DNA from: Escherichia phage slur16 | Strand: one strand, 5' to 3' | Sequence record: NC_028248.1 | Length of the DNA: 64,000 bases | Part shown: positions 1-64,000 of the stretch, piece by piece | Numbering within the stretch: position 1 is the stretch's first letter | Layout of the letters: each line of letters starts with the position of its first letter | Program-made: the position numbers and the translations under genes | The notes under the pieces: generated by a model | What the model was told of the DNA's origin: nothing | The model's database searches: none | Seen by the model: the letters and a program-made list of their open reading frames with translations, nothing else

Positions 1-47
1 ATCCAGTGATAGTATCCACACATCGTTTGGAGAATATGGGATACACA

Positions 48-137
48 ATGAAAACATTGTCAGAGGTTTTGGTGGTGATCCTGATGATCATTACGTCCAT
101 AGTGGCTGTTGCCGGAATACTCACGGGTGGAACATGA
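48..137 (+). CDS. small hydrophobic peptide (29 aa, one predicted TM helix)
   Basis: ATG at 48 with GGAGA upstream; stop overlaps ATG of next ORF (ATGA at 134-137); below the 60-aa track cutoff, found by eye. Confidence 0.25.
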   Translation: MKTLSEVLVVILMIITSIVAVAGILTGGT

Positions 138-346
138 TAAACACACATGCATCTGAAGAGACATCCAAAGGAGTGACTATATGTCCCTTGACTGAGCCAG
201 TGCAAGAGGAAAACTTCGATTCTGAAGATTCTTCATCTTCGCTCCAGGTAGATCCTGAGGCTGATGACCTGACGTGGGAAGACATCGTAGATATCTGGTT
301 CTCTATTATGCCTGAGCACGAAGAGTTCAGGGGTGGTAGACTATGA
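134..346 (+). CDS. hypothetical acidic protein (70 aa)
   Basis: Track ORF; start overlaps the upstream small ORF stop; competes with antisense ORF 121..360. Confidence 0.35.
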   Translation: MINTHASEETSKGVTICPLTEPVQEENFDSEDSSSSLQVDPEADDLTWEDIVDIWFSIMPEHEEFRGGRL

Positions 347-468
347 AGCACCGAGCCCACACCGGTTCCTCATGCTAAAGCATGGCCTGAAGAGGCAAAC
401 GTGCATAATTCCAGCGTATTGGAACGCATAAAACCCTGTTCACACTCTCATTTTCCAGAGGAGATTTC

Positions 469-684
469 ATGAAGATAGAGATATTTGGTGGAGCTGACAA
501 CACTCGTGGCCTGATTTACCTTGAATTCGATGAATCATACCTGCCAGAGGTGTTAAATATAGACTCTGTTGCTGAGGCTTTGGGAGTAAACCCTAAAGAA
601 CTCCACTCTTGTGCTGAGATTGATGGTTGGGAGGAGACCATGAACATTGATTTCAGTGAAGTAGGTGATGAACCACTGGACTGA
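469..684 (+). CDS. hypothetical protein (71 aa)
   Basis: Track ORF; GAGGAG 5 nt upstream of ATG. Confidence 0.45.
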   Translation: MKIEIFGGADNTRGLIYLEFDESYLPEVLNIDSVAEALGVNPKELHSCAEIDGWEETMNIDFSEVGDEPLD

Positions 685-813
685 CACACAATTAGCTGCC
701 CGGTTAAAGTGCTGGAAGCGCACCTATAACACATCTTTCAACTAAATTTCCCACCACCACAATCACTTACCTTCCACACATGACTGTTTGCTTGTTTAGT
801 GAGCAGTCATGCC

Positions 814-841
814 TTGACATTCTTGCCTATCCTGATAAAAT
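814..841 (+). promoter_or_regulatory. sigma70-like promoter (TTGACA-N16-TAAAAT) with no ORF downstream
   Basis: TTGACA at 814-819, TAAAAT at 836-841; followed by hairpin CCGAgtaatTCGG plus T-rich run (~860-885) and a GC-rich ORF-free stretch. Confidence 0.3.
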
Positions 842-1036
842 TAAGTTCTTCTCTTTTCTTTTACCGAGTAATTCGGGTTTTCTGTTCTCTTCGGTTTGAA
901 GGGGTATGGAGATACACCTGAGTGAACAGGGTGAACAACCGAACCATTGGCTATGGCATTAGCATGGCGAAGCGGACGGGTGACGAAAGAGGGGCCGGAG
1001 GACACCAGTCACTGCCATATGATATATGGGTGATAA

Positions 1037-1596
1037 CCTGAAGAGTCTGAATAAGTGTTTAAGTACCAGTCAGAGGAAAAGGTGAATGGTAGCCGAAGGG
1101 GGAGGGGGGTTTCTTGTATCTTTAATTTGTATATTATGTATACACTTGTAAACCAATCTCATCTGAATCTGTTTACCACACAAAGCGGATAGAGACAAAT
1201 ATCACCTATTAAACTTGAATTATTTATAGAAAATACCACAACACCACTTAAGTCTTTGATTTTACACACAAATCCTACAGATATTCAACCTCCATATTTA
1301 ACATACTTGTAACATATTCCATACTCTACCTGTCTGATCAATCTACCCAACCACATCCTTCATATTTTCCCTGTCTGTACCACCCCTGCCCCGCCGGGAG
1401 TCCCGTCATATCTGGCTTTCCAGCAAATATCACACCCACAAATATCATTGCCTGAAGAGGGTTTCATCCCATAATACATGCCTTACCTGAAGAGCGCTTC
1501 ATACACCACGTAAATTTTTTAATTGACCTGCAATTTTCCCGTCATGACCCCCTGCCCCGCCGGAGAGGTTGGCTTTTCCCACACAGACCTGAAGAG
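1037..1596. repeat. dispersed short repeats: cctgaagag x4 and cccctgccccgccgg x2
   Basis: cctgaagag at 1037, 1451, 1486, 1588; cccctgccccgccgg(g)ag at 1383 and 1548. Confidence 0.5.
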
Positions 1597-2165
1597 TCAG
1601 CCAGAAATATCTGAACAGGCCCAATTCTACCACGATTTTGACCTGACCTACAGGAGTGCTGCCAGGCGGACGAAATGGGAATACTTCTCATTCTTATAAC
1701 AATTCTCAAATATCAAGGCAGTGAGGCAAATTAATAGGCTAGGCCGTTCACACAGTGGCACAACATTTGCAACCTATCTTGTGGGGGTGAATGAGAATAC
1801 CTATCATTGTGAGAATAGTTATCATTACGGGCAATTTAACATAATACCCATTATGCGCACCACTGGCGATACATACAGGGATTGATAACATGGGTTACTG
1901 TTTACGCACATAACAATTATATTTCTTATTATTTGTGGGGGATATAGTTAGCAGCCGATAGATTAGATATTAACCTGCAGACTTCTGACCGTCCAGACGT
2001 CTAAACGCCCACACACCAAGGATTATACATACACTCCTGAATGTAAACAGGGCCGCAAAAATGCTACCATACAAGCTTGTAAATTTTTCATGCAGCACTT
2101 GACAAAGAGGAGGAAAACTTGTCTGACACTTTAGACACAATAGTGACACAATATGACATAATTGA

Positions 2166-2310
2166 CATGCATGACTGTTTACGCTCTCATTATTCACGCT
2201 ATTACTATTCACTCCCTTTACTATTCACGCTCTTACTGTTTACATGCTTAATAGTACACATGACCAATAGTTTACATAGCTAACTGTTCACGTATAGACT
2301 ATTTACACAA
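2166..2310. repeat. iteron-like tandem array (~8 copies of ~16-bp unit, consensus ACTRTTYACNC)
   Basis: Tandem units such as attattcacgc, actattcactc, actattcacgc, actgtttacatgc, agtttacatagc, actgttcacg, ctatttacac read directly. Confidence 0.5.
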
Positions 2311-2321
2311 AGATGATAAGA

Positions 2322-2577
2322 CATGCCATTCGTTTGCATGACAATAATTATACATGACAATAATCACACTGATTATAATTAGCATGACATAATATAAAAG
2401 CAGGGCAACTATTAGCAGATCTATAGTTGCCTTGCTTGTTATGTCATGATTAACTAAATACAAGGCAACTATGATCTGATTAATAGTTTGCAGACAAACC
2501 ATCACGGGGGTGATGGTTACTGCTTTTATATTATGTCGCGACTCCGTCGCGCCATGCCATTCGTTTGCATAGTTGCC
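2322..2577. repeat. 18-bp direct repeat pair bracketing three palindromes
   Basis: catgccattcgtttgcat at 2322-2339 and 2553-2570; palindromes ggcaactat/atagttgcc (2404-2431), aaccatca-cggggg-tgatggtt (2497-2518), cgcgac-tcc-gtcgcg (2536-2550). Confidence 0.5.
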
Positions 2578-3231
2578 TTATTGTTACGAATAAAACAATT
2601 GCATTGTTAATGATTTCTTATCTTTCTCTTAGTCATCTAATGATTCCAGTCAGTATAGTAATGTACAGTAAACATTAGACGACTAAAGATTTCTCTGTTT
2701 ATTATAACTCACCGTTATAATTTCGAGCTGTTTACGAAAAATGTTGACATCCTAGCCGATTTATGTTATGCAGTTTACACGAATAATTATTTTATGCAGG
2801 TATTGACTATTCCGTTATTCTATGGTTGGAATAAATACTTAGCAGGCTATAGACTGGTGAGCGTACGTAAATTCTGAGATCTGGCGGCTATAGTTATACT
2901 CGATTTTTCACGTAGAACACGCTTTTGTGGTTATGTAAGTGCATGACTTATAAAGATTTTTAGTTGTTGACAAGATATTGGAGATGTGCATCAGGTTAAA
3001 ATTTGTGCAATAGCGGCATTACGTGCAATTTTGGAAGGGAAAACGGGTAAAAATGGCCTTGCTACCACACAATGAAAAATTATGCAATAGTTATTTTCCA
3101 TGTATATTTGTACAGTGTGCGGGATTGATGGCTCGTCAATTATTCCACTTGCCAGGTAGGGCCGTTTATGGTAGGAAAAGAGAAGACAAAAAGAAAGGGG
3201 CTTTAAGCCCCTGACCGTTCATCTTGTTGTA

Positions 3232-3495
3232 TTATTTGTTGCTCATCCAGTTTTCCCAAGCTGCCTGATAATCTGCCTCACTACGGCGGATCTCTTCTTG
3301 TTCTTCAAGTCGGATCTCTTCTTCCAGGTACCCCAAGATGTCAGCCTTTTTGGTCTGGCGTAGCATCCAGTCATCTTTTTTGCGGGTAAAGATCTTATAA
3401 GCTTTCTCGCAAACCTCTTTTTTGCTACCTTTCTGGACTTCCAGAACACGATAAGCCATATATTGAACTAGTTTGAGCTGGTCAAGACGTTTCAT
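3232..3495 (-). CDS. hypothetical protein (87 aa)
   Basis: Track ORF; last gene of the minus-strand early array. Confidence 0.45.
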   Translation of the reverse strand: MKRLDQLKLVQYMAYRVLEVQKGSKKEVCEKAYKIFTRKKDDWMLRQTKKADILGYLEEEIRLEEQEEIRRSEADYQAAWENWMSNK

Positions 3496-3557
3496 GATGT
3501 TTTTCCTCTTTATGTGGTTTTTGTTTAGTGGGCCTTTTGGCCCGTGTCATTATCTTA

Positions 3558-3830
3558 TTACTTACGGCGGCAGAATTCAAGCGTTTTTAATTGATAATCT
3601 TCCTCAGCCTGGAGTACAACCGCCTCGATCATTTCGTTGGCATTGTTGAAGCCATACCCTTTAGCGAACTCATCCGCACCACCTTCGTGATCATGTTCTG
3701 CGTTCATCGCTTCCACGAAATGGAATTCAAGATTATTGAGATAAGGGCTTGATGTTCCGTCCTCTTTTTCGATGAGATCCCAAATAGCATTAAAACGTGA
3801 TTCGACTTCTTGATTAATCCAGCTTGACAT
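3558..3830 (-). CDS. hypothetical acidic protein (90 aa)
   Basis: Track ORF; preceded on minus strand by promoter, hairpin gggcacttttgcccc and AGAGAGGAAAA before ATG. Confidence 0.5.
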   Translation of the reverse strand: MSSWINQEVESRFNAIWDLIEKEDGTSSPYLNNLEFHFVEAMNAEHDHEGGADEFAKGYGFNNANEMIEAVVLQAEEDYQLKTLEFCRRK

Positions 3831-3883
3831 AATGTTTTCCTCTCTTCTGGTTGTTGTGTGGGCACTTTTGCCCCTTCAAGATA

Positions 3884-3912
3884 AATGTTACCCCACCACC
3901 TGGCAGATGTCA
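3884..3912 (-). promoter_or_regulatory. sigma70-like promoter (TTGACA-N17-TAACAT)
   Basis: Minus strand TTGACAtctgccaggtggtggggTAACAT; -35 = plus 3907-3912, -10 = plus 3884-3889. Confidence 0.4.
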
Positions 3913-3938
3913 ACGGTTTTTATAGTTCTTATATGACA

Positions 3939-3969
3939 GGCAGGCCCGGTGATTGTCTCCCCCCCCCCC
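3939..3969 (-). repeat. E-element copy C (inverted) ending in an 11-nt homopolymer tract
   Basis: Plus 3939-3961 is the exact reverse complement of 13530-13552 (23 nt); C run at 3959-3969. Confidence 0.55.
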
Positions 3970-4039
3970 GTCGCCAGGTGCCTGCCGTGTAATAAGTATA
4001 ACAAAAAACAGGACAAAAGCAAGCCCTGTTTTGTAAAGA

Positions 4040-4243
4040 TTAGATGATCTGCATATCCTCCACGATAATTTCTAATTTCCAAACAAGATGATCTAAGCTC
4101 CCTGATAAAAATGATTCCGATACATAACCGCCATCGGACACCGTAGCAAGGATCTCGCCATTTGCTTGCTCTTTGATTTGAACATCCAGGCGGTTAGCCT
4201 TTGCTTTGTTCAGGACGGCGATCAGGCGGTTAGCTGTAGTCAT
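4040..4243 (-). CDS. hypothetical protein (67 aa)
   Basis: Track ORF; followed on minus strand by hairpin acaggGCTTGCTTTTGTcctgt plus T-run. Confidence 0.45.
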   Translation of the reverse strand: MTTANRLIAVLNKAKANRLDVQIKEQANGEILATVSDGGYVSESFLSGSLDHLVWKLEIIVEDMQII

Positions 4244-4327
4244 GGTGTTTTCCTTTCAGTTGTGAGCGGCACCATTGCCGCCCTACGTGATACATCTTAC
4301 ACTATCAGATACATTGTGCAAGCTATT

Positions 4328-4519
4328 TTAGATCTCGTCACCTATATAATCAGATCTGTTCTTCTCTGTCATACGCTTAAGCAATTCCTGCATATAGCTT
4401 ATGGCTTGCAAGGTGTCTTCCTCCAGGCTTGAATCAACATAATCAGGATCATTCTCAACCTTGCTATAGTTATGATAGCGTAACGCTGCCAATACCTTTC
4501 TAACTTGTTCAACATTCAT
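4328..4519 (-). CDS. hypothetical protein (63 aa)
   Basis: Track ORF in co-directional array. Confidence 0.4.
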   Translation of the reverse strand: MNVEQVRKVLAALRYHNYSKVENDPDYVDSSLEEDTLQAISYMQELLKRMTEKNRSDYIGDEI

Positions 4520-4668
4520 TTTTATCGCTCTTTAAAACAAGGTGCCAACCGTTTCTAGTAGATCACTGACCACCAGGACAATACTGATCAGCACATATCT
4601 AACCATAAGGGGAAAGAGCGCCAGCGATCCCGCCACAATCCCCAAGGTAATGATTATCTTTTTCACGG

Positions 4669-4953
4669 TTAACGGTTAACGTAAGCTTTACCGTTCACGG
4701 TTATGGGTAGATCCTCCAGGTCTGGATCTTCCTTAAGGTCGCGAGCAAGCTCACCGCACCGGATACCCTCGAATCCGTAGTACTCTGTTGTACCGTCATT
4801 AAAAGTTTTAGCGGCAAGGCATAAGCGATAAGTAACCCCGATTTGATTGACGGCATGGATATCCGTTAGATCAACCTCTTTTGCCAGCTCTTTAGCCATT
4901 ACAGGCGCATTAAGTCCAACAACCAGGGCAACTACTGCGATCATCTTTTTCAT
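4669..4953 (-). CDS. hypothetical secreted protein (94 aa, N-terminal signal peptide)
   Basis: N-terminus MKKMIAVVALVVGLNAPVMA looks like a signal peptide. Confidence 0.5.
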   Translation of the reverse strand: MKKMIAVVALVVGLNAPVMAKELAKEVDLTDIHAVNQIGVTYRLCLAAKTFNDGTTEYYGFEGIRCGELARDLKEDPDLEDLPITVNGKAYVNR

Positions 4954-5044
4954 TGTGTCTATCCTCTTTCTGCTACGTTTAAGGCGGCGGTAACCGCCTG
5001 TTTATGATTTATTGGTTAATTTTCAGGTATCGCTATAAATTAAA

Positions 5045-5269
5045 CTATGCTGTACGCTCAACTATAACAACGGTTTGAGGGATCTCACCTTCCACCACTA
5101 TCAAGGCCTTTTTCTGCGTGATGGATATCTTTACCCGTTGCAGCGTGGCGGTGAAGTCTTTCATTTCGTCACGTGGTGTTTTAGTGCAATGCCAGATCTC
5201 AGGCTTACCTATTTGCAAGCCGCGTAAAAATTCTGTTTTACCTGTCTTATTCGTGATCATTTGATTCAC
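5045..5269 (-). CDS. hypothetical protein (74 aa)
   Basis: Track ORF. Confidence 0.4.
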   Translation of the reverse strand: MNQMITNKTGKTEFLRGLQIGKPEIWHCTKTPRDEMKDFTATLQRVKISITQKKALIVVEGEIPQTVVIVERTA

Positions 5270-5270
5270 C

Positions 5271-5375
5271 TTAACCGATACCGTGGGAAGATAGGATCAT
5301 GTTAGCCATAGTTGCAACCACTCCAACCGATAATGCCAGGCCAACTACTACAACCGTGAAAATTTTCTCTAACAT
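5271..5375 (-). CDS. small membrane peptide (34 aa; track version starts at 5474)
   Basis: Internal ATG at 5375 preceded by GAGGGT; the longer track start would overlap the upstream small ORF. Confidence 0.3.
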   Translation of the reverse strand: MLEKIFTVVVVGLALSVGVVATMANMILSSHGIG

Positions 5376-5458
5376 GATTCTACCCTCATTAATGGGCGTT
5401 GCCTTATTGCCCCGCCCTACGAAATACAGTCTATCAAGTAATAAACTATTGTCAAGAT

Positions 5459-5596
5459 TTATTTTACTTCCCAAACGGAAAATTCACTACCTGGCGGAAT
5501 CATCTTTTTAATCTTGTTTGCTGCTGCTACCAGATCCACGGCTTGTACTGTAATAATATAACCAATTGTCGAGGCTGTTGCGTTGAAAGTTTTCAT
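5459..5596 (-). CDS. small hypothetical protein (45 aa)
   Basis: Found by eye: promoter, hairpin gcgggaatacttcccgc, GAGGGT, ATG at 5596, TAA at 5459-5461. Confidence 0.3.
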   Translation of the reverse strand: MKTFNATASTIGYIITVQAVDLVAAANKIKKMIPPGSEFSVWEVK

Positions 5597-5644
5597 TAAA
5601 TTACCCTCATTAATGGCGGGAAGTATTCCCGCGCTATGTAGTAC

Positions 5645-5672
5645 ACTTTACCAGATTGTTGACTGTTGTCAA
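5645..5672 (-). promoter_or_regulatory. sigma70-like promoter (TTGACA-N16-TAAAGT)
   Basis: Minus strand TTGACAacagtcaacaatctggTAAAGT. Confidence 0.35.
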
Positions 5673-5678
5673 ACTATT

Positions 5679-5858
5679 TTAACGATAATCATCATATGCT
5701 TTATTGACCTGGCGAATATAACATTCAAAAGCTAGATCAATAGATTTATATTCACGGATATATTCACCATAGGAAACCACATACATTTCTATAGCTTCCT
5801 CATATGCGAGGAGAATAGAATCTAAGCCTACGATCTCAGTCTTTGCAATAATAGCCAT
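5679..5858 (-). CDS. small hypothetical protein (59 aa)
   Basis: Found by eye, just under track cutoff: ATG at 5858 (MAIIAKTEIVGL...), TAA at 5679-5681. Confidence 0.35.
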   Translation of the reverse strand: MAIIAKTEIVGLDSILLAYEEAIEMYVVSYGEYIREYKSIDLAFECYIRQVNKAYDDYR

Positions 5859-5935
5859 GATTTTTATCCTCTTTGTGGTTGGTGGGGCTTGTTGCCCCCC
5901 CTTTGATTTATATATTACAGTCTTATATGGTCATG

Positions 5936-6169
5936 TCAACTATTTTCAAAAAATTTTTCTGCTGTGATATTTTTCCCGGTCGGATTTGCTACTTTCAAAA
6001 TTCTATCATGAACCGGACGCCCGAAAGAATAAGATCCGTATACAGTAAACCAATAATCGCCGTCAGGTTGTACTATTACCGCCGCATATGGTACGCCTTT
6101 TTCGTTTTTGCTGACAAAATAGATCACATTGCCATTAATAGCCTCAGCGCGTTTAATTTGTTCCATCAT
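5936..6169 (-). CDS. hypothetical protein (77 aa)
   Basis: Track ORF; hairpin ggggccttttcggcccc upstream. Confidence 0.45.
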   Translation of the reverse strand: MMEQIKRAEAINGNVIYFVSKNEKGVPYAAVIVQPDGDYWFTVYGSYSFGRPVHDRILKVANPTGKNITAEKFFENS

Positions 6170-6223
6170 GATGATTTACCTCTCTTTATTTTCATAATTG
6201 GGGCCTTTTCGGCCCCGCCAGGT

Positions 6224-6508
6224 TTATTTATTGATAGCGTGCAGCGGGAAAGGTACTCCAGGTTGATAGATAACTTTTACAACCTCATCAGGGCAAAAGA
6301 AATTGCAGAATTCACCCTGATAAGCCTCATCCTCTTTCAATTCTTCATCAACATACTCAAAAAAGTAGTCGATGCTTGGATAATCCTGGCCGGGATTATA
6401 GTCTACCATCGTTAATAACAATTCTTGATCATTCCGTAGGATATGCATACCCGCTTTTAAGTATTTTGCTTCCATTTCCACTACATCGCCAACGGTGATA
6501 ATAGCCAT
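6224..6508 (-). CDS. hypothetical acidic protein (94 aa)
   Basis: Track ORF. Confidence 0.45.
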   Translation of the reverse strand: MAIITVGDVVEMEAKYLKAGMHILRNDQELLLTMVDYNPGQDYPSIDYFFEYVDEELKEDEAYQGEFCNFFCPDEVVKVIYQPGVPFPLHAINK

Positions 6509-6709
6509 GATTTTAACTCCTATCTATCCGGTTAATGATTGGGGGCCGCCCCCCTGACACGTCCTATTATCCATATTGTAGGACTTGATGCAAGTACTTC
6601 TTTAAAAATTTTTTAAGCGCCTTGGGGCCGCTGTAACGCTAAAATAATAAAGGCCATGCAACCGCATAGCCTTTATGTGATTATATCGCTGCAGGCCCTG
6701 CCTGGGGCC

Positions 6710-7060
6710 TTATTTTGCATTCTTGCCTGTATTGCCGCCACGGTACCAGCGTTTGCGGTGAAAATGGTAATAATCACCCTCGGCATTAAACATCAGATGA
6801 TTTTCAATAACCAGCTTACGAAGGTGGGCCGGATCTTGTTCCATTCTTGCCAGATTCCGGCGGCTGTTACGTAAACGTATAAATTCCATATTCAGGCCGT
6901 TGATTGCAGCATGGATGTCAAAGTAACCCCCTTTGAGACGTTCACGCATGGCGTTAAGCTCAACACAATATGCAGATTTCTCACAAATCAAGGTATTAGC
7001 TAGGGCGCGGACCTGGGCAAGGGGGTTAAGCTCATTAAGGTAGTATAGTTTGACTTTCAT
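6710..7060 (-). CDS. hypothetical protein (116 aa)
   Basis: Track ORF. Confidence 0.45.
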   Translation of the reverse strand: MKVKLYYLNELNPLAQVRALANTLICEKSAYCVELNAMRERLKGGYFDIHAAINGLNMEFIRLRNSRRNLARMEQDPAHLRKLVIENHLMFNAEGDYYHFHRKRWYRGGNTGKNAK

Positions 7061-7077
7061 AAAATCACCTGCTGAAA

Positions 7078-7386
7078 TTAGTTTGAGAAAACATCGTTCA
7101 CAATAGCGATCACAATGCCGCCCACCTTGTCACGGTCAACAATGCACAAATCGCCATGGATCATGCGGTAGTCTGGATGATCTTTCACAGAATAGTCAAT
7201 AAGTGTTTTCTTGTCGTCCAGCTTCGTAACTTCCATTCTCATAACGATATGAGAATCATCAAAGGCATTATTCCGAAAAGTCATAGCCTGACCGCCAGGG
7301 CACCCGGTGATCTCCACTTCCACACCGTCTACGATCTGACCATCAAAGAAATAAAGATTATTAGCCTGGATAAACATGTCTATCAC
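7078..7386 (-). CDS. hypothetical protein (102 aa)
   Basis: Track ORF; 45-bp hairpin element lies ~40 nt upstream of its start. Confidence 0.45.
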   Translation of the reverse strand: MIDMFIQANNLYFFDGQIVDGVEVEITGCPGGQAMTFRNNAFDDSHIVMRMEVTKLDDKKTLIDYSVKDHPDYRMIHGDLCIVDRDKVGGIVIAIVNDVFSN

Positions 7387-7425
7387 TCCTTGTTAACTGC
7401 GTGGTATTTTTAACAGGGTTTAAAT

Positions 7426-7470
7426 TTACTTTATTGATGGCCCTGGAGTCAAGGCCATCTAAAAATAAAT
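7426..7470 (-). repeat. 45-bp intergenic hairpin element, copy 1
   Basis: tttactttattGATGGCCctggagtcaaGGCCATCtaaaaataaa; 7-bp stem GATGGCC/GGCCATC; starts 2 nt after the upstream gene stop. Confidence 0.55.
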
Positions 7471-7471
7471 T

Positions 7472-7672
7472 TTACAGGCCTACAATCTCTTTGATTCGTT
7501 TAACCGCTGCCTCAGCGCCTTGGGGGTAAAAATTATGGTAACCAATCACGCGAGTGATACTAATCGCCGTTTGATGATCTTCATAGTCGCCCTTGAAGAT
7601 TTCTTGACCGTCAATCAGCACGGCAATTTTTTCTTCTTTTTTGAAGTTAATAACGCGGATATTGTTGCTCAT
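7472..7672 (-). CDS. hypothetical protein (66 aa)
   Basis: Track ORF. Confidence 0.45.
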   Translation of the reverse strand: MSNNIRVINFKKEEKIAVLIDGQEIFKGDYEDHQTAISITRVIGYHNFYPQGAEAAVKRIKEIVGL

Positions 7673-7812
7673 TTTGTTTCTCCTTTCTGGTTTTTGTGGT
7701 GGTGGGGATTAGCTCCCCGTTGATTGTTATTATCCACATTCCGGACCGGATTGCAACACCCCGGAAGAATTTTTTTTTTAAAAGATAGGCCCCCATGATC
7801 GGGGGGCCGTTC

Positions 7813-7932
7813 TTAGTTACTTACAGCGATAAAGTACATCCCTACCCCTAACAATATTTCAAGGGCGATGATCTCAAGCCATACCATAACACGGCGCGCC
7901 TTATCGGTGCGGGGCTTATCCTTGGGTGTCAT
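7813..7932 (-). CDS. small membrane peptide (39 aa)
   Basis: Found by eye: ATG at 7932 (MTPKDKPRTDKARRVMVWLEIIALEILLGVGMYFIAVSN), TAA at 7813-7815. Confidence 0.25.
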   Translation of the reverse strand: MTPKDKPRTDKARRVMVWLEIIALEILLGVGMYFIAVSN

Positions 7933-7952
7933 CGTCTCCCCCTTTCCCCCTG

Positions 7953-8174
7953 TTAGTAGTGACGTGGTTTACAATGGCCCCCAGGAGTACCATCACTACG
8001 CACACCACAAGAAAAATTATCTCTGTCGTTGTTCGATCCATTGTTATAAAATTCCTCAAGATCAGGCTTGAAAATAAAGCGTTCGTTATTGAATCCATCA
8101 CGCCAGGCGGCTGGCTTCAAATCTTCACTAAAGGGATTAATTAACGTGGCATTATTTAAACGGTTGGCCCACAT
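7953..8174 (-). CDS. hypothetical protein (73 aa; track start 8192)
   Basis: GAGAGGAA 8 nt upstream of the ATG at 8174. Confidence 0.35.
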   Translation of the reverse strand: MWANRLNNATLINPFSEDLKPAAWRDGFNNERFIFKPDLEEFYNNGSNNDRDNFSCGVRSDGTPGGHCKPRHY

Positions 8175-8556
8175 ATTTTCTATTCCTCTCAAATAGGCGA
8201 TCCGCCTCAGTTAAACATATCTCATGGGCTTGATCTCTGGTTTTAGCCTCATCGAAAACTTGTTGTGCCAGGCTGCAGCGTAGGGAGACTGGAAGATCAC
8301 TATAATAGGCGTTGACAAACGTTTGAGCGTCGTACAGGTCTGAAAATACTTTACCCTTTCTATTATTCCCCTTGTCAACAATTGCAAGGATAACAAGCAC
8401 AATAGTTGCAACCACCCCCAGGAAAATAGATATAATAAACCATAAAAAGGCGGATCTACCCATCTTGCCAGCGATCCAGGCGTTGAACAAGGCAACTACT
8501 ACAGCCAAAATAATAAATTCCATTCTATGTACCTCTTTTGCAGTTCTGTTTAACAA
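8152..8556 (-). CDS. hypothetical membrane protein (134 aa)
   Basis: Two hydrophobic segments near the N-terminus. Confidence 0.45.
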   Translation of the reverse strand: MLNRTAKEVHRMEFIILAVVVALFNAWIAGKMGRSAFLWFIISIFLGVVATIVLVILAIVDKGNNRKGKVFSDLYDAQTFVNAYYSDLPVSLRCSLAQQVFDEAKTRDQAHEICLTEADRLFERNRKYVGQPFK

Positions 8557-8587
8557 TAAGGCGGCAAATATGCCGCCTGTTACCTGA

Positions 8588-8968
8588 TTAAAAATTATCG
8601 CCGTAAATCTTTCCGCTTTCTGCCCACACCACCACGCGGGGCATGTTATCCCATACGTCTTGTTTTAGATTGAGCGCGTGCAATTCTTCGGTGGTGCCCA
8701 TACCGGGCACGGGCTGATTGTATACTGCAAAACGACCACCCGCATAGTCATAGGCCAGGGTTAAATCACACTGGATCATCTTTTTGATCATGGCGTTGAG
8801 CATAGCGTTAGCCGCATACTGGTCACGTTTTAGGGGCAACTCTTTGATTAGTTTGCGATAGTTTTCAATGTGATCGCACACTGTTTCACGTGGAAGATCT
8901 TTCATATCTTCACGGAATGTAACCAGGTTAAACATAACGGTGTCAATAGCCTTGGTAGTGTTTTTCAT
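8588..8968 (-). CDS. hypothetical protein (126 aa)
   Basis: Track ORF. Confidence 0.45.
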   Translation of the reverse strand: MKNTTKAIDTVMFNLVTFREDMKDLPRETVCDHIENYRKLIKELPLKRDQYAANAMLNAMIKKMIQCDLTLAYDYAGGRFAVYNQPVPGMGTTEELHALNLKQDVWDNMPRVVVWAESGKIYGDNF

Positions 8969-9057
8969 AATGTTTTCCTCTTTGTTTTGTGTGGGGCAAA
9001 CGTCTTGCCCCCTTGAGTTTTAATATAGCAGGTTTTTAGGTTATTGCAACACTTTAT

Positions 9058-9681
9058 TTATGAAAAAGTCATCTCGCCATATTCATCCACATCAAACCGC
9101 CAATCATTGGCCTCAATAAGGCCGATCAGGTTTTCGGTAGTAAACTGTTCAAGATAGGCCTCCTCCAGGTCTACGTAAACCTTGCGGGATAGCTCCCGTA
9201 CCGTCTCGGTGATCAGCTCTTCCAGGTCTTCCACTTTGTTTTCTTGTTTGGCGGTCAGATCTAGCCAGGTGGTATCAATGTATCCGCTTACAGTGTTTTC
9301 GTGACTATAGCGGCTATATGGATCACGCTCAACACTGGCTGATAACTCGCCATCGTGCATTGTGCCGAACAAGTGACGAATTGATCGGAACTTGGTCAGG
9401 GCCTTTACTTTACGCAAAAATTTTTCTAAATCCACGTTTTCAGCACTGATTGACGCGCCGTCACCCTGGCACCAAAAGCCTGACCAATGTACTTCGGTAT
9501 CTTCAAGGCCATACTCTGGAAAAACATATTCTTTATAGTATTCAATTACACTTTCTGCAAAAAAGTTATCCCCGCTGTGTTCTTCTCTTTCGCGGACCAT
9601 TTCAACGGCTTTTTCTTTTTGTTCGTCGGTCAGCACGTCGAAAGATAAATTGTAACCTGCGGTAATGTTAACGGTGGTCAT
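9058..9681 (-). CDS. hypothetical acidic protein (207 aa)
   Basis: Strongly Asp/Glu-rich; promoter, hairpin ggcgggaaaaattcccgcc and GGAGA upstream. Confidence 0.5.
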   Translation of the reverse strand: MTTVNITAGYNLSFDVLTDEQKEKAVEMVREREEHSGDNFFAESVIEYYKEYVFPEYGLEDTEVHWSGFWCQGDGASISAENVDLEKFLRKVKALTKFRSIRHLFGTMHDGELSASVERDPYSRYSHENTVSGYIDTTWLDLTAKQENKVEDLEELITETVRELSRKVYVDLEEAYLEQFTTENLIGLIEANDWRFDVDEYGEMTFS

Positions 9682-9738
9682 GATATTTTCTCCTATTTTC
9701 TTTGTTAGTGGCGGGAATTTTTCCCGCCTGTGTGTTTA

Positions 9739-9766
9739 AGTATACTTATTGAGGCTTACTTGTCAA
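9739..9766 (-). promoter_or_regulatory. sigma70-like promoter (TTGACA-N16-TATACT)
   Basis: Minus strand TTGACAagtaagcctcaataagTATACT. Confidence 0.4.
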
Positions 9767-10016
9767 CACTATTTTTTAAATTATTGTGGCGTAAAATGTT
9801 TAGAATCTCTTCAACGTCATCAACACGGCGGCAATTTTTAAACGCTACCAATTGCCCCCGGATCTTAATCACTGGGCGGCCTTGCCAGTGCCCCTGGAGA
9901 AAGCGCGCTTTAACTTTATCGGTGGAACTATCACGCCACCAAACGGCCTTATTATTGCAGTAGTAAAAATTATTCAGGACAACATCGACTTTATCAAAAT
10001 TTTTTAATTTACGCAT
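9756..10016 (-). CDS. hypothetical protein (86 aa)
   Basis: Track ORF; GAAAGGAG before ATG. Confidence 0.4.
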   Translation of the reverse strand: MRKLKNFDKVDVVLNNFYYCNNKAVWWRDSSTDKVKARFLQGHWQGRPVIKIRGQLVAFKNCRRVDDVEEILNILRHNNLKNSVDK

Positions 10017-10051
10017 GGCGTTTACTCCTTTCTTCTTGCTTTGATGTGGTT

Positions 10052-10080
10052 AGTATATCCAGGCGATTCCAAGGTGTCAA
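10052..10080 (-). promoter_or_regulatory. sigma70-like promoter (TTGACA-N17-TATACT)
   Basis: Minus strand TTGACAccttggaatcgcctggaTATACT. Confidence 0.4.
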
Positions 10081-10250
10081 GCTTTAAATAAAAGATATTT
10101 TTAACACCATAAAACGGTCCTGGGTGATGTTTTCAGGCTAAGAAAGGGGATTGCATAGGTAGGGGCTTTTGTGGCGTTTGTGGGGCCAACCAGGGGCGCT
10201 ATTCGTAGGATAGAAATAAAAAGCCCCGCACAATGGCGGGGCGTTGGTTG

Positions 10251-10472
10251 TTATTTGCCTTTGTGGCGGTATCGTTCCGCCTGTCGTTCACGTTCCAAAA
10301 GCAGGCCCGGTAATTTGCGATCATAGTGATTCCTCCAGATCTTCCCGAACCTTTTCGGTTTATTCAGTTTATTGTTACGCTGGCGGCGTTCCGGCAGCTC
10401 TTCGGAATCGTGGGGGCGCTTTACAATTTTTTCGAAATTAATTTTCATAAATTTCCCCTTTACTAATTTCAA
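10251..10472 (-). CDS. hypothetical basic protein (73 aa)
   Basis: Track ORF, Lys/Arg-rich; overlaps upstream gene 3-prime end. Confidence 0.3.
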   Translation of the reverse strand: MKLVKGKFMKINFEKIVKRPHDSEELPERRQRNNKLNKPKRFGKIWRNHYDRKLPGLLLERERQAERYRHKGK

Positions 10473-10791
10473 TATTTGCCTGAATCGCCCGGATACGACG
10501 TTTTATGACCTCCTGATCCTTGCAATCATATCCCCAAAAGTCTACGATCTTTGCGCCTCCGGCCTTTAGGCGGTATAGTGTTTCCTGCATCTTGTAAGCT
10601 GGGATCGGTCGCGGTGTTACCTGGTCGCCTCTCTCATCTTTGTACTTGATTATGTAGTCTTCGTTGTCGTTGAATACCCAAAATGGGTATTCTGTGAGCG
10701 CGTTGCTATCTTTTTCGTTTTTAGATTGGATCTTGTTTACAATTAAAGCCGTAGCAATAGCGCCAATAATAAAACTAGCCCCGCTGATCAT
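10438..10791 (-). CDS. hypothetical membrane-anchored protein (117 aa; track start 10854)
   Basis: AAGGAG 6 nt upstream of the ATG at 10791; N-terminal hydrophobic helix. Confidence 0.4.
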   Translation of the reverse strand: MISGASFIIGAIATALIVNKIQSKNEKDSNALTEYPFWVFNDNEDYIIKYKDERGDQVTPRPIPAYKMQETLYRLKAGGAKIVDFWGYDCKDQEVIKRRIRAIQANIEISKGEIYEN

Positions 10792-10819
10792 GTACTTTCT
10801 CCTTTCATGGTGTTGATAA

Positions 10820-10865
10820 ATTATCTTTATAGATGGCCCTGCAGCCAGGACCACCGAAAAAATAA
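10820..10865 (-). repeat. degenerate copy of the 45-bp intergenic element
   Basis: ttatctttatagatggccctgcagccaggaccaccgaaaaaataa shares the ctttatagatggccctg half; palindrome not preserved. Confidence 0.35.
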
Positions 10866-11111
10866 CTATTTCACAATGCCTACAAAACAGATCCCGCCTT
10901 CACCTATATAAGCAATATCGGTCACTTTATAACTTGTCAAGATCTGCTTATTTAGTTCATTAATAAAATCGGTCATTGCGTTGGTGTAGTTGTCTTCCGT
11001 GTCTAAGGCATAATCCCAGGTGTACACCTTTTTACGTCCGAAGCCTTTTACCATGATACGGGCGCTTTTGGTGTTGGTAGGGGCATAATATTTGGTGATT
11101 AGTGCTGCCAT
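10866..11111 (-). CDS. hypothetical protein (81 aa)
   Basis: Track ORF; AGGAG before ATG. Confidence 0.45.
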   Translation of the reverse strand: MAALITKYYAPTNTKSARIMVKGFGRKKVYTWDYALDTEDNYTNAMTDFINELNKQILTSYKVTDIAYIGEGGICFVGIVK

Positions 11112-11154
11112 GGTTTTAACTCCTATGCATTAGTTCAGTGTTAACAGTATAAAG

Positions 11155-11198
11155 TTTACTTTATAGATGGCCCTGGTGTCAAGGCCATCTAAAAATAA
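11155..11198 (-). repeat. 45-bp intergenic hairpin element, copy 2
   Basis: tttactttataGATGGCCctggtgtcaaGGCCATCtaaaaataa. Confidence 0.55.
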
Positions 11199-11200
11199 GC

Positions 11201-11542
11201 TTACTCGTTTTCTTCCAGCTCCGCAAGCTCTTCTTTTGCTTCTTCTAACTCTGTCTGTAATTCCTGGTATTCTTCATCGTCCTCAATATCCAGGCTGTCG
11301 ATGTAGTCGCTAAATCCGCAGCGGTAAGCGATAGGATCTAGCTCCTTGAGGATACGCGACGGAAGAAAAGAAATGTTTCCGATCATAATTTCGCCGTAGA
11401 TCTCGTCTAACCATTCATCATAGTTTTCGTCGTACTTGTCCTCGTCGATTTCAAAGTTATCGATCTTATTCTCAAGGTCTGCGATCTGTTTTTTCAGTTC
11501 AGCGATCTGCATAGCTTTTTCTGAGGCGGTCATAGTAGTCAT
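11201..11542 (-). CDS. hypothetical acidic coiled-coil protein (113 aa)
   Basis: Heptad-like N-terminus, very acidic C-terminus (…EEAKEELAELEENE); near-consensus promoter upstream. Confidence 0.5.
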   Translation of the reverse strand: MTTMTASEKAMQIAELKKQIADLENKIDNFEIDEDKYDENYDEWLDEIYGEIMIGNISFLPSRILKELDPIAYRCGFSDYIDSLDIEDDEEYQELQTELEEAKEELAELEENE

Positions 11543-11593
11543 GGTGTTTTTCTCCTTTTGTGTGTTCTGGGAAGTTTTCCCGTTTATGTGCTT

Positions 11594-11621
11594 ATTATAT
11601 CGATTTAAGTTAGCTTGTCAA
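11594..11621 (-). promoter_or_regulatory. sigma70 promoter, near consensus (TTGACA-N16-TATAAT)
   Basis: Minus strand TTGACAagctaacttaaatcgaTATAAT, then hairpin gggaaaacttccc and GGAGA. Confidence 0.5.
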
Positions 11622-11741
11622 TTAAAAGTTTAAGAAAAATTTTGCGACACCGTTGGCGCTACCCATCAACATTTGCGCCAGGATGTACCCAATGATGCAA
11701 ACGATGATGGTTACCTTTGTGTGCTGGCGTGTAGTGCTCAT
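11622..11741 (-). CDS. small membrane peptide (39 aa)
   Basis: Found by eye: GGAGG then ATG at 11741 (MSTTRQHTKVTIIVCIIGYILAQMLMGSANGVAKFFLNF). Confidence 0.3.
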   Translation of the reverse strand: MSTTRQHTKVTIIVCIIGYILAQMLMGSANGVAKFFLNF

Positions 11742-11775
11742 CTTTAAGCCTCCTTTTCCGCTCAACTGTGGTTAG

Positions 11776-11820
11776 TTTACTTTATTGATGGCCCTGGTGT
11801 CAAGGCCATCTAAAAATAAA
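11776..11820 (-). repeat. 45-bp intergenic hairpin element, copy 3
   Basis: tttactttattGATGGCCctggtgtcaaGGCCATCtaaaaataaa; ends 2 nt before the upstream gene stop. Confidence 0.55.
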
Positions 11821-11821
11821 C

Positions 11822-12217
11822 TCAATAAGTTTTTAGTACTTTCCCGTCCAATCTGTCAAGCTGGATCTCAATAGCTGCAGAAAATCTATTGTAAACCACA
11901 TCGCCCAGGGAGTCCAGCCAATCTATGACGTTATACACCTGCTCTTTATTCTTGCAAGTCCGGATCCGTTTCATTACGTAAGACGGATCAATATTAGCGC
12001 TCTCGTTGTTGTGGTCCTGCGCCTGGCCTGCTGCGCTAGTTATAGATTTTACAACCACCTGAAAGGGCTTTAAGGTGCCTTTTGCGTTCATCTCACGCGC
12101 TTTTGCGGCGCGGTTGTTATATGTTACACAACGGCGGCAAATGTTGACCAAATGCATATCAATAATTTTTTCATCGTTTGCCAGTTCGTTCATGATGCGG
12201 CGTACGTTCTTATTCAT
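11822..12217 (-). CDS. hypothetical protein (131 aa)
   Basis: Track ORF; promoter, hairpin ggcgggaaacatcccgcc and AGAGGAAA upstream. Confidence 0.5.
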   Translation of the reverse strand: MNKNVRRIMNELANDEKIIDMHLVNICRRCVTYNNRAAKAREMNAKGTLKPFQVVVKSITSAAGQAQDHNNESANIDPSYVMKRIRTCKNKEQVYNVIDWLDSLGDVVYNRFSAAIEIQLDRLDGKVLKTY

Positions 12218-12262
12218 AGCTTTTCCTCTGTGTTGGCGGGATGTTTCCCGCCTTTTGTGCCT

Positions 12263-12290
12263 AGTTTACTTGAATTTTGCAGCGTGTCAA
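12263..12290 (-). promoter_or_regulatory. sigma70-like promoter (TTGACA-N16-TAAACT) with A-tract upstream
   Basis: Minus strand aaaaaaaaaaaaattaTTGACAcgctgcaaaattcaagTAAACT. Confidence 0.45.
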
Positions 12291-12304
12291 TAATTTTTTT
12301 TTTT

Positions 12305-12703
12305 TTATTCGTGGGCGCATGTTACAATGTGCTTTTTATAGCCCAAGTGGTTAGCAAGTGCCGCCAAAAACTCTTCTTCATAGATCCAGCCGTCGGCAGT
12401 GATTCCCATGGCACTTAATGCGCTTTCAAGTGCAGCGTTGGCTTTATCATAACCGTGACCGCTCGCCTTGCCGCCAGTATAACCGTACTTATTGTTCTTG
12501 TTGTCGTGAATCCAAAATACACAGTAATGAGTGTTACCGCTGGCGGCGGCATAATACCGGATCTCAGCTACTTCGTGCAAATTATTGTCATCGTCCAGGC
12601 CCACCAGATTATAGGCCTTGTAGAATCCGCGATCACGGCGGCAGCTTTTAACATCAGAAAAAGAGAAGTCAGCATTATTAAAATTAAAGGTTGTGGTTTT
12701 CAT
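12305..12703 (-). CDS. hypothetical protein (132 aa)
   Basis: Track ORF; AAGAGGA before ATG. Confidence 0.5.
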   Translation of the reverse strand: MKTTTFNFNNADFSFSDVKSCRRDRGFYKAYNLVGLDDDNNLHEVAEIRYYAAASGNTHYCVFWIHDNKNNKYGYTGGKASGHGYDKANAALESALSAMGITADGWIYEEEFLAALANHLGYKKHIVTCAHE

Positions 12704-12735
12704 GATTTTATCCTCTTAGTGTCTTTTGTGCTTTC

Positions 12736-12764
12736 AGTATATTTTGTTTCAGACTGTATGTCAA
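12736..12764 (-). promoter_or_regulatory. sigma70-like promoter (TTGACA-N17-TATACT)
   Basis: Minus strand TTGACAtacagtctgaaacaaaaTATACT. Confidence 0.4.
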
Positions 12765-12767
12765 TAC

Positions 12768-12965
12768 TTATTTTTTATTAAACCAGTGGTTGATCTGACC
12801 TTTTGTCAGGGCGCAACGATTAAGCTGTTGCAGGGTATAGCTATGACCGCGACGAAATTTATAAAGGCCTTGCCCGTTGTTGATGGTTACATCCACCCGG
12901 CAAATCACTTGATTGGTGACCACCTGGCGAGTGTTGCGACGTGCTTTGATTCCGTATGCGTTCAT
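12768..12965 (-). CDS. hypothetical basic protein (65 aa)
   Basis: Track ORF; AGAGAGGATAA before ATG. Confidence 0.35.
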   Translation of the reverse strand: MNAYGIKARRNTRQVVTNQVICRVDVTINNGQGLYKFRRGHSYTLQQLNRCALTKGQINHWFNKK

Positions 12966-13259
12966 GATTTCTTATCCTCTCTGTTAATTAGTGTGGTGTT
13001 GTTCACCTTGCGAGAATAAGAATAACAAGAACTGTCCGAGCTGTCAACCACTATGCAAAATTATTTTTGGGCAAAATTCTCCAGCCGCCGCCCCTGCCAG
13101 GTTAACCACCGTTTTCGTACTCTTCTTTATGTTCCGGTGCTTCCGTTTTAGCCTTCTCGACCAGGGCGATAGCTTCCGTATCATCAATTACTATTTTCCA
13201 GGTGAGTAGCATTACCTTTCATTTTTGTACCTCTTCTGTAGCTGTTCACTTTATAGCGC

Positions 13260-13560
13260 GGACCTGCCAGGTTGGCCCCGCCAGGTCCCGACAGTGGGCG
13301 CACCTGGTTATAATTTTTTTTTTGAAAGGTGTTGACAGCGGCCCCGCCAGGTGGCACAATATACCTATCGAAAGGACGGCAGGCACCGGTGACGGGGGAG
13401 ACAACCACCGGAGATGGGCGCTGCGTAAAATGAGAACGGTTATCATTATCATTTAAAAATTTATGCAAAAAATCCTTGCTTTCTTTGTCCTGTGTGATAC
13501 TATAATAACAAGCCGGGGCAACAGGGGCCGGGAGACAATCACCGGGCCTGCCCGTTATTC
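13260..13560 (+). promoter_or_regulatory. promoter-like cluster with ccaggt boxes and two direct E-element copies
   Basis: ggccccgccaggt exact at 13274-13286 and 13340-13352; TTATAAT at 13308-13314; TTGACA at 13333-13338; TATAAT at 13501-13506; E cores at 13394-13411 and 13530-13552. Confidence 0.4.
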
Positions 13561-13699
13561 TGCAAACGAGAATGATTATCATTCAAAATTCTAAATGAGA
13601 ACTCCTCGCATTTAATAAATTTAATTAGCATGCTAATTACCCTCCGTAACAATTTCCTATAAAACAGTATCCCATAAAATATTCCCATATAGAAATTTT

Positions 13700-13890
13700 A
13701 AAAATCCATTTCTGAAAACGAAAAATCGATTTCGTCCCCAAAAATTTCAGGTCGAGATCCGGAACGATTTCCAGAAAATCCGATTTAGAAAACGAAAAAC
13801 AGATCGAGTACTGAGAAATTTATCGAGAAAAATTTTCAGAAAATCCAAGCCATGAAATGAAAAGTAGATCGAGTACTGGAAAAATTGTAC
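13700..13890. repeat. degenerate tandem repeats (~3 copies, period ~65 bp)
   Basis: agaaaatccgatttagaaaacgaaaaacagatcgagtactgagaaa vs agaaaatccaagccatgaaatgaaaagtagatcgagtactggaaaa; aaaatcc box also at ~14045 and ~14132; inverted repeat atcaggag/ctcctgat at 14124-14158. Confidence 0.5.
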
Positions 13891-14185
13891 CGCAACCCAC
13901 TGATAGTGATGGGTTTTCCGTCATAAATCACTAAGAGTGAGTGGAGAAAGGTATGGTGGAGAGGTGTGTATGTGTGGGAAATCTGTAATGGTGGCCTGAA
14001 ATATGGTGCAAACGGCTAGATAGATTGGCACAATTTTCCGCGCCTGTGTTGAAAAAATCCATTTCAGTTTTCGATCCATTTTCTGATTTTCTAAGAATTT
14101 TAAAATATCTATGTGTTCAAAATATCAGGAGAAAATCCATTTTAGAAATTCTCCTGATTTCTGGCAACTTGGCAATTTAAAAATA

Positions 14186-14518
14186 TCAGGTGCCCAGTTT
14201 GTTCTTTCCTTTATATAAACGCAAGGGTATAGTTTTTGTAACAGTCCACCTTCCTACACCTTCCCAGTTCCAGTTGTAGGCATGGTACCCGGTTACGCAT
14301 GCACTGCTAGAGTGGTCATAGGCATAAGAGAACGCTATACGCACCAGGTGGGGCCAGTCCTTCCATGGTTGTGGTCCGTAAGCTTTTCTCCAACACCGAC
14401 ACAAACTAAATGTCTCAAGAATAGGTAGGATAACAAATCCATACACCGCCACCAGAATAGCCAGCGCAATGATTGTCAGGAATACATACCCTGCAGTTGA
14501 AACGATGATCTCTGTCAT
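14186..14518 (-). CDS. hypothetical membrane protein (110 aa)
   Basis: Long N-terminal hydrophobic segment. Confidence 0.45.
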   Translation of the reverse strand: MTEIIVSTAGYVFLTIIALAILVAVYGFVILPILETFSLCRCWRKAYGPQPWKDWPHLVRIAFSYAYDHSSSACVTGYHAYNWNWEGVGRWTVTKTIPLRLYKGKNKLGT

Positions 14519-14712
14519 TTGTCGTCCCCTTTCTTACGAATATAGATGTGAGAGCCTGCCTGTATATAAATTTCTCGACCATCCTCTGCAAAGATATGAA
14601 ATACACGATCACCTTCGTACTCGATACGAGATATCTTCATAATGGTCTTTCCACCTGGGATACGGATCTCGTCCCCCACAGCGATGTTCCATGCAGATTT
14701 AAGCTTAAACAT
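14515..14712 (-). CDS. hypothetical protein (65 aa; track start 14778)
   Basis: AAGGAAGG 5 nt upstream of the ATG at 14712 gives a short overlap with the upstream gene. Confidence 0.4.
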   Translation of the reverse strand: MFKLKSAWNIAVGDEIRIPGGKTIMKISRIEYEGDRVFHIFAEDGREIYIQAGSHIYIRKKGDDK

Positions 14713-14950
14713 CTGCACCTTCCTTTGGGAGCTCGAACTCTGGCATAGCCATATACGCCACAACAGGGTTGTAATCAAAGTAGAAATGACCGTTAATTAT
14801 CCCAGTTTTGTGAGCATAGTCACCAGATCCTGCAAGAACAACCTCGCAAACTCCGAAATCAACCTTGCCATTCTCATCTGCCATGGCTACAATATACTTT
14901 CCTAGAGGTATGTTTTTAACGCCGTCTACAAATGTCCACCCTTTGTTCAT
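14705..14950 (-). CDS. hypothetical protein (81 aa)
   Basis: Track ORF. Confidence 0.45.
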   Translation of the reverse strand: MNKGWTFVDGVKNIPLGKYIVAMADENGKVDFGVCEVVLAGSGDYAHKTGIINGHFYFDYNPVVAYMAMPEFELPKEGADV

Positions 14951-14971
14951 AACTTTATCTCCTGGACTTTC

Positions 14972-15304
14972 TTAAGGTAACCAGTAAACAATTTCGCCTT
15001 TCAGTTCCATGTCGTTACCGACATAGATTTTCCAGCCATCCATTTTAGCCACTGCAGGAGTGAAGTCCGAAGAACCACTAACCTCTTTCCAAGTCCCGTA
15101 GTCAGGTTGCCAGATATAGAATCCACCTTCCTTGTCCCATGCTCCATATACCACATCGAGCAGGTTGCCCATTGCAACAATAGTAGGCCGTGGGAATAAT
15201 ACATCTACAGATGCACCACAATTTCGGGTAGATTTTAAATTACAATTCCAAAAGATGTCTGCCAGTGTGGCGGCAATAGCTTTACGTCTTTCCAATGTTA
15301 CCAT
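14972..15304 (-). CDS. hypothetical protein (110 aa)
   Basis: Track ORF. Confidence 0.45.
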   Translation of the reverse strand: MVTLERRKAIAATLADIFWNCNLKSTRNCGASVDVLFPRPTIVAMGNLLDVVYGAWDKEGGFYIWQPDYGTWKEVSGSSDFTPAVAKMDGWKIYVGNDMELKGEIVYWLP

Positions 15305-15311
15305 ATCATAC

Positions 15312-15503
15312 TCACTTGTTGTTAATAAGTTCTAAAACTTTCTGTCTTACTTTGTCAAGGTCTGTGGATTCAAAAACTGTACGGTATCCCCAACTTTGCC
15401 CATAGGAGTGACTGCAATCCCCGTAGCACCATTGCTCAATTTGATAGTATTCAAGGAACGGGTGCTGTCTAACTATGATACCATCTCGGTTAAAAATTAC
15501 CAT
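15312..15503 (-). CDS. hypothetical protein (63 aa)
   Basis: Track ORF. Confidence 0.4.
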   Translation of the reverse strand: MVIFNRDGIIVRQHPFLEYYQIEQWCYGDCSHSYGQSWGYRTVFESTDLDKVRQKVLELINNK

Positions 15504-15566
15504 AATACATCGCTCTCTGTTAGTTTATGCGTATATTATACACTGCAGTTTTCAGATGTCAACCTC

Positions 15567-15818
15567 TTACAGATTGCTCCAGTACAATCGGCATTTACAT
15601 TTTGGGCAATGAGGTTCTTTTATATAATAACCATCAGTCTTTGGAACACTTTTTGGTGCAGTTTTAAGATTGTACCTGGTAAAACATCGGAAGCAGGTTA
15701 CCTCTCCCACCTGTTGATCGTTGATCCACTCACCAGAGTAAAGTTCTTTCTTGTTTCTCATAATTCTCTCCCAAATCATCTGCAATCTTATACCAAAATC
15801 TCCAGCCAGAAAGCACAC
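15567..15818 (-). CDS. hypothetical zinc-ribbon protein (83 aa)
   Basis: CxxC…CPKCKC cysteine pattern. Confidence 0.4.
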   Translation of the reverse strand: MCFLAGDFGIRLQMIWERIMRNKKELYSGEWINDQQVGEVTCFRCFTRYNLKTAPKSVPKTDGYYIKEPHCPKCKCRLYWSNL

Positions 15819-16012
15819 GGGAACACTTTGAGGATTGAATCTTTACTTGGCTCGGAAGTTCTTTTTCCGTATGGTAGGTAGAAATACTCTCCTGCAGATT
15901 CGAATATAGCTCCTTCGGTTGTATCTACCACAGCAAGAATTAAGATTTTAGTCTCCACAGTGCTCTCCTCTCTTAGTTGTTGTGGAGACTATATCACCTC
16001 AGAAGATGGTCG

Positions 16013-16471
16013 TCAACACTTTTTGTACTCTACTACAACCACATCAATATCTGTGGTTGCAAGATTAATTACATCTTCCACATGTTCCCACTTTAGACCG
16101 CCAATACCGCATCCGATTTTAGGAATGTAGAACGGCAATGACACACCTTTGAATACCTCGTTGACTCGCTCAAAACCTTTCATGATTGAGAAGTATTCAG
16201 CATTGGGCCCTGGGTAGAACTGGGTATACAGGTTGATTCCATATACGACCCTGTTCTTGGCAAAATGCTCCCAACAAGAAAACATACCCAGCTTGTCTAG
16301 ATTCCCATAAGCAGTCTCTTTGTCGGCTGCCAGTGCTTGAGGGAACTCACGGGCAATATCTTTCGCTATGCCTGCACCCATTGTGTGAAAGCAGTTACAA
16401 CCGTGGATCATGTGGCCTGACCCTTTCTTGAAAATGGAGATTAGATCTCCACCTATAGTATCAATAATCAC
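16013..16471 (-). CDS. macro-domain protein (ADP-ribose binding / ADP-ribosyl hydrolase-like)
   Basis: GDLISIFKKGSGHMIHGCNCFHTMGAGIA resembles the macro N-terminal GDIT…NAAN…GGGV block; later IGCGIGGL glycine loop; likely GTG start at 16471 with GAGGAG upstream (track start 16570). Confidence 0.55.
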   Translation of the reverse strand: MIIDTIGGDLISIFKKGSGHMIHGCNCFHTMGAGIAKDIAREFPQALAADKETAYGNLDKLGMFSCWEHFAKNRVVYGINLYTQFYPGPNAEYFSIMKGFERVNEVFKGVSLPFYIPKIGCGIGGLKWEHVEDVINLATTDIDVVVVEYKKC

Positions 16472-16886
16472 GGTATGCCAGCTCCTCTTCTGCAATTTCA
16501 AAAAACTCAGTCCAGCACTGTGGCATATTGGAGTTACCGAAGTGGCTTTCATAGTAAAGGTTCTCACCACTTGGAAGATAGAAATCTGTTACCTCATAGA
16601 ATCCACAATCGTCGCACTCACCTTCTTCAAACTTGGCCTCAACCTTAATACCGAGGAAGGTGAAAAGTTTATGGATATCTTCAGTTTCGAACTCCCAGTG
16701 AATGTTGTTTTCCGCATCGGTGTAGAACTGGATCAGCAGACCATTGTCCAGTTTACCAAAATACTCTGTGAAGTAACTTCCTTCCCAGAAATCTTTATGA
16801 CAAATAATATCCATGCGTTTGCCCATAATAATGGTGTGAGCGTTTTGGGCATCATCACGAATCAGTTTTGGCATTTCATAGATCAT
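16461..16886 (-). CDS. hypothetical acidic protein (141 aa)
   Basis: Track ORF. Confidence 0.45.
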   Translation of the reverse strand: MIYEMPKLIRDDAQNAHTIIMGKRMDIICHKDFWEGSYFTEYFGKLDNGLLIQFYTDAENNIHWEFETEDIHKLFTFLGIKVEAKFEEGECDDCGFYEVTDFYLPSGENLYYESHFGNSNMPQCWTEFFEIAEEELAYRDY

Positions 16887-16954
16887 CTTAGTTCTCCGGG
16901 TTCAACAGGTGGTGGTGCTACAGGAAGATCATAAAACATGGCTATCACAGTCTC

Positions 16955-17152
16955 TTACACAGGAATTGCTTCAAATAGACCGTTATCTATACCGTCCTTC
17001 AGATAGAGATTATATTCTATATCGGTATCTGTATAAAGGGCAGCATCCAGCATTCTATCTGTGAGTCCATCCATCGGGTGGAGAAACCACCACCCACGCC
17101 AGTCAAAGTAACAGCCTGGTGCATCTTCTCTTACACGGATTCTATAAATCAT
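16955..17152 (-). CDS. hypothetical protein (65 aa)
   Basis: Track ORF. Confidence 0.35.
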   Translation of the reverse strand: MIYRIRVREDAPGCYFDWRGWWFLHPMDGLTDRMLDAALYTDTDIEYNLYLKDGIDNGLFEAIPV

Positions 17153-17248
17153 GGGCAGTGGCCTCCTGTTAGTTATACATCCCAGTTTTCTTCGTTCATC
17201 ACGTCCTCCCGTTCTATGAAGTTATAATTACACACCTTTCAACTTGTG

Positions 17249-17665
17249 TCAACAGAAAACTTCAACAAATTCTTCCACAGTTTTAATGTCGTGGGAAAAA
17301 GGTTTACGGCTATAACGGGCAATAGCACTATCAACCACCGCCCGGTACTCCAAATCTTCAGAATATTTCATGAAGCATTGCAGCGTCTCTGGGCAGATAG
17401 CTAAATAGCTCCACCACCCCTCTTCAGATTGGTAGTCGAATCCCATACTCTCCAACCATGAAGCATATACGCCTGCACCCTCAAGCCAGTGAGTATTTTC
17501 ATCCAGAAACTTGTTAATAGACATGTGAGCTTCTAAGCATTTATCCAGCTCTTTTCCGTTAACCAGCCACGCACTGACCGTGGCGCATCCAAAGTCTACA
17601 GATTGAGTTGACAGGTTGTATTGGTCATAGTTCTCAGGTTTAACAATGATATCTTCTAATGTCAT
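17249..17665 (-). CDS. hypothetical protein (138 aa)
   Basis: Track ORF. Confidence 0.45.
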   Translation of the reverse strand: MTLEDIIVKPENYDQYNLSTQSVDFGCATVSAWLVNGKELDKCLEAHMSINKFLDENTHWLEGAGVYASWLESMGFDYQSEEGWWSYLAICPETLQCFMKYSEDLEYRAVVDSAIARYSRKPFSHDIKTVEEFVEVFC

Positions 17666-17690
17666 TTTTCAGATCTTCTTATACAAAAAT

Positions 17691-17712
17691 GCCCCACCCT
17701 TTCGGGCAGGGC
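17691..17712 (-). terminator. intrinsic terminator-like hairpin
   Basis: Minus strand gccctgcccgaaagggtggggc followed by atttttg; identical 22-mer at 28457-28478. Confidence 0.5.
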
Positions 17713-17727
17713 TATGTTAACTAGATG

Positions 17728-18306
17728 TTAGAAGTATTCATAGAGGTATCCATCGGGAGCTGGAATTTTTTCATGAATGTAGTAATCAACACATATCCCT
17801 GTTTCTCTTCGGCAAGAATTGTGGGATACCCATTCTTTAAGAACGTTGCCATTCATGTCCAGCCTCCTTACATTTTTACACCGTCTACCACTGGTGCTTC
17901 TATGTAACAGAATATCCTCTGTCTGCTTGTCTTTATTTTCTCCCCAAGTCGTTAAACGGATATTATCAAAAGAGTATCCTTTGAAATCATCTATCCTGTC
18001 ACAAGAAGGCTTTTTCCTTTTGTCGTATCCGCTGGCTACCCACTGGTCATACAACTCTTTGTAACCGTTCAGGTATAGCCACTCCTTAAACTCTTTTTTG
18101 GTGTAAGTCGGAGGAGGGTGACCTCTTTGCTTGCTGTTGCACTTTTGAGCCTTGTACAGCACGCGTATTACACCTTTTTCTGAAGAGTTGTGGGAAAACT
18201 GGTCAGCCTCCCTACTGGCCTTCTTGCAACACTCTTTGCACGTTGATTTGTTACTGGTGTAGAAGTCGGAGGCCTCCTTGTCCTCTCCACAACGTTTGCA
18301 TTTCAT
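17728..18306 (-). CDS. HNH / endonuclease VII-like (His-Me finger) protein with N-terminal Cys cluster
   Basis: CDRIDDFKGYSFDNIRLTTWGENKDKQ resembles the HNH core; CKRCG…CKECC zinc-finger-like N-terminus; free-standing next to the SSB-like gene. Confidence 0.4.
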   Translation of the reverse strand: MKCKRCGEDKEASDFYTSNKSTCKECCKKASREADQFSHNSSEKGVIRVLYKAQKCNSKQRGHPPPTYTKKEFKEWLYLNGYKELYDQWVASGYDKRKKPSCDRIDDFKGYSFDNIRLTTWGENKDKQTEDILLHRSTSGRRCKNVRRLDMNGNVLKEWVSHNSCRRETGICVDYYIHEKIPAPDGYLYEYF

Positions 18307-18314
18307 AACTGACC

Positions 18315-19541
18315 TCAGAAAGGGATCGAGTCATCGAACTCATACTGTGCTGGATTCTGATCCATCGGGTCATCTTCCTCATCATTTACAGGAGGAGCGT
18401 CTACAGTGTTTTGCTGTGGAGCGGCTTCCTGTTTGGCAGCCTGAGGTTCTTGATGGTCAGTTGACCCAGCACCGTTCTTGATCCAATCGTACAACGGCTC
18501 AGCCAGATTAGTCAAGACATCTTTTGCTTCTGCAGTAATTGCCGCTGCAAAATCATCAACTTTCGTTTTCTTGTCAATACGGCGACAAGCGTTCAACACC
18601 GCATTACCGACACTGGCACCTACTTCATCCTCAGTTCGGTTGGTGGCTTGAGCATACTCTTTCTTAAGCTCAATGGTGACTACGTGCAGTGTTTTAGCCA
18701 CGCTTAGTGGGTCGTCCACCTTAAACCCGCGATCTAGGATGATTTGCAACGCATTGATGCTATGTCCCGTCTCCACACCAATAGGGTCGTAAGAGGATTT
18801 ACGCTTGCCACCAGAGCCTTGGGTGCCGTTCTCTGCCTTAGGTGGATAGGCTTTGAAACCACTGATAATGTTTCCGGTGTCTTTGTCAACAATGGCTGCA
18901 ACACGACCACCTACCACCAGGTCTTTAAGCTGCTCATCAGTGACAACCATGGCACCTTCGCCAATCTTGTGGTCATTAACAGTAACCACGTTGCCAACAA
19001 TCTGAGTCACATCGCCATAGATGCGTAAAACGTCCTGATTGGCATTCTGCTGAGGTTTCTGCTTCTGGCCTTGTGATTGTGCACCTTGTTGCTGTTTTTG
19101 CTGCTGAGTCGCTGCTGGAGCCTCTCCTGCACCCAGCTTGACCATCTTAGCTAGTGAGCCTTTGTAATAGGTCTTACCGTTATGCTCGTTTGCCTTCAAA
19201 GGGATATTTACGATCCATCCCGGCGTTACGGTTTCCCACTTGTCATCAATTTTAACAGAGACAGAGTCTTGATGACCAGGTTTAAGCAGCTTATCACCCA
19301 TACTGATCCAAACTTCTTCACCACCTTGAAGCAGGTTATCAGAGGAATCCAGTTCAGAAATCAGTAAAGAGATGGTGTGGCTGGATTCAATTTTCTTACC
19401 TTGCCACACAGTGGTTTTAATACCTGTTGTAGGATCAGCACCTTTGATAGGTTTGATGCTGACACGTTTAATCATGCCGTGAGCCAGTAAAACAGTTTCA
19501 CGCGGATTCATCGGGTTAGCGAATTGTTGAATAACGCTCAT
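18315..19541 (-). CDS. single-stranded DNA-binding protein-like, with acidic C-terminal tip
   Basis: C-terminus …YEFDDSIPF closely matches the bacterial SSB tip; Gln/Ala-rich linker; position next to replication genes. Confidence 0.5.
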   Translation of the reverse strand: MSVIQQFANPMNPRETVLLAHGMIKRVSIKPIKGADPTTGIKTTVWQGKKIESSHTISLLISELDSSDNLLQGGEEVWISMGDKLLKPGHQDSVSVKIDDKWETVTPGWIVNIPLKANEHNGKTYYKGSLAKMVKLGAGEAPAATQQQKQQQGAQSQGQKQKPQQNANQDVLRIYGDVTQIVGNVVTVNDHKIGEGAMVVTDEQLKDLVVGGRVAAIVDKDTGNIISGFKAYPPKAENGTQGSGGKRKSSYDPIGVETGHSINALQIILDRGFKVDDPLSVAKTLHVVTIELKKEYAQATNRTEDEVGASVGNAVLNACRRIDKKTKVDDFAAAITAEAKDVLTNLAEPLYDWIKNGAGSTDHQEPQAAKQEAAPQQNTVDAPPVNDEEDDPMDQNPAQYEFDDSIPF

Positions 19542-19906
19542 TATTTGTCTCCTTGTTCTTCGTTAGTGTTTGCTGTGTGTGCAAACCCTGCTTGAATTAA
19601 TTTGTCCTGAACTTGAGCCAACAGGCCCATTGCAAAACTTGTAGTCCCAGAGAGGGCCATTAGCATATCTCGTTGTTGAGCTACCCAACCTAAGGCATAG
19701 TCCAAACGACGATATTTTTCTTCTTCACGCAGAGCCTGAAATAATTGTTCAGCCTCCGGTTGTTGTGTGAGCTCCTGAAGTCTTCCCATGAAAGAAGAAA
19801 GCACTAGCAAAAGAGACACTTGATCTTTACTTAACCCTAAGAAAAATTCTTGAGGTTGTTCTTGCTCGTTCATCGCAACCGACGCTTGATCGTTCATTTG
19901 TTCCAT
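19541..19906 (-). CDS. hypothetical protein (121 aa)
   Basis: Track ORF; start overlaps the SSB-like gene stop. Confidence 0.45.
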   Translation of the reverse strand: MEQMNDQASVAMNEQEQPQEFFLGLSKDQVSLLLVLSSFMGRLQELTQQPEAEQLFQALREEEKYRRLDYALGWVAQQRDMLMALSGTTSFAMGLLAQVQDKLIQAGFAHTANTNEEQGDK

Positions 19907-19989
19907 TATGGAATCTCCGATTTTATTTGAACAACATAGAAGGAGACACTATTTTAGCATCCCCTTCTGTAAATTACAATAGATATTTG

Positions 19990-20235
19990 TTAGCCAATCA
20001 CTTCAAAAGTTCCCCAATTCCCGTCCAGCAGGCAGGTGATCGGATCCCCATCGTCGTCAAAGATTTCAAAGTTTTCAGCATCCAGGATGTGGCCCTCGAA
20101 CACAATACTTTCGTCGCCACCACCAGAAATAACAGCGTATTCCTTACCTTGAGTCAAGTTTTGACACCCTTTGCCACCAAAACCTACTTCAACACAACGT
20201 ACTTTCTGTCCTACGCGAGCAACTACTTCAGTCAT
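19990..20235 (-). CDS. hypothetical protein (81 aa)
   Basis: Track ORF. Confidence 0.4.
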   Translation of the reverse strand: MTEVVARVGQKVRCVEVGFGGKGCQNLTQGKEYAVISGGGDESIVFEGHILDAENFEIFDDDGDPITCLLDGNWGTFEVIG

Positions 20236-20252
20236 CTTAAGGTCTCCTGATA

Positions 20253-20573
20253 TTAATCGTCAAGTTCAAAATAGATTTTAACAGCTTCATCAAAGATTGG
20301 AATCCCGATGTTGTTGATAAGCTGCCAAACTACCATATCTTTACCTGGATCTGGGAGAATGTCAACCTTTCTCCATGCGCTGTATACCCAGTTCGGACCG
20401 CCTTCTGCACTAACTGGCAGATTTTCACCAGCTTCCTGTAGATACTTATACAGCAAAAGATATTCTGGATACTCTAGAACACTGTCCTCTGTAGTATATA
20501 GCAGTTCACGGTATACTTTTAAGAACCCTGCTGGGGTAATGTTTTCAGTCTTCATTTGCCGCTTCTCCTGCAT
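20253..20573 (-). CDS. hypothetical protein (106 aa)
   Basis: Track ORF. Confidence 0.45.
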   Translation of the reverse strand: MQEKRQMKTENITPAGFLKVYRELLYTTEDSVLEYPEYLLLYKYLQEAGENLPVSAEGGPNWVYSAWRKVDILPDPGKDMVVWQLINNIGIPIFDEAVKIYFELDD

Positions 20574-20937
20574 TCATCAGGTCTGCCATAGCGTCACCCA
20601 CGAAGAGAACAACCACATCGTTGACAGCGTCAGCATCATCTTTGTTGACGTTGCTGAATTTAGGACACACAGCAATGATCATATAGACACCGTTACCCAC
20701 CTGAACTGTCCGTGTGGTGCACATCATGGCTGTATTTGTGCCTTCTTTGAAGGCGAAGCCTTGAAGACGCTCCTCTAAAGTGTTACCGGTAGATTTCAGA
20801 AGCGCCAGCTCGTCCAAGGCATAGATGATATCTCCTGAAGTTAGTGTTGCCTTGCCATCAGACACCATAATCACTCCATCAGCACCGTCAAGCTTAGAGG
20901 CTTCAAAGATATCAATATCCCAAATATTTTTCATCAC
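20545..20937 (-). CDS. hypothetical protein (130 aa)
   Basis: Track ORF. Confidence 0.45.
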   Translation of the reverse strand: MMKNIWDIDIFEASKLDGADGVIMVSDGKATLTSGDIIYALDELALLKSTGNTLEERLQGFAFKEGTNTAMMCTTRTVQVGNGVYMIIAVCPKFSNVNKDDADAVNDVVVLFVGDAMADLMNAGEAANED

Positions 20938-21266
20938 GCTTCCTCGTCGTCTAAGTAATCATCAAGAGAGGTGAAGATTTCACCGAAGTATTCTAAGATT
21001 TCTAGCTCACGTGTGGTGCAGAAAACACAGTCACCGTTGTCATCCTCGATAACGGCCTTTTTACCCAGCACATCTACTTCAAGTTTATCGTTCAACAGGA
21101 CAGCTCCTGTGTAAACTTTGTCGGCTGTACAGTCCCGAAAAGCAGAATCCTTCTCCAGATAGTCTGGCTTAACCTTGGCTTTAATTCGTTGATATTGTTT
21201 AGTCATTGCTGTGGTCCCCTTTCGTTTTGATAGGGCCATTATATTAGGCCCCATCACTGTTGTCAA
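20934..21266 (-). CDS. hypothetical protein, paralog of 21270..21524
   Basis: Shares KP…D.AF.DCT…DD.GD.V.CT..E pattern with the adjacent ORF. Confidence 0.45.
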   Translation of the reverse strand: MTTVMGPNIMALSKRKGTTAMTKQYQRIKAKVKPDYLEKDSAFRDCTADKVYTGAVLLNDKLEVDVLGKKAVIEDDNGDCVFCTTRELEILEYFGEIFTSLDDYLDDEEA

Positions 21267-21269
21267 GTA

Positions 21270-21524
21270 TTAATGTTCAGGTTTTACAAAAACTACTTCG
21301 TTAACAGTGCACCAGACAGAATCTCCTTCGTCATCTTTAAAGGTAAGGCACTGGGCTGAGTTTTCCAGCTCATCAATCTCTTCTTGTGATAAAGGAGCCC
21401 CTTCTTCCAAAAGGGCTTTTACTAAAGGGTTCTCACAAAACTCTGCTTCATAAATAGCACCAAGCGTGCAATCTTTAAAAGCTCGGTCATTTGCAACGCA
21501 TGCTGGTTTCAACATGATTTTCAT
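21270..21524 (-). CDS. hypothetical protein, paralog of 20934..21266
   Basis: DRAFKDCTLGAIY / DSAFRDCTADKVY and DSVWCTVNE / DCVFCTTRE alignable by eye. Confidence 0.45.
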   Translation of the reverse strand: MKIMLKPACVANDRAFKDCTLGAIYEAEFCENPLVKALLEEGAPLSQEEIDELENSAQCLTFKDDEGDSVWCTVNEVVFVKPEH

Positions 21525-21600
21525 TTTAGCAGTCTCCTCAATTATTTAAAAATCAACTCTCTGTTTGTGTGAAGCATCTTATATCTAATCTTACTTCTTA

Positions 21601-21999
21601 TCAATGACTATTTTCAATCAGCCACACAGGGTCGAGGTAAATTTGTTGGCGTGTTGCCCAATGACAAACTTCATTGTACGTCTGAACCTCTTTGTCTGTC
21701 AATTCACGAATAGGCTCATCTATACCCTCATTTTTGTGGTAATCCCAGTCGGCATCGATTTCCCACAGCCATGACTTGTTGTCACCACGCTTACGCACAC
21801 AGAAGTCACCAGGACGGCCTGCCAGTGCATTTAAGAACTCGTTCTCTGCTCGCTCCTGAAGAATGCTAAGGAGCAAAACGTTGGAGCATGACCGTAAAAT
21901 ATGCTTCAGCTCGCAGTCATCAATCTCAACTTCAATACGTTGTTTGACTGTGTGGGTACCTTTTACTAACATTCTACCTCCTCTATACAAACTCTGCAA
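21601..21999 (-). CDS. hypothetical protein (132 aa)
   Basis: Track ORF. Confidence 0.45.
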   Translation of the reverse strand: MQSLYRGGRMLVKGTHTVKQRIEVEIDDCELKHILRSCSNVLLLSILQERAENEFLNALAGRPGDFCVRKRGDNKSWLWEIDADWDYHKNEGIDEPIRELTDKEVQTYNEVCHWATRQQIYLDPVWLIENSH

Positions 22000-22177
22000 G
22001 TGTTGTGTTGTTCACTGCACCGCAGTAAATGGAGTATCCCAGCCCATTAGGGTGCAGAAACCACGGCGTGCCGAAATTATCTTTCACGTAGACATCGCCG
22101 TTGCTTGTAAAGGGCCAATATTCTTCACCAAGGGTGAAATACCTACTCATACCCTCAGCCAGATACTTTACTTTCAT
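21983..22177 (-). CDS. hypothetical protein (64 aa)
   Basis: Track ORF. Confidence 0.35.
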   Translation of the reverse strand: MKVKYLAEGMSRYFTLGEEYWPFTSNGDVYVKDNFGTPWFLHPNGLGYSIYCGAVNNTTLAEFV

Positions 22178-22401
22178 AGGTCCTCTTCAACAGCTACAAA
22201 CTTGGCAAGCAGGGTGGTTCCGTAGATATGATACTCACCGTTTGCCAGATGGGAGATAAACCAGGCAATCCCTTCCTCGTCTTTAATCATCTTGTTTGCA
22301 CGAGCTTTATCGTAATAAACCTCGTAGGTCTTTCCTTCTTTAAAGAATGACAGGTCTGTCATCTTTTCTTCTACAAAGGTAGCTTTAACCAAAGTCGTCA
22401 T
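22174..22401 (-). CDS. hypothetical protein (75 aa)
   Basis: Track ORF. Confidence 0.4.
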   Translation of the reverse strand: MTTLVKATFVEEKMTDLSFFKEGKTYEVYYDKARANKMIKDEEGIAWFISHLANGEYHIYGTTLLAKFVAVEEDL

Positions 22402-22805
22402 TGATCAGTCTCCTTCTTGTTAAGTCTGAATACTGCAATAATAGCATTCCCAAGGTGCAGTGTCAAATCATTTCCAAGATACCACAGCATTCCACGGTCA
22501 TCTTTGATGAAAGGGTAGCAATTTGGTGCCTTCTCTTTAATGAAAGGGTGACAATCTGGTGCCTTCCAGACATTGTACACTTTCCCAACCTGAAAGAAAT
22601 CAGGCCCTGTTGGGATTTTAGTGCCTGGCCACACTTGAGATACCTGAACACACTCCACCTGCATAATAACAGGGATAGTCATGGATGTAAATGTTTTTGT
22701 TGGTTCTACTACCATAAAAGTCTCCTCTTTGCTCAACAACACTTCCATGTGTTGATAGTTTACATTAGTGACAATCACCCCAATTACGACCACACAGGTA
22801 TTCAC
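22398..22805 (-). CDS. hypothetical protein (135 aa; start uncertain)
   Basis: Track start overlaps the polymerase 3-prime end by 40 nt; internal Met at 22748 is an alternative. Confidence 0.4.
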   Translation of the reverse strand: MNTCVVVIGVIVTNVNYQHMEVLLSKEETFMVVEPTKTFTSMTIPVIMQVECVQVSQVWPGTKIPTGPDFFQVGKVYNVWKAPDCHPFIKEKAPNCYPFIKDDRGMLWYLGNDLTLHLGNAIIAVFRLNKKETDQ

Positions 22806-25542
22806 CTGTGATCTGGAACGGGACGCCCATCATTTTAGAAGCTTGCCAGAAGCAATGCACCACCATTTCACCCACAGGGCTCCAGATAAGTTCAAGCTTT
22901 CCGTCATCGTTCAGGATAGGATCGTACACCGTGTTTCCGTCTCTGTCAACCACTTCGTTTCCGTCCTCATCCTTGCGTGCCTTTTTGTACTTATGACCGT
23001 CGAACACATGAAGTTTGGCCTCCTGCTCTGCCTTAAATGCTTCCAGTTCTTCGATTGTGTCGAAGGTGTACACAGTCTTATACTTCGGTGTGTCAGGGAC
23101 TTGAAGCTGATATTCGTCATGGTAATAGATAATACGACGAACACCTTCATCGTACCACCCACGCTTCACCATTTGATGGTGCATGAGTATCCCAACTAAG
23201 TCACACAACGATGCGCCGCCATTTTGTTGGTATGCATTAAGTAAAGAGTGTTTAGATCGGGTCCAGATAGCATGACCATCAAAAGAGTAGATAAACTTCT
23301 TACCCGTTGCTTCCCAGAATTTCTCCAGATCTTCTTTACGCCCCTTAAGACCAGGGTTGGCATCCCAGAGTGCATCGATTACCCTTTGTCCCAACTCTGG
23401 AGAGATGTCCAGCATATCTGCAACTTTATCTTTTTGTGCCCCATACATAACCCCATACGTGATAGGTTTACCGTCGTTACGAGACACCTCTCTACCTGCT
23501 ACTTTTGTATATGCCTCAGCATTGTTTTGGTGTGCGTCCCCGTTACTTACAACATCGTAATACAGGCCGTTGTCGAACTCAAAGGCACCCCAAGCCCCGA
23601 TAAGCTGCTCTAAGTTGGACCCGTCAATACCGATCTCAAAGTATCCTGGAGGAACACCCCACAGACTACGCATCTCTTTACCCATAACCACTTTAGGAGA
23701 TGGTTTAGGCATGTTTGCACAAATACTGTGTTTCTGTCGGGAAGTGTTTGTTAATCCAGAACTTTTAGCAGGAAGCTTATGGTCAATCTTCAAACGTGGG
23801 TGATTAAGAAGACCAGTATCAACCTTATCCTCCTTGATTGGATCAAGGACCGATCTGCGGTTTCGCAATGATAACCACAAGACGATATCTTTAGCCATCT
23901 CTCCGTTCAATTTTTCAAGATTCGGGCATAGGTGTCCAAACGTATCTTTCAGTTGCGGAGAAGTAATAAGTGCCCTAGCTTTTCTACGTATTTTCCCGAA
24001 TACTTCCTTTTTAATCCTTTCGGAGTTAGGAAAGCTTCGGAACTTGTGCACGGTTGTCTGGAACTTAGCATCAGTTTTGTTCCAGAAGTTGATAATTAGG
24101 TCACAATACTCTGACTCTAAAAGCTCGTCCATATATGCATACACTCGTGCATCAACATCTGCATCAGGTAGAGCTTTCTTCTTGCTGTCTTTAGTTACAT
24201 CCTTAGTTCTCCACATTGTCGGAAGCCAACCAGCACTGATCAGGTATCGCTTAATATCGTCCTGATTGCTGATTTTCATAGGTATCTTGCAGTCAGGCAT
24301 TCGCTTCTGCTGTAGATCACTTATTGCCTGATCCATTAGCTCTTTAGGTAAAGGTTGTGGTGTGGAGGTGCCCTTGATATAGCCCCTCAAGAAATCCGCC
24401 ATCTTATCAGGGTCTTTACAGCCCATCTCTTCACACCATTTTATCCCCATCTTACTGACATCTCCTGTGGAGGTAAATGCTCGCTTAGGAGGAGCTTTGA
24501 ATTCTAAAGCACTCATGTCCACAGGGTAGCCAAGCTTGTCTTTTAACCATTTCCAACCATTATTGGAGATTGTCCCATCCTGGTTAAACGGCTTTTCAGG
24601 GAACTTAGGCCGCTGAGACATTGATAACTCTTTTAAAGGAAGTTGTGGTTCAACACGATCAGCGATCTCTTTCATCCACGCATCGCAGCGGTCACGTAAA
24701 GCAATAGCCCCATCTATGTCGAAATACACACCCTGTCGAGCCTGCAGCTCCATCAGGAAATGCTGCAGCATGCCTCGGCGTAATGCATTCTTCCAGGTAA
24801 TCTTCTTGAATCCTTTAGGCTTCTCTTTGGCAGGGTCATACATAAAGTTCTGCATGTCAGATTTGCCGTAGAATACACCTTTTGATTCCGCTACCAACTC
24901 TTTCCAGAGCAACTCCTGGATGATAACGTCCTCGAACACACGATCCACATATTTCCACAGCGGAAGATCGCGCCAGTCATCAATTTGAACTTTCTGGTTA
25001 CCAAGGGCGTAGCCCCATGCCATAAGGCCGTGAGGACCAACAGGTTGCATTTTCTTAGTAACCGGGTTGAATACAGCGTCCGGACAACCTTTTGGTAAAG
25101 GGCGATCAGGCCACAAGATTCGGCTCATAGCCAACGTATCAAACAGATTAACCTGGTGGTCGTTGATAGTCCCCATGCATTTAGGATCACGGAACATATC
25201 AAAATGAATACCGGATAATCTTTCCATTAGCATAAAGTCATAACTGTAGCAGTTATGGCAGTTCAAAGCTGTTGGTGACCAGTCAGAATTGCCTGTAAGC
25301 CAACCTTCCAACTCCGAAAAATCTGCTATGCGAACTTCAAAATCTTTATAAAGAGTTTTCTTTGCCAGAATGAAGTTCTTAGCCTTTTCTATATCCTCCT
25401 CGGAGTAGTGTGTGCGGTCATTTAGAGGAAGGAACAGCATAAAACGGTTCTTATTCAGCTCTTTAAACAGACCGCAGTGATAATAAAGATCTGGGTCTTC
25501 CAGCAAACCGGATGACTCAAAATCGAAAGACCACATACTCAT
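22765..25542 (-). CDS. DNA polymerase, family A (Pol I-like) with N-terminal 3-prime-5-prime exonuclease
   Basis: Exo motif FDFESSG; motif A IDGSNLEQ; motif B RNDGKPITYGVMYG; motif C YYHDEYQL; 925 aa. Confidence 0.85.
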   Translation of the reverse strand: MSMWSFDFESSGLLEDPDLYYHCGLFKELNKNRFMLFLPLNDRTHYSEEDIEKAKNFILAKKTLYKDFEVRIADFSELEGWLTGNSDWSPTALNCHNCYSYDFMLMERLSGIHFDMFRDPKCMGTINDHQVNLFDTLAMSRILWPDRPLPKGCPDAVFNPVTKKMQPVGPHGLMAWGYALGNQKVQIDDWRDLPLWKYVDRVFEDVIIQELLWKELVAESKGVFYGKSDMQNFMYDPAKEKPKGFKKITWKNALRRGMLQHFLMELQARQGVYFDIDGAIALRDRCDAWMKEIADRVEPQLPLKELSMSQRPKFPEKPFNQDGTISNNGWKWLKDKLGYPVDMSALEFKAPPKRAFTSTGDVSKMGIKWCEEMGCKDPDKMADFLRGYIKGTSTPQPLPKELMDQAISDLQQKRMPDCKIPMKISNQDDIKRYLISAGWLPTMWRTKDVTKDSKKKALPDADVDARVYAYMDELLESEYCDLIINFWNKTDAKFQTTVHKFRSFPNSERIKKEVFGKIRRKARALITSPQLKDTFGHLCPNLEKLNGEMAKDIVLWLSLRNRRSVLDPIKEDKVDTGLLNHPRLKIDHKLPAKSSGLTNTSRQKHSICANMPKPSPKVVMGKEMRSLWGVPPGYFEIGIDGSNLEQLIGAWGAFEFDNGLYYDVVSNGDAHQNNAEAYTKVAGREVSRNDGKPITYGVMYGAQKDKVADMLDISPELGQRVIDALWDANPGLKGRKEDLEKFWEATGKKFIYSFDGHAIWTRSKHSLLNAYQQNGGASLCDLVGILMHHQMVKRGWYDEGVRRIIYYHDEYQLQVPDTPKYKTVYTFDTIEELEAFKAEQEAKLHVFDGHKYKKARKDEDGNEVVDRDGNTVYDPILNDDGKLELIWSPVGEMVVHCFWQASKMMGVPFQITGEYLCGRNWGDCH

Positions 25543-25600
25543 ATACAGTTCTCCTTAAAGGGGAGGCGGTTGTACTACCCCTCCCACTCTTTGTTAAACA

Positions 25601-27679
25601 TTAAAAAGGCGTTTCATCATCCTCAAAACCAGGGACTGGGTCAGAGGATGGATCATCGTACTGGAGGTCTTCCTGCGTGTCAACAGGCTTAACAGTAGGA
25701 GTTACAACCTTATCAGCCACAACCTTGCCCATAGGTGTTTCTACAACTGCATGCTCCTGATCCTCAAACATAGCCTGAGGTCTCCAAACAACCTCCCCAC
25801 CTTCTCCGTCTGTAAACATTTGCATTTCTTTGTCCCAGTACCAATTACTGGCATCATGGAACTTACCTGTGTGCGGGTCCATAACCAAAGTGTCAGCAAT
25901 ACCTAGAGTTTTTGCTGGACGGTTTTTAAGACCTACCAGACGGACACGTCCACGAGAACGATCCACCATTTCTTCGGCCTCGACACCTATGACTACCCAA
26001 CTCAACTGTTCAAGCCCCGCCGATCCTCGCAAATTCTCTTTTCGCACAGGATACCAGAAAGGTAACGGGTTACCATCCTTGTCCTTAGGAGGCACAATCT
26101 CTGTACGTTTGAGGTGAGCGATCACCAAGATAAACACGTTAAACTGCTTACAAAACGCAGCCAGCTGAGTCATAGCCATGTCCAGTTCTTTTCGCTCATC
26201 CTTAACATTAAGCCCTGAAATTACCATGGACAGGTGATCCAGCACAATATAACGGCAATGGTACAGGCAAACCATTTGCTTAAGCTTGGTAATCAACTCG
26301 TCCACCGGAATAGATCCGAAATGTTTGAACACTTTGATTTTTCCAGCTTTTGCCCATGATTGGTGAATCTCTGCGTGTTCTTGATCAGTTAAAAACTGGC
26401 TAGGATCTTCAACAAACTCTTTAACATCAAACCCTAACTGGTTTGCATACAAGGAGTTAATTGCTTCCTCTGGGTCCTCCTCAAGATGGATCATACATAG
26501 ACGATCATCCTCTTCATAGTCATCAGCCTTCGGGCATGTCGGGTCCATTAGGTATCTTGCAATACAATGTTCCAGTTTTTTAGCTACAGTTGTTTTACCG
26601 CCCCCTGATGGCCCTGTAAGCATTACGAGTGTCCCTTTGTGCAAGCCTTTTAGCATTTTTTGCAGTTTTGGGAACTCTGCGCTGATATCTACCCCGTTGG
26701 AAGTCTTTTTCCGCAAAGACTCGATAGAGAAGTCTTCTAAATCCGACACAGCATCAGGCACATATTTAACAGGGTGCCGGAACATGTTGACAATATCTTC
26801 CAGCTTTTTAGCCTTCAGCATGTCACGGATATCTTTTACCCCGTCAGGGTCATTTACTTCACCAGGGTATTCTACGTGGTAAACGTTATCAGCCATCAAA
26901 AATGCTGCGATATTGTGCGTGGCCTCAACACCTTTAATGACGTGTTTTTGCTTCTCTACCTCGTTAGCTGCATCGTTATCCATTGCCAGCACAACTGTTC
27001 CATAGCTACGGATAAACTTCTCATTGTTTGCAAAAGTATCTACTGCGTTTGCACATCCACAGTTAATTCCAACAAAAGGCAGGCAGGGTTTTCCTGCCAG
27101 ATCACCACCGTTGATAACTGCGTCGATCCCGTCCTGGACCTCTTTAGCCCACTGCTTCACCTTTGCCGGGGCTTTAGCGTTGGTGAGAATCCCTTTTACT
27201 TGTATCTGATATGCAGCCTGCCATGCTGCAATAACATCACCTTCTCCCTCACAAACGTTAATCTGCTTACGGTTGTTGGAAGATGCACACAGCTTTTGAC
27301 CAAACATCTGGGAGTTGGCCTTTACGATGCCAACAACGGAGAAGTGGCCCCTTTGTTCTTTAGGAATAGTCCAGTCACGCTTTTTGAAACCGGACAGATT
27401 TCCGTAGCGGTCGTAATATGGGAAATATGTTGCAGTGACTGTCACACCGTCTTCTTGTGACAATGCTGATCGCACACCAAAATATTGTGCAGCCATCAGA
27501 CCGATATTTTGTTGTGGGACAGGGACAATTTTAGTATTTTCTAAAACAGTCTCTACAGTTTCAACTTCTTTTTCATCACGATAGTCTCGTTTCACACTTC
27601 CCCCACTTTTATACTTAGTTGCTTTCGGGTTTGGCTCACCGAAACGGTTGTATGCAGATGCCATAAATTTACTTCCCAT
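25601..27679 (-). CDS. primase-helicase (TOPRIM primase fused to DnaB-like helicase)
   Basis: TOPRIM-like VCEGEGD and LAMDNDAANE; Walker A GPSGGGKTT; acidic C-terminus …GFEDDETPF. Confidence 0.8.
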   Translation of the reverse strand: MGSKFMASAYNRFGEPNPKATKYKSGGSVKRDYRDEKEVETVETVLENTKIVPVPQQNIGLMAAQYFGVRSALSQEDGVTVTATYFPYYDRYGNLSGFKKRDWTIPKEQRGHFSVVGIVKANSQMFGQKLCASSNNRKQINVCEGEGDVIAAWQAAYQIQVKGILTNAKAPAKVKQWAKEVQDGIDAVINGGDLAGKPCLPFVGINCGCANAVDTFANNEKFIRSYGTVVLAMDNDAANEVEKQKHVIKGVEATHNIAAFLMADNVYHVEYPGEVNDPDGVKDIRDMLKAKKLEDIVNMFRHPVKYVPDAVSDLEDFSIESLRKKTSNGVDISAEFPKLQKMLKGLHKGTLVMLTGPSGGGKTTVAKKLEHCIARYLMDPTCPKADDYEEDDRLCMIHLEEDPEEAINSLYANQLGFDVKEFVEDPSQFLTDQEHAEIHQSWAKAGKIKVFKHFGSIPVDELITKLKQMVCLYHCRYIVLDHLSMVISGLNVKDERKELDMAMTQLAAFCKQFNVFILVIAHLKRTEIVPPKDKDGNPLPFWYPVRKENLRGSAGLEQLSWVVIGVEAEEMVDRSRGRVRLVGLKNRPAKTLGIADTLVMDPHTGKFHDASNWYWDKEMQMFTDGEGGEVVWRPQAMFEDQEHAVVETPMGKVVADKVVTPTVKPVDTQEDLQYDDPSSDPVPGFEDDETPF

Positions 27680-28433
27680 TAATTCTGCTCCTTACTACAG
27701 GCTCGTTTGCTAGGAATACGGCTTTTGCCCAGCCACGTGGTGTGAGGCTTCGAATCATCTTCGTTCTTGCACTCTTTCCACCCAGCTTGGCGTGTTGCAT
27801 GGAATACCCGCTAACCGCGTCAACTATTTGCGGGACAGGTTTTGTGGCTGGGATTATAAATCCATTACCTATCCAGCCGCAAGTTATTTTTGGATAGGCA
27901 TCACGTGGAGCTATAAATTCAGGAAACCATGGGTTTACATCATCTTCCGGTAAATACCCGCCATAATCCGAAGGGTGAAAACGGTAATCAGGTTTGCGCC
28001 ACAGTGTGGACATAACACCCACAGGATTCTCTACATGCCACGGGCAATCGTAAATCTCTCCCAGCTCTTCCGCAACCCGAGCATCCTTTACAGCATTAAT
28101 TTGGATCATGGGGTCCTTAGCCAGTTTTTTCTTAAAATGTGCAGCACCTGATACCGCTAAATGCGTGCACGGAGGAAATGCAAGAATAAAATCTGGAGCC
28201 GGATACATGCAAAAAGTTTCCTGAGGGAACCACGGGTCAATCCAATAGTCCACATAGTGAATGTTGGGATGATCGGTGATCACCTCTGCATAACTGCCGT
28301 GATCAGCGCCTTCTGCATTAAAGCACAGGCACAGGTACCCAGCTTTTGCCCAGTCAATGACTGCACCACCAGACCCGTCAAATAGACTCCACACAACACC
28401 TTTGTGGTAGTGTTCTTTGTAGATAAATTTCAA
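27669..28433 (-). CDS. putative DNA (cytosine-5)-methyltransferase-like protein
   Basis: LFDGSGG (motif I-like), FPPCTHL (PC motif-like), HVENPVG (ENV-like); the track GTG start at 28463 sits inside a terminator hairpin, so TTG at 28433 with GGAGA 7 nt upstream is preferred. Confidence 0.45.
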   Translation of the reverse strand: MKFIYKEHYHKGVVWSLFDGSGGAVIDWAKAGYLCLCFNAEGADHGSYAEVITDHPNIHYVDYWIDPWFPQETFCMYPAPDFILAFPPCTHLAVSGAAHFKKKLAKDPMIQINAVKDARVAEELGEIYDCPWHVENPVGVMSTLWRKPDYRFHPSDYGGYLPEDDVNPWFPEFIAPRDAYPKITCGWIGNGFIIPATKPVPQIVDAVSGYSMQHAKLGGKSARTKMIRSLTPRGWAKAVFLANEPVVRSRINGK

Positions 28434-28456
28434 TTTGCTGTCTCCTAATGCAAAAA

Positions 28457-28478
28457 GCCCCACCCTTTCGGGCAGGGC
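28457..28478 (-). terminator. intrinsic terminator-like hairpin (second copy)
   Basis: Identical to the 17691-17712 hairpin; followed on minus strand by cttttt, then GGAGA and start codon. Confidence 0.5.
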
Positions 28479-28484
28479 CTAGTG

Positions 28485-28967
28485 TTAAACCCGGATACCT
28501 ATTGTATACTCGGTGGATACCAATGTCAAATCTAAATTTAAAATTTCTTGCATCTCATAATATGCGTCCAGGGTTAGATACATTTCCCCATCCTTTTCTG
28601 CATACTTGTCCAAGTGCTTAAGGCATTTCGGATAACTATCGAGTGCAGCTTTCAGACACTCAAATTCTGTGCTGTTAATGAATCCTTCCATCTTAGCTAC
28701 CCGTTCTGGAGTAACGATAGCACTGTAGTGAGATTTAGCTTCCTGAATGCAATGGGTCCAAGCATCAACTTTCTCTTCGAAAAGCCCGAAGAACTTCTTT
28801 TTGGTGAGCTTCAGATTCTTTAAGTGCTTAAGCACTCGGTTGCCGATCACAGCCACATCACGAAACTTAAGGATCACTTTGTCGATATCCTCGCGGCCTA
28901 TTTTCACAAAGCAAGCCTCGCACATTTCAGGAGTGGCATAACCTACTTTCCACATAAAATCTGACAT
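28485..28967 (-). CDS. hypothetical protein (160 aa)
   Basis: Track ORF. Confidence 0.5.
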   Translation of the reverse strand: MSDFMWKVGYATPEMCEACFVKIGREDIDKVILKFRDVAVIGNRVLKHLKNLKLTKKKFFGLFEEKVDAWTHCIQEAKSHYSAIVTPERVAKMEGFINSTEFECLKAALDSYPKCLKHLDKYAEKDGEMYLTLDAYYEMQEILNLDLTLVSTEYTIGIRV

Positions 28968-28979
28968 AACACCCTCTCC

Positions 28980-29375
28980 TTATTCCTGAAAAGCAACGAT
29001 ATCATATGAACTTGCAGATGATCCTGGTGAAGAATGACTCCAGTCTAGGTCATCAGAGTAGTCAGCGTACTGTGCACCACTACGTAGTTTGTATTTTACC
29101 CACTTACCTGGTGCAGGGTTTTCACCACCTTCCCATACTTCCCAGCCTTCTGGCAGGCCGTCCTGGGGGTAGTCATCCACCTCACTAATAATCTTAGGGT
29201 TTGGCACCAAGATCCCTGCAGGCTCTTCCTTCCTGATAAGTGTCCACACAGCGTAGGTGTCTGAGCAGGCGCATGATAGCAAAGTATATCCACTATTCAG
29301 AACTTCTGCAAGCTCTTTCTCAGCATCTTCCAACTTGGTTAAGTGGTATTGGACAATCTTCACATCTGTAATCAT
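28980..29375 (-). CDS. hypothetical protein (131 aa)
   Basis: Track ORF. Confidence 0.5.
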   Translation of the reverse strand: MITDVKIVQYHLTKLEDAEKELAEVLNSGYTLLSCACSDTYAVWTLIRKEEPAGILVPNPKIISEVDDYPQDGLPEGWEVWEGGENPAPGKWVKYKLRSGAQYADYSDDLDWSHSSPGSSASSYDIVAFQE

Positions 29376-29719
29376 CAGAAACCTCCCACTTCTTCGGCAA
29401 ATGCAGCTGCTGTCGTCGCTGCATCAAGATAGGACTCTAGTTCACGGGCTGCACGTTTGTAAATTGAGTGGCGCATATCGTTTGGCAGTTTGTGGAAGTC
29501 CACCTCTTCACCGTTGTGGTAAACATGCACATCAGTGATCTGTCTAAATCCATAATAGTCAACATCAGAATCACGACACTCTGGGTCTGGCAACTGGACA
29601 ACTGCCTGAGCTTCCACAGTGAACATATCGTCAAGTTCAAAATCGATTTCAAAAGTGTATGGTTTATAACGTTTCATCATTTGATTGTACTCTTTATTGA
29701 TCAGACTTATCTTTCGCAA
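29375..29719 (-). CDS. hypothetical protein (114 aa)
   Basis: Track ORF; start overlaps upstream stop. Confidence 0.5.
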   Translation of the reverse strand: MRKISLINKEYNQMMKRYKPYTFEIDFELDDMFTVEAQAVVQLPDPECRDSDVDYYGFRQITDVHVYHNGEEVDFHKLPNDMRHSIYKRAARELESYLDAATTAAAFAEEVGGF

Positions 29720-31019
29720 CTAAGGCCGGGGCAAGTTTGTAATAACGGAAGCCACCACCACCTTGCCAGTTTACAGACTTAGAAATACCACCTTGATCTT
29801 CGCCATCGATCACTTTTTCCAAGCGCGGAATAATATGGGTATGACAATGATCACCTAGCTCGATTGAGATCCAGCGTCTTTTCATCTTATGAGCTACAGC
29901 AGCAGTAGTTCCCGAACCACCGAATGAATCCAATACCAAATCGCCTTCTCGCGTGCACATTTCGAAAATCCGCTTCAAAAGCGCTTCTGGTTTTTTCCCA
30001 TTTTTGAAACTAACGCCGCCTTCATTTGCTATTCCATTCCAACTAATGTCTGTCCAAACATCAGTTATTAGTTCCGCAGGTTGCATCTCACCGTCAATTT
30101 CCAAAAGCCTATTGGAGTAAAAGACCATTTGCCTACCATTTGCGATATAAAATCCTTCAACATCCTCATTTGGATGTACATAAACCTTATCCCTATCTTT
30201 CTTTGACTTCTCGATAGTTTCTTTTCTCTTTATTTTAGCACCACCACCAATTGCAACAGATTGAAATACACGTTCTGCATTATCAATTGCGAATTGTGCT
30301 AATTCATCATCGAATGTATCAGGCAGTTTTTTCTTGGCTTCTTTTGCATCTTTATAGCCATTGGCCTTTGCAAACGCATCGGCAATACCGCACCACGTCC
30401 AATTTTTATAATGGTCATCCGGGTTTAATAGGTATTTGTTATATCCTGTATCATACCCTTTAGGTATATAGATTTTGTTAAGCGGTTTCTGGGTGCGATC
30501 TTTTGCATATACAAGCAAAAAGTTTGCTGTGGAGAAAACTGTGGCTCCTGTTGCCTTAAATCCTGAAGGGGAATTTGTGGTCATCGATATAGTATTTAAC
30601 TGATTTGCACGACCAAAAATCTCGTCCATCAAAACTTTTAAATACGCCATTTCGCAATCATCTAAGTGAACGAATATTACCCCATCATCACTTAGAAGAT
30701 TACGAATTATTTCTAACCTATCCCTCATTAAGCCCAGCCAAATGGAATGCTCCAGGCTATCATCGTAATGCTCAAAAGCCCTCCCGGTATTGAATGGTGG
30801 GTCTATGTAAACACACTTCACTTTGCCTGCATACTCTTGCTCTAGCGCCTTCAATGCTAATAAGTTATCTCCAAAAATCAGTTTATTATCAAAAATATCG
30901 TTTTCGGTCACTTTCTGGCTGTGGTAAGATTTGCTAGAATCTTCTAACAAAATGTGTGGCTCTAACTTTTTGCGCTCGTTTTTACCTATCCAGGTAAGTT
31001 CTAATTTGGTTTTGCTCAT
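29694..31019 (-). CDS. DNA methyltransferase, amino-methyltransferase beta class (N6-adenine or N4-cytosine)
   Basis: VYIDPPF (motif IV) precedes LDSFGGSGTT (motif I); 441 aa. Confidence 0.8.
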   Translation of the reverse strand: MSKTKLELTWIGKNERKKLEPHILLEDSSKSYHSQKVTENDIFDNKLIFGDNLLALKALEQEYAGKVKCVYIDPPFNTGRAFEHYDDSLEHSIWLGLMRDRLEIIRNLLSDDGVIFVHLDDCEMAYLKVLMDEIFGRANQLNTISMTTNSPSGFKATGATVFSTANFLLVYAKDRTQKPLNKIYIPKGYDTGYNKYLLNPDDHYKNWTWCGIADAFAKANGYKDAKEAKKKLPDTFDDELAQFAIDNAERVFQSVAIGGGAKIKRKETIEKSKKDRDKVYVHPNEDVEGFYIANGRQMVFYSNRLLEIDGEMQPAELITDVWTDISWNGIANEGGVSFKNGKKPEALLKRIFEMCTREGDLVLDSFGGSGTTAAVAHKMKRRWISIELGDHCHTHIIPRLEKVIDGEDQGGISKSVNWQGGGGFRYYKLAPALVAKDKSDQ

Positions 31020-31080
31020 CGTTTGGTGCTCTCCTTAGTTTTTTGTGGGGAGGAGGCCTCCCCTTTATACTCACATCTTA

Positions 31081-31422
31081 CTACTCAAGGTCTTCAGAGT
31101 CAAGCTCAAAAAGAATCAAACTGTGCATGCCTGCAGATAGATTAACACACCCTGAAACAATAAGGGTCTGATAGTAAGGTTCAGCACCCTCAATGTCTTC
31201 GTTAAAATCCACAACAAGGTAGTCACCTTTGTTAAAGGTGTATTTGTCCGATGTAAACGCAAAACCTGCCCAGTCCCCTACTGCAGGGTCTTTATCAGTC
31301 ACCTTTGTTAACAGTAGATCTTTTTCACGGGATCTTTTAGTAAAATCGTGAATCACAACATCCTTCTCTTCAGGAGTTGGATTGCCACACACGTAGTTAA
31401 CTATATTTCTCCACAAACTCAT
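31081..31422 (-). CDS. hypothetical protein (113 aa)
   Basis: Track ORF. Confidence 0.5.
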   Translation of the reverse strand: MSLWRNIVNYVCGNPTPEEKDVVIHDFTKRSREKDLLLTKVTDKDPAVGDWAGFAFTSDKYTFNKGDYLVVDFNEDIEGAEPYYQTLIVSGCVNLSAGMHSLILFELDSEDLE

Positions 31423-32789
31423 ACGTCCCCCTCTTCGGCTCTGGTTTCAAAATCTTTCCTGACAATTTTGTCTAAGTCAGGGAATGTTGTATTGTAAAAC
31501 TCTACGACTCGCGGGTCAACAATAATGTCAACTTCTCTTAGTGGACGCAACAAGTTTATTCCTTGTATTGTCTTAACCCGACTCAAAGCAACATACGTCA
31601 TCCCAGGAGAGAAAGCTCCGTTCTTTCCAAGGTCCAGGTTGTAACAATCTAGCGTAAGTCCTTGACTTTTATGAGATGTTACAGCATACCCAGATTTCAG
31701 AGGAAGTTGCCTGTATGACCCAATCACTACCCTCTCTATAAACTTCTCCATCTTCCTTTCTGCAATGTTGTATCTCTGAGATGGCTTATACTCGTTATTC
31801 TCCCACAACCTTTGCTCTATGTCAACCTGTGTTCCATCTTCAAGCTCTACCACCACTGCCTTGTTCTTAAATTTAACAATTGTGGCACGTGTTCCGTTAA
31901 CATAATAAGGTACTTTGTGCGTCGGGTCAACATCGTTGGCGGTTATCATAACTTTCATGCCAATTTTCAACTTCATCTCCTGCTCAACTGGCAGGGTGGA
32001 GGGAAACTTACCCTTCATTTCACCAGTGTATACCTTCTCTGGGGCGTTGATGGCATCATAGAACCTTCTGTTCACTTCCTCTGCTTGTTTGTTGGTGGCG
32101 CAAATTGTGAGAGCATCTGTTGGTACACCACCTTTGTAACAGCGAGCATTAAGTTCTGCTACAACCTCTTTTATGCGACGACCCTCACGAACACAGTTGA
32201 GCATTGTGGCAAATCGAATAGACTCCTGTCGGAACTGATCTATTAGGGCTATGTTGTGGAGGTCAAGCTCTTTCCAAGATTCGGTATAGCAACACAGGTC
32301 CGTATGGTAGAAGTTGAAATAGGCCTCCTTCTCCATAAAAGAGACAACAGGAGGAGCCTGGTAAAAATCGCCAAACAATATGACCTGTATGCCTCCGAAA
32401 GGTTTGTCATTTTTTCGAAGGAAGCGGAGTTTCCTATCCATCTCTATAAACTTATCAGCACGGATCATAGAGATTTCATCGATAATTAGGATGGTAAATG
32501 CCTTGCTTTTCAAAGGCTTTGCTGTTTTTGCCCTTATTGCGGTCCAGTCTGACTCCATGCTCACACCTGCTGCAAGATCGAAGGTTCGGTGTGCTGTTGC
32601 TCCATTAACGTTTAAAGCGGCTACCCCTGTCGGGGCAACCGTTATGCAAGAGTCTCCATACATTGACTGGATCATGTTGATGAGGTACGTCTTCCCACAA
32701 CCTGCGGGTCCTGAAACGAAGACATTCTCACCACTCATGATTGCAACGAGGGCAGCATCTGTGCCTACATCATACTGCCCTTTTTCCAT
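31419..32789 (-). CDS. SF1 helicase, Dda/PIF1/RecD-like
   Basis: Walker A VSGPAGCGKTY; Walker B ILIIDEISMI; 456 aa. Confidence 0.75.
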   Translation of the reverse strand: MEKGQYDVGTDAALVAIMSGENVFVSGPAGCGKTYLINMIQSMYGDSCITVAPTGVAALNVNGATAHRTFDLAAGVSMESDWTAIRAKTAKPLKSKAFTILIIDEISMIRADKFIEMDRKLRFLRKNDKPFGGIQVILFGDFYQAPPVVSFMEKEAYFNFYHTDLCCYTESWKELDLHNIALIDQFRQESIRFATMLNCVREGRRIKEVVAELNARCYKGGVPTDALTICATNKQAEEVNRRFYDAINAPEKVYTGEMKGKFPSTLPVEQEMKLKIGMKVMITANDVDPTHKVPYYVNGTRATIVKFKNKAVVVELEDGTQVDIEQRLWENNEYKPSQRYNIAERKMEKFIERVVIGSYRQLPLKSGYAVTSHKSQGLTLDCYNLDLGKNGAFSPGMTYVALSRVKTIQGINLLRPLREVDIIVDPRVVEFYNTTFPDLDKIVRKDFETRAEEGDV

Positions 32790-34030
32790 TACGCCTCCTC
32801 GTAAAGAATGTCGATAGTGTTACCGTCACGATCAACTACATATTCAATAGGGTCTCCATCTTTGCGTGCTTCCGGAGCTACCACAATCTCATAGCGGCAT
32901 GCACGGCACTTAGCGCTATTGTGTTGGTATGGCACACTAACCACATCTGCAGGGTCAACCATAACAGTCATTACAGTGCCGTAGCTCTTTGCATACTCTT
33001 TGCTGGCGCAGTGTAAGCCATAGGAGCACGCAGCTTCAGGATCATCCTCTACAAAGTTACGAGGCATGGATACAAAAGCACCTTGGTATTGTGGGACTTT
33101 ACCACTGTGCCAATCCACCCACTTGCTGCCGTTAAACTGAACCCCTTTGTAGCAAATGATTCGACCATCTTCTGCAATCTGGATATCGTTGGCCTGCATA
33201 AAGTCGTAGAGCATGTTTACAGATTTTGCAGAAGGATTGCGTAGCAGGCGAACGAGGAATTTCACATAGCGGTCATCCAGTGTTCCGTCTGCATAATCTT
33301 TCTCAATTTTCTTTGCAATGGTGGATCGCATCTCTACACCGTAGTAGTAGAGCTTACCATCTTTCATGATCAGGTTGTCTGCAAGTGTGGTGAACTCATT
33401 CTTGCGTTCCAGCCAGACAAGGATTTCACCAATTGCCTCATCATATTCCTGAACAGAGATATGGTCGAAGACTTTCTGGTAAACTTCCTCACTTTCGCTG
33501 CGGCGAATTTCAAAAATGCCTTCGTTGCAGGTGATCTGGAGGAGTTCCCCGCAAATAACTACCAAAGGTTCGATGCTTCGAGTCTGTTGCTGAGACACAC
33601 TACTCACCACTTCCAGCACCGGATCTTTGACTTCTACTAAAGGTTCTTCTGACTTGATTGCTACTCCAGTGAACCCCACACCGTGAACAACACACAGTGG
33701 GTATACCACGCCCCAACGTTTAACGGAACCTTCGCCTAAATCTAAGATCATGGCGTACTTACCGTTATCTTCCAGACCGTATCGAAATAAACGGGCTTCT
33801 TCGCGGGTTTCAAAATCCTCACGGGTGTAGCAGACGCTGTCACGGTCAGGATCGAACAACTCTGGGGCACCCACTGCCAGTGTCCAGGTTGTGTCGCCTT
33901 TCTCAATAGTACATGTGAAACCCTTCTTCTCAAGTTCTGCACGGCGGTCGCGTGCTTCTTTACGAGTTTTGAAGTGTTCGTAGATGAAAATCATAACTGT
34001 CTCCTTATTTGGTGTTATTCTTTGTATCAA
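32789..34030 (-). CDS. hypothetical protein, possible rIIB-like partner of the upstream GHKL ATPase
   Basis: Positional only: immediately downstream of the rIIA-like gene with overlapping start/stop. Confidence 0.3.
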   Translation of the reverse strand: MIQRITPNKETVMIFIYEHFKTRKEARDRRAELEKKGFTCTIEKGDTTWTLAVGAPELFDPDRDSVCYTREDFETREEARLFRYGLEDNGKYAMILDLGEGSVKRWGVVYPLCVVHGVGFTGVAIKSEEPLVEVKDPVLEVVSSVSQQQTRSIEPLVVICGELLQITCNEGIFEIRRSESEEVYQKVFDHISVQEYDEAIGEILVWLERKNEFTTLADNLIMKDGKLYYYGVEMRSTIAKKIEKDYADGTLDDRYVKFLVRLLRNPSAKSVNMLYDFMQANDIQIAEDGRIICYKGVQFNGSKWVDWHSGKVPQYQGAFVSMPRNFVEDDPEAACSYGLHCASKEYAKSYGTVMTVMVDPADVVSVPYQHNSAKCRACRYEIVVAPEARKDGDPIEYVVDRDGNTIDILYEEA

Positions 34031-35987
34031 TCAGCTCACGGTATTCAATCATAGCAGGGGTGTCCCAATATTTCAAGCCTACATGCTTCAAAAGTGGATA
34101 TTTCTTTTCCAATCTTGCAATATAGGCCTTCCCGCATTTGACTCGGTTGGCGATTAAGATTTTGGCACGATGATTTAGCTCACTATGCTTCCACGCGGTG
34201 TTACCTTCCCACTTGTGGAAATGTGGCCGATAATTTCCAAAATCTTGCATGGGGATAATTTTCCCCAATTGTCTATACAGGCTGTCATATGAAGTTTCAT
34301 TTGCTGCGCGAGTCAGTAAGAATTTCCAAGCATCCTCTTTCAACAAATGTTCCACACTCTTCTCTGTAACATACTGGCAATCAGGATCAGTCCAAAGCAG
34401 ACGAGATTCTGATACCAGGTACAGATCTTCCCCTTCAGGAATCTGAAGTGCCGCACGCACACGGTCATAATTTTGCTGGTAGATGTTACTCAGCTGTCCC
34501 AGCCAACAACTTCCACGTTGGATATCACCCTCATAAGGGATGCAGTGTTTAATCTTCCGGAACTCTGCCTTAGTAATACGCTCACGGCGAAAGTAACCAT
34601 CCTTCTCAAGTTTTTTAACCCAATAACCTGGCTCATAACGAGTTTTTGTTTCACCTTTCTTGACAGGTCGGCGAGGGAGCTCTGATAACAATTTGACCGT
34701 ATCTGCAAAGAACGGGTGGTGTGCCGCTTCTTTAAACTCTTCCACCAGATCCGTGTTACGGCAATAGAAAACGTTGCGTCCGGTGATCTCGCTTAAGTAG
34801 TTACACTTATTTCGGTTATATTTGCCGTCTCCGTCGTTAAATACTAAATAGACTCCCCGCAAAAACTCTGACTTTCCATAACGAGCATAGCCTATGCGGC
34901 CTTTATTTAAGCCGCCAGCGAAAATTTCACAATCGCCTAAGTCTCCAAGTCCTGTTTCTTCCCAACGGTTCCACATAAAGTTTTTGCCGAAGATGTGTCC
35001 GAACACCCCACTATTCTTCATCATTTCACGTGCTTCTGCGGAGGTTTTTGCCGTCTCCAGTTCTGCAACAACTTCTGCCCCGCGAAGACGTATACCTTCT
35101 TTGACAAAGGCCTCCAGGCGATCCTGGAATCCACCGTCGTCATGGCCCTCTATGGTCCATTCACGCCCAGGGTTAATATTGCAATCCCCAATAGGAATTT
35201 CCACGCAGATTGCAGGGTAATCGGTCAATGTCTCCAGGAACTTAGAGCGGTAAGGTTGGTGACCCATCACAACACGGCTCTCATCAGAGCTGGTATAACC
35301 TTTCAGGATAGTCATTTTCCAACCATCTTTCTCGTAGCGATACTGCGCCTCAACCTTGTCACCTTCCAGCATCTTACTGGTCATAGGGTCGGTAACGGTA
35401 AACGGAAACTTTGCATAGCGTAGGCATGACGCAATAGCAGTGCGATATTTCAGAACATGCTCTTTCTTAACATGGAACTGAACTTTTACCCCGTTGTGCT
35501 CTTCAGTCTTCCGCTCGCGGATCTTGGTAACGTTTGGGATACCCTGATCCAAGAACAATAGATATGTGCTTTCAACACCGTTGTGCACACTGATCACATC
35601 GAAAGTGTCCACCATGCTGAACGGGGCCTTTGAACCTACACCTTTATTACCTACCAGAGCGTTGCTGTTGCGCTTGGTTGACTCCCCGAGGTTCATGAAA
35701 GTGTTGCGGACCATCTCTTCTGACATACCCAATCCAACGTCCTGCACAAAGAAGTATGGTTCAAGGTCTGTAGGGGAGTGAATGATGATCGGTACATCAC
35801 CCCGTCCAGACTCAACATGGGAGTCCACAGCATTGAAGATTGGTTCACGGCAGCTTGCCAGCACCTTATCTTCGTAAATCCCTTTAATGATTAGCCCAAA
35901 AGTCTCTTTGTTCAGAGAAATTGAGCCCCTGGTGACCTCCATATTTCCGGTTAGTACTGCTTTAGTTTCATTACTGTTTACAATCAT
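34005..35987 (-). CDS. GHKL-family ATPase, rIIA-like
   Basis: N-box EPIFNAVD; G1 box VQDVGLGM; G2 box GNKGVGSKA; 660 aa. Confidence 0.6.
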   Translation of the reverse strand: MIVNSNETKAVLTGNMEVTRGSISLNKETFGLIIKGIYEDKVLASCREPIFNAVDSHVESGRGDVPIIIHSPTDLEPYFFVQDVGLGMSEEMVRNTFMNLGESTKRNSNALVGNKGVGSKAPFSMVDTFDVISVHNGVESTYLLFLDQGIPNVTKIRERKTEEHNGVKVQFHVKKEHVLKYRTAIASCLRYAKFPFTVTDPMTSKMLEGDKVEAQYRYEKDGWKMTILKGYTSSDESRVVMGHQPYRSKFLETLTDYPAICVEIPIGDCNINPGREWTIEGHDDGGFQDRLEAFVKEGIRLRGAEVVAELETAKTSAEAREMMKNSGVFGHIFGKNFMWNRWEETGLGDLGDCEIFAGGLNKGRIGYARYGKSEFLRGVYLVFNDGDGKYNRNKCNYLSEITGRNVFYCRNTDLVEEFKEAAHHPFFADTVKLLSELPRRPVKKGETKTRYEPGYWVKKLEKDGYFRRERITKAEFRKIKHCIPYEGDIQRGSCWLGQLSNIYQQNYDRVRAALQIPEGEDLYLVSESRLLWTDPDCQYVTEKSVEHLLKEDAWKFLLTRAANETSYDSLYRQLGKIIPMQDFGNYRPHFHKWEGNTAWKHSELNHRAKILIANRVKCGKAYIARLEKKYPLLKHVGLKYWDTPAMIEYRELIDTKNNTK

Positions 35988-36484
35988 TTATTGCGCTCCT
36001 TGTAGTAGATATGACTCCCGAATTGAGCTGTCCTCTGCATCTTTTTTGCCCATTTCGGTCGTACTTTGGTTGTATGGTAGTGTGTTGCTCCACCTGTTAT
36101 GTCCATAGCCATGTATGCAACATGGTTGTTATTATAGACCTTTAGAAGCATCTTTGCAAGACTTTTAGCGTGATCCCATGAATCTTTTTCTGTCACCTTA
36201 AAAGTTTTGCCGTGGTTTGTCCACGAAAACTGGTTAGGTTGGTAGACAATCTTTCTTATAGTGTCTGGGTATTTGGGGTGAGATTTCCTGTTTAGTGTGG
36301 CAAATCCTGATGCCAGCATACCCATCGTGCCATCCCCTCTAGCCTCCCTGTAGATATTGCATGCCAGAATGTTTTCCTTAGTATCTGAGGGCTTGCAAGT
36401 ATGATATACTTTTTGTTTTGGTGCTGCAACAACAGGCAGCGATAAAAATGCGCTCAAAATAATAGCAAAGATCTTAATTTTCAC
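35984..36484 (-). CDS. secreted cell wall hydrolase, SleB / Hydrolase_2-like
   Basis: Signal peptide MKIKIFAIILSAFLSLPVVAAP; NIYREARGDG…LNR…QPNQFSW…ATHYH matches the SleB-type pattern; GTG start with GGAG 5 nt upstream. Confidence 0.5.
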   Translation of the reverse strand: MKIKIFAIILSAFLSLPVVAAPKQKVYHTCKPSDTKENILACNIYREARGDGTMGMLASGFATLNRKSHPKYPDTIRKIVYQPNQFSWTNHGKTFKVTEKDSWDHAKSLAKMLLKVYNNNHVAYMAMDITGGATHYHTTKVRPKWAKKMQRTAQFGSHIYYKERNK

Positions 36485-36504
36485 AATAACTCCAAATAGA
36501 AAAT

Positions 36505-36520
36505 CCCCGCCGAAGCGGGG
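36505..36520 (-). terminator. intrinsic terminator hairpin
   Basis: Minus strand ccccgcttcggcgggg followed by attttctattt; same 16-mer at 62751-62766. Confidence 0.55.
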
Positions 36521-36533
36521 GAGGTCTTAGAAA

Positions 36534-36914
36534 TCAATCGTAGTGTGCCAAAATCTCTCCATCGTTGCAAGTTCCCTCTACAAAGTTATGAAGATTCATG
36601 CACTCATCTTGATAGAAGAATTTACCGCTTTTCAGCCGTAAGCCAAACAACTCCGCATCTCCACGATGGCAAGCCTCTACAAGTTCATAGATTTCATACG
36701 GCAACTCTCCGTCGTCATGGAAGAACCCAGCCTTATCGTTGACATAGATGAAGAAATAATCACTGCTATCGCAAGCGTCCAATATTTCAAACCAGATTTC
36801 ATCTACATCTTTTTCTCGGATATCGATCACGCAAGTGGAGCTGCATTCGTACTCCTTCTCCGGCTCTTCGGTCAATACTACCAGGTAGTTTCCCCGCTTA
36901 CCTACTTTAGCCAT
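36534..36914 (-). CDS. hypothetical acidic protein (126 aa)
   Basis: Track ORF. Confidence 0.5.
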   Translation of the reverse strand: MAKVGKRGNYLVVLTEEPEKEYECSSTCVIDIREKDVDEIWFEILDACDSSDYFFIYVNDKAGFFHDDGELPYEIYELVEACHRGDAELFGLRLKSGKFFYQDECMNLHNFVEGTCNDGEILAHYD

Positions 36915-36923
36915 ACAACCTCC

Positions 36924-38108
36924 TCAAGCTTTAGCCAAAATGGCGCTAAACTCTTCACCAAACTCTTTTACAATCTTCATCAGGTTTGGGTATGCTTTAA
37001 TCAGCTGAGCAACAATCTTGTCACGCCCTTTACCGATAAGCAAGGCATTTCCTAAGGCATTAGGTTTCATCATCGCCATAAAGACTGAGAATACAAAATC
37101 TCGGTTCTCGTCCTTGAAATTTTCCCAAAGGAAATCGAGGAAGTTTGCCACACAGCTAACAAGATCTTCGTCGGAGATACTTGCATTTTCCATCATATTA
37201 CGAATAGCGATACAACCTTCAGACCCAAGAATCCACAAGATGTCTGGCTGTTTAGGACCTATGTATTCTTTGCAACCCCCTGCCATAATCCGACCGATTT
37301 CCGGTAAGTTGCGTTTCTTGGTGTGGTAGGTCCAGATCTCTACCGCTGCAGTGTGACCAATAGCACCTTGCAGAAGAACACGGGCCATAGCGTCAGAAAT
37401 AATACCGCTGTCAAAATCGTGCAAGATGTCAGATGCAGCAACCCAAGATCGCGGTGTGGCAAAAGATGGACAATTAATCTCAGCCATAGCCTCATAATTA
37501 TCGATAGCTGATGGAACTCTTTTCAGATACCCAATTACAGAGGAGTGCACCCCATTGAGGAATGCGTAGTCCTCAATAAACACCTCTGCATTGCTTGTAA
37601 CCTCTACAATGATAAAGCGGTTAGCCAGAGGAGCTTCGAGCGCCGAAAGAACAGCACCATCTGTAGAACGGTTACCCGCAGCCACAAAAACAGAGCCTTT
37701 AGGGAATGCATAGGTGCCGCACTTGTGGTCGAGCATAATCTGCATTGCAACCTTTTGCAGATAGTTATCTGCATGAGTAAGCTCATCCAGAAAGATAATT
37801 CCACCCCAGTTCGGATCTGCAGGCCAAAATTCTGGAATTGCAAACACTGTACGTGTAGTTCCATCAGCTTCTACAGGGATAGGTAGCCCAGATAAGTCGG
37901 CAGGATCTTTATCTGACAGCCGCACGTCAACCAGGTTGTCATCTCGCTCACCGAACATATTATCGGCGATCTGCTTCATCACCTGGCTCTTTCCCACGCC
38001 CATTGGTCCTAAAATCAGGACAGATCGGTTATGACGCTGGGCAAACTGAATGATAGCTGGCAACTCACGGACAGTGATTTGACCACTTTCAAATACGTTT
38101 CTTGACAT
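36924..38108 (-). CDS. AAA+ ATPase, MoxR / CobS-like
   Basis: Walker A LILGPMGVGKSQ; Walker B GIIFLDELTHA; 394 aa. Confidence 0.7.
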   Translation of the reverse strand: MSRNVFESGQITVRELPAIIQFAQRHNRSVLILGPMGVGKSQVMKQIADNMFGERDDNLVDVRLSDKDPADLSGLPIPVEADGTTRTVFAIPEFWPADPNWGGIIFLDELTHADNYLQKVAMQIMLDHKCGTYAFPKGSVFVAAGNRSTDGAVLSALEAPLANRFIIVEVTSNAEVFIEDYAFLNGVHSSVIGYLKRVPSAIDNYEAMAEINCPSFATPRSWVAASDILHDFDSGIISDAMARVLLQGAIGHTAAVEIWTYHTKKRNLPEIGRIMAGGCKEYIGPKQPDILWILGSEGCIAIRNMMENASISDEDLVSCVANFLDFLWENFKDENRDFVFSVFMAMMKPNALGNALLIGKGRDKIVAQLIKAYPNLMKIVKEFGEEFSAILAKA

Positions 38109-38416
38109 TAGTAAAAGTCCTCTACTTGTGTGTAAGTGTTTTCAAAGTTTTCCAAAACAGATGCCACATCGGATCTGTCAATATCGTACACAACTTCCCA
38201 GTTGTATGCAACCCTTTCTGCTGTTGCTTCTTCAGGACTTAGCCGTCTACTGGGGTGAAAGAATGTTGGGGTACACCTTCTTAGTTGTCTTCCGGTTTTC
38301 CCATAACAATATCTGTGGATAACTTTGTCAAAATTTAACTCTTTTTCTGCACAAAGTTCGTGTTTCTGGTATAACATGTTTATTACTCTTCTAAGCGGCA
38401 TCCCTGCCACCACCAC
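38108..38416 (-). CDS. hypothetical protein (102 aa)
   Basis: Track ORF; stop overlaps the MoxR start. Confidence 0.45.
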   Translation of the reverse strand: MVVAGMPLRRVINMLYQKHELCAEKELNFDKVIHRYCYGKTGRQLRRCTPTFFHPSRRLSPEEATAERVAYNWEVVYDIDRSDVASVLENFENTYTQVEDFY

Positions 38417-38419
38417 CTG

Positions 38420-38800
38420 CTAGAATGCAGTTCGAATCCAGACAAGGTTCTTATCTGCCCAATCATAGAGGCAAGTCATTGCGCTATTGAATTGCTCACA
38501 CGGAGGATAATCTTCTTCCATCTGGCGCATAGCAGAGCCTTGTGGGTAAAGCTCCCGTGCTGCAAGCCACGCATCGTAGTCATCCACGGTATCGAAGTAG
38601 TATACAACATCCTCCAACTCAGGATCGAACTTTGAATTATCAGGATCCAGTTGTTCAGGGAACTTGGAGCGTAACTTGCCAGCCACAATGCTTGCCAACT
38701 CGCTAACATGCTTATTGTCCCACTCTACTAGTTTCCCGTCTTCAGCGATGCGTCCTAACCACTGATCATGAAGGTCAACTGTTGTCTTCCACCGGGCCAT
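38420..38800 (-). CDS. hypothetical protein (126 aa)
   Basis: Track ORF. Confidence 0.45.
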   Translation of the reverse strand: MARWKTTVDLHDQWLGRIAEDGKLVEWDNKHVSELASIVAGKLRSKFPEQLDPDNSKFDPELEDVVYYFDTVDDYDAWLAARELYPQGSAMRQMEEDYPPCEQFNSAMTCLYDWADKNLVWIRTAF

Positions 38801-38802
38801 TA

Positions 38803-39060
38803 TCAGTCCACCTCTTCTTCTCGTTGCAGTTCAAGATACCCGTAGGTCTGGATATCTTCAAGGGTGTGGAAATCCCCATCTGCCGCTAAGGCACGAACAA
38901 CTTGGCACAAAACTTTATGAGGAACTTCATCCAGACCCAGATTCAGTGCAGGGAACACCTTATCTAAGTCAACAAAATAAACGAACTGTAGCTCACCAGC
39001 TTCAAAAGGTGTATCTTCAATAAACATCTTCTCGGCATTAGTCAAGATCTGCACTTTCAT
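38803..39060 (-). CDS. hypothetical acidic protein (85 aa)
   Basis: Track ORF. Confidence 0.45.
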   Translation of the reverse strand: MKVQILTNAEKMFIEDTPFEAGELQFVYFVDLDKVFPALNLGLDEVPHKVLCQVVRALAADGDFHTLEDIQTYGYLELQREEEVD

Positions 39061-39437
39061 TATTCTGCCTCCTCTTCTTTTTCTTCGGCGTTAGTTTCAG
39101 TGCTACCCCACTCTGGAGTTTCCACCTCGATAGTAAACTCACGCACTACACGGTAATTGCCCATGAAGCGCTCCACCTCGTCAAGGCTTATGGCGAGGCC
39201 ATTGGAAACCAGGTCTGCAGCACCCTCTTCTACCAGATAGTCCAGATTGGCTTCCAAAGCTTCAGGCTCGAACCCTGTCAATGCAATCAGATAACCTTTC
39301 CCTTCATCAGGTAGGACAATACAGCCCAACTGATTTTCTTTAAAAAGGCAGTGACCATCATTATTGATGGGGTGTTCATTGCAGTAAATAGCTGCACGAT
39401 AAGTAGCTTTAGACATCGGTAAGGCCTCCTTAGGCAA
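39060..39437 (-). CDS. hypothetical protein (125 aa)
   Basis: Track ORF. Confidence 0.45.
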   Translation of the reverse strand: MPKEALPMSKATYRAAIYCNEHPINNDGHCLFKENQLGCIVLPDEGKGYLIALTGFEPEALEANLDYLVEEGAADLVSNGLAISLDEVERFMGNYRVVREFTIEVETPEWGSTETNAEEKEEEAE

Positions 39438-39708
39438 TTGTCATTTTACATTCTTGAAATTTTAACACAAGACGGTGATTGTGTCTAGTGTCTAAAAAGA
39501 TTTTTTCAACCATCAGGCACACGGTATAACCGTCCATCTTGTTAACAACAAAATCTCCAGGGTGAGGGAGGATGTCCCCTGGATTGGGGAAACATAACCC
39601 GCTCAAGAAGGCATCATCGGTGGTGGACTTAATGGATTTCCACACATTGTCTGCCTGAACATTTTCACCCACATAGTATACACTACCACATGCCTTCATC
39701 ATAGTCAA
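39430..39708 (-). CDS. hypothetical protein (92 aa)
   Basis: Track ORF. Confidence 0.4.
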   Translation of the reverse strand: MTMMKACGSVYYVGENVQADNVWKSIKSTTDDAFLSGLCFPNPGDILPHPGDFVVNKMDGYTVCLMVEKIFLDTRHNHRLVLKFQECKMTIA

Positions 39709-40604
39709 ATCTCCGCGTAAATTAAACTGGAATCAGTATACTTCTTTAACGGGTAAATATCCTGTCCATAGATGCCGTCATTAAACACCTCATCTACCCA
39801 AAGGCTACACTTATATCCCATCATTTCTAAAACGCCCATCTCTTCTTCGGTGAACTTATCACCGCTCTTGCAAGATGTCAATACCTCATTCTGTACTCTT
39901 GCTACCTCGAAGCGGTTATTGGCAATATCACTATTGGCAATCAAATACTCACCTAAAGGGTGTGCAGCATTAAAGATGCACAGTGGACGGTTGACGTAAT
40001 AGTCTCCCGGTGTATAAAAATTGTTGAGATCCTTCACCAGAACATTCTTATCAGTCACTTCATTTATAACATCATGCATATCACACATCTTTATATGTTT
40101 GAGGATTCCATCCCCCATCACAAAATAAAAACTTGCTGAGACACTCTCGGCATAGATCTTACTAGATCCGTTGTAGTTGTATTTTACGCGAATGCTTACA
40201 GGGGTTTTGCCTGTCGCGTTAGCCATCATCCAAAGGAACGGAAGTTCAAACCTCTCCTCTGAGGAAACAAAAGGTGAAGTTGCCAGAGATCGGAAACCTC
40301 CAGAAAAGTTGAAAGTTACAGAGCCGCTCCGGCGGTATGATACCGCGTATTCTACTTTTATATCGACGTACCCATTGGAATAGGTGTGTCCTTCATTATC
40401 TAAATATGTCCACTTATCAGACCCAGATACCAATCTACGCTCAATAACCTTCATCACTACAGGAATTAGTGGGTTGGTACAAACCGCTTTTGAAGTAGCT
40501 TTATCATCTAAAGCCTCGTAAATTGCAGAAAGGATGTCCCCAGCTGAAAGATTGGTTGTTATGTCCTGTTTCCACCGCGTACTAAAACTGTTAAGATTTG
40601 CCAT
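39705..40604 (-). CDS. hypothetical protein (299 aa), first gene of the leftward unit
   Basis: Track ORF; start faces the divergent intergenic region 40605-40680. Confidence 0.5.
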   Translation of the reverse strand: MANLNSFSTRWKQDITTNLSAGDILSAIYEALDDKATSKAVCTNPLIPVVMKVIERRLVSGSDKWTYLDNEGHTYSNGYVDIKVEYAVSYRRSGSVTFNFSGGFRSLATSPFVSSEERFELPFLWMMANATGKTPVSIRVKYNYNGSSKIYAESVSASFYFVMGDGILKHIKMCDMHDVINEVTDKNVLVKDLNNFYTPGDYYVNRPLCIFNAAHPLGEYLIANSDIANNRFEVARVQNEVLTSCKSGDKFTEEEMGVLEMMGYKCSLWVDEVFNDGIYGQDIYPLKKYTDSSLIYAEI

Positions 40605-40683
40605 AAGTAAGTGCTCCTATGTTAGTTTTCTTTCGAATGGGTGCACTATATTGTGGAGTTAGAGTAAAGTCAACACGTTTTTG

Positions 40684-41724
40684 ATGTTGACATCTGTTGA
40701 GACAATTGATACGATTTCTTCACTTACAGAGCACGAGAGACGACTCATGAATCTTGAAAAATATTATACACCAGAAGAGTTAGAGCGCTTGCTCAAAAAA
40801 TATAGACGCAAACAGAATAACGCACGGAAACGAGATATAGAGTTCGACCTGTCATGGGAAGAATACCTCCTATTTGGTAAAAAACTTTTAGGGGAGGGGG
40901 TATGCGACTACACCCTTATACCTTTCGACATGCACACAGATGAAAACGGACTGGGAAATCCTTTCTACCCATCTCTGGAGCGGATAGATGATGAAGGTCC
41001 TTACGCAATTGATAATTGTTGTGTGGTAGGGTTGAGGTGCAATGCTCTGAAAGACTGTCTGGTAGATAAAAAGACTGCAATCCTGATTAAAGACAAAACT
41101 GATCGAAAAATTGTCCAGCAGATGATGCTCCACCTGAGCGAAGAGCGTATGGAGAAATTGAAAGGTGATTATACTTTTGAAGATTTCATCTTGCAATACG
41201 GGACAGAAGAAGATAAACTAGCACTATTTGACGAAGAGGAGGAAGATATGTCACCAATGCAGGACTTTAAAAATTTCATGGCTGATCGTGCAGCCAACAA
41301 ACACATTTCAGACATCGTAAACGAGACTGTGGCAGAAGAAATTGAAGAACAGAACTCTGAAGAGGAAAAAGATCCTCAGGAGGTCGAAGAGGAGATTGCA
41401 GAAGAAGTTCCTGCACTGCCTGATGATGTTGAGATTGCTAAGGCTTACACTTTCTATTGTCAAACGTTCTACGATGCAGGTATGAAAGTTGATCTGTCGT
41501 TCAGCCAATTTAAGAGTTCGTATATTCGCAAATGCTGTGCTTTAACTGGTGAACGTCTCGGAGCTGGACTTAAACCACTGTTGGTGACCGACTGGAATAA
41601 AGGTTTCACTAAAGGAAACTTTATGGTAGTATCTCCAATTATGGAGAAAGCTATGACAGATCTTATGAAGACCACCCGCATGACAATGACCGAGTTGGCA
41701 GGTATTTTCAAACACGTTAAATAA
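40684..41724 (+). CDS. protein with two degenerate HNH / endonuclease VII-like repeats and an acidic linker
   Basis: Repeat 1 DLSWEEY…CDYT…SLERIDDEGPYAIDNCCVVGLRCNALK; repeat 2 DLSFSQF…CALTGERL…LLVTDWNKGFTKGNFMVVSPIMEKAM; track TTG start 40681, no clear RBS. Confidence 0.4.
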   Translation: MLTSVETIDTISSLTEHERRLMNLEKYYTPEELERLLKKYRRKQNNARKRDIEFDLSWEEYLLFGKKLLGEGVCDYTLIPFDMHTDENGLGNPFYPSLERIDDEGPYAIDNCCVVGLRCNALKDCLVDKKTAILIKDKTDRKIVQQMMLHLSEERMEKLKGDYTFEDFILQYGTEEDKLALFDEEEEDMSPMQDFKNFMADRAANKHISDIVNETVAEEIEEQNSEEEKDPQEVEEEIAEEVPALPDDVEIAKAYTFYCQTFYDAGMKVDLSFSQFKSSYIRKCCALTGERLGAGLKPLLVTDWNKGFTKGNFMVVSPIMEKAMTDLMKTTRMTMTELAGIFKHVK

Positions 41725-41736
41725 TGACAGGGGCCA

Positions 41737-43218
41737 ATGGCCCCTTCTGGAGTTTTAATGGATAGCAGAAGTTCAGAAATCATTGCCTCACAGAAAGATG
41801 ATGCCCTGAGAATGTTGCAGGCTGCACGTATGTATCTCCTTGAAAAGCTGCCGTTTTATGGCACACTGCTGTCAGGGTTGCAGTTCGTAGAAAACCACAC
41901 ATGGTGCTCCACCATGGCAACCGACCATAAACGCATTTATTACAGCCCTGAGTTCATTATGGGATTGGCTGATGAACGCAAGGCTATTCTTAAGGCTTCT
42001 CTAACTGACGAGCAGTTTGAGATGGCTGAAGTTTTCTATTCCCCAAAATCTGTGAAAGAGGTGGCCTTCCTTCTGTCACATGAGGTGGGGCATATTATCT
42101 GTGATCACCTGGTCCGTGGTAAAAGCTTTGAGCCGGAACTGTTCAATATTGCTTGTGATCACGTTATCAACACAGGTCTTGTGGTTGACTTTAGCAAGCC
42201 TCCTTGTGTTTTCTTCCCGAAGGGGAAAAGCACTACGTTCGTGAAAGGCAAGCCTTTTGGCTTCTTAGCTAACTGCTACTGCGACATGAAGTTTCATGGA
42301 TGGATTGCTGAGAACGTCTATGCAGTTCTTGATAAGCAAAGAGATCAGAATAACGGTAAAAGTAAGAGCGGTAAAGGTGAGAACTCTCAAGGAGATAAGC
42401 GACAAACCGATGATCACATGAGTGGGAACGGTGGCACCAGTGATGATCTTGGAAAGGCTATGGGGTATGATCAGCCACAACCTGTAATCAGCCAATCTGA
42501 TAAAGATCAGGCCATGCAGGACTCTGGCGATATGCTGGAGGCAGCAATGCAAGCGTCCGGAGGTCGTTGCCCTGAGGCGGTTCGTGAGTTTGTCAAGAAT
42601 AGAGGTAAGCCTGTAATCAATTATATAGACATCATCAAGCAGCGTATGTTGTCTAAAAGAAAGGCCGAACTGACCTACAGAAAACCTGGTCGCCGATCTG
42701 GGTCTTTGACCAGCACAATGCGAAAAGTCGGAGCTATAAACAAGAACCAGCACGTTATTGTTCCTGGTCGTAATCCGGAAAACACTATAGATATTGTGGT
42801 GGCTTTAGACGTTTCTGGCTCGATCTCTCAAAGAACTTTAAAGAAAATGTTCAATGAAATCACCGGATTGTGCAATCTGTATAAAGAATTTAAGGTTACA
42901 ATGTTCTGTTGGTCAACTGAGGTTGGAGAGGTTAAAGTATACACTCGCGGCAACATAGACGAAATGATCAACTATGAGGTCCACTCAACATGGGGAACAA
43001 CAGCTGCTTGCGTGTTCGAGTATCTGGATGCCAACATACCAAATGCAAAAGATGTCATCGTCCTGACCGACCTATACTTTGAGCATAACTTTGAACAAAA
43101 GGCTGTTGACAACAAGTGGAAAAAGTACGATACTTTATGGGTTCTAACCGAAGGGTATAATAAAAATTATATCCCTAGCTTTGGTAAAACTGTGGAATTA
43201 ATCGAGTACGCTAAGTAA
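41737..43218 (+). CDS. VWA-domain protein with N-terminal HExxH metallopeptidase-like domain
   Basis: HExxH at SHEVGHIICDH; MIDAS-like VVALDVSGSIS; 493 aa. Confidence 0.65.
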   Translation: MAPSGVLMDSRSSEIIASQKDDALRMLQAARMYLLEKLPFYGTLLSGLQFVENHTWCSTMATDHKRIYYSPEFIMGLADERKAILKASLTDEQFEMAEVFYSPKSVKEVAFLLSHEVGHIICDHLVRGKSFEPELFNIACDHVINTGLVVDFSKPPCVFFPKGKSTTFVKGKPFGFLANCYCDMKFHGWIAENVYAVLDKQRDQNNGKSKSGKGENSQGDKRQTDDHMSGNGGTSDDLGKAMGYDQPQPVISQSDKDQAMQDSGDMLEAAMQASGGRCPEAVREFVKNRGKPVINYIDIIKQRMLSKRKAELTYRKPGRRSGSLTSTMRKVGAINKNQHVIVPGRNPENTIDIVVALDVSGSISQRTLKKMFNEITGLCNLYKEFKVTMFCWSTEVGEVKVYTRGNIDEMINYEVHSTWGTTAACVFEYLDANIPNAKDVIVLTDLYFEHNFEQKAVDNKWKKYDTLWVLTEGYNKNYIPSFGKTVELIEYAK

Positions 43219-43224
43219 GAGAGG

Positions 43225-43491
43225 ATGTTATTTATGGCAACAGAGGTAGTAATTAAAGCTGAACGCCCAGTTAAAAAAGCTATCAACACGTTCCCTGTGG
43301 GAACCATTGTGAGCATGATCACAGAGTCAGGTCGTGTATCTACGCTGCTGATTGTGAAATCTGCATGTTCTTCTTGTGTGTGGGCTTACGATCTGGACGA
43401 GAAAGAACTAAAAGATTTTGTTGGGGAGCTGAAAGCAACCGAGCTCGATGCTCGTATCGAAGTATTTGGTGAAACTATGGAGGAAGAGTAA
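43225..43491 (+). CDS. hypothetical protein (88 aa)
   Basis: Track ORF; GAGAGGA before ATG. Confidence 0.45.
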   Translation: MLFMATEVVIKAERPVKKAINTFPVGTIVSMITESGRVSTLLIVKSACSSCVWAYDLDEKELKDFVGELKATELDARIEVFGETMEEE

Positions 43492-43754
43492 TGACCACGA
43501 AAATCACTATTGCAGAACCGAAAGCTAACACTCAACCCATCGAAAAGTTTAAATGCGGTGAGGTGGTAACATTTACGCCAGATAATGAAGATGCTAAGAT
43601 TTTCGCCATGGTCACAGCTGAGTGGATGTGTGACAACACCACACAGGTTCTGCGTTTTGACACCTACCTTACAGATGAAATCAGGAACGATAAGATCGTG
43701 ACTGGTGTAGATACTGAAATTATTTTCTACAAGAGCTTTTTAGAGGGTTTCTAA
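43491..43754 (+). CDS. hypothetical protein (87 aa)
   Basis: Track ORF; ATG overlaps upstream stop. Confidence 0.45.
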   Translation: MTTKITIAEPKANTQPIEKFKCGEVVTFTPDNEDAKIFAMVTAEWMCDNTTQVLRFDTYLTDEIRNDKIVTGVDTEIIFYKSFLEGF

Positions 43755-43755
43755 T

Positions 43756-43992
43756 ATGGCGAAAATTCGTAAATTATCCAACAATCAGGTTGTTAAAGAT
43801 TTTGAACCCGGGGAGATTCTGTATGTTCGTGATGCAGATGACGAAGGAGAAGATCTTGTTATGCTGCTAGGACACGCTGCTGAGGACGGATGCATCCAGG
43901 CTGTTTTTCTTGAAACAGCTATGGTGCACTGGATAGAGCTGGACATGAAAGCACGAAAACCTAAAGCAGAAATCCTGATTTACGAAGATTAA
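43756..43992 (+). CDS. hypothetical protein (78 aa)
   Basis: Track ORF. Confidence 0.45.
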   Translation: MAKIRKLSNNQVVKDFEPGEILYVRDADDEGEDLVMLLGHAAEDGCIQAVFLETAMVHWIELDMKARKPKAEILIYED

Positions 43993-44008
43993 CAAAAAGG
44001 AGAGAGCC

Positions 44009-44458
44009 GTGTTGAGCAAACGTGAATGCGACAGCATTAGCCTGAATTCTTATAAGAAACAATGGTTTGGGGTAGAAGTTTGCCGACTGCGGCTAGGCTC
44101 CTACCTGAACTTCGTTTATTACGAGAGCGACAGTCGTATCGTTTCTTATGAAGTGTTCTACACTAAGAACACATTCGAACTGCGCCGTAAAGTAGAGGGA
44201 GGGAGAACTACCACCCAGAATAATTGGGAAACTATTCTGCCTCCAGATGTTATAGGAAGTCCCCTGAATGTATCTGAAGATGAAAATCTTATGGTTCATG
44301 CTATGATGGGACTTGACAGCTTAGAGCTGGCGATCTATGATATGTCCATCGAAGCAGTTAAGCTGGACTACATCGAAAACACTTTAGAGGAAGGTATCAA
44401 GAAGTTTCTCAGTGAGAAATTAAAAGATCACTTTCATAAGGAGCTATACCTGTTATGA
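44009..44458 (+). CDS. hypothetical protein (149 aa)
   Basis: Track ORF; AAAGGAGAGAG upstream. Confidence 0.45.
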   Translation: MLSKRECDSISLNSYKKQWFGVEVCRLRLGSYLNFVYYESDSRIVSYEVFYTKNTFELRRKVEGGRTTTQNNWETILPPDVIGSPLNVSEDENLMVHAMMGLDSLELAIYDMSIEAVKLDYIENTLEEGIKKFLSEKLKDHFHKELYLL

Positions 44459-44700
44459 AGACCCGTAAAGAACGTAACAAAATTTTACCTGGGGCTCTCG
44501 AACACCTGATGAAGTGCAGATCTATTTGGCACTCTGCCAAGGAAGGGCAGAAGGTGGTTGTGGTTAGTGACAATACCAACCCGTTTGGAGATTATACCAC
44601 CATGATGGCCCCATATGTCCGTGATGGCGTTGTGGAAGTGGTCCCTTACAACGGTCTGCATGAACGTCACTTTGAAAGCACTTTGCTAGTGGAGCTATAG
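44455..44700 (+). CDS. hypothetical protein (81 aa)
   Basis: Track ORF; overlapping start/stop. Confidence 0.45.
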   Translation: MKTRKERNKILPGALEHLMKCRSIWHSAKEGQKVVVVSDNTNPFGDYTTMMAPYVRDGVVEVVPYNGLHERHFESTLLVEL

Positions 44701-44702
44701 TC

Positions 44703-45269
44703 ATGGCGGTCAATGTGGCTTACAACACAGGAAAGCTTGACAGAGACATTGGGTGTCTTGTCCTTTCAGATACAGAAGAGTATTGGGGTCATGGGTTGCT
44801 GTCAGACCCACACCCGAGCAACCTTGTATCAACAGTGCTATACCGCTACGACCCTGTGCCAACGGTACACGACAAAGACATTCACGACCTTCGGATCAAG
44901 TGTCTGGAAGATCTGCTGAACAATGGTTGCAACGATCTGCGGGTAGCCAAAGAGAAGCTTACAAACATTCACAAAGAGGAAGTGATGAGCACCATCAGTA
45001 AGAGATCAGTGCACAAAAAGATGATGCTGAACTTTGCAATGGGTATCTACATGGACGGGTATAAGGGGGGTGATCCGATTCTCAAGCTTCGCTGCCCAAC
45101 ACTGTGGGAAAGAGTGGTTGACAGTAAGGACGGCACTGCCCTGCTCGAACTCCACACCGCAGGTTGGATTTGGCGGTATGTAGACGGATACCCTCTGTGG
45201 GCATGTGGACCTGGGGAATTTGTTGACAGACCTAGCGCGGTAGTGGACTTGCTATTACAGTTTGAATAA
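44703..45269 (+). CDS. hypothetical protein (188 aa)
   Basis: Track ORF. Confidence 0.45.
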   Translation: MAVNVAYNTGKLDRDIGCLVLSDTEEYWGHGLLSDPHPSNLVSTVLYRYDPVPTVHDKDIHDLRIKCLEDLLNNGCNDLRVAKEKLTNIHKEEVMSTISKRSVHKKMMLNFAMGIYMDGYKGGDPILKLRCPTLWERVVDSKDGTALLELHTAGWIWRYVDGYPLWACGPGEFVDRPSAVVDLLLQFE

Positions 45270-45328
45270 AAGGTGAGTTATAAGGTATTCATGCACCTAC
45301 CAACAACAATACAACAGGAGAGACTGAG

Positions 45329-45604
45329 ATGACGAAAGAAGAGGCCGACGTATTAGATTTTGCACTAGAGGCTACGCAGGAGGCTTTGGTGTTAGCTTGG
45401 AAAATGAACCAGCGTGCTGCAGAATGCAACCGCCGCATCAATGAGATTCTGGGCATGTCTATGTATGATTTTACCATGCATGCCGGAGAGATTCCTGAAT
45501 TAACTGCAGAGATGAATGATCTTGACAATAAAATTAATATCATTCTGAAGACAGCAGAAACAACTCACCAAACCGCCCGTAAATTTATCAACGAGAAGGT
45601 GTGA
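45329..45604 (+). CDS. hypothetical protein (91 aa)
   Basis: Track ORF; AGGAGAGA upstream. Confidence 0.45.
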   Translation: MTKEEADVLDFALEATQEALVLAWKMNQRAAECNRRINEILGMSMYDFTMHAGEIPELTAEMNDLDNKINIILKTAETTHQTARKFINEKV

Positions 45605-46071
45605 ATATGGACTACAGCTACTGCGGGGAAGAAGTTCCTTTTAACTACAGCAATCTTACCACGAGCAATCCATATGAGACTCGCCACGGCACGCACATCA
45701 TCGCCATTGACTTTGATGGAACGTTTAATGCGAGCCCTTTCATCTTCTCCCGCCTGATCAGGGATCTGAAGAAAGAGGGGTGGACAGTCTACCTTGTGAC
45801 TTTCCGATTCATTACTCAAGACAATGTAGACATCGAGTATTGGCGCAAGGAGCTCAATGTTGGTGTGTTTTATACTGGTGGTGTTCAGAAGGCAGCCTAT
45901 CTGGCGCAGTTTGATATCTACCCAGATATCTGGATTGATGATTCTCCGGCATGTATTCCGGCTAAGAATCAGTTAGAGTTTGCAATGAAGGAGATCGAGT
46001 ATAAGTCTGAGGCTAAGCGGAACGGATGGCCCTTTATTATTGAAGATTACCCAGATCCTGAACCGGAGTAA
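45601..46071 (+). CDS. HAD-superfamily phosphatase-like protein
   Basis: IIAIDFDGTF (DxDxT motif I), LVTFR, WIDDS. Confidence 0.5.
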   Translation: MNMDYSYCGEEVPFNYSNLTTSNPYETRHGTHIIAIDFDGTFNASPFIFSRLIRDLKKEGWTVYLVTFRFITQDNVDIEYWRKELNVGVFYTGGVQKAAYLAQFDIYPDIWIDDSPACIPAKNQLEFAMKEIEYKSEAKRNGWPFIIEDYPDPEPE

Positions 46072-46076
46072 GAGCC

Positions 46077-46247
46077 ATGAGGCGAAGATATCATTACCTG
46101 ATGTGGAAGTTATATCAAAATGCTGCCAAAGCCTATCATACCATGTTTGGCAATGACGATCACTACATCATGCTACATCTCACCGCTATTGAGCATCACA
46201 ATGAGTGGATTCATGCAATCGTGGCAGGTGATAAAGACTTTAAGTAA
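46077..46247 (+). CDS. small hypothetical protein (56 aa)
   Basis: Found by eye: ATG at 46077 (MRRRYHYLMWKLYQNAAKAY…), TAA at 46245-46247. Confidence 0.3.
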   Translation: MRRRYHYLMWKLYQNAAKAYHTMFGNDDHYIMLHLTAIEHHNEWIHAIVAGDKDFK

Positions 46248-46374
46248 GATATGACTTAAAACGCAACAGGAGCCCCTGCAGCGCACTTAACTCACCGCAG
46301 GTATAAGATTGCATTGCTAGGTAGTTTTGTGCGTCATTTTTAGTTACATAGCTTTCTAGACGGAGACTGATTAA

Positions 46375-46755
46375 ATGTGCAAGTGTAAATCCTATAATTG
46401 GAAAGTGAAAGGTGCCAAGCATCCAAATGTTATCGTTGATGTGCCTAAAAAGCTCCGTGACGGCAAAAAACGTGTGTGCCTTGATAAGTGCATGGTTAAG
46501 CCTATTATGAGTCTATGGGCAGCAGGATTGAAAACTCTAAACTGCTGCTGTGGTCACAACAAAGATGTTCCAAGCATCATTATCCCAGAAGATGCAGACC
46601 CTAAAGCTTATGCCAAAATACTGACCCGCTACCCAAGCACCTTTCTGATCGGAAAATGGTGTCACGATGAACTTCAATGGTGGATAGCGTACGGTAGTGT
46701 AGGTGCTGCTTTTGGCTTCCCAGCTTTGTCAGAGCGCTACGTCAAAGCGTCATAA
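46375..46755 (+). CDS. hypothetical Cys-rich protein (126 aa)
   Basis: MCKCKSY…CLDKC…CCCGHN cysteine clusters. Confidence 0.45.
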   Translation: MCKCKSYNWKVKGAKHPNVIVDVPKKLRDGKKRVCLDKCMVKPIMSLWAAGLKTLNCCCGHNKDVPSIIIPEDADPKAYAKILTRYPSTFLIGKWCHDELQWWIAYGSVGAAFGFPALSERYVKAS

Positions 46756-46880
46756 TCTGTTTTAAGGCCTCAAACGAGGCCTGTGCCTTCATAAATTGCC
46801 CTACCTTATGTGATTACCCTCCTGAACAAAATACCTCCCCAAAATCGTTTAAAATTAAGCTTGACCCCAACATCAGATCT

Positions 46881-47327
46881 ATGTATGATTATCTCACCAA
46901 CCAAACAGGGGAGATCGTCATGGATAATCTTGCAAATGTGAACGTCGAAATTGTTAAACTAAAGTTTTTGGGATTTCGAGACCCTAATTCTTTAACAGCC
47001 ATACTAATGGATACCCACTTCACGCCAGGGAAAGAGTACACTGCCTTCCGTTATATTTGCGGAGATCACGAATCAGCTTACAGTGTGAATACAAACCTCG
47101 GCGAGGGATATTTCATCAGAGATATCACAGATCACTTGTGGGGTATGTGGGAGTTGGTGGAGGAAGAGAATAAATCCCTTCCTAAAGAGATTTGGGTGCA
47201 CACCTTCCACACAGGTAAGTTTGGAGGTACGGAACATAAGTCTATCCACTATGATGAAGAAAGTGCCATCAAACAACAAGCTGTGCTTGGTGGATCTATA
47301 GAAAAATTTGTTAAATGCGAGGACTGA
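46881..47327 (+). CDS. hypothetical protein (148 aa)
   Basis: Track ORF. Confidence 0.45.
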   Translation: MYDYLTNQTGEIVMDNLANVNVEIVKLKFLGFRDPNSLTAILMDTHFTPGKEYTAFRYICGDHESAYSVNTNLGEGYFIRDITDHLWGMWELVEEENKSLPKEIWVHTFHTGKFGGTEHKSIHYDEESAIKQQAVLGGSIEKFVKCED

Positions 47328-47330
47328 GAA

Positions 47331-47531
47331 ATGGCTGATTTTTGTAAAGATTGCTCTGAAGAGTTGTTTGGCTTTGACTGCAAAGATTTGGAAGGTCTGA
47401 TCACTGAGGATCAGTGGAAGGAAGGCTATGCAGCACCTGTTATTTGTGAAGGTTGTGGCTATACCTATGTTGACCATAAAGGTAAGCGCGTCAAGCCGTC
47501 TGAAGATGGGGCATGTTGGGAGTATTACTAA
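47331..47531 (+). CDS. hypothetical zinc-ribbon protein (66 aa)
   Basis: CKDCS…CEGCG cysteine pairs. Confidence 0.45.
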   Translation: MADFCKDCSEELFGFDCKDLEGLITEDQWKEGYAAPVICEGCGYTYVDHKGKRVKPSEDGACWEYY

Positions 47532-47540
47532 CTATAAAAA

Positions 47541-47566
47541 GAAAGGGGCCGTTTGGCCCCTTTTTA
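47541..47566. terminator. bidirectional intrinsic terminator between convergent units
   Basis: aaaGGGGCCgtttGGCCCCttttt, A-run and T-run on either side. Confidence 0.6.
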
Positions 47567-47578
47567 TTTACCCCCTTG

Positions 47579-50500
47579 TTAACGAGAAAAGGTTGCGTAG
47601 GCTTCTAGACGATACTGCTGGTCACCAGGGAACATAACACCTATAGAGGCTGTCCCTAGAATCCTGCCTTCCTTTCCAGACTCCATTCTGAACCCTACCC
47701 ATCCTGAACTCCTTGCAGCCTCGATGTTGTCGCTATACCCGAAAGTGGCAAGATCGTCAACACCAGCCCCAAACAGCAACTGAAGCTGACTTCTCGGAAG
47801 CCCTATAATTTCAGGAATATACGCACCAAAGTACACCATCTGCCCTACCTTAGGACCGCTGCCGTACTCCATCGGTTTGCTTGTAGAGAAAGTCTTCATA
47901 CCAGAAGTACCTGCCGGATTAGGGTATGCCCCGTTTGTTGCTGTACCTATCCACATTCTCCACTGTGGTGCCATCTGTTTGACAGTAAAAGATGTTGAAG
48001 ACGTTTTGCGCCCTGCATCATCTGTAACTACAAACTTTATGGTGACATTCCCAGTAGCTTTAAATGTTACCAGTCCTGTGGTGGCATCCACTGTTGCAAT
48101 GTTGGTATTACTACTTTCCCAAGTCTTTCTAATCCCGGATACGTTGGAAGGGGTAATAGAAGGTTCCTGCATCTGCAGTTTACCACCCACAATCCCTATG
48201 CCGTTGCCCGGATTATACAGCACACCAACCTCGTCTATAATGTTCCCTGCTTTGAGACTATACTTCCTTGAGAAGTTGTAGGTTCCGTTATAAGTGTGTG
48301 TCCCTGAGAAGGTGACATCTGCCTTCCCGTAAGAGATGCAAACCAAAGCATACTTCCTGTCAGGCAACGTTTCTCCAGTCTCTGGGTGAGTTTTACCTAC
48401 CTGGAACACACTCGGGTCAGTAGAGTCGTGACTATCACTAACGGAGCTTGGACCGCCCATCAACTGTGACAAACAATTCCTTACCCATGTCCAGTTATTA
48501 TCGCTGGAGAAGTCCACAGTCAAATCAAACACAACCCACTCATTTGGCTTCCACACAGGTGTTGTAATGGACTTGCCTACACCACCTCCTTGGAGTGTTG
48601 CCGACTGTTCAGTGATCAGGGCCGCATAGGCCAGAGTTCCTAAACTCAAAGTCTGGCTTGCTGTCCTCACTACCTTAGAATCAGCATCTGTGAAGTTGTT
48701 GATGATCTGGAATGTGCCATAAGTGTTTTTACAGGTAATTCTGGCGTTCAGCGTGTCAATCTTCCTCACATCTGCCATAGCAGTGTTAGACACAGAGAAG
48801 TCAGAAGCTTTAGCTGAGTTTGCCGCAACAGCAGGATCAACGTTAAGAGTTGCGTTGAACTGACAGGCAGGGGTAACCAGCAGCTTGTTATCACCTATTT
48901 GCTTCCATGAAATACTTTGGACAGGTAGATTCCATTTAATGCCTGAGAAAACTTTAGCAACCCGTGGCCCCAAAGCTCCAGTCCTGTTGTCTTTACAGCA
49001 CATAGACATGGTGATCGTTGACGGAGTTGCCTGACCAAATAATTGCTGTGCTTTTGCAGAGGACATAGTGTAGAAATTGTCCTTAACAAACTCATCAGCA
49101 GCTAAAGATCCATCAGCTCTCCACCACTGAACCTGGTACCCTGTTTTGTCCCAACCACCGACCTGCTTCAAGTCCTCCCAGGAGATTTCTAGATCCCCAG
49201 TGGTAGGGTTGATTGCAGCAGTTCCCGGTGTTCCGGGTGACCACAATGGAATATCGAACCACGCTGGTTTAACCGACTGCACTGCGCTGGGACCTATTGC
49301 GGCAGCAAGTTGCTGGCCCATCAATACGCGAGCATCTTTCACCAGACCCCACTCGATCATAGACCCAGAGTAACCTTCTTTCTTGTAGGCTGAGGATCCG
49401 TTCAAATGGATGAGTCGGCTTGTGCCAAAGTTATGTGCTCCACCACCGTTGTCGTCTGCAAAATTGGTTATGATTCTATCCCTGATATTTTTCCATGCCC
49501 TGCCCCCAATCTCATAGTCATGGTCATAACATCTTTGCAGTGTTGTCCAGCAAATGATCGCCATCCTTCTACCATCGCTGAATCCAAAGGCCTGATCGTT
49601 AAGCTCTCTCCACAAGTAGCAGTTAGTGGTCCACATGGCCCTATGAATGTTAAACCAGTTTATAGATTTGGCTGAGTTGTCCCACTGAGTCCCAGGTAAT
49701 TCAGGCCATACTGCATTAACCAGCATGTCTTCTGTTCCTGCATCAACCAAGAACCCTCTTACCTTCTTACCCATGCCTACCCTATCTTTTGCAATCCAAC
49801 TGCCAAACAATCTCAGTTTTGGACCATAGACAACATCTTCCGGATGCTCAAAAGAAATATATTTTAGGTATATTGTAGGGTCACCATAGGTGCCATCACA
49901 AACAGCTTTGTGCATGTTCTCGCCAAGGTCTAGACGAAGTCCTGTTACAACTTTAGATGTGTCGGTGAATTTGTCTGTTAAATCAAACTCATACCACCAC
50001 CAACCTGCACCCAACAATACTTTCTTACAACGCTGTGCATCTGTATCAGATATTCTCTTATCACCTGCAAAAGGCGAGTCAGCAAACTGATAGTGCAGAG
50101 CAATCTCAAAAGGATGTGTGGATGTCCCGTTTTCTGCAAGAACTTGTTTACCTATTAAGTCGCACTTAATGATCATCACAACACGTTTGTACCCGTTTGT
50201 TACCGGAATTTGCATAGACATGGATGTCCCGTCCATGTTTGATCTCAGTGCAGTCATGATGATATAAGGGTCAACGGCATTGCCCAGAGTCTCAGGACCG
50301 GGGATTATCTTATACTTCTTGACCTGCCCCATGATGTAGTCACTGGCGTAAGTTGCCTCATTCAAGCAAGATCCTCCACCAGGTAACTCACCAGGTCCCC
50401 AGAAAAATGCGCCGTAACAGTTGTAGAACCACTTGTTAGGATCGTATTTATTCTTGAAGGTCTGAACCTCGTTGGCCTGTTTTGTCAAGAAAACCTGCGT

Positions 50501-53215
50501 ATCTGTGAAGATTGCAGGGTTTACTCTCGCCTGACGTGGAGGGTATCCTGTTGATTGGTTAAACCACTGATTACAAGAGTAATCCCTCATATAGTCATAA
50601 TCAGAGTATTTGTTTGCATCCTCGTTCCAACACATGTTCAGGTTGGTACCACCCATGCATACAATATATTCTGCGACATACTTATCACTTCTGGTAGGAA
50701 TACCTATGAACCATCTGTTAACAGGTTCATCCCAAGCTGTGCGCTCATCTTTAACGCAGATAGCAATCCAGTCATGTGTTCCTGTTTTCTTGCACACATC
50801 TCGCTTCATACCATAGTAGAACTCTTTAGTATTCGGCTCAGGTGCATTTATCAGGTAACTCCATGCCTGATTTGCATAAGTTCCATTGGTGCGTGGATCA
50901 TGATCAAAGGCATACATGATGATCCTTTCCCCACCAAGATGTTCGCCAAGAGTAACTTTGACATTCACATCGCCGTAACCATTGCGAACAACATCCATAT
51001 TATCAATAGAGATACCTCTGGGCGTGTAGGCAATTTTCAGCGAGTTATCTTCACTAGTGCCGCCAAGTGTAATCCCTATGTTGTTTGTTGTCCCGTCGAC
51101 ATATCTTACTGTAGCTTCCCAACGTATTCCGAAATATCCTGCATCATGGCTGACAATTTTCAGTGTACGAGCCCCAGAGTTAGGTTTTCCAGGATCAGGC
51201 CAAGGATCTGGATGTTCATGGACAGTCAACGATGTTCCGTTTTGCTCGTTGACCTGCAACATTTTACCGCCTCTGCCGTTAGGGTTGAACTCCCACAAGG
51301 CTTGTGTTTTCACAACATTGTCATACGTGGTACGTCTCTGATCGTAGATCTCTTGAGTCACATCGTAGGTTACAGACCCGGCATCCATTCTATGGAGTCG
51401 TACCATATACGATGTATCGCCTTCTACAACAGGTTGAGCTGCGTTAAGCCCGAAGTATACAGTATCGTTGACATGGAACTGTTTGTTTCTACCGACAGTA
51501 TGCCACTTGCCGTTGGACGGATACGCAGGAACTATGGTGTTCCAGTTCAAAGTTCTTGTCGTATGGGTTCTGCCTGTGCCATGCTTGTCATGATAGGTTA
51601 TTTTTACAGAGTACAGGCCACGTCTGTTAACATTTCTGTTATACTGGGTAACAACAACTTCGTTGGCCCCACCGTGGTTCCAGTTGGTGGAGAATTGGTA
51701 ATTTGCATCTGTAACAACCGTACCTGCAGCATTTACCAACTCAATCTTGTCAATAATGAACGTAGCCCCCTCTGGCTGAGGCTTCAATTTCATCTTGACC
51801 GTGTCACCAATGTAGATATTGCTAACACTACTAACACCATTAACGTCGAAAATATCATCAACGCCCCAACTGTCTACTGGGACATTTTTATACCAATTCT
51901 CAGGAACCTCTGTGAACCCCTGACTATTAAGTCTGCCGCCAAACAGGTTATTAGAGCCTGCAAAACTTCCCCTTGGGATGCCTGACCACCAAAGTTTGCC
52001 ATTAACAACAGTAAAGGTCCCTAAGAAACCTTCTCTGTGGATACCCTGGAAATAAACACTTTCTGTCCAGCTTACTGGCATCCGTTGCTCGACGTATTTA
52101 GCCGTAGCCAGAGCCTGATAGTGAATAAAATTAGCCCTAGGACTGTTGTTTGCAGATTGTGCACCAATATCATTGCACAGATTGCGAGAGAAGCCACGAT
52201 ACTGTTTGGTGCCATTATTGAAGAAAATGCCACTTGTGCCGTATCCACGAGCCATTATCACCTCATGGGTGTAGGTGATATTTAAGGAACGCCATGTGTC
52301 ATCTCCCCAGACGTCTTGCCCGTAGAATACGTTAACAAGCTGTTGGTCATCAGGTTTGTGCATCCTTTCTGTGGCTATAATTGCACCATTAGGTCCACAC
52401 ATAAACCCTTTCCACTCCTCATCTGCAGGAATGCCCCTCAAATCGTTACGAGTAATCTGCACAGGAGGCCAAACAAGGTCGTTTCTACTGTTATTTCTCA
52501 GAAAGTCGTATCCAGCAATCCAGAAACCTCTAGGACCACCGAAAATAACAGAGTTGTCATGCACCTCGCAGTTGATGCTTGGGTTTTTCCAAGGACCTGT
52601 TTCAGGATTTTCCGATGTCTCACCAATCTTTACAGGGGTTGCATGCTGATTTTTGTCAACATGAAGAGAGCCGTAAGTATTATTGCCAGAGCCGTACAGG
52701 TGAAGCATACCATCAGCCTCTGGTGCAGCAATTACCCACACTGTATTGTTTACGCCACCCATTACTTCAACAAGTCTCTCAGGATGGGTGTCCAAATGCA
52801 ACCCTGTTACGATCTGTTCCGGCAAAGGTGTCCACTCTCTGACACAAACATCGTTTCCACCTGCTGCCTCCGATCCGATAAGACCAGCTGTGCAACCAAT
52901 ATAGAAAAATTTATTATCGAATGTGCGGATTACAAATGCACGGTCAGCTCTCCAAACATGGTCTACGTTCCAAGCTGCCTCATTAGGATAGTTTATTGTA
53001 TCAAGATCTCCAGTCCGACACTCTCCGAACCTATTATAGCCAGTAATATTAAGCTGACCATCATCAAAAAGTATAGCTAAGCTATTTACATAGGATACTG
53101 TGTTGCTTGTACCATCACTGTTGTCTATTGGGTATGACAGAACAGCAAGTTCCTTAATTCCACCCCTCTTATCGAGGAAATGACGACCAAGTTTTAGCAA
53201 AGGGATTGGAAGCAT
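47579..53215 (-). CDS. large tail fibre protein (1878 aa) with Ig-like segment
   Basis: Size and position at the end of the structural unit; segment TWESSNTNIATVDATTGLVTFKATGNVTIKFVVTDDAG resembles a bacterial Ig-like (BIG2) domain. Confidence 0.65.
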   Translation of the reverse strand: MLPIPLLKLGRHFLDKRGGIKELAVLSYPIDNSDGTSNTVSYVNSLAILFDDGQLNITGYNRFGECRTGDLDTINYPNEAAWNVDHVWRADRAFVIRTFDNKFFYIGCTAGLIGSEAAGGNDVCVREWTPLPEQIVTGLHLDTHPERLVEVMGGVNNTVWVIAAPEADGMLHLYGSGNNTYGSLHVDKNQHATPVKIGETSENPETGPWKNPSINCEVHDNSVIFGGPRGFWIAGYDFLRNNSRNDLVWPPVQITRNDLRGIPADEEWKGFMCGPNGAIIATERMHKPDDQQLVNVFYGQDVWGDDTWRSLNITYTHEVIMARGYGTSGIFFNNGTKQYRGFSRNLCNDIGAQSANNSPRANFIHYQALATAKYVEQRMPVSWTESVYFQGIHREGFLGTFTVVNGKLWWSGIPRGSFAGSNNLFGGRLNSQGFTEVPENWYKNVPVDSWGVDDIFDVNGVSSVSNIYIGDTVKMKLKPQPEGATFIIDKIELVNAAGTVVTDANYQFSTNWNHGGANEVVVTQYNRNVNRRGLYSVKITYHDKHGTGRTHTTRTLNWNTIVPAYPSNGKWHTVGRNKQFHVNDTVYFGLNAAQPVVEGDTSYMVRLHRMDAGSVTYDVTQEIYDQRRTTYDNVVKTQALWEFNPNGRGGKMLQVNEQNGTSLTVHEHPDPWPDPGKPNSGARTLKIVSHDAGYFGIRWEATVRYVDGTTNNIGITLGGTSEDNSLKIAYTPRGISIDNMDVVRNGYGDVNVKVTLGEHLGGERIIMYAFDHDPRTNGTYANQAWSYLINAPEPNTKEFYYGMKRDVCKKTGTHDWIAICVKDERTAWDEPVNRWFIGIPTRSDKYVAEYIVCMGGTNLNMCWNEDANKYSDYDYMRDYSCNQWFNQSTGYPPRQARVNPAIFTDTQVFLTKQANEVQTFKNKYDPNKWFYNCYGAFFWGPGELPGGGSCLNEATYASDYIMGQVKKYKIIPGPETLGNAVDPYIIMTALRSNMDGTSMSMQIPVTNGYKRVVMIIKCDLIGKQVLAENGTSTHPFEIALHYQFADSPFAGDKRISDTDAQRCKKVLLGAGWWWYEFDLTDKFTDTSKVVTGLRLDLGENMHKAVCDGTYGDPTIYLKYISFEHPEDVVYGPKLRLFGSWIAKDRVGMGKKVRGFLVDAGTEDMLVNAVWPELPGTQWDNSAKSINWFNIHRAMWTTNCYLWRELNDQAFGFSDGRRMAIICWTTLQRCYDHDYEIGGRAWKNIRDRIITNFADDNGGGAHNFGTSRLIHLNGSSAYKKEGYSGSMIEWGLVKDARVLMGQQLAAAIGPSAVQSVKPAWFDIPLWSPGTPGTAAINPTTGDLEISWEDLKQVGGWDKTGYQVQWWRADGSLAADEFVKDNFYTMSSAKAQQLFGQATPSTITMSMCCKDNRTGALGPRVAKVFSGIKWNLPVQSISWKQIGDNKLLVTPACQFNATLNVDPAVAANSAKASDFSVSNTAMADVRKIDTLNARITCKNTYGTFQIINNFTDADSKVVRTASQTLSLGTLAYAALITEQSATLQGGGVGKSITTPVWKPNEWVVFDLTVDFSSDNNWTWVRNCLSQLMGGPSSVSDSHDSTDPSVFQVGKTHPETGETLPDRKYALVCISYGKADVTFSGTHTYNGTYNFSRKYSLKAGNIIDEVGVLYNPGNGIGIVGGKLQMQEPSITPSNVSGIRKTWESSNTNIATVDATTGLVTFKATGNVTIKFVVTDDAGRKTSSTSFTVKQMAPQWRMWIGTATNGAYPNPAGTSGMKTFSTSKPMEYGSGPKVGQMVYFGAYIPEIIGLPRSQLQLLFGAGVDDLATFGYSDNIEAARSSGWVGFRMESGKEGRILGTASIGVMFPGDQQYRLEAYATFSR

Positions 53216-53265
53216 TGTGTTCTCCAGATAAGAAAACCGCCCCGTCAGGAGCGGTTAGATATATA

Positions 53266-55011
53266 TTAACGTTGTGCAATTACTACGTCTACGATATCAC
53301 CAACACCACAATATGTTAATTGCAGCAAGGTAACACTATTAGCCTTGTTATTAATAACAGGCGTTGCCGACAGGATAGCATACTTATCGTGCAAAGTCAC
53401 GTTGTGACCTACAGCATCCTGAATGACATAGATAACCGCAGTGAATGGATAAGGTTTATCTTCCGCTGATGTACCAGGCCATTGTCCTATTGTAAAATCC
53501 CCTTTCGCGTGGACAACATACATACTGGCCTGCCCGTTAGGTGTCCATGTCCCACTGGACGCGTCAACCTCCTCTAAATCAAAATCTACCTTTCCTGCGT
53601 GGAAAGTAGGGGCAGTAATGGTTTTACCCGCCTCAATTTCTTGAGAGGTGGTTATCTTGCCACTGGAGTTAATGCCATTACAAACAAAGTTGACATTAGA
53701 GAAGTCTGGCAGCCACCCAGTCACTGTGCCGGATATTTCAAGGTTGTGAAGGTAGGTGGTGCCCGTCCCTGCTGCGTTTAAACTAACATCTCCATTTACC
53801 TGCAAGTTTCTGGTAACGTTGCAGTTTTCAGAGTTTGCAGTTGTTGCAGTTAAAGTAGTGGTTGTCAGCTCGGTAATTACACCTTTGTTGGCTGTAAGCC
53901 CTTCCCCTTCAAAAGTTGCACGCTCATTGACTCTTAGGGTATTCAGAGCTATGTTTTGGATAGAGGCTGTACCTCGAACAACTACAGATCCGCCAACTTC
54001 TAAATCACCATTTATTAATGCGTCCCCCGTGCTTTCAATATAGCTAGGGTAAATCATGGTGCCATCGACAGAGTAGGTTATCCCTGTAACAGTGCCTGTC
54101 ACCTCAAGGTTCTTAACCCTGGTGGTTCCATCTACCTGCAATGTCGGTTCGGTTGCTGCCTTCATGGCATTACCACGAATGTACACGTAGTCAAAAAAGT
54201 TATTACCTAGACCATCAAAATGCACATCGTTATTATTAGCCACTGGTTTCCCAGAAGTTATAGTGTCAGCTATAACCCTGTGGGTGGACACTTCATGAGG
54301 TTGCAGCTCTGTGCTTCTCCAGTCTGCATGCTTAGGATCACTCCACGCAAAAGTAAGTGTAGAAGTATTTGCCGTGAGGATTAGGTTCCTGAAGCGTGCA
54401 GTAGAATCTGCTCCATTAACAGGCCCATGTAAGGTGAGTGTGCCACCAACTATAGTGTTAGCAAGTTCTGTAAGACCTTTTACCACCAAAGACCCTACAG
54501 TAACTTTCATTCCCTCCATGGCTTCAAATATGCTATCCACATAGTCAACAACAAACTCTGTGTTTGCTATAGACTCGGATTTGTCGTCCATTGGAGGCGT
54601 AGGTACTCGCGGGTCACCTTCGAACCTCGGACTGTTAAGTTTTGCGTAGTATTTTGCCATTACTGCAGAGTCGGTATATAATCTCCAGTTTGGAGATTGT
54701 GAAGGATCTGCTGGCATTCTAACCGGGTTAGATTTTGATGCTGCGGGAGCGTACCACCACTGAGGGCCTGTGTCCCCTTTAAACTCGTACAGCTGGTTAA
54801 AAACTGTTGTGGATGCACCATACGCCCAAGGGATCGGTGGCGTTTTAAAATAAAGGTTGTCAAGCATGGCTTTTCGTACCGTAGGGATGGTGGTCCCATC
54901 CTCTACGACAACTTCATCCACAGCGTTACCGTTGACAACCAAGTGCAAACGTTCAGAATCAACAATTACTTGATCTACCGCCTGCTCAAAGCTTGTCATG
55001 TCTTGCGCCAT
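53266..55011 (-). CDS. tail fibre / tailspike-like protein (581 aa)
   Basis: Gly/Thr/Asn-rich beta-type repeats; located between fibre genes. Confidence 0.5.
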   Translation of the reverse strand: MAQDMTSFEQAVDQVIVDSERLHLVVNGNAVDEVVVEDGTTIPTVRKAMLDNLYFKTPPIPWAYGASTTVFNQLYEFKGDTGPQWWYAPAASKSNPVRMPADPSQSPNWRLYTDSAVMAKYYAKLNSPRFEGDPRVPTPPMDDKSESIANTEFVVDYVDSIFEAMEGMKVTVGSLVVKGLTELANTIVGGTLTLHGPVNGADSTARFRNLILTANTSTLTFAWSDPKHADWRSTELQPHEVSTHRVIADTITSGKPVANNNDVHFDGLGNNFFDYVYIRGNAMKAATEPTLQVDGTTRVKNLEVTGTVTGITYSVDGTMIYPSYIESTGDALINGDLEVGGSVVVRGTASIQNIALNTLRVNERATFEGEGLTANKGVITELTTTTLTATTANSENCNVTRNLQVNGDVSLNAAGTGTTYLHNLEISGTVTGWLPDFSNVNFVCNGINSSGKITTSQEIEAGKTITAPTFHAGKVDFDLEEVDASSGTWTPNGQASMYVVHAKGDFTIGQWPGTSAEDKPYPFTAVIYVIQDAVGHNVTLHDKYAILSATPVINNKANSVTLLQLTYCGVGDIVDVVIAQR

Positions 55012-55020
55012 GATTTCTCC

Positions 55021-55287
55021 TTAAGCTTTTTGCTCTTCGTTTTTAACGTGGTCAGGGTGCTGGCAACCCCACCGGAGCGAGATGAATTTGCTAATAAGCT
55101 GGGGGCAAGCTACTGAAGGCGCGTATATCCACGCATACCATTCAGGAAGCGTATCATTATACCCCATATGAATAAACACCCCAGTCATCACCGCCATGCC
55201 TATGTTTGACCATAGCTTAGATTGGGACACTTTCGTAGGGTCATCAGATGCCGCAACCAGTCCCCATAAAAACTGAGTTAGTTTCAT
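55021..55287 (-). CDS. small membrane protein (88 aa), holin-like candidate
   Basis: Two or three hydrophobic segments and a charged C-terminus; embedded in the fibre cluster. Confidence 0.35.
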   Translation of the reverse strand: MKLTQFLWGLVAASDDPTKVSQSKLWSNIGMAVMTGVFIHMGYNDTLPEWYAWIYAPSVACPQLISKFISLRWGCQHPDHVKNEEQKA

Positions 55288-55298
55288 TTACCCTCTTT

Positions 55299-56345
55299 TT
55301 AAGCATAAGATATAGTGATCCATTGACCATTTACAAGTTTTTGGATAGCACCTGTCCAGTAATCACCTTGATAAGGGTGTTTATAAGCGTAGTTACCAGA
55401 GCACATCACATGTCCAGGGTAGACTCTTGACTCTCTGTAGGTGGTTTTAAAACGGTTTGCTATCCTTACATCATCAACCCCTCTGCTAGGCATAGGGATA
55501 GTAAGGTTACCGCTACTGTCTGCGCCGTTACCATTTACCCTGCGGACCACGTTTCTTCCACCAACTGTTGCATATTGGCCCCTGACGGTTTCATCGTTAC
55601 AATCAACTCTTCCACCTATTTGAGCGCTTCCGCAGGATTGTTGTCCATTAACAGTGGCTCTTGGTATCGTGACCGCATTGGCATTTGCAGAGGAACTTTT
55701 TGCATCGTTGCATTCAAGATTTCCTTGGATAGCCAGTCTTGCACGGTTGGCAGTTATAGCATTGAGCTTCATAGCTGAAAACACAGGCTGCCCACCAGAA
55801 GGTTGAAATCTCCAACGGAACCCATCTATTTGGTGAGAAGGATCATCAAGGTCTGTGCCGTCAGCACCACCGATGTTGTCCATAATCCAGAAATCCATCG
55901 TCGTCTTGTCTGGAGTTATGGTGGTATATATTGCCGCACTGTCTGTTGACGCAGATGCAAACTCGATTCTTTGAAGACCTAAAGTTTGAGTCTGAGTCAT
56001 TATGTCTCCAGACTTGTCAACATATAGATCGTCCATTTCTTCAGGTGAGTATACATTGAGAACTTGACGTGCAGCAGCTTTGTCTGGAACGTCTGCTAGA
56101 TTATTAGTGACCCTTAAGAATCTATTATCCCATCCTGGGACAACATCTTCTGTTAAATGCTTCAACCACGCAGAAAGCATGTGAAGTTCAAAGTTAACAA
56201 CTTCACATGCCATTCTTTGTGTCATATCCCAACCTTTCAATCTCTCTTCTTTTTTTGGTTGAGATTTATTCAACTCTCCCGTATTTTCAAGCACAACATC
56301 CTGATTGGCCCAAATATCAAGAGGGATAACTGGTTTAGTCATCAC
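55299..56345 (-). CDS. tail fibre protein, paralog B
   Basis: Alignable along its length with 57357..58397; shared termini PLDIWANQD and QKLVNGQWITISYA. Confidence 0.6.
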   Translation of the reverse strand: MMTKPVIPLDIWANQDVVLENTGELNKSQPKKEERLKGWDMTQRMACEVVNFELHMLSAWLKHLTEDVVPGWDNRFLRVTNNLADVPDKAAARQVLNVYSPEEMDDLYVDKSGDIMTQTQTLGLQRIEFASASTDSAAIYTTITPDKTTMDFWIMDNIGGADGTDLDDPSHQIDGFRWRFQPSGGQPVFSAMKLNAITANRARLAIQGNLECNDAKSSSANANAVTIPRATVNGQQSCGSAQIGGRVDCNDETVRGQYATVGGRNVVRRVNGNGADSSGNLTIPMPSRGVDDVRIANRFKTTYRESRVYPGHVMCSGNYAYKHPYQGDYWTGAIQKLVNGQWITISYA

Positions 56346-56431
56346 GTTCTCCTGAGAAAATTCCTTAGGACTATTTTAACACTTTAGAGAACAAAATGCA
56401 AGAACGGAGTCCTTTCCGTTCTGACCTTTGT

Positions 56432-56746
56432 TTACCTTTTACTATGCTCTACGAGCATGTGCAAAATCTTTTGTACATCAGCTCGGATGCCGGAGACATC
56501 TGTCCTGACATCCTGCTTAAGGTCGTTAATATCGGCCTCTAGCTTGCTTAACCGAGTCTCGATAACGGAATCAAGTCTATCTTTTGTAACCATACTGTTT
56601 TTCACTAAGATGAGGTCTTTCTCCAGCTCATCCAACCTCTTGGAAATGCCTTTCCATTTGGTGTGCCACTGGTTGAAAGCCCATACACAGATCGGGACAA
56701 CGGTACCCATGCAGATACCGTACAATGCCGCCAAATCCAACTCCAC
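56432..56746 (-). CDS. membrane-anchored coiled-coil protein (104 aa)
   Basis: N-terminal hydrophobic helix then heptad-like sequence. Confidence 0.4.
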   Translation of the reverse strand: MELDLAALYGICMGTVVPICVWAFNQWHTKWKGISKRLDELEKDLILVKNSMVTKDRLDSVIETRLSKLEADINDLKQDVRTDVSGIRADVQKILHMLVEHSKR

Positions 56747-56757
56747 AACACCTCCTC

Positions 56758-57342
56758 TTAGAGGGTAGGTCGCTCCGGGAAGAAAATGTCAGGGGCTTTA
56801 GATGTATCTATTTCAAGAAGTTTTACCCTGTACATTTTCAAATCTCTGATGTTACGTTTCTGGTCATCAGTAAGATCATATTCAAGGTCAATCATGTCTT
56901 GATAGGCACCAATTCTAGCAGTAGCCCAAGCAAGTTCTGTCTCTATGACACCCTCTGCCTGTTGAACAAAGAATTCATTGTCTGTGACAAATCCATCACC
57001 AACTAAACGCAAAGCGTCGTGGTGAAGCATAATGTTTTCTGGTACCTCTTCTTTTTTGGCGATAACCACACGAAGACCTGGAGCAGGCCATAAGGCATCA
57101 GGTTCTTCTGTAGATGTCTTAAGAATTCCCTTCTCGTCAACAAGCAGGAAGATACAACCTGGATTTTCTTGTCGTAATGTTCGTGACTGCACATACCAAT
57201 CGCCATCATCATTACGTAAAAAATACCCGGTGTATGCGGTGTAATCCTCAACCTCTTGAGGGGTCAGCTCTTTGGTTTCCTTGTTGGCGTGGTATTCGCC
57301 AGATCCCGGTTGGTAAAGTTTAAACTCTTGAAGTATTTTCAT
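56758..57342 (-). CDS. tail fibre assembly (chaperone) protein-like
   Basis: Directly downstream of fibre paralog A; C-terminus …KLLEIDTSKAPDIFFPERP resembles the tail fibre assembly protein C-terminal signature. Confidence 0.5.
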   Translation of the reverse strand: MKILQEFKLYQPGSGEYHANKETKELTPQEVEDYTAYTGYFLRNDDGDWYVQSRTLRQENPGCIFLLVDEKGILKTSTEEPDALWPAPGLRVVIAKKEEVPENIMLHHDALRLVGDGFVTDNEFFVQQAEGVIETELAWATARIGAYQDMIDLEYDLTDDQKRNIRDLKMYRVKLLEIDTSKAPDIFFPERPTL

Positions 57343-57356
57343 GCTAGTCCTCCGAT

Positions 57357-58397
57357 CTATGCATAATTAACAGTGATCCATTGACCATTTACAAGTTTTT
57401 GTAAAGGTCCTGCCCAGTAGGTTGAACCACGCATCTCTTTTTTGTCACCGAAATGCCAGCCTGTGACAACGTAGCCGTTGCGGATTGGAGATTCAGAAAC
57501 GCCGTCCACAAGTCTTGCACCGATTCTGATGTCTTGCACACCTGTCTGCGGGATAGTGATCGTTACATCACCGTTACCGTTAGCCGTCACTCCGTTCACA
57601 GAGCGAACCACATTTCTGTTACCTACAACACAGTGCTGGCTTCTTACAACCATACTGTCACAACTTGCACCACCATTAACATATACTGACCCAGCCGTCA
57701 ACTGACTGGCCACATTACAGTTGGTGAATGTTGCGGTATTGCTGATAGTAAGGTTATTGCACCTCATGTTATCGACAACTTCAACATTGCCTACCACTTT
57801 CAACAGCGCACGGTTAGCCGTGATCGCGTTAAGGTACATCAAAGTGAACTCCGGATTAATATCCGGCTGAGTTGGCTGGAATCTCCAACGAAACGCATCT
57901 ATTGTAGATGTGCCACCATCATCAAACGCCCCAGTATTATCACTTAACCCAAAGTCGAGAGTTGTCTTATCTGGGCCAATAGTTGTCTCTATCCAAGCCT
58001 TATCTGTCTCGGCAGCTTTAAAGTTGATACGTTGCAAACCCAATGGGCCTGTCATTGTATCACCTGTAACTTTTACATACCTGGCGTCTGCCTCTTCCTT
58101 AGTAATAATCCCAAGGTTTCTACGGGCAACAGGAATGTTCAAAAGATCACTCAAGTTATTATCACGTACCAGATAACGGCCTTCTTGAGCGGGGATCTGC
58201 TCGTCAGCAATGTATTTTGCCCAAGTTCCGAGCATATTGAAAATATAGTTAAGTTCTTCACATGAGGGCTTTTGACCAAGATCCCAACCTTTTCTCCACA
58301 AATCATCAATCGGGCGTAGCCTGTTCTGTCTGTGGGTGTTAGGCAGAACCTGATCCTCCTCTGCCCAAATCTCTAATGGAAAACTAGGTTTTGACAT
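57357..58397 (-). CDS. tail fibre protein, paralog A
   Basis: Paralog of 55299..56345; termini PLEIWAEEDQ and QKLVNGQWITVNYA. Confidence 0.6.
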   Translation of the reverse strand: MSKPSFPLEIWAEEDQVLPNTHRQNRLRPIDDLWRKGWDLGQKPSCEELNYIFNMLGTWAKYIADEQIPAQEGRYLVRDNNLSDLLNIPVARRNLGIITKEEADARYVKVTGDTMTGPLGLQRINFKAAETDKAWIETTIGPDKTTLDFGLSDNTGAFDDGGTSTIDAFRWRFQPTQPDINPEFTLMYLNAITANRALLKVVGNVEVVDNMRCNNLTISNTATFTNCNVASQLTAGSVYVNGGASCDSMVVRSQHCVVGNRNVVRSVNGVTANGNGDVTITIPQTGVQDIRIGARLVDGVSESPIRNGYVVTGWHFGDKKEMRGSTYWAGPLQKLVNGQWITVNYA

Positions 58398-58409
58398 TTT
58401 ATCTCCTGA

Positions 58410-60482
58410 TTATGAGAAGTCTGGCGGGACAACATCTTCTACATACCCTTTCAGAGCAACCTGCCCCATATGAAGCACGGTAGAATCTCTAGCGGTAACA
58501 GTGATGCTGTCAGACATTACTTGCGGATATGCCCATACATACTGTTTTACCTCAGGGTATCTATACTCTATAGTTGCCATGTTTCCGCAAATACATCTCC
58601 ATAAAAATTCTTGGTAATTCCTAGTTGGGTCGTAGCCATATACCGGAGCAAGCTCTTTACTAGGAACGAACCCTGCAAGGTATTGTATTTCAGACGGTTG
58701 CCAACCTAACTTAACGATAGGTATGTTTACAGACTCTTTTGCCTTTTCAATACCTCCCTGCATCACCCAATCGTAGCACTCAGTACAGAAGAAATCAAGA
58801 GCACCTGCTTCCTTTTTATATTGGTCAGCAAGGTTCAGCTTTTGCGTAAGCTCGGTTTCCATAATGGTTGGGAAAAACAGCAAAGCTGTCATCTGAGCTG
58901 ATGCAGCGTGTGCCTTTACTGCCTTTGAAATAGCCGCAATACGAGCGCCAAGCTTACCACGACAAAATGCTACATACTTGTCGTAAACACCGCCAGTTTT
59001 AGGATCGTCAATAGTCCCAATATCTAATGCATACTCACCTGTCTCATCATAAAACGCCTGCTTTGTAGGGTAATCATAAATACAAGGTCTACGAGTATCG
59101 GTATTGTACCACCACCACGGTTCACCAACCTGCATAATCACTGGCAGGTTGTTTCTCATAGCGGCTGATGCAAAATTCTTAAATACTGCAGTAAGGAAAT
59201 TCATACCCTCTTCAATGGTTGGAGACAGGAGGTAGCTACAAGGTGTATACCCTGTTTTAGCGTAGTTATCGTTCCAGTCTCTTTGGGTCCATTCCAACGG
59301 GCAGGCATCGCTGAAAAGCTCAAAACTTACAGATTGCATAACGTCGAAGTTATGTCGTTTGGCATTGTACATAAAATCATCATGCCATTTATAAGCTGCA
59401 GCGTTTAGCGCTCCTGTTCTGTTTATAGACCATTGAGTTCCTGACCATGTGTAGTCATAATAATGACTCATACCAACATAATGGTTTATGGTTCCGGTAT
59501 AGCCCAGACGCTTGATATTGTTCAACACCCTTAAAGGAGACACGTTCCACATATCGTCATATGCTGTGCAGATCCCAACGTCGTGTTCTTTCACCTGAAT
59601 ATTGTTAAGTTGCATCATTTTCCAGCCTGTGTCTGGCTGAAGCAGATCTAGGCGCAACTCACACTCTACATTTTCCGTTCTTGGGTTTGTGCTATTGCTT
59701 ACCCAATCTTTAGGCATAAGCGGTATTAAAATCCTTCTCACCTGTCGAGGATCAACACCCATCATATTGTTGTTCTGGTCCATCCCGACGCAGTCCTCGA
59801 AATCAATATGAATTTCTGCAACATTCTTATCCTCTGAGATGCTGACAGCATATTGAGCTAAAGGAACATAGATGATTGTGCCATCAACAAGGTCTACAGT
59901 CATAATCATCTTTTCAGGAGTGGAGAAGTTGCTGGCGTTGGTTATTGACATTCTGAACCAAAGCTTGGTATTTCTCATCTCATAATGATCATCAAACCCA
60001 ATACCGAAATGGTCATACTTGTCAACTGTTTCCCAAATGCACCCAGCCATACCTCCATATGTTCTTGACACTAAACGGTTAATACAACAGTTATTATCTG
60101 CAACAATACAGGTGCTTTCAGTCTGCTGGGTAGTTGTAACCCAATATCTTGGGTGAAACATTCTCTCCTCGACAGTATCCCAAGATATCCTGTCAAGATT
60201 CTCATCTGAAACTATTGTACATTTCGCCCTTTGTGTTCCAATCATCACCCCTTGAGATTTTGATGAAAACTCCATAAAGAAGCTTCTTGGCAACCTGTTG
60301 GGTAATTTGTCAACAATTTCCACTGGGATCTCAATACTGGTTGCCCCAATTGGGATAGTTACATCACCCTCAACATGATTATAATCCCTACCAGGAACGG
60401 CAGTATCCTGAACTGTGCGGTAATGAAACCGTGCAGCCATTGTAGAGTAATCACGGTAAGGTTTAAAAATAGCTGTTGCCAT
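58410..60482 (-). CDS. tail / baseplate structural protein (690 aa)
   Basis: Size, aromatic-rich composition, position between baseplate-like and fibre genes. Confidence 0.45.
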   Translation of the reverse strand: MATAIFKPYRDYSTMAARFHYRTVQDTAVPGRDYNHVEGDVTIPIGATSIEIPVEIVDKLPNRLPRSFFMEFSSKSQGVMIGTQRAKCTIVSDENLDRISWDTVEERMFHPRYWVTTTQQTESTCIVADNNCCINRLVSRTYGGMAGCIWETVDKYDHFGIGFDDHYEMRNTKLWFRMSITNASNFSTPEKMIMTVDLVDGTIIYVPLAQYAVSISEDKNVAEIHIDFEDCVGMDQNNNMMGVDPRQVRRILIPLMPKDWVSNSTNPRTENVECELRLDLLQPDTGWKMMQLNNIQVKEHDVGICTAYDDMWNVSPLRVLNNIKRLGYTGTINHYVGMSHYYDYTWSGTQWSINRTGALNAAAYKWHDDFMYNAKRHNFDVMQSVSFELFSDACPLEWTQRDWNDNYAKTGYTPCSYLLSPTIEEGMNFLTAVFKNFASAAMRNNLPVIMQVGEPWWWYNTDTRRPCIYDYPTKQAFYDETGEYALDIGTIDDPKTGGVYDKYVAFCRGKLGARIAAISKAVKAHAASAQMTALLFFPTIMETELTQKLNLADQYKKEAGALDFFCTECYDWVMQGGIEKAKESVNIPIVKLGWQPSEIQYLAGFVPSKELAPVYGYDPTRNYQEFLWRCICGNMATIEYRYPEVKQYVWAYPQVMSDSITVTARDSTVLHMGQVALKGYVEDVVPPDFS

Positions 60483-61168
60483 TAACCCTCCTGTCTAGTT
60501 GCGTTTACTGTAATACTTTCACAATAAATGGTTGTGGTGTCCCAATCAGGTCTTACGTCAGGAACATACAGCAAAGTAGCCAGCCCACCAACTCCGAATT
60601 GGTTTTCTTCCCACACTGATCCGAAGCCAAGAGCTGTATGGTCCCCTTCAAAACCAAAAGCTTGCCCTTGCGATTCTGTAAGACGCAAATGACAAGGCAA
60701 TGGTAGCATATCTAAGATCTGATCGATAGACTGCAATATGTCAAAGCAAGTTTTTCTAATATTTATGTCAAACCTGAAGTTGTCTCCTTTCCACGTATCG
60801 AAATTGTTTCTTCCGAACAATTGTCGCAAGGTGGAGATGACATCTTCGCGAGTCCCGCCCCTTGATGCTGCGGCCTGCTGAATAATTAGTGTGGCACGAA
60901 AATCAGCATCTGAAAGTCCATTCCTAAGAATACCAAGTTGATTACCAACTTCGTCAAGGTATCTTCCGCTGGCATTGTTAAGCAATCTTCCTTCAGCCAA
61001 ACCTACCAGCATCTTATCAACATCCTCCAACCTTTTAAGGTACACGGTTAAGAATGTGACCAAATTAACCTTCTCAGCCAGAAAATCTCCAGGCAGGTAG
61101 TCAAGACCTCCCTGAACAAAATCTGGCAGAGTGTGGATGTGGTTAACATCCGACTTAATCTCTGCCAT
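60482..61168 (-). CDS. putative baseplate protein (228 aa)
   Basis: Positional; start overlaps upstream stop. Confidence 0.3.
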   Translation of the reverse strand: MAEIKSDVNHIHTLPDFVQGGLDYLPGDFLAEKVNLVTFLTVYLKRLEDVDKMLVGLAEGRLLNNASGRYLDEVGNQLGILRNGLSDADFRATLIIQQAAASRGGTREDVISTLRQLFGRNNFDTWKGDNFRFDINIRKTCFDILQSIDQILDMLPLPCHLRLTESQGQAFGFEGDHTALGFGSVWEENQFGVGGLATLLYVPDVRPDWDTTTIYCESITVNATRQEG

Positions 61169-61179
61169 ATCTCGCCGCC

Positions 61180-62670
61180 TTAAATAGTTTGTTGGAAAGT
61201 TATATTACTTTCGTCGAGGTCAAACACCTCGGTCATGTTCGCAACAATATCGTTTGTAGTGTAAGCTTCATCAGAAGCTCCTACTGGTTTAACTTGAATT
61301 ACCAGTCTATTAAATCTGCCTATTGATACAGCAGCAGATGCAGCGCCGACCAATTGGATATTATACAACGTATCTGCAACATCCAGTCCGTTAACAACCT
61401 GCAAAAGAGCCTCTACAATGGCATCTTTTTCGGTTGTGGAAAGTGCGGCACCGGAGTAGGTAATTCTTACATCTAGGCGGTAGGTATTTGCCTTGGAGTA
61501 ATAAATTCTTTCAGTTTGACCATCAGATGTAGTGACATCGTAGAAAATATTACCATAAGTCCTGTTAGTACAGGCTATAGTTTGGTAAAGTGCTTGGCAA
61601 ATGTCCTCCGTTGCACCACCAAACACAACCACTTGGAACTTGTAAGGAGGTATACCTTTAGCATCAGTTTTATCGGTGTTGTTGGAGAACACCCTCACTT
61701 TCTCAACACCTTTCACCTCGCTTACAGCGCTAAGGATTGCAGGACGGGTAGCCTTAGATGTTAACTGTTTTGTGCTGGAAGCTCTTAAGCGATACTCTGA
61801 GTCTTTCTCAACATCCCTGCCCTCATTGAATCTTTCTCGGTTGGTAAGCTTGATAAATCCACTGGGAGTAGGTGACATTGTTGTCACGGTTTCTGCCTCT
61901 CTTGACAGCTCACCAGCCTCGTTAGCGATAACATCCAGGGTGATAGTTCTTTCCCCTACAATCGGGGATACTCTGAAATCTACTCTACTATTAAGTCCAA
62001 CTTGATCAAGATTCGAATTGTACCCTATCCACAACGTTCCTGTCAACATATCGACCTGAATCAAATCGTCGTTCAACAGGGTTGTATTATCGACAATGAA
62101 TTGCTTAATCTCTCCGTAAAAGCTTGGCAAATCAGAAGAGTCCAGAGACTTATCTGTTAAAACCAGACTTTTTGTTTTGATACTTCCATCTGTCTGGTTG
62201 GTAATTTGAAAGTTGTATTTACCAATCCTTAGGTCTGGAGCATTTATTCTGTGAGCAATAAGATTCCCTGCTACTTGCACATCGTTGCTAAGAACAAAGT
62301 TGCCACTGTCCAGCGTATAAGTTTTGGAATCATAAATCATATTGTACGGCACAGTTGTGTTGATTGTCAACTGGCAGGTACCTGATGATTTAGAACGGCC
62401 TCTTCGGTAAATACCCTGTCTTCCAAGAAGCTCATCCAGGTAAATACCTTCTGCCCCATACAGCGTCTGTGATGCGTATACAGATGCTGCCATAAGAATA
62501 AGTTGATACTCTCGCTCGTTGAAGATAGTGGTCAGCTTATCTGCAACGGAGTTACTCTGTACGTTGAAGTTTTCGCCAAAAGCACGGATCAGGCTTTGCT
62601 TAGTTTCAACGATTAGGTCATTTAGGGTTGGTATAACGAAACCAGCCTCTGTCAATCCATACTTAGCCAC
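61180..62670 (-). CDS. putative baseplate wedge protein (gpJ-like)
   Basis: Positional and size only; not verified by motif. Confidence 0.35.
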   Translation of the reverse strand: MAKYGLTEAGFVIPTLNDLIVETKQSLIRAFGENFNVQSNSVADKLTTIFNEREYQLILMAASVYASQTLYGAEGIYLDELLGRQGIYRRGRSKSSGTCQLTINTTVPYNMIYDSKTYTLDSGNFVLSNDVQVAGNLIAHRINAPDLRIGKYNFQITNQTDGSIKTKSLVLTDKSLDSSDLPSFYGEIKQFIVDNTTLLNDDLIQVDMLTGTLWIGYNSNLDQVGLNSRVDFRVSPIVGERTITLDVIANEAGELSREAETVTTMSPTPSGFIKLTNRERFNEGRDVEKDSEYRLRASSTKQLTSKATRPAILSAVSEVKGVEKVRVFSNNTDKTDAKGIPPYKFQVVVFGGATEDICQALYQTIACTNRTYGNIFYDVTTSDGQTERIYYSKANTYRLDVRITYSGAALSTTEKDAIVEALLQVVNGLDVADTLYNIQLVGAASAAVSIGRFNRLVIQVKPVGASDEAYTTNDIVANMTEVFDLDESNITFQQTI

Positions 62671-62750
62671 GTCACTCCTCCGGTATGAAAATCTCTACAA
62701 GGTATTTTACCAAATTTTGTAACAATAGTCAATCTGAGCATAAAAATAAA

Positions 62751-62766
62751 CCCCGCCGAAGCGGGG
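62751..62766 (-). terminator. intrinsic terminator hairpin
   Basis: Minus strand ccccgcttcggcgggg followed by tttattttt. Confidence 0.6.
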
Positions 62767-62775
62767 CTTTAAAGG

Positions 62776-64000
62776 TTAGTCGTGAGACTCGTTCCAAGGT
62801 CCTTGGAAACTAGAGTTAGAACGGCTTACCACAACAGTAGGACAGGATATTGCGACCCCTGTTACAGAAGACGTTGACCATGGTGTGTAGATTTCAACAA
62901 CAATATCTATGGTTTGTTCACCAAGACCCGTTATCCCTACCGCACACATGCCGTTGTTGTCGTTTCCGTACTTCTTACCTGCAAGGATTTGATGTCCGGC
63001 TATCCAAACGTTAAGCTGGGAGCTGGCAAGAGTACCATTCAGTTTAAAGAAGAATGTTACGTTCTTACCCTGACCTGAAACGTTATCTACGTATCTCCAC
63101 CTCCAACGGCAAACCCTTTGCTGGGAGTTATATACTGGAGCACAATCTCCGTAAGTCCTGTGTGCAACAATTGCACCTTCGAACTGGTTAGCGCGGATAA
63201 CAGAAGCTTCTACACGACCACGGAAGGTACCTCCGGTTGCATCTATGGTGCCTCTAAAGCTACCATTATTGGCATAAACATCCCCACGGAAGGTACCACT
63301 AGTGGCGTTAACTGCCCCTGTGAAGTTACCAGAACTGGCGTTGATGTTGCCTTTCACCCACACATCCATAAATTGGGCGTGCCCGTTCTTGTTAATATAC
63401 CAACCGTATTTATGGTACCCGTTGCCATCGTAGTTGTTTGACGAAATTTCTTGTGCAATCTTGGCAGAGGAGATCGTGCCATTCTCTATAAAAGCGTCTT
63501 TCAAGAACGCTTGGTTGTTCTTGATTGCGAAAGCAAGGGTTGCTGTTCCATTGCCAGGGTTGTATACCGCAAAATTGTTTGCGCTAACCATGAAGTAGGA
63601 TTGAACTTGGCCTCCAGACCCTTCCATCCCCAACTGAATACCTGCAACATATTTATTCCCTGCGGAGTCTACCTGTATTTTTGTGCCCCATTGAGCATTT
63701 ACTTTACCCTCTAAGTCGGTTACAGCCTTAGATGTTGTAGCTACTGCAGCCCTGATCTCAGACACATCCCCAACATCATCAATGATCTCCTGCTTAGCAA
63801 CAGCAAGTTCTTGACGAATAGCTGACGCTGTGCCGTTGATAAGGTCCACAGTGGCTTTATTGGTATCGGAAATTGTAGCATCCAGCGCTGTTTTTGTGGA
63901 GGTCAGTTTTCCATCCAAAGCATCAATCGCTTGCTTGTTGGTAGAAATCTCCCCACGTGCAGAAGTTATCTGCTCTGACAGTGCAGATGTTTTCTGATTC
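62776..64000 (-). CDS. tail fibre-like protein, 5-prime partial (runs off the window edge)
   Basis: Reading frame stays open from 63918 to position 64000; track start is a TTG; coiled-coil N-terminal region then beta-rich C-terminus. Confidence 0.5.
   Translation of the reverse strand, partial: NQKTSALSEQITSARGEISTNKQAIDALDGKLTSTKTALDATISDTNKATVDLINGTASAIRQELAVAKQEIIDDVGDVSEIRAAVATTSKAVTDLEGKVNAQWGTKIQVDSAGNKYVAGIQLGMEGSGGQVQSYFMVSANNFAVYNPGNGTATLAFAIKNNQAFLKDAFIENGTISSAKIAQEISSNNYDGNGYHKYGWYINKNGHAQFMDVWVKGNINASSGNFTGAVNATSGTFRGDVYANNGSFRGTIDATGGTFRGRVEASVIRANQFEGAIVAHRTYGDCAPVYNSQQRVCRWRWRYVDNVSGQGKNVTFFFKLNGTLASSQLNVWIAGHQILAGKKYGNDNNGMCAVGITGLGEQTIDIVVEIYTPWSTSSVTGVAISCPTVVVSRSNSSFQGPWNESHD

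Follow-up and report, generated by a model that had tools for sequence, protein, structure and literature searches.

The 64-kb stretch of DNA analysed here (hereafter the window) is 100% identical to Escherichia phage slur12 (Vequintavirus). On its minus strand, the ORF at 35984..36484, located exactly where the first-pass annotation had placed a cell wall hydrolase, runs from a GTG start to a TGA stop and encodes a protein of 166 aa. This product, which carries a Hydrolase_2 domain, is 99–100% identical to its Vequintavirus orthologues of the same length. One of them is rV5 gene 2, whose annotation as "cell wall hydrolase" dates from 2013, and the slur12 GenBank record labels its orthologue likewise (CUL03211.1). 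The gene is real and was already known in rV5-like coliphages, and filing the ORF under it is of small practical value. It lies, as first described, between an rIIA-like gene and a MoxR block: the next gene of its transcription unit is annotated as a rIIA homologue (34005..35987, minus strand; PHROG 612, E=1.8e-124), and a MoxR-type ATPase gene (36924..38108) is found upstream, beyond an ORF (36534..36914) for an acidic protein of 126 aa, a T5.083 homologue listed in rV5 Table S3. The hydrolase gene sits in the early/replication gene block, outside the structural module. The 126-aa ORF was considered as an inhibitor or chaperone partner and rejected, since none of the T5-like, phAPEC8-like, Certrevirus, Mydovirus and Pakpunavirus loci retrieved has a homologue of it beside the hydrolase gene.

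A strong intrinsic terminator (CCCCGC-TTCG-GCGGGG followed by ATTTTCTATTT; 36495..36520, minus strand), identical to t003 of rV5 (−16 kcal/mol), is present directly 5′ of the hydrolase gene. It ends about 10 nt 5′ of the Shine-Dalgarno sequence GGAG (36490..36493, minus strand; 5 nt upstream of the GTG) and about 20 nt 5′ of the start. This terminator is kept in four Vequintavirinae genera; KpS8, EspYZU15, phiTE and PAK_P4 likewise have a terminator immediately before the gene. A dedicated promoter for the hydrolase was rejected, there being no space between terminator and start, and in the rV5 study no promoter was predicted from t003 to t232/P231. Two sigma-70-like matches (36486..36459 and 36159..36131) overlap or fall within the ORF and were given no weight; promoter-like matches in the region are at chance level (16 observed, 13.5 expected). 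A sigma-70-type promoter (TTGACT-17-TATAGT; 40645..40673, minus strand) corresponding to P010 of rV5 opens the minus-strand unit to which the hydrolase gene belongs. At the 3′ end of the hydrolase gene, the stop codon TGA overlaps the rIIA start codon ATG (ATGA, 35984..35987, minus strand), which indicates translational coupling.

Together with the weak start codon, the terminator suggests that expression of the hydrolase is throttled to a low level. The start codon is GTG or TTG in family members from Vequintavirus, Mydovirus, Seunavirus and Stephanstirmvirinae; as a background, 60 of the 67 CDS in 46 kb of a sister phage begin with ATG. ATG starts of homologues in three lineages weaken this argument. 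Since rIIA, rIIB and a helicase gene also lie behind the terminator, it may regulate the whole block, not specifically the hydrolase. The phAPEC8-like homologues, which have a sigma-70-like promoter directly upstream instead of depending on read-through alone, also speak against expression being minimal in every case. The literature searches yielded no usable transcriptome data on the hydrolase gene from Vequintavirus or T5-like phages.

The SleB/Hydrolase_2-type pattern reported by the first-pass annotation was borne out by a profile HMM search, in which the Pfam Hydrolase_2 profile (PF07486) matched the protein with 70.4 bits (E=2.1e-19) over profile positions 2–100 of 100, the gathering cut-off being 27 bits. 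The SleB-type catalytic domain spans residues about 36–163 (35996..36379, minus strand). In phmmer searches the protein matched the SleB structures 4f55 and 4fet, with Glu47 (codon GAG at 36344..36346, minus strand, within YREARGD) aligned to the catalytic glutamate of SleB (the E of YGESRGE). This residue is almost invariant in the alignment of homologues, and 139 of the 150 family representatives contain the catalytic-Glu motif. The predicted structure model adopts the SleB catalytic-domain fold, with the helices bearing the active site modelled at pLDDT >90 and residues 1–20 as the sole low-confidence part.

Bacillus SleB is a germination-specific lytic transglycosylase of the spore cortex, a structure that does not exist in the host E. 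coli. Its N-terminal peptidoglycan-binding domain is absent from the phage protein, which has in its model an extra helical hairpin (residues about 100–127); with the SleB equivalog profile TIGR02869 (cut-off 236.5 bits) it scored only 48.3 bits, over profile positions 83–201 only. SleB needs muramic-delta-lactam, which is absent from E. coli murein, so that substrate recognition by the phage enzyme must differ from that of SleB and its activity on ordinary peptidoglycan is an assumption. From sequence, we infer that it would cleave the glycan strands of E. coli murein as a lytic transglycosylase. Literature searches for phage lysins of the Hydrolase_2/SleB-like type with experimental characterisation yielded annotations and surveys only. 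The missing lactam, together with an Asp at the position equivalent to the second acid of the SleB EARGE motif, could alternatively point to a catalytically inert peptidoglycan-binding protein that kept the fold and lost the activity. We regard this as highly improbable, given that the catalytic Glu is retained both here and in most representatives, that the active-site helices are confidently modelled, and that the Certrevirus orthologue CB7_83, for which a signal peptide was also reported, has been described as toxic upon expression in E. coli (a remark, with data not shown in the source).

The cleavable-looking signal peptide noted earlier was recovered by a rule-based analysis of the sequence. 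Residues 1–20 (MKIKIFAIILSAFLSLPVVA; 36425..36484, minus strand) comprise an n-region MKIK of charge +2, an h-region of 12 residues (IFAIILSAFLSL; Kyte-Doolittle 2.71) and a c-region with Pro17 and a single −3/−1 site of signal peptidase I (SPase I) type, VVA↓APK, after residue 20. They thus display every feature of the type I Sec signal peptides that we looked for: a positively charged n-region, an h-region of 10–15 residues, a helix breaker, small residues at −3/−1 and no Pro at +1. The prediction agrees with the low pLDDT of this segment and with the canonical AXA sites that homologues have there. Export and cleavage of the protein are therefore predicted from its N-terminus and its relatives. 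All lineages examined have an N-terminal export signal, which looks cleavable in Vequintavirus, Mydovirus, Seunavirus, Certrevirus, Stephanstirmvirinae and T5-like homologues and includes a possible lipobox in some metagenomic relatives. Sites seen in homologues include VLA↓K, ALA↓K, SQA↓S and SFA↓A. Among the 150 nearest cluster representatives (50% identity), obtained by an exhaustive representative search (a word-indexed protein search gave just 10 homologues), 134 have a hydrophobic N-terminus, followed in 128 of these by a SPase I or lipobox-like site. The homologues also share conserved Cys pairs, as typical of periplasmic proteins.

A virion-associated lysin, digesting peptidoglycan locally at DNA injection, was considered and rejected. 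Hydrolase_2 domains do occur elsewhere inside large virion or ejection proteins, e.g., in the "DarB-like" matches from Agrobacterium and Ochrobactrum phages. In the present case, a cleavable Sec signal peptide would remove the protein from the cytoplasm, where virions assemble, the gene lies outside the structural module, and Vequintaviruses possess other candidates for a baseplate or tail lysozyme. The part of the rV5 virion mass spectrometry table that we examined contains zero peptides of the hydrolase, which is weak evidence in the same direction. We consider such a role extremely unlikely.

The first-pass annotation had seen no other lysin, and had raised on this basis the possibility of a secreted endolysin that needs no canonical holin. 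The observation holds for the window: tblastn searches, whose queries included the Vequintavirus endolysin, tail lysozyme and spanins, found only a holin candidate (8155..8523, minus strand), 97% identical to the "putative holin" bas56_0110, which is given here for context and has no link to the hydrolase. It does not hold for the genome. The slur12 record contains at 36596-37066 a gene for a 156-aa "Phage lysozyme" of the lambda R type, adjoining the DNA ligase gene and corresponding to rV5 gp89; this canonical lysozyme is also present in AlexBoehm (PHROG 90). Its orthologue LysECP26, 98% identical to the rV5 endolysin, has been purified and lyses Gram-negative cells whose outer membrane has been permeabilised. 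An i-/o-spanin pair is located beside the terminase in Vequintaviruses. The apparent lack of another lysin was an artefact of the 64-kb window, and the impression of a phage without a normal endolysin is corrected.

That the hydrolase is nonetheless the principal endolysin, exported by Sec and lysing the cell without a canonical holin, appears very unlikely to us. With its predicted signal peptide it would reach the periplasm unaided, PHROG 938 and several GenBank records call its homologues "endolysin", and in Mydovirus, Seunavirus and Certrevirus a small holin/pinholin-like ORF with two transmembrane domains (2-TMD) directly follows the homologue. Against this, the genome encodes the lambda R-like lysozyme, whose orthologue is a proven and potent muralytic enzyme, together with spanins and a holin candidate. 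Moreover, no small membrane-protein gene adjoins the hydrolase gene of slur12, and no homologue of the KpS8, EspYZU15 or phiTE 2-TMD ORF was found in the window (no match better than E=0.4). A sigma-70 early unit, behind a terminator, is also an unexpected place for a gene that times lysis. The hydrolase is not a canonical endolysin, i.e., a holin-linked main muralytic enzyme, because a separate endolysin exists, no membrane-protein gene adjoins it, the holin candidate is 27 kb away and the spanins are by the terminase. The other option named by the first-pass annotation, namely that the lysin plays a separate role, agrees better with the evidence than a sole or holin-free endolysin does.

Known exported endolysins include Lys44 of Oenococcus phage fOg44, which has a signal peptide, and the SAR endolysins P1 Lyz and R21 of phage 21, with pinholins. 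They reach the wall via Sec without a hole made by a holin, act as sole endolysins and are gated by membrane depolarisation. The slur12 hydrolase belongs to a different catalytic family and coexists with a separate cytoplasmic endolysin. It is not of the SAR type, which has a weakly hydrophobic, Gly/Ala/Ser-rich and uncleaved transmembrane domain, because its h-region is strongly hydrophobic (rich in I, F and L) and followed by a good SPase I site. The 2-TMD ORF of the sister genera does resemble a pinholin partner. The Pakpunavirus protein PAK_P4 gp154, the product that bears the label endolysin in the 6.4 kb of its record that we examined, shares the catalytic family (domain identity about 35%) and, as in slur12, is encoded directly downstream of a terminator, among DNA-metabolism genes; its hydrophobic N-terminus, in which the n-region is acidic and a SPase I site is missing, looks uncleaved and SAR- or anchor-like.

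Orthologues are present throughout Vequintavirinae, e.g., slur12 CUL03211.1, AlexBoehm bas56_0063, PVP-SE1 SleB, Cronobacter phage CR3_087 and Pectobacterium phage CB7_83 and phiTE_033. Nothing of substance differs within the genus, and rV5 gene 2 shares both the position upstream of rIIA and the terminator. In the other genera the orthologues are 44–53% identical to the slur12 protein, likewise with a signal peptide and preceded by a terminator. Mydovirus, Seunavirus and Certrevirus have, between the hydrolase gene and the next gene, the 2-TMD ORF that is lacking in slur12; Certrevirus has no rIIA/rIIB. Exported homologues also exist in T5-like, phAPEC8-like and many other phages. Those of the T5-like (AKFV33 ORF81, IrisVonRoten bas32_0074) and phAPEC8-like groups (muut_197, tuntematon_109) are Hydrolase_2 proteins of 149–173 aa with cleavable signal peptides, encoded among early or DNA-metabolism genes and just 34–40% identical to the slur12 hydrolase; the disulfide pattern differs in T5-like homologues. 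T5-like phages have a separate lysozyme and holin besides the early-region SleB-like gene, and a Phapecoctavirus genome note mentions two lytic proteins in its abstract.

We favour, as probable, a small accessory periplasmic murein hydrolase that is auxiliary to lysis and distinct from the main endolysin. Its mRNA would originate from the early host-sigma-70 promoter at 40673..40645, the hydrolase gene being reached only by terminator read-through, and translation would begin at the weak GTG codon. The 20-residue signal peptide would direct Sec export and be cut at VVA↓AP, releasing a basic mature protein of about 146 aa that would fold in the periplasm as a SleB-type lytic transglycosylase, with a probable Cys30–Cys42 disulfide. 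Glu47 would act as the single catalytic acid in the cleavage of MurNAc-GlcNAc bonds of the host peptidoglycan. An enzyme that gets to the wall unaided by a holin has to be kept at a low dose, and the terminator and weak start codon may act as a throttle. The sacculus, nicked or thinned during infection, would then yield faster or more completely to holin-timed lysis by the cytoplasmic lambda R-like endolysin and the spanins.

Early and continuous export of a mere lysis helper would risk premature lysis, and a non-lytic role fits equally well in this respect. The protein could be an exported murein remodeller that makes no contribution to final lysis, for instance trimming nascent or septal glycan (division block, cell enlargement), releasing anhydromuropeptides or blocking superinfection via an altered wall. 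Its place in an early unit with host-takeover and replication genes, coupled to rIIA/rIIB, its low-dose design and the fact that no fewer than three unrelated groups (rV5-like, T5-like and phAPEC8-like) keep such genes in addition to a full set of canonical lysis genes are all consistent with this proposal. The toxicity of the CB7_83 orthologue indicates in contrast an ability to damage cells, and the holin-like ORF after the homologue in three sister genera points to lysis. We consider a purely non-lytic function possible, though rather unlikely, and retain the accessory lysis enzyme as our interpretation.

The block formed by the terminator, the hydrolase gene, the 2-TMD ORF where present, rIIA and rIIB is conserved across Vequintavirinae. 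A SPOR (peptidoglycan-binding) match in rIIB, considered as a possible tie between rII and the hydrolase, proved partial: the N-terminus of rIIB, taken in isolation, matches half of the profile with 23 bits, and the whole protein scores 19.8 bits, below the cut-off of 21; no SPOR match was found in the KpS8 rIIB, nor any PDB sequence match for the rIIB N-terminus. Other annotators have called rIIA/rIIB "membrane integrity protectors". Conceivably, this block could be a second, early lysis-control cassette, in which a periplasmic transglycosylase acting independently of the holin would be checked by membrane energisation and the co-translated rII proteins would prevent premature lysis. We find this unlikely; if true, rIIA/rIIB would gain a definite partner and, outside T4, a function open to testing. 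Small, basic, self-exporting enzymes of this kind might interest engineers of lysins against Gram-negative bacteria. For the phages themselves, it is of modest interest that an early exported SleB-type hydrolase is retained beside a complete holin/endolysin/spanin set in several groups of large virulent phages (rV5-like, T5-like and phAPEC8-like) that infect Gram-negative bacteria and are unrelated to one another.

The ORF to which the first-pass annotation had assigned a cell wall hydrolase lies exactly at window positions 35984..36484 on the minus strand and encodes a protein of 166 aa, with a GTG start and a TGA stop. The GTG, preceded at 5 nt by a Shine-Dalgarno motif (GGAG), is the true start, since there is no further in-frame start upstream and the next in-frame Met (residue 54) lies past the active-site motif. 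The expected SleB/Hydrolase_2-type pattern was recovered by profile search, with a score of 70.4 bits (E = 2.1e-19) against Pfam Hydrolase_2 (PF07486; gathering cut-off 27). The protein also matched PHROG 938 'endolysin' (E = 1.7e-27), and a phmmer search of PDB sequences retrieved only two crystallised SleB catalytic domains (4f55 and 4fet), with Glu47 in the motif YREARGD aligned to the Glu of SleB YGESRGE. The AlphaFold model, based on an alignment of 11 sequences, has a mean pLDDT of 88.3. Profile score, fold and catalytic residue thus place the protein in Hydrolase_2, but not in SleB proper (48 bits, where the SleB equivalog model requires 236.5), and it contains no peptidoglycan-binding domain. 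That it could be an inert binding protein is contradicted by the conserved Glu and by the toxicity of the orthologous SleB-like protein upon expression in E. coli, as reported in the CB7 paper (data not shown there).

By rule-based analysis, the N-terminus is organised like a type I signal peptide: an n-region MKIK of +2 charge, a hydrophobic core IFAIILSAFLSL (Kyte-Doolittle 2.71), Pro17 and a single -3/-1 site, VVA|APK, in agreement with the cleavable-looking signal peptide noted at first pass. Residues 1-20 are also the sole low-confidence stretch of the AlphaFold model. The signal is strongly hydrophobic and predicted to be cleavable, whereas SAR endolysins have a weak, uncleaved anchor; the hydrolase is therefore not a SAR endolysin. 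We compared flanks and N-termini of homologous loci from eight phages, and an N-terminal export signal was present in every homologue. Putative cleavage sites are VLA|KD in KpS8, ALA|KE in phiTE, SQA|SH in the T5-like phage IrisVonRoten, SFA|AT in the metagenomic P0002 and AQA|EA or VVA| in the phAPEC8-like phages muut and tuntematon; the N-terminal signals of P0006, P0007 and P0009 terminate with ...TASC, which could be a lipobox. In PAK_P4, a Pseudomonas phage of the genus Pakpunavirus, the signal is of another type: the hydrophobic N-terminus of its Hydrolase_2 'endolysin' (L008, 2824-3384, plus strand) has an acidic n-region, lacks an SPase I site and is more suggestive of a membrane anchor or SAR domain than of a cleavable signal peptide. 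The Cys30/Cys42 pair is kept in Vequintavirinae and phAPEC8-like proteins, and a different Cys pair is found in T5-like proteins; such conserved pairs are typical of periplasmic proteins.

Small exported hydrolases of this kind form a large class that is already known. By tblastn, the Hydrolase_2 domain was detected in 1264 phage records, with hosts including Escherichia, Salmonella, Pseudomonas, Klebsiella and Vibrio, and phmmer, run exhaustively against 1.84 billion cluster representatives, yielded 11,334 matches at E<=1e-3 (2,946 at E<=1e-10). Of the 150 best representatives, 139 retain the catalytic motif x-E-[A/S] and 134 carry a hydrophobic N-terminal segment, followed in 128 of these 134 by an SPase I or lipobox-like site. 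According to a published survey, Hydrolase_2 is one of the catalytic domains prevailing in lysins of phages that infect Gram-negative bacteria. Both the hydrolase and its signal peptide are already known from the literature, as shown by the annotation 'Cell Wall Hydrolase' (CUL03211.1) in Escherichia phage slur12 (LN881735.1, Vequintavirus), by Table S3 of the 2013 genome paper on the type phage rV5 (gene 2, 'cell wall hydrolase', 166 aa, pI 10.0, PF07486) and by the CB7 (Certrevirus) paper, which describes a signal peptide in the SleB-like protein of CB7 and homologues of this protein in all Vequintavirinae genera. Between window positions 33000 and 39000, the sequence is 100% identical to slur12 and 96-98% identical to about 100 further rV5-like phages. 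Over the same 6 kb, 16 'Campylobacter phage' records (MG0656xx, host C. jejuni) show 96-97% identity to the window; these genomes are probably mislabelled or contaminant.

The first-pass annotation had seen no other lysin and proposed a secreted endolysin acting without a canonical holin. The former holds for the window, where tblastn with the Vequintavirus endolysin, tail lysozyme, baseplate 'hydrolase', 'glycosidase' and spanins detected no second lysin, but not for the genome, of which the window is less than half. In slur12, a 156-aa 'Phage lysozyme' without N-terminal hydrophobic segment is encoded at positions 36596-37066 of the record, adjoining the DNA ligase; it corresponds to AlexBoehm bas56_0202 (PHROG 90 endolysin, E = 3e-56) and to rV5 gp89, 'an obvious lysin' in the rV5 paper. 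Its orthologue LysECP26, which shares 98% identity with the rV5 endolysin and 62% with lambda lysozyme, lysed 29 of 29 Gram-negative strains as purified protein after outer-membrane removal. Vequintaviruses also encode an i-/o-spanin pair adjoining the terminase and a holin candidate. Lysis genes are scattered in this group, and little can therefore be read from how far the hydrolase lies from the tail module. The only holin candidate found by tblastn in the window (8155..8523, minus strand) is 97% identical to the 123-aa 'putative holin' bas56_0110 and matches no Pfam or NCBIfam profile; the holin proposed in the rV5 paper is another protein, gp129 (78 aa). With a canonical lysozyme, spanins and a holin candidate in the group, the hydrolase is a putative extra muralytic enzyme: the predicted secreted hydrolase stands, the sole or holin-free endolysin does not. 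Its predicted route to the wall is like that of secretory endolysins, such as fOg44 Lys44; unlike Lys44, it shares its genome with a cytoplasmic endolysin. T5-like phages, similarly, combine a Hydrolase_2 gene in their early region with a distinct lysozyme and a holin.

The genomic and regulatory context also contradicts a sole endolysin. The gene is part of a long minus-strand transcription unit headed by a sigma-70-type promoter (TTGACT-17-TATAGT, 40673..40645, minus strand), identical to rV5 P010 and forming one arm of a bidirectional promoter shared with a Srd-like anti-sigma gene. The gene order runs from a 299-aa ORF to the MoxR ATPase, a 126-aa ORF, a terminator, the hydrolase, rIIA, rIIB and helicase, and on to the primase/helicase and DNA polymerase. 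The strong intrinsic terminator (CCCCGC-UUCG-GCGGGG followed by AUUUUCUAUUU; 36520..36495, minus strand) is identical to rV5 t003 (-16 kcal/mol); measured from the start codon, its hairpin stops at about 20 nt and its T-run, beside the Shine-Dalgarno, at about 10 nt upstream. The rV5 authors predicted the next minus-strand promoter only at P231, past terminator t232; on their predictions, hydrolase, rIIA, rIIB and helicase would be expressed by read-through only. The stop codon of the hydrolase and the start codon of rIIA overlap within ATGA (35984-35987), an arrangement indicative of translational coupling.

Several features of this unit, and one of its counterpart in the sister phage AlexBoehm, were observed in passing. 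A sigma-70-like site within the hydrolase ORF (TTGCAA-17-TATAAT, 36131-36159, minus strand; 10/12 matches, in a region where promoter-like sites occur at chance level) could serve as a promoter for rIIA that is independent of the hydrolase start. The acidic 126-aa ORF (36534-36914, minus strand; PHROG 12370, function unknown) has a T5 homologue (T5.083) according to rV5 Table S3; in the T5-like locus that was analysed, it is not a neighbour of the SleB-like gene. In the rIIB homologue (32789-34030, minus strand), the N-terminal ~45 residues match half of the peptidoglycan-binding SPOR profile (23 bits for the isolated N-terminus, 19.8 for the whole protein, cut-off 21) and precede a second, similar F-x-T-R-x-E-A-R repeat; KpS8 rIIB has no SPOR match. 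The AlexBoehm DNA polymerase (L001, 10263-13882, minus strand; about 23-27 kb in the window) is annotated as two joined segments flanking a homing endonuclease ORF.

A GC-rich hairpin with a T-run directly 5' of the ribosome site is shared by Vequintavirus, Mydovirus, Seunavirus, Certrevirus and Pakpunavirus, and two of these hairpins are annotated as terminators by the depositors; in phAPEC8-like phages, the hairpin is followed by a conserved promoter (TTGCAA-17-TACAAT/TATACT). The hydrolase starts with GTG in Vequintavirus, TTG in Mydovirus, Seunavirus and both Stephanstirmvirinae genera, and ATG in Certrevirus, Pakpunavirus and T5-like phages; three of the five terminator-bearing genera thus use GTG or TTG. 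By comparison, ATG is the start codon of 60 of the 67 CDS annotated over 46 kb of AlexBoehm. This pattern is suggestive of, rather than conclusive for, selection for weak initiation, and its combination with the terminator looks like a conserved low-expression design.

The protein is very probably an exported Hydrolase_2 murein hydrolase. It would be exported by Sec, be cleaved between residues 20 and 21, form a disulfide and cleave E. coli murein as a lytic transglycosylase with Glu47 as catalytic acid. A virion lysin is contradicted by the signal peptide and gene location and, weakly, by the lack of hydrolase peptides in the examined part of the rV5 virion MS table. A role accessory to lysis can be proposed tentatively: expressed at a low level limited by read-through, the enzyme would weaken the sacculus and make holin-timed lysis faster or more complete. 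Non-lytic murein remodelling appears rather unlikely. In KpS8, EspYZU15 and phiTE, a 51-65-aa ORF with two hydrophobic segments lies directly 3' of the hydrolase gene or overlaps it (L004 3536-3691, L013 about 3539-3709 and L005 3528-3725, all plus strand; unannotated in the first two), and is followed in KpS8 by rIIA-rIIB-helicase; it is absent from slur12 and has no homologue in the window. Judging from its sequence it is holin- or pinholin-like, and the CB7 authors proposed a class II holin. That the hydrolase, rIIA and rIIB, together with this ORF where it is present, form an early lysis-control cassette is improbable; if true, it would give the rII proteins a concrete partner. Enzymes of this kind are retained in the early regions of several large virulent phages that are unrelated to one another.

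What the first reader, a model, noticed from the sequence alone, without database searches (positions are those of the whole stretch)
36924..43218. Split MoxR AAA+ ATPase / VWA-metallopeptidase module around a divergent promoter
ORF 36924..38108 (-) has Walker A (GPMGVGKS) and Walker B (IIFLDEL) motifs of MoxR-type ATPases. ORF 41737..43218 (+) combines an HExxH motif with a MIDAS-like DVSGS in its C-terminal half. vWA-MoxR pairs are known in bacteria as chaperone or conflict modules; their role in a lytic phage is unclear. Here the two genes sit on opposite strands across a switch at 40605-40680, with six unknown genes between MoxR and the switch, and a protein with two degenerate HNH-like repeats directly before the VWA gene.
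Basis: partly seen in the sequence, partly recalled or inferred. Interest (0 to 1): 0.6.

Follow-up and report, generated by a model that had tools for sequence, protein, structure and literature searches.

The report
Split phage MoxR ATPase–VWA-peptidase pair
This E. coli phage carries a known, widespread two-gene set (an ATP-driven remodelling motor and its metal-binding protease-like partner) that here lies on opposite sides of a divergent promoter; a recent screen of a near-identical phage shows the motor gene is not needed for lab growth but is needed to overcome a bacterial defence system.

Summary
The window is Escherichia phage slur12, an rV5-like Vequintavirus. ORF 36924-38108(-) is a MoxR-class AAA+ ATPase. 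It has intact Walker A/B, sensor and arginine residues, and its predicted fold is closest to CbbQ and NorQ. ORF 41737/41758-43218(+) is a DUF2201_N zincin (HExxH) fused to a VWA domain with a complete MIDAS site.

In 68 of 71 assessable viral loci, and in a bacterium, N4-like phages, jumbo phages and Certrevirus-like relatives, the two genes are adjacent and co-directional (ATPase first). The split across a back-to-back sigma70-like promoter pair is a derived rearrangement, shared by Vequintavirus and phages like Salmonella phage SalP219.

The pair is already annotated in relatives and was described for jumbo phages in 2021. N4 gp24/gp25 appear to be the same pair. A 2025 transposon-sequencing preprint on phage Bas54 (both proteins 99% identical) found both genes dispensable on E. 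coli K-12. On clinical strain CFE311 the ATPase was strongly required (log2FC -7.2) and a knockout tied it to defence system DS-28. The peptidase gene was also depleted (log2FC -2.2, adjusted p 0.009).

The most likely role is an early anti-defence remodeller/protease. The mechanism is inferred. Novelty is low and interest is moderate.

The parts
36924..38108 (-). MoxR-class AAA+ ATPase, 394 aa. Walker A at 37986-38009, Walker B at 37779-37799. Orthologue of bas54_0063.
41758..43218 (+). DUF2201_N zincin-like metallopeptidase fused to a VWA/MIDAS domain, 486 aa (493 aa if counted from the ATG at 41737). HEVGH at 42079-42093, DVSGS at 42808-42822. Orthologue of bas54_0055.
40645..40715 (.). Back-to-back divergent sigma70-like promoters. 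Minus strand: TTGACT (from 40673), 17 nt, TATAGT (to 40645). Plus strand: TTGACA (40687), 17 nt, TACGAT (40715), with TG before the -10. The two -35 boxes are the arms of the inverted repeat 40669-40691.
   Evidence: Consensus scan, each 10 of 12 matches. The region as a whole is not enriched for promoter-like sites (15 found, 12.4 expected). Sequence. Hexamers are conserved in four Vequintavirus relatives, with substitutions in the spacer, and a TTGACA-17-GATAAT promoter is kept in the 54%-identity relative L090.
40605..40746 (.). Intergenic strand-switch region between the two arms (revised boundaries).
   Evidence: ORF map. Start of the plus-strand gene reassigned to ATG 40747 as in Bas54/Bas56 annotation. 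GC-skew sign change.
40747..41724 (+). Srd-like protein, annotated 'anti-sigma factor' in relatives, directly upstream of the VWA gene. It is a neighbour, not a conserved part of the module.
   Evidence: phrog_3118 E=1e-110, plus Srd and endonuclease VII-type PHROG profiles on the N-terminal half. Conserved in L090 but absent next to the pair in L088 and L089. The Bas54 orthologue has no phenotype on CFE311 (log2FC -0.08).
38108..40604 (-). Six small or unknown genes between the switch and the ATPase. They are cargo of the rearranged arm, not conserved partners. The last one (38108-38416) overlaps the ATPase start as TAATG.
   Evidence: ORFs. No Pfam, NCBIfam or PADLOC hits. Only one (38420-38800) has a homologue in L090, and none in L088 or L089. 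Bas54 orthologues 0057-0062 are non-essential and not depleted on CFE311. TAATG overlap.
41731..41745 (.). GC-rich hairpin GGGGCC-AAT-GGCCCC between the Srd-like gene and the VWA gene. It contains the upstream in-frame ATG at 41737.
   Evidence: Sequence. Reported as terminator-like only on the minus strand. Function not tested.

Best explanation
The two ORFs are the two halves of an ancient, widespread phage (and bacterial) two-gene module: a MoxR-class AAA+ ATPase and its cognate partner, a zincin-like metallopeptidase fused to a VWA/MIDAS domain.

In most lineages the genes are adjacent and co-transcribed, ATPase first. In the common ancestor of Vequintavirus and phages like Salmonella phage SalP219, a rearrangement around a pair of back-to-back host-type (sigma70-like) promoters moved the ATPase to the other arm. 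Both genes would then still be transcribed from the same early control region.

Proposed mechanism, by analogy with CbbQ-CbbO, NorQ-NorD and midasin:
1. The VWA MIDAS metal site captures an acidic residue of a target protein.
2. The hexameric ATPase docks on the VWA partner and uses ATP to remodel or partly unfold the target.
3. The tethered zincin domain cleaves it.

The module is an accessory host-takeover or anti-defence device, not a morphogenetic one. Its target is probably a component of the DS-28 defence system, or a phage or host protein whose state triggers that system.

Shown: homology, intact active sites, conserved linkage, dispensability on K-12, and the ATPase's requirement against DS-28 in a phage with 99%-identical proteins.

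Inferred: early timing, physical ATPase-VWA interaction, proteolysis, and the identity of the target.
For: - Family assignment and invariant catalytic residues.
- Folds: ATPase closest to CbbQ, NorQ, midasin and dynein; C-terminal domain is VWA, with NorD VWA from NorQ-NorD complexes among the top hits.
- Linkage: adjacent and same strand in Sulfurivermis fontis, 155-kb marine phage contigs and an N4-like Sulfitobacter phage. Adjacent in 68 of 71 assessable viral loci.
- Same genus profile of the two genes across sequenced phages, 672 versus 811 records. Adjacent in CR8, PEV2, KP13-7 and ShWW44; split in SalP219.
- Stepwise series: adjacent (L088), four genes inserted on the same strand (L089), split across the switch (L090 and the window).
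- Promoters.
- Function in Bas54 (MaxBurger), same gene order, proteins 99% identical. Both genes non-essential on K-12: 60 of 64 and 81 of 86 TA sites disrupted. On UPEC CFE311 the ATPase has log2FC -7.23 (adjusted p about 0) and the metallopeptidase -2.20 (adjusted p 0.009), while flanking genes 0053, 0054, 0056-0062 and 0064 are unaffected, which argues against polar effects. A clean 0063 knockout was reported as specifically required to overcome cloned DS-28.
- N4 gp24/gp25 are core genes of N4-like phages and middle transcripts.
- A MoxR/vWA pair lies in a deletable island of Bacillus phage 0305phi8-36.
Against: - The peptidase mutant phenotype on CFE311 is much weaker than the ATPase's (about 4.6-fold versus more than 100-fold). 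The preprint does not name the peptidase as an anti-DS-28 factor; it names the unrelated bas54_0140. The ATPase may therefore act largely without the peptidase.
- No interaction, ATPase, protease or target data exist for any member of this phage family.
- The N-terminal zincin has no solved relative, and its third metal ligand is not established.
- The ATPase's own Pfam AAA_5/AAA_3 scores are below the gathering thresholds.
- Early timing rests on consensus promoter matches only, and promoter-like sites are not enriched overall in the region. No rV5-like transcriptome was found.
- The DS-28 result comes from an unreviewed preprint in a sister phage, not slur12, and the domain content of DS-28 could not be retrieved.
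- The 80-locus survey is dominated by two lineages at 50% identity.
Confidence: 0.5

Rival explanations
1. Functionally uncoupled genes. After the split, the ATPase alone (perhaps with bas54_0140-like partners) counters DS-28, and the VWA-peptidase has a separate or residual role.
For: The genes are physically separated on opposite strands. The phenotypes on CFE311 are very different, -7.23 versus -2.20. The preprint pairs the ATPase with bas54_0140, not the peptidase. One viral contig (L064) has an ATPase homologue with no DUF2201 gene within 10 kb. The ATPase is found in more phage records than the partner, 811 versus 672.
Against: Both genes are retained at 93-100% nucleotide identity in more than 110 Vequintavirus records, with all catalytic residues intact. 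Both are depleted in the same host while their neighbours are not. Adjacency is nearly universal elsewhere. Both genes remain under the same divergent control region.
Confidence: 0.2
2. Cofactor-insertion or enzyme-activation chaperone, like CbbQ-CbbO, NorQ-NorD or CobS-CobT. The pair matures or reactivates a phage or host metalloenzyme, for example in nucleotide metabolism, and the DS-28 phenotype is indirect.
For: The closest solved relatives are CbbQ and NorQ for the ATPase and NorD VWA for the partner. In marine and N4-like phages the pair sits among thymidylate synthase, ThyX, dUTPase and exonuclease genes. N4 gp24/gp25 are middle-class genes.
Against: The invariant HExxH zincin domain has no counterpart in CbbO, NorD or CobT. 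There are no Pfam hits to the CobS, CobT or CbbQ_C families. The genes are dispensable on K-12, and the ATPase becomes essential with a specific cloned defence system.
Confidence: 0.15
3. Virion-assembly chaperone plus maturation protease, as proposed for the same architecture in group 2.2 jumbo phages and by analogy with the ATV tail-development MoxR/VWA proteins.
For: Proposed by Iyer et al. 2021. The ATV precedent is cited.
Against: Both genes tolerate transposon insertions at about 94% of TA sites with normal growth on K-12. They lie in an early or middle-type region next to rIIA/rIIB, behind sigma70-like promoters, not in the structural module. N4 gp24/gp25 are middle transcripts, not late ones.
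Confidence: 0.07

Closest known systems
Escherichia phage MaxBurger (Bas54) bas54_0063 'MoxR ATPase' and bas54_0055 'putative metallopeptidase' (HIDEN-SEQ preprint, bioRxiv 10.1101/2025.11.20.689424)
   Same: Same genus and same gene order, with proteins 99% identical. The genetic results therefore transfer almost directly.
   Different: A different isolate. The phenotypes were not measured in slur12. The preprint does not link the metallopeptidase to the ATPase or to DS-28.
MoxR AAA+ / metallopeptidase-vWA 'chaperone-cochaperone pair' of group 2.2 jumbo phages (Iyer et al. 2021, PMC7824862)
   Same: The same two-protein architecture. Jumbo-phage homologues were recovered here for both proteins and are adjacent, for example in Klebsiella phage KP13-7.
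   Different: There the genes are adjacent and a virion-assembly role was proposed. Here they are split, the genome is 137 kb, and the genetic data argue against an assembly role.
N4 gp24 (unknown) / gp25 (vWFA domain), core genes of N4-like phages (PMC4193335)
   Same: In N4-like phages the protein upstream of the DUF2201 gene is a homologue of the window's ATPase (E=3e-17). The genes are adjacent and belong to the non-structural middle region.
   Different: Only 21-27% identity. The genes are adjacent rather than split. They are core in N4-like phages, and their essentiality is untested in the sources read.
CbbQ-CbbO and NorQ-NorD (CGN-type MoxR ATPase with a VWA/MIDAS adaptor)
   Same: Best structural matches for both the ATPase and the VWA domain. 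The same ATPase-plus-MIDAS-adaptor logic applies.
   Different: The partners lack a zincin peptidase domain. They activate Rubisco or insert iron into nitric oxide reductase, they are cellular rather than viral, and sequence identity is only 10-20%.
Bacterial AAA_5 + DUF2201 operons (e.g. Sulfurivermis fontis, L003)
   Same: A homologous pair (ATPase 33% identical, E=8e-38), adjacent and co-directional.
   Different: Chromosomal, of unknown function. It lacks the roughly 35-40-residue insertions and the long ATPase C-terminal extension seen in the rV5-like proteins.
vWA-MoxR ternary conflict systems (Kaur et al. 2020, PMC7159879)
   Same: A MoxR plus vWA core used in biological conflict.
   Different: Those are host-side systems with a third component (VMAP, FtsH-like or beta-propeller) and variable effectors. 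No third conserved gene and no PADLOC hit were found here.

Membership tests
MoxR-class AAA+ ATPase (helix-2-insert clade; Pfam AAA_3 PF07726 / AAA_5 PF07728) | Walker A (GxxGxGKS/T), Walker B (hhhhDE), sensor 1 Asn, arginine finger and sensor 2 Arg all present | tested here: met
   G34-S41, D108/E109, N146, R147, R164 and R220 are invariant across 29-31 homologues down to 23% identity.
MoxR-class AAA+ ATPase (helix-2-insert clade; Pfam AAA_3 PF07726 / AAA_5 PF07728) | Scores above the curated Pfam threshold for AAA_3 or AAA_5 | tested here: inconclusive
   The window protein itself scores AAA_5 17.8 bits against a cut-off of 22, with no AAA_3 hit. Homologues at E about 1e-43 (31-36% identity over 77-92% of the query) carry PF07726, PF07728 and in some cases PF20030 bpMoxR. 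A family profile hits midasin at E=1e-10.
MoxR-class AAA+ ATPase (helix-2-insert clade; Pfam AAA_3 PF07726 / AAA_5 PF07728) | Fold closest to MoxR members, with beta-hairpin insertions before Walker B and before sensor 1 | tested here: met
MoxR-class AAA+ ATPase (helix-2-insert clade; Pfam AAA_3 PF07726 / AAA_5 PF07728) | Genomic pairing with a VWA-domain partner gene | tested here: met
   Adjacent in 68 of 71 viral loci, in a bacterium, and in N4-like, jumbo and CR8-like phages. In this window the partner is 3.6 kb away on the other strand.
MoxR-class AAA+ ATPase (helix-2-insert clade; Pfam AAA_3 PF07726 / AAA_5 PF07728) | Hexameric ring with ATPase or remodelling activity | not testable with these tools
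   Needs biochemistry or a multimer prediction.
VWA domain with MIDAS | DxSxS...T...D metal-ion-dependent adhesion site | tested here: met
   D358, S360, G361, S362, G420, T421, T444 and D445 are invariant in 36 sequences. Coordinates verified.
VWA domain with MIDAS | VWA fold and profile match | tested here: met
DUF2201_N zincin-like metallopeptidase (Pfam PF13203) | Profile match above the curated threshold, and an HExxH motif | tested here: met
   99.5 bits against a cut-off of 23.2. H115, E116 and H119 are invariant.
DUF2201_N zincin-like metallopeptidase (Pfam PF13203) | Identified third zinc ligand and demonstrated peptidase fold or activity | tested here: inconclusive
   H124 and D141 are invariant candidates. 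There are only weak profile hits to the MJ1213 minigluzincin, BepA and HtpX (E 0.007-0.6). Fold searches returned no peptidase matches because VWA hits dominate. Activity is untestable here.
Phage anti-defence gene against DS-28 (bas54_0063 type) | Orthology to the experimentally tested gene | tested here: met
   389 of 393 residues identical, in the same synteny.
Phage anti-defence gene against DS-28 (bas54_0063 type) | Loss-of-function phenotype on DS-28-bearing cells in this phage | not testable with these tools
   Only the literature on Bas54 is available.
vWA-MoxR ternary conflict systems (VMAP / FtsH / beta-propeller types) | Conserved third component and effector domains | tested here: not met
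   No gene other than the pair is conserved next to it across L088-L090. No PADLOC match apart from a marginal P-loop hit.
Cobaltochelatase CobS/CobT-like or CbbQ/CbbO proper | CobS_N, CobT or CbbQ_C profile matches | tested here: not met
   None were reported at E<=0.01 in Pfam or NCBIfam.
HNH endonuclease (the PHROG/GenBank label of the VWA-peptidase family, phrog_1314) | HNH / His-Me finger profile or motif | tested here: not met
   Pfam finds only DUF2201_N and DUF2201. The fold is a helical zincin-like domain plus VWA. The label appears to be an annotation error.

The most novel reading that the evidence does not exclude
The MoxR ATPase and the VWA-zincin protein together form a phage-encoded, ATP-driven, MIDAS-targeted protease that recognises and destroys or disassembles a bacterial immune protein (DS-28 in E. 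coli). The same machine, conserved as core genes in N4-like phages and present in several hundred sequenced phages (rV5-like, jumbo, marine myoviruses), would then be a general, retargetable anti-defence 'degrader', a mechanistic class not yet described for phage counter-defence.
Probability: 0.25. Interest if true: 0.7.

Novelty: already known. Interest (0 to 1): 0.35.

Why it matters
The gene pair itself is not new. It is annotated as MoxR ATPase and metallopeptidase in sister phages, it has been described as a chaperone-cochaperone pair in jumbo phages, and the ATPase of a 99%-identical orthologue has just been shown genetically to counter a defence system.

This analysis adds four things:
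- A demonstration that the two separated genes are the halves of one of the most consistently linked accessory gene pairs in phages, and that N4 gp24/gp25 appear to be the same pair.
- A reconstruction of how the split arose.
- The observation, from the preprint's own tables, that the partner peptidase is also significantly depleted on the same host. The preprint text does not mention this.
- Arguments against the earlier virion-assembly hypothesis.

If the pair works as an ATP-driven targeted protease against host immunity, that would assign a function to a core gene pair of N4-like phages and to several hundred phage genomes. The needed knockouts and the cloned defence system already exist.

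Tried and rejected
- The search for related loci with the diverse DUF2201 alignment failed on both collections because no conserved 7-10-column stretch exists. I used the ATPase alignment instead, so the survey is anchored on the ATPase and is dominated by two lineages at 50% identity.
- Sequence search of PDB with the VWA-peptidase gave nothing. A profile search gave only VWA hits and weak M48/minigluzincin hits. Both fold searches of the full model were dominated by the VWA domain, so the zincin domain's fold relatives remain unresolved.
- NCBIfam gave no useful names. PADLOC gave nothing. Rfam and tRNA scans of the window were empty.
- The internal repeat in the Srd-like protein was not significant by BLASTP.
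- DS-28 was traced to the DefensePredictor preprint, but its domain composition is only in a figure and the supplements are not held. No target-based mechanistic inference was possible.
- CRISPRi-ART and a second transposon preprint had no data on this pair. No rV5-like transcriptome or virion proteome covering these genes was found.
- A 'D-x-H' motif in the disordered linker looked conserved in the alignment but is present in only about half of the family, so I do not rely on it.
- I first assumed Bas54 was phage AlexBoehm. Its locus tags show it is Bas56; Bas54 is MaxBurger.

Full report
**Identity of the window.** The region 36500-43500 is 100% identical to Escherichia phage slur12 (LN881735.1). 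It is 93-98% identical to more than 110 other rV5-like phages of the genus Vequintavirus. In several of these records the two genes in question are already labelled 'MoxR ATPase' and 'metallopeptidase'.

**Check of the observation.**
The four motifs are at verified coordinates: Walker A GPMGVGKS at 37986-38009(-), Walker B IIFLDEL at 37779-37799(-), HEVGH at 42079-42093(+), and DVSGS at 42808-42822(+).
- The motifs are not chance strings. In an alignment of 36 DUF2201 proteins down to 21% identity, the invariant columns are exactly H115, E116, H119, H124, D141 and the full MIDAS signature D358, S360, G361, S362 ... G420, T421 ... T444, D445. In 29-31 ATPase homologues, Walker A, Walker B, N146/R147, R164 and R220 (full-protein numbering) are invariant.
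- Pfam gives DUF2201_N (E=3.4e-28) and DUF2201/VWA-like (E=3.6e-11), both above the curated cut-offs.
- Three details need correction. The VWA gene most likely starts at ATG 41758, which has a GGAG 5 nt upstream and matches the 486-aa annotation of relatives; the 41737 ATG lies in the loop of a GC hairpin. The preceding gene most likely starts at ATG 40747, which makes the intergenic switch 40605-40746. The 'two HNH-like repeats' are only half supported: the N-terminal half matches Srd, endonuclease and endonuclease VII PHROG profiles, but the two halves are not significantly similar to each other.

**What the two proteins are.**
- The ATPase's own Pfam AAA hits are sub-threshold. It nevertheless has thousands of homologues, and the nearest cellular and marine ones (E about 1e-43) carry AAA_3, AAA_5 and sometimes bpMoxR domains.
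- A family profile finds midasin in PDB (E=1e-10).
- The zincin domain has no solved close relative. There are only weak profile matches to a minigluzincin and to M48 proteases.

**Are they a pair?** Yes, and strikingly so.
- In Sulfurivermis fontis an AAA_5 gene that is 33% identical to the window's ATPase sits directly upstream of a DUF2201 gene.
- The same holds in 155-kb marine phage contigs and in an N4-like Sulfitobacter phage, where the upstream 392-aa 'unknown' is a homologue of the ATPase (E=3e-17).
- I fetched 80 viral loci through the ATPase alignment and scored them with HMMs of both families. Of 71 loci with enough downstream DNA, 68 have the DUF2201 gene immediately downstream on the same strand, with a median gap of about 75 nt. 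That sample is dominated by two lineages at 50% identity, so the breadth of the claim rests on the additional, independent examples.
- Across 50,697 sequenced phage genomes the two proteins have nearly the same genus profile, 672 versus 811 records. They are adjacent in Cronobacter phage CR8, Pseudomonas phage PEV2, jumbo Klebsiella phage KP13-7 and E. coli phage ShWW44, but split in Salmonella phage SalP219.
- No third gene travels with the pair, and PADLOC finds nothing. This is a two-gene module, not one of the ternary vWA-MoxR conflict systems.

**How the split arose.** Three increasingly close relatives form a series.
- In L088 (ATPase 36% identical) the genes are adjacent, three small genes downstream of a divergent switch. 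The SleB-like hydrolase and a PIF1 helicase are on the other arm.
- In L089 (43%) four small genes separate them on the same strand.
- In L090 (54%) and in the window, the ATPase has moved to the hydrolase/rIIA/rIIB/PIF1 arm and the partner stays on the other arm.
- The split is therefore a derived rearrangement around the switch, not two independent acquisitions.
- The switch carries two back-to-back sigma70-like promoters, each matching 10 of 12 positions, whose -35 boxes are the arms of an inverted repeat. The hexamers are conserved in relatives while the spacer varies, and the 54%-identity relative keeps a TTGACA-17-GATAAT promoter on the partner's arm. I infer that both genes are early and co-regulated. 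This is not shown: the scan is consensus-only, promoter-like sites are not enriched over shuffles in the region, and I found no transcriptome for this phage group.

**What it does.**
- Earlier work noted the same architecture in group 2.2 jumbo phages and proposed a virion-assembly and processing role (Iyer et al. 2021). N4 gp24 and gp25 (vWFA), which appear to be the same pair since the N4-like Sulfitobacter phage's upstream gene is an ATPase homologue, are core genes of N4-like phages and middle transcripts.
- The decisive evidence is a 2025 preprint (HIDEN-SEQ) on phage Bas54. I identified Bas54 as Escherichia phage MaxBurger. It has the same gene order as the window, and its proteins are 99% identical to the window's.
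- On E. coli K-12 both genes are non-essential: 60 of 64 and 81 of 86 TA sites tolerated insertions. That argues against an assembly function.
- On the uropathogenic strain CFE311, insertions in the ATPase vanish (log2FC -7.23, adjusted p about 0). A clean knockout was reported as specifically required to overcome the cloned two-gene system DS-28.
- The preprint's table also shows, although its text does not mention it, that the metallopeptidase is significantly depleted on the same host (log2FC -2.20, adjusted p 0.009). Its immediate neighbours (0053, 0054, 0056-0062, 0064) are not depleted, which rules out simple polarity. The sheet labelled CFE303 actually repeats the CFE311 analysis.
- DS-28 comes from the DefensePredictor study. 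Its domain content could not be retrieved.

**Mechanism.**
- Combining the anatomy with what is established for CbbQ-CbbO, NorQ-NorD and midasin, I propose an ATP-driven remodeller/protease. In those systems the MIDAS site binds an acidic residue of the client and the AAA+ ring provides the force. Here the VWA domain would select the target, the ATPase would remodel it, and the tethered zincin would cut it. The target would be a DS-28 component or a protein whose state triggers DS-28.
- The main weakness is the roughly thirty-fold smaller effect of peptidase insertions. This leaves room for the ATPase acting mostly alone (rival 1).
- A cofactor-insertion or enzyme-activation role (rival 2) fits the structural neighbours and the nucleotide-metabolism context in other phages, but it does not explain the invariant HExxH domain.
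- The assembly hypothesis (rival 3) is the least compatible with the data.

**Verdict.** The feature is an already known and annotated gene pair whose biological role has very recently begun to be uncovered. The split arrangement is a lineage-specific rearrangement of modest interest. The useful outcome is a sharpened, directly testable hypothesis that the partner peptidase belongs to the anti-DS-28 function, and that N4 gp24/gp25 and the jumbo-phage pairs are the same device.

Noticed in passing
window 1-3000: An ORF-poor stretch, dense in short direct repeats (22-mers at 2176-2243; ACTGTTTACGC-type copies at 1888, 2165 and 2274; an exact 18-mer at 2322 and 2553) and inverted repeats (2386-2403/2520-2537 at 100%; 2398-2412/2423-2437). 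[quoted passage not shown] It is a candidate essential cis element, such as an iteron-type origin.
   Followed up: partly
window 41758-43218 and phage records: PHROG phrog_1314 labels this metallopeptidase-VWA family 'HNH endonuclease'. The label has spread into many GenBank phage records. Nothing in the sequence or fold supports it.
   Followed up: yes
window 38108-38416 (-): This small ORF is labelled 'ATPase' or 'MoxR ATPase' in PHROGs and some records, but it has no P-loop motif and no family hit. Its stop overlaps the ATPase start (TAATG), which suggests translational coupling. The Bas54 orthologue 0062 has no phenotype.
   Followed up: partly
window 39705-40604 (-): This gene is annotated 'putative alpha 1-3 fucosyltransferase' in relatives. 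It has no Pfam, NCBIfam or PADLOC hit, only an unknown-function PHROG. The name looks unsupported.
   Followed up: partly
window 41731-41745: A perfect GC hairpin, GGGGCC-AAT-GGCCCC, lies between the Srd-like gene and the VWA-peptidase gene and encloses the upstream in-frame ATG. It could be an attenuator or an RNA-stability element. This was not tested.
   Followed up: no
window ~31400-32800 (-), by synteny with bas54_0068: The PIF1-type DNA helicase orthologue in Bas54 is also strongly depleted on CFE311 (log2FC -6.32, adjusted p about 0). The preprint's text does not discuss it.
   Followed up: no
public records MG0656xx: Sixteen records named 'Campylobacter phage', with host C. jejuni, are 96-98% identical to these E. 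coli rV5-like phages across the region. They may be mislabelled or contaminant genomes.
   Followed up: no
L064 9947-11185: This is the only long viral contig in the survey (61.6 kb) where an ATPase homologue, 28% identical over its full length including the C-terminal extension, has no DUF2201 gene within 10 kb. It may be another split or a loss of the partner.
   Followed up: no
window 42370-42470 (linker of the VWA-peptidase, residues ~210-250): The low-confidence acidic/glycine-rich linker contains a T-D-D-H motif (residue 224). A [hydrophobic]-D-x-H motif recurs at a similar distance from HExxH in about half of the family. It could be an internal MIDAS or zinc ligand, which is speculative.
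   Followed up: partly
HIDEN-SEQ Extended Data Table 8: The sheet labelled 'resampling_K-12_vs_CFE303' contains the command line and numbers of the K-12 versus CFE311 comparison, so the CFE303 results for Bas54 are not actually in the file held.
   Followed up: yes

Follow-up and report, generated by a model that had tools for sequence, protein, structure and literature searches.

The Srd-like gene of Escherichia phage slur16 and its predicted tandem of PacI-type His-Me finger domains

The open reading frame at positions 40684–41724 (+ strand) of Escherichia phage slur16 (NC_028248.1) has three contradictory public names. Records containing exactly the same protein call it a putative anti-sigma factor, an HNH endonuclease, or a type II restriction endonuclease. 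The preliminary description of the analysed stretch of DNA (64,000 nucleotides, referred to below as the window) offered yet another reading, that of two degenerate HNH or endonuclease VII-like repeats joined by an acidic linker, possibly an inactivated nuclease fold reused as a DNA-binding or regulatory protein. The question is what kind of protein the gene encodes, and whether the nuclease fold, if there is one, still has an active site.

The gene and its surroundings

The region 40000–43300 of the window is 100% identical to that of Escherichia phage slur12 and 97–99% identical to those of about 115 other rV5-like phages (genus Vequintavirus). The gene is present at the same place in 115 of 117 rV5-like records. 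In rV5 itself it is ORF11 (gp11), annotated as "anti-sigma factor; Srd-like"; the rV5 DNA in this region is 97% identical, and biologically it is the same gene, hence we refer to the slur16 gene as Srd-like. The passage of the rV5 genome paper dealing with gp11 (PMC3606486) describes it as a probable Srd homologue by PSI-BLAST. The protein matches PHROG 3118 (phrog_3118) over its full length (E 1e-110), and both PHROG and RefSeq label the gene 'HNH endonuclease'. At the same time, no Pfam or NCBIfam family matches the Srd-like protein, its 92 homologues, Srd of phage T4 or the single-domain relatives; in particular, the curated HNH models (Pfam HNH, HNH_3, Endonuclease_7 and similar) match neither the Srd-like protein nor the 92 homologues nor T4 Srd. 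An exhaustive profile search yielded about 1,800 cluster representatives matching the Srd-like protein at E ≤ 0.001; the best 150 of them are mostly 230–310 aa long and match in two stretches. The Srd-like gene is a member of an already known family, to which the present analysis adds the duplication of the domain, its assignment to the PacI type and the start codon. We found no description of the tandem architecture or of the active-site assignment of this family in the literature searched.

Sixteen records named 'Campylobacter phage' (within MG065644–MG065690, host Campylobacter jejuni) are 97–98% identical over this region to the E. coli rV5-like phages considered here. Probably, either the host label of these records is wrong or the lysates were contaminated.

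The longest open reading frame spans 40681/40684..41724 on the + strand. The alternative starts in database records are 40684, yielding 346 aa, and TTG 40789, yielding 311 aa; the rV5 record places the start of gp11 at the equivalent of the latter. We prefer the start at ATG 40747, with the coding region 40747..41724 (+) comprising 325 codons and a stop, since a sigma-70-type promoter falls inside the longer version of the frame. This promoter (40687..40715, +), predicted by consensus match only, has an extended −10 box (TTGACA, 17 nt, TG-n-TACGAT), agrees with the consensus at ten of twelve positions, with TG present, and coincides with the promoter P11 annotated in the rV5 record. Further, ATG 40747 is preceded at 7 nt by a Shine-Dalgarno-like GAGAG (40735..40739, +, as read from the sequence), divergent homologues start at the equivalent position, and several NCBI accessions from E. 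coli assemblies contain exactly the 325-aa product. Thus ATG 40747 is probably the true start, and all residue numbers below are counted from it.

The same promoter is predicted to drive the rightward unit, and the Srd-like gene is indeed its first gene, upstream of a DUF2201 metallopeptidase/VWA gene, as the preliminary description had placed it. A second promoter faces the opposite direction, so that two divergent promoters stand back to back at 40645..40715. A 23-bp palindrome, GTCAACACGTTTTTGATGTTGAC (40669–40691), includes both their −35 boxes and may represent either an operator common to the two promoters or just the two TTGAC boxes themselves. The leftward neighbour (39705..40604, −) is annotated as 'putative alpha 1-3 fucosyltransferase'. 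As its product matches nothing in Pfam and only one PHROG, phrog_12338, of unknown function, this name looks unsupported.

The downstream gene (41737..43218, +) contains a DUF2201_N metallopeptidase domain and a DUF2201 VWA-like domain by Pfam. PHROG 1314 and several RefSeq records call its product 'HNH endonuclease', which seems to be an annotation error passed on from record to record. The stop codon of the Srd-like gene is separated from this gene by a perfect 7-bp GC-rich hairpin, AGGGGCC AAT GGCCCCT (41729..41745), whose loop contains the first ATG (41737) of the long downstream frame. In the rV5 and nom records the gene begins at ATG 41758, with a GGAG Shine-Dalgarno sequence, and the start at 41737 is probably too early. 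In rV5, a MoxR ATPase gene is located on the opposite arm. The VWA/MoxR arrangement holds within the Vequintavirinae and is found in Erwinia phage Hena1 as well, but, in the few contexts read by hand, it is not kept in the Pseudoalteromonas or Aeromonas phages; since the arrangement is absent there, functional coupling of the Srd-like gene with VWA/MoxR was set aside.

In one metagenomic contig (L011, 1740..3325), a distant two-domain homologue (P0067) is immediately followed by a gene similar to polynucleotide kinase-phosphatase (AAA_33 and HAD_PNKP domains); this is a single case. Polynucleotide kinase of T4 is the other T4 factor said to enhance the action of host endoribonucleases on mRNA.

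Two domains and a putative active site

The preliminary description noted the same pattern in both halves of the protein. A pairwise BLASTP comparison of the halves is not significant (E 2.1), although DLSWEEY is paired with DLSFSQF in the expected register. At the level of profiles the two halves are homologous: hhalign of the N-domain and C-domain profiles (106 domains each) yields an alignment of 104 columns with probability 97.3% and E 1.9e-11. T4 Srd bridges the two halves, as its residues 4–133 match the N half (BLASTP E 4e-7) and its residues 30–80 match the C half at 249–295 (E 1e-3). Similarly, both halves match the same stretch of single-domain relatives (P0124, P0119, P0161 and P0152). 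Judging from these comparisons, the repeat is genuine, but detectable only via family profiles.

The depth of the alignment mattered for the structure as well. AlphaFold (AF2) with seven close sequences yielded pLDDT of 52.6, whereas with an alignment of 92 diverse homologues the mean pLDDT is 89.5, exceeding 90 in both domains and 95 in the C domain, while the linker is poorly defined; the relative placement of the two domains has low confidence (pTM 0.57). In the model, both halves have the beta-beta-alpha structure: the N domain comprises a long helix 9–28, strands 75–79 and 91–95, and helix 96–107, and the C domain, helix 226–243, strands 278–280 and 292–294, and helix 297–310. The elements of a His-Me finger, two antiparallel strands, an omega loop and a helix with a metal ligand, were all found, so that both halves are predicted to be His-Me finger (beta-beta-alpha-metal) folds, as had been suspected. 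A Foldseek search with the model returned PacI at the top, followed mostly by HNH domains, none of them below E 0.001; among predicted viral structures (BFVD), the matches were phage "anti-sigma factors" and HNH proteins of giant viruses.

PacI was also the only meaningful match of the 92-sequence profile to sequences from PDB, profile positions 14–98 being aligned with PacI residues 30–123 (E 0.0018), while a PDB search with a shallow profile gave nothing relevant. The N-domain profile compared with the matched PacI segment by hhalign yielded E 6.3e-8. The C-domain profile shows no significant similarity to PacI in a direct hhalign comparison, and its link to PacI is via the N domain only. 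PacI is an exception among active HNH enzymes: it has no catalytic histidine, using an omega-loop tyrosine instead, and its single metal ion is held by an Asp and an Asn (PMC5714182, PMC4081073).

The N domain (residues 1–110; 40747..41076, +) consists of a basic helical part (with K22 and R29) and a PacI-type beta-beta-alpha-metal core without zinc sites; the translated core is PSLERIDDEGPYAIDNCCVVGLRCNALKDCLVD (40969..41067, +). It is followed by a helical extension (residues 111–152; 41077..41202, +), conserved up to Tyr142. The canonical catalytic histidine at the end of the first strand is replaced in both halves, as the motifs LERID and LVTDW had indicated, and the preliminary description was correct at this level: the N domain has the invariant Arg79 in its place, and the C domain has Val or Ile. 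However, the N domain retains the entire set of residues of the PacI active site. The putative active-site residues, with their PacI counterparts numbered from the HMMER alignment, are Glu78 (40978–80, +; Asp92 of PacI), which is Glu or Asp in all 106 homologues used to assess conservation, Arg79 (40981–83, +; Arg93), Tyr86 (41002–04, +; Tyr100) and Asn90 (41014–16, +; Asn104), each conserved in 100% of these homologues, Asn99 (41041–43, +; Asn113), in 98%, and Lys102 (41050–52, +; Lys116), in 99%. The homologues are roughly 20–40% identical.

The C domain (residues 228–325; 41428..41721, +) is a degenerate second copy. It is basic (pI 9.4) and retains only the scaffold residues Cys264, Thr267, Asp282 and Asn291. 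Where the N domain has the metal ligand, Arg, Tyr, Asn and Lys, the C domains of the 106 homologues have hydrophobic or varying residues, namely Leu/Phe/Tyr/Trp, Val/Ile, Phe/Val/Ile/Leu, Gln/Glu/Gly/Ala and Leu/Met. As the C domain folds confidently without the residues of the active-site set, their invariance in the N domain should reflect function rather than folding. Hence the earlier suggestion of an inactivated nuclease fold applies to the C half only, because the N domain keeps the whole PacI set; the latter shows every sign of a maintained PacI-type active site, from which we infer nuclease activity.

The two domains are joined by a linker (residues 153–227; 41203..41427, +) with helices 154–165 and 170–183, which is disordered from about residue 184 and has low pLDDT. 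It is very acidic, as described initially: Asp and Glu constitute 39% of its residues, and the net charge is −24. In 137 homologues, the linker has a median length of 37 aa and a median net charge of −3. The linker length and charge differ between lineages, and a strongly acidic linker characterises the rV5 lineage; the linker as a family-wide conserved functional element was dropped given these medians.

Of the known proteins, T4 Srd (NP_049634) is homologous to the N domain in its approximately 130 N-terminal residues (identity 24%, HMM E 2.8e-21, in addition to the BLASTP match given above) and keeps the conserved residues of this domain, with the signature CERYNNR. The remaining 113 residues of T4 Srd (136–248) do not yield a significant match to the C domain (hhalign E 0.26, hmmsearch not significant). 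An alignment of these regions made by eye (A..Y..C...NLSF...K) has no statistical support and was dropped.

Possible functions

We assign a probability of roughly one half to the reading in which the Srd-like gene encodes an early protein of host takeover that acts on nucleic acid and combines a single nuclease-type site with a degenerate partner domain; that it is catalytic, on which substrate it acts and how it is linked to RNase E is what we infer. In such a scenario, the gene would be the first to be transcribed rightward from the host-type promoter, and the product would be a single-chain tandem of two PacI-type His-Me finger domains with a flexible acidic linker between them. Glu78 and Asn99 would hold one divalent metal ion; Tyr86 in the omega loop would take the part of the absent histidine as the general base or the nucleophile; Arg79 and Lys102 would contact the phosphate, and Asn90 would brace the omega loop. 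The basic C domain, having no site, would most likely offer a further surface to which nucleic acid or a partner could bind, and the whole protein may resemble a PacI dimer with a single working half, that is, a putative pseudo-dimer. Early in infection it would bind and probably cut or nick nucleic acid as a part of the host shut-off, and it might feed into decay by RNase E, as T4 Srd does. The favoured class of substrate is RNA, because T4 Srd, the only studied relative, accelerates RNase E-dependent decay of host mRNA.

The invariant polar residues of the N domain could just as well bind phosphate or a protein and have no catalytic role. A possible, albeit less probable, reading is that the protein is a non-catalytic adaptor of the T4 Srd type, which would stimulate RNase E and bind either RNA or the catalytic N-terminal half of this enzyme; the Arg/Tyr/Asn/Lys pocket would then bind, for instance, a 5′ phosphate or a protein loop. 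The homology of the N domain to T4 Srd is consistent with such a role, and non-catalytic reuse of His-Me fingers has precedents in Smad MH1 and Enpp. The effect of T4 Srd is reportedly abolished in RNase E-defective cells, which argues against an autonomous RNase. Papers citing Qi et al. (2015) present T4 Srd as a partner of RNase E that binds its catalytic N-terminal half and hastens the decay of host mRNA. However, the known inactive His-Me fingers, Smad MH1 and Enpp, have lost both the histidine and the tyrosine, whereas the N domain here keeps the whole PacI set invariant. Moreover, the rest of T4 Srd, beyond the N domain, has no counterpart in the Srd-like protein. RNase E binding and mRNA destabilisation are known for T4 Srd only, and, as the N domain is all that the two proteins have in common, this function may not transfer to the Srd-like protein.

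A more far-reaching proposal, which we consider doubtful, is that the Srd family including T4 Srd consists of working tyrosine-type His-Me finger nucleases, each a pseudo-dimeric chain with only one active site, and that their cuts in host transcripts, producing 5′-phosphate ends, feed RNase E. If so, the 'stimulation' of RNase E would be a relay of two nucleases rather than allosteric activation, and the 'anti-sigma' label in hundreds of phage genomes would be wrong. The placement of both the Srd-like protein and T4 Srd in the PacI branch points to one testable tyrosine, Tyr86 here and Tyr72 of T4 Srd by our own count, and this tyrosine bears on the way in which T4 Srd turns RNase E against host mRNA. 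If the site is inert, the result would be no more than an improved annotation for an early gene common in phages.

It is unlikely that the protein consists of two inactive nuclease folds now serving as a sequence-specific DNA-binding protein or a transcription regulator of the early-to-late switch. Such a regulator would agree with the lack of the canonical histidine in both halves, with the clearly degenerate and basic C domain, with the location of the gene at the head of an early unit and with the precedent of Smad MH1, but not with the constellation of an active PacI-type site in the N domain and its near-total conservation. Further, Pfam and NCBIfam reveal no helix-turn-helix or other regulator domain in the protein, and the DNA-binding or regulatory role suggested by the preliminary description received no specific support here.

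Many phage HNH genes are selfish homing endonuclease genes, and the PHROG and RefSeq label would place the Srd-like gene among them. One such candidate is present in the window, the free-standing gene at 17728..18306 (−), which encodes a paralogue of 192 aa with an N-terminal zinc ribbon (CxxC...CxxC) and a PacI-type core (DRID..GY..N..N..K). The similarity of its core to that of the Srd-like protein, proposed earlier, was borne out: the core PSCDRIDDFKGYSFDN...NKDK is recognised by the N-domain HMM (E 7e-9), and PSCDRIDDFKGYSFDN itself by BLASTP (E 0.004), and it is the only other copy of the core within the window. Only 48 of 115 close relatives carry this gene, while about 67 of the 115 show a clean gap of approximately 590 bp between conserved flanks; judging from this pattern, it behaves like a mobile homing-endonuclease gene. 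Database records name it 'endonuclease VII' or 'putative homing endonuclease'. The Srd-like gene, on the contrary, is not sporadic: besides its nearly universal presence at the same place in the rV5-like genomes, it is syntenic in Erwinia phage Hena1, and a distant metagenomic homologue is again the first gene at a divergent junction. Therefore it seems to be a core early gene rather than a sporadic insertion, and its being a homing gene is highly improbable.

Equally hard to sustain is an anti-sigma factor or a sigma-70/sigma-S decoy competing for the RNA polymerase core: this label traces to T4 Srd, whose annotation 'similarity with rpoD' was copied to rV5 gp11 and many other records, but we rejected the sigma-70 similarity of the family, as its profile shows no detectable similarity to E. 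coli RpoD (hhalign probability 0.65%, E 0.088; BLASTP E 1.7), Pfam families of sigma-70 regions match neither the Srd-like protein nor its 92 homologues nor T4 Srd, and the experiments on T4 Srd, as reported by the citing papers, point to RNase E and not to RNA polymerase.

Comparison with known systems

T4 Srd has one recognisable copy of the domain, whereas the Srd-like protein has two. The T4 srd gene is tabulated as early; here, early expression is suggested by the host-type promoter only.

Among the inactive His-Me fingers, Smad MH1 and Enpp resemble the C domain, which likewise keeps the fold without the histidine, tyrosine and metal ligands. The resemblance is an analogy only, neither sequence nor structure indicating a specific relationship, and the N domain is outside that class. 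As for endonuclease VII (T4 gp49 type), mentioned in the preliminary description, no specific similarity was observed beyond the common beta-beta-alpha core.

PacI (PDB 3ldy/3m7k) belongs to group 20 of the His-Me fingers of Jablonska et al. (2017), which is mostly viral. Similarity of the Srd-like protein to PacI was observed at both the sequence and structure levels, although the sequence E-value of 0.0018 is modest and the Foldseek matches do not go below 0.001; the omega-loop tyrosine together with the acidic and Asn metal ligands is present in the N domain only. The two proteins have in common the beta-beta-alpha-metal fold and the D/E-R...Y...N...N..K set, with Arg replacing the catalytic His and Tyr in the omega loop. 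The metal ligand is Asp in PacI and Glu in most Srd-like proteins. The two Cys4 zinc motifs of PacI are absent in the Srd-like family, where Cys53 alone is conserved: it aligns with PacI Cys63, while PacI Cys66 is opposite to Thr56, and positions 95 and 98 are variable. Finally, PacI is a restriction enzyme, whereas the Srd-like gene is a phage early gene, and PacI is a homodimer, whereas the Srd-like protein carries an intact and a degenerate copy within the same chain, separated by the acidic linker.

Four tandem proteins of the family (P0114, P0141, P0139 and P0150) have the full C-D-R-Y-N-N-K signature in both PacI-type copies, and from their sequences they look like single-chain versions of a dimer with two sites. 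Since tandems with both sites intact exist, the Srd-like architecture looks like a fused dimer whose second site has decayed, and its one intact and one degenerate copy would provide an example of a dimeric nuclease that has become a single-chain protein with one site.
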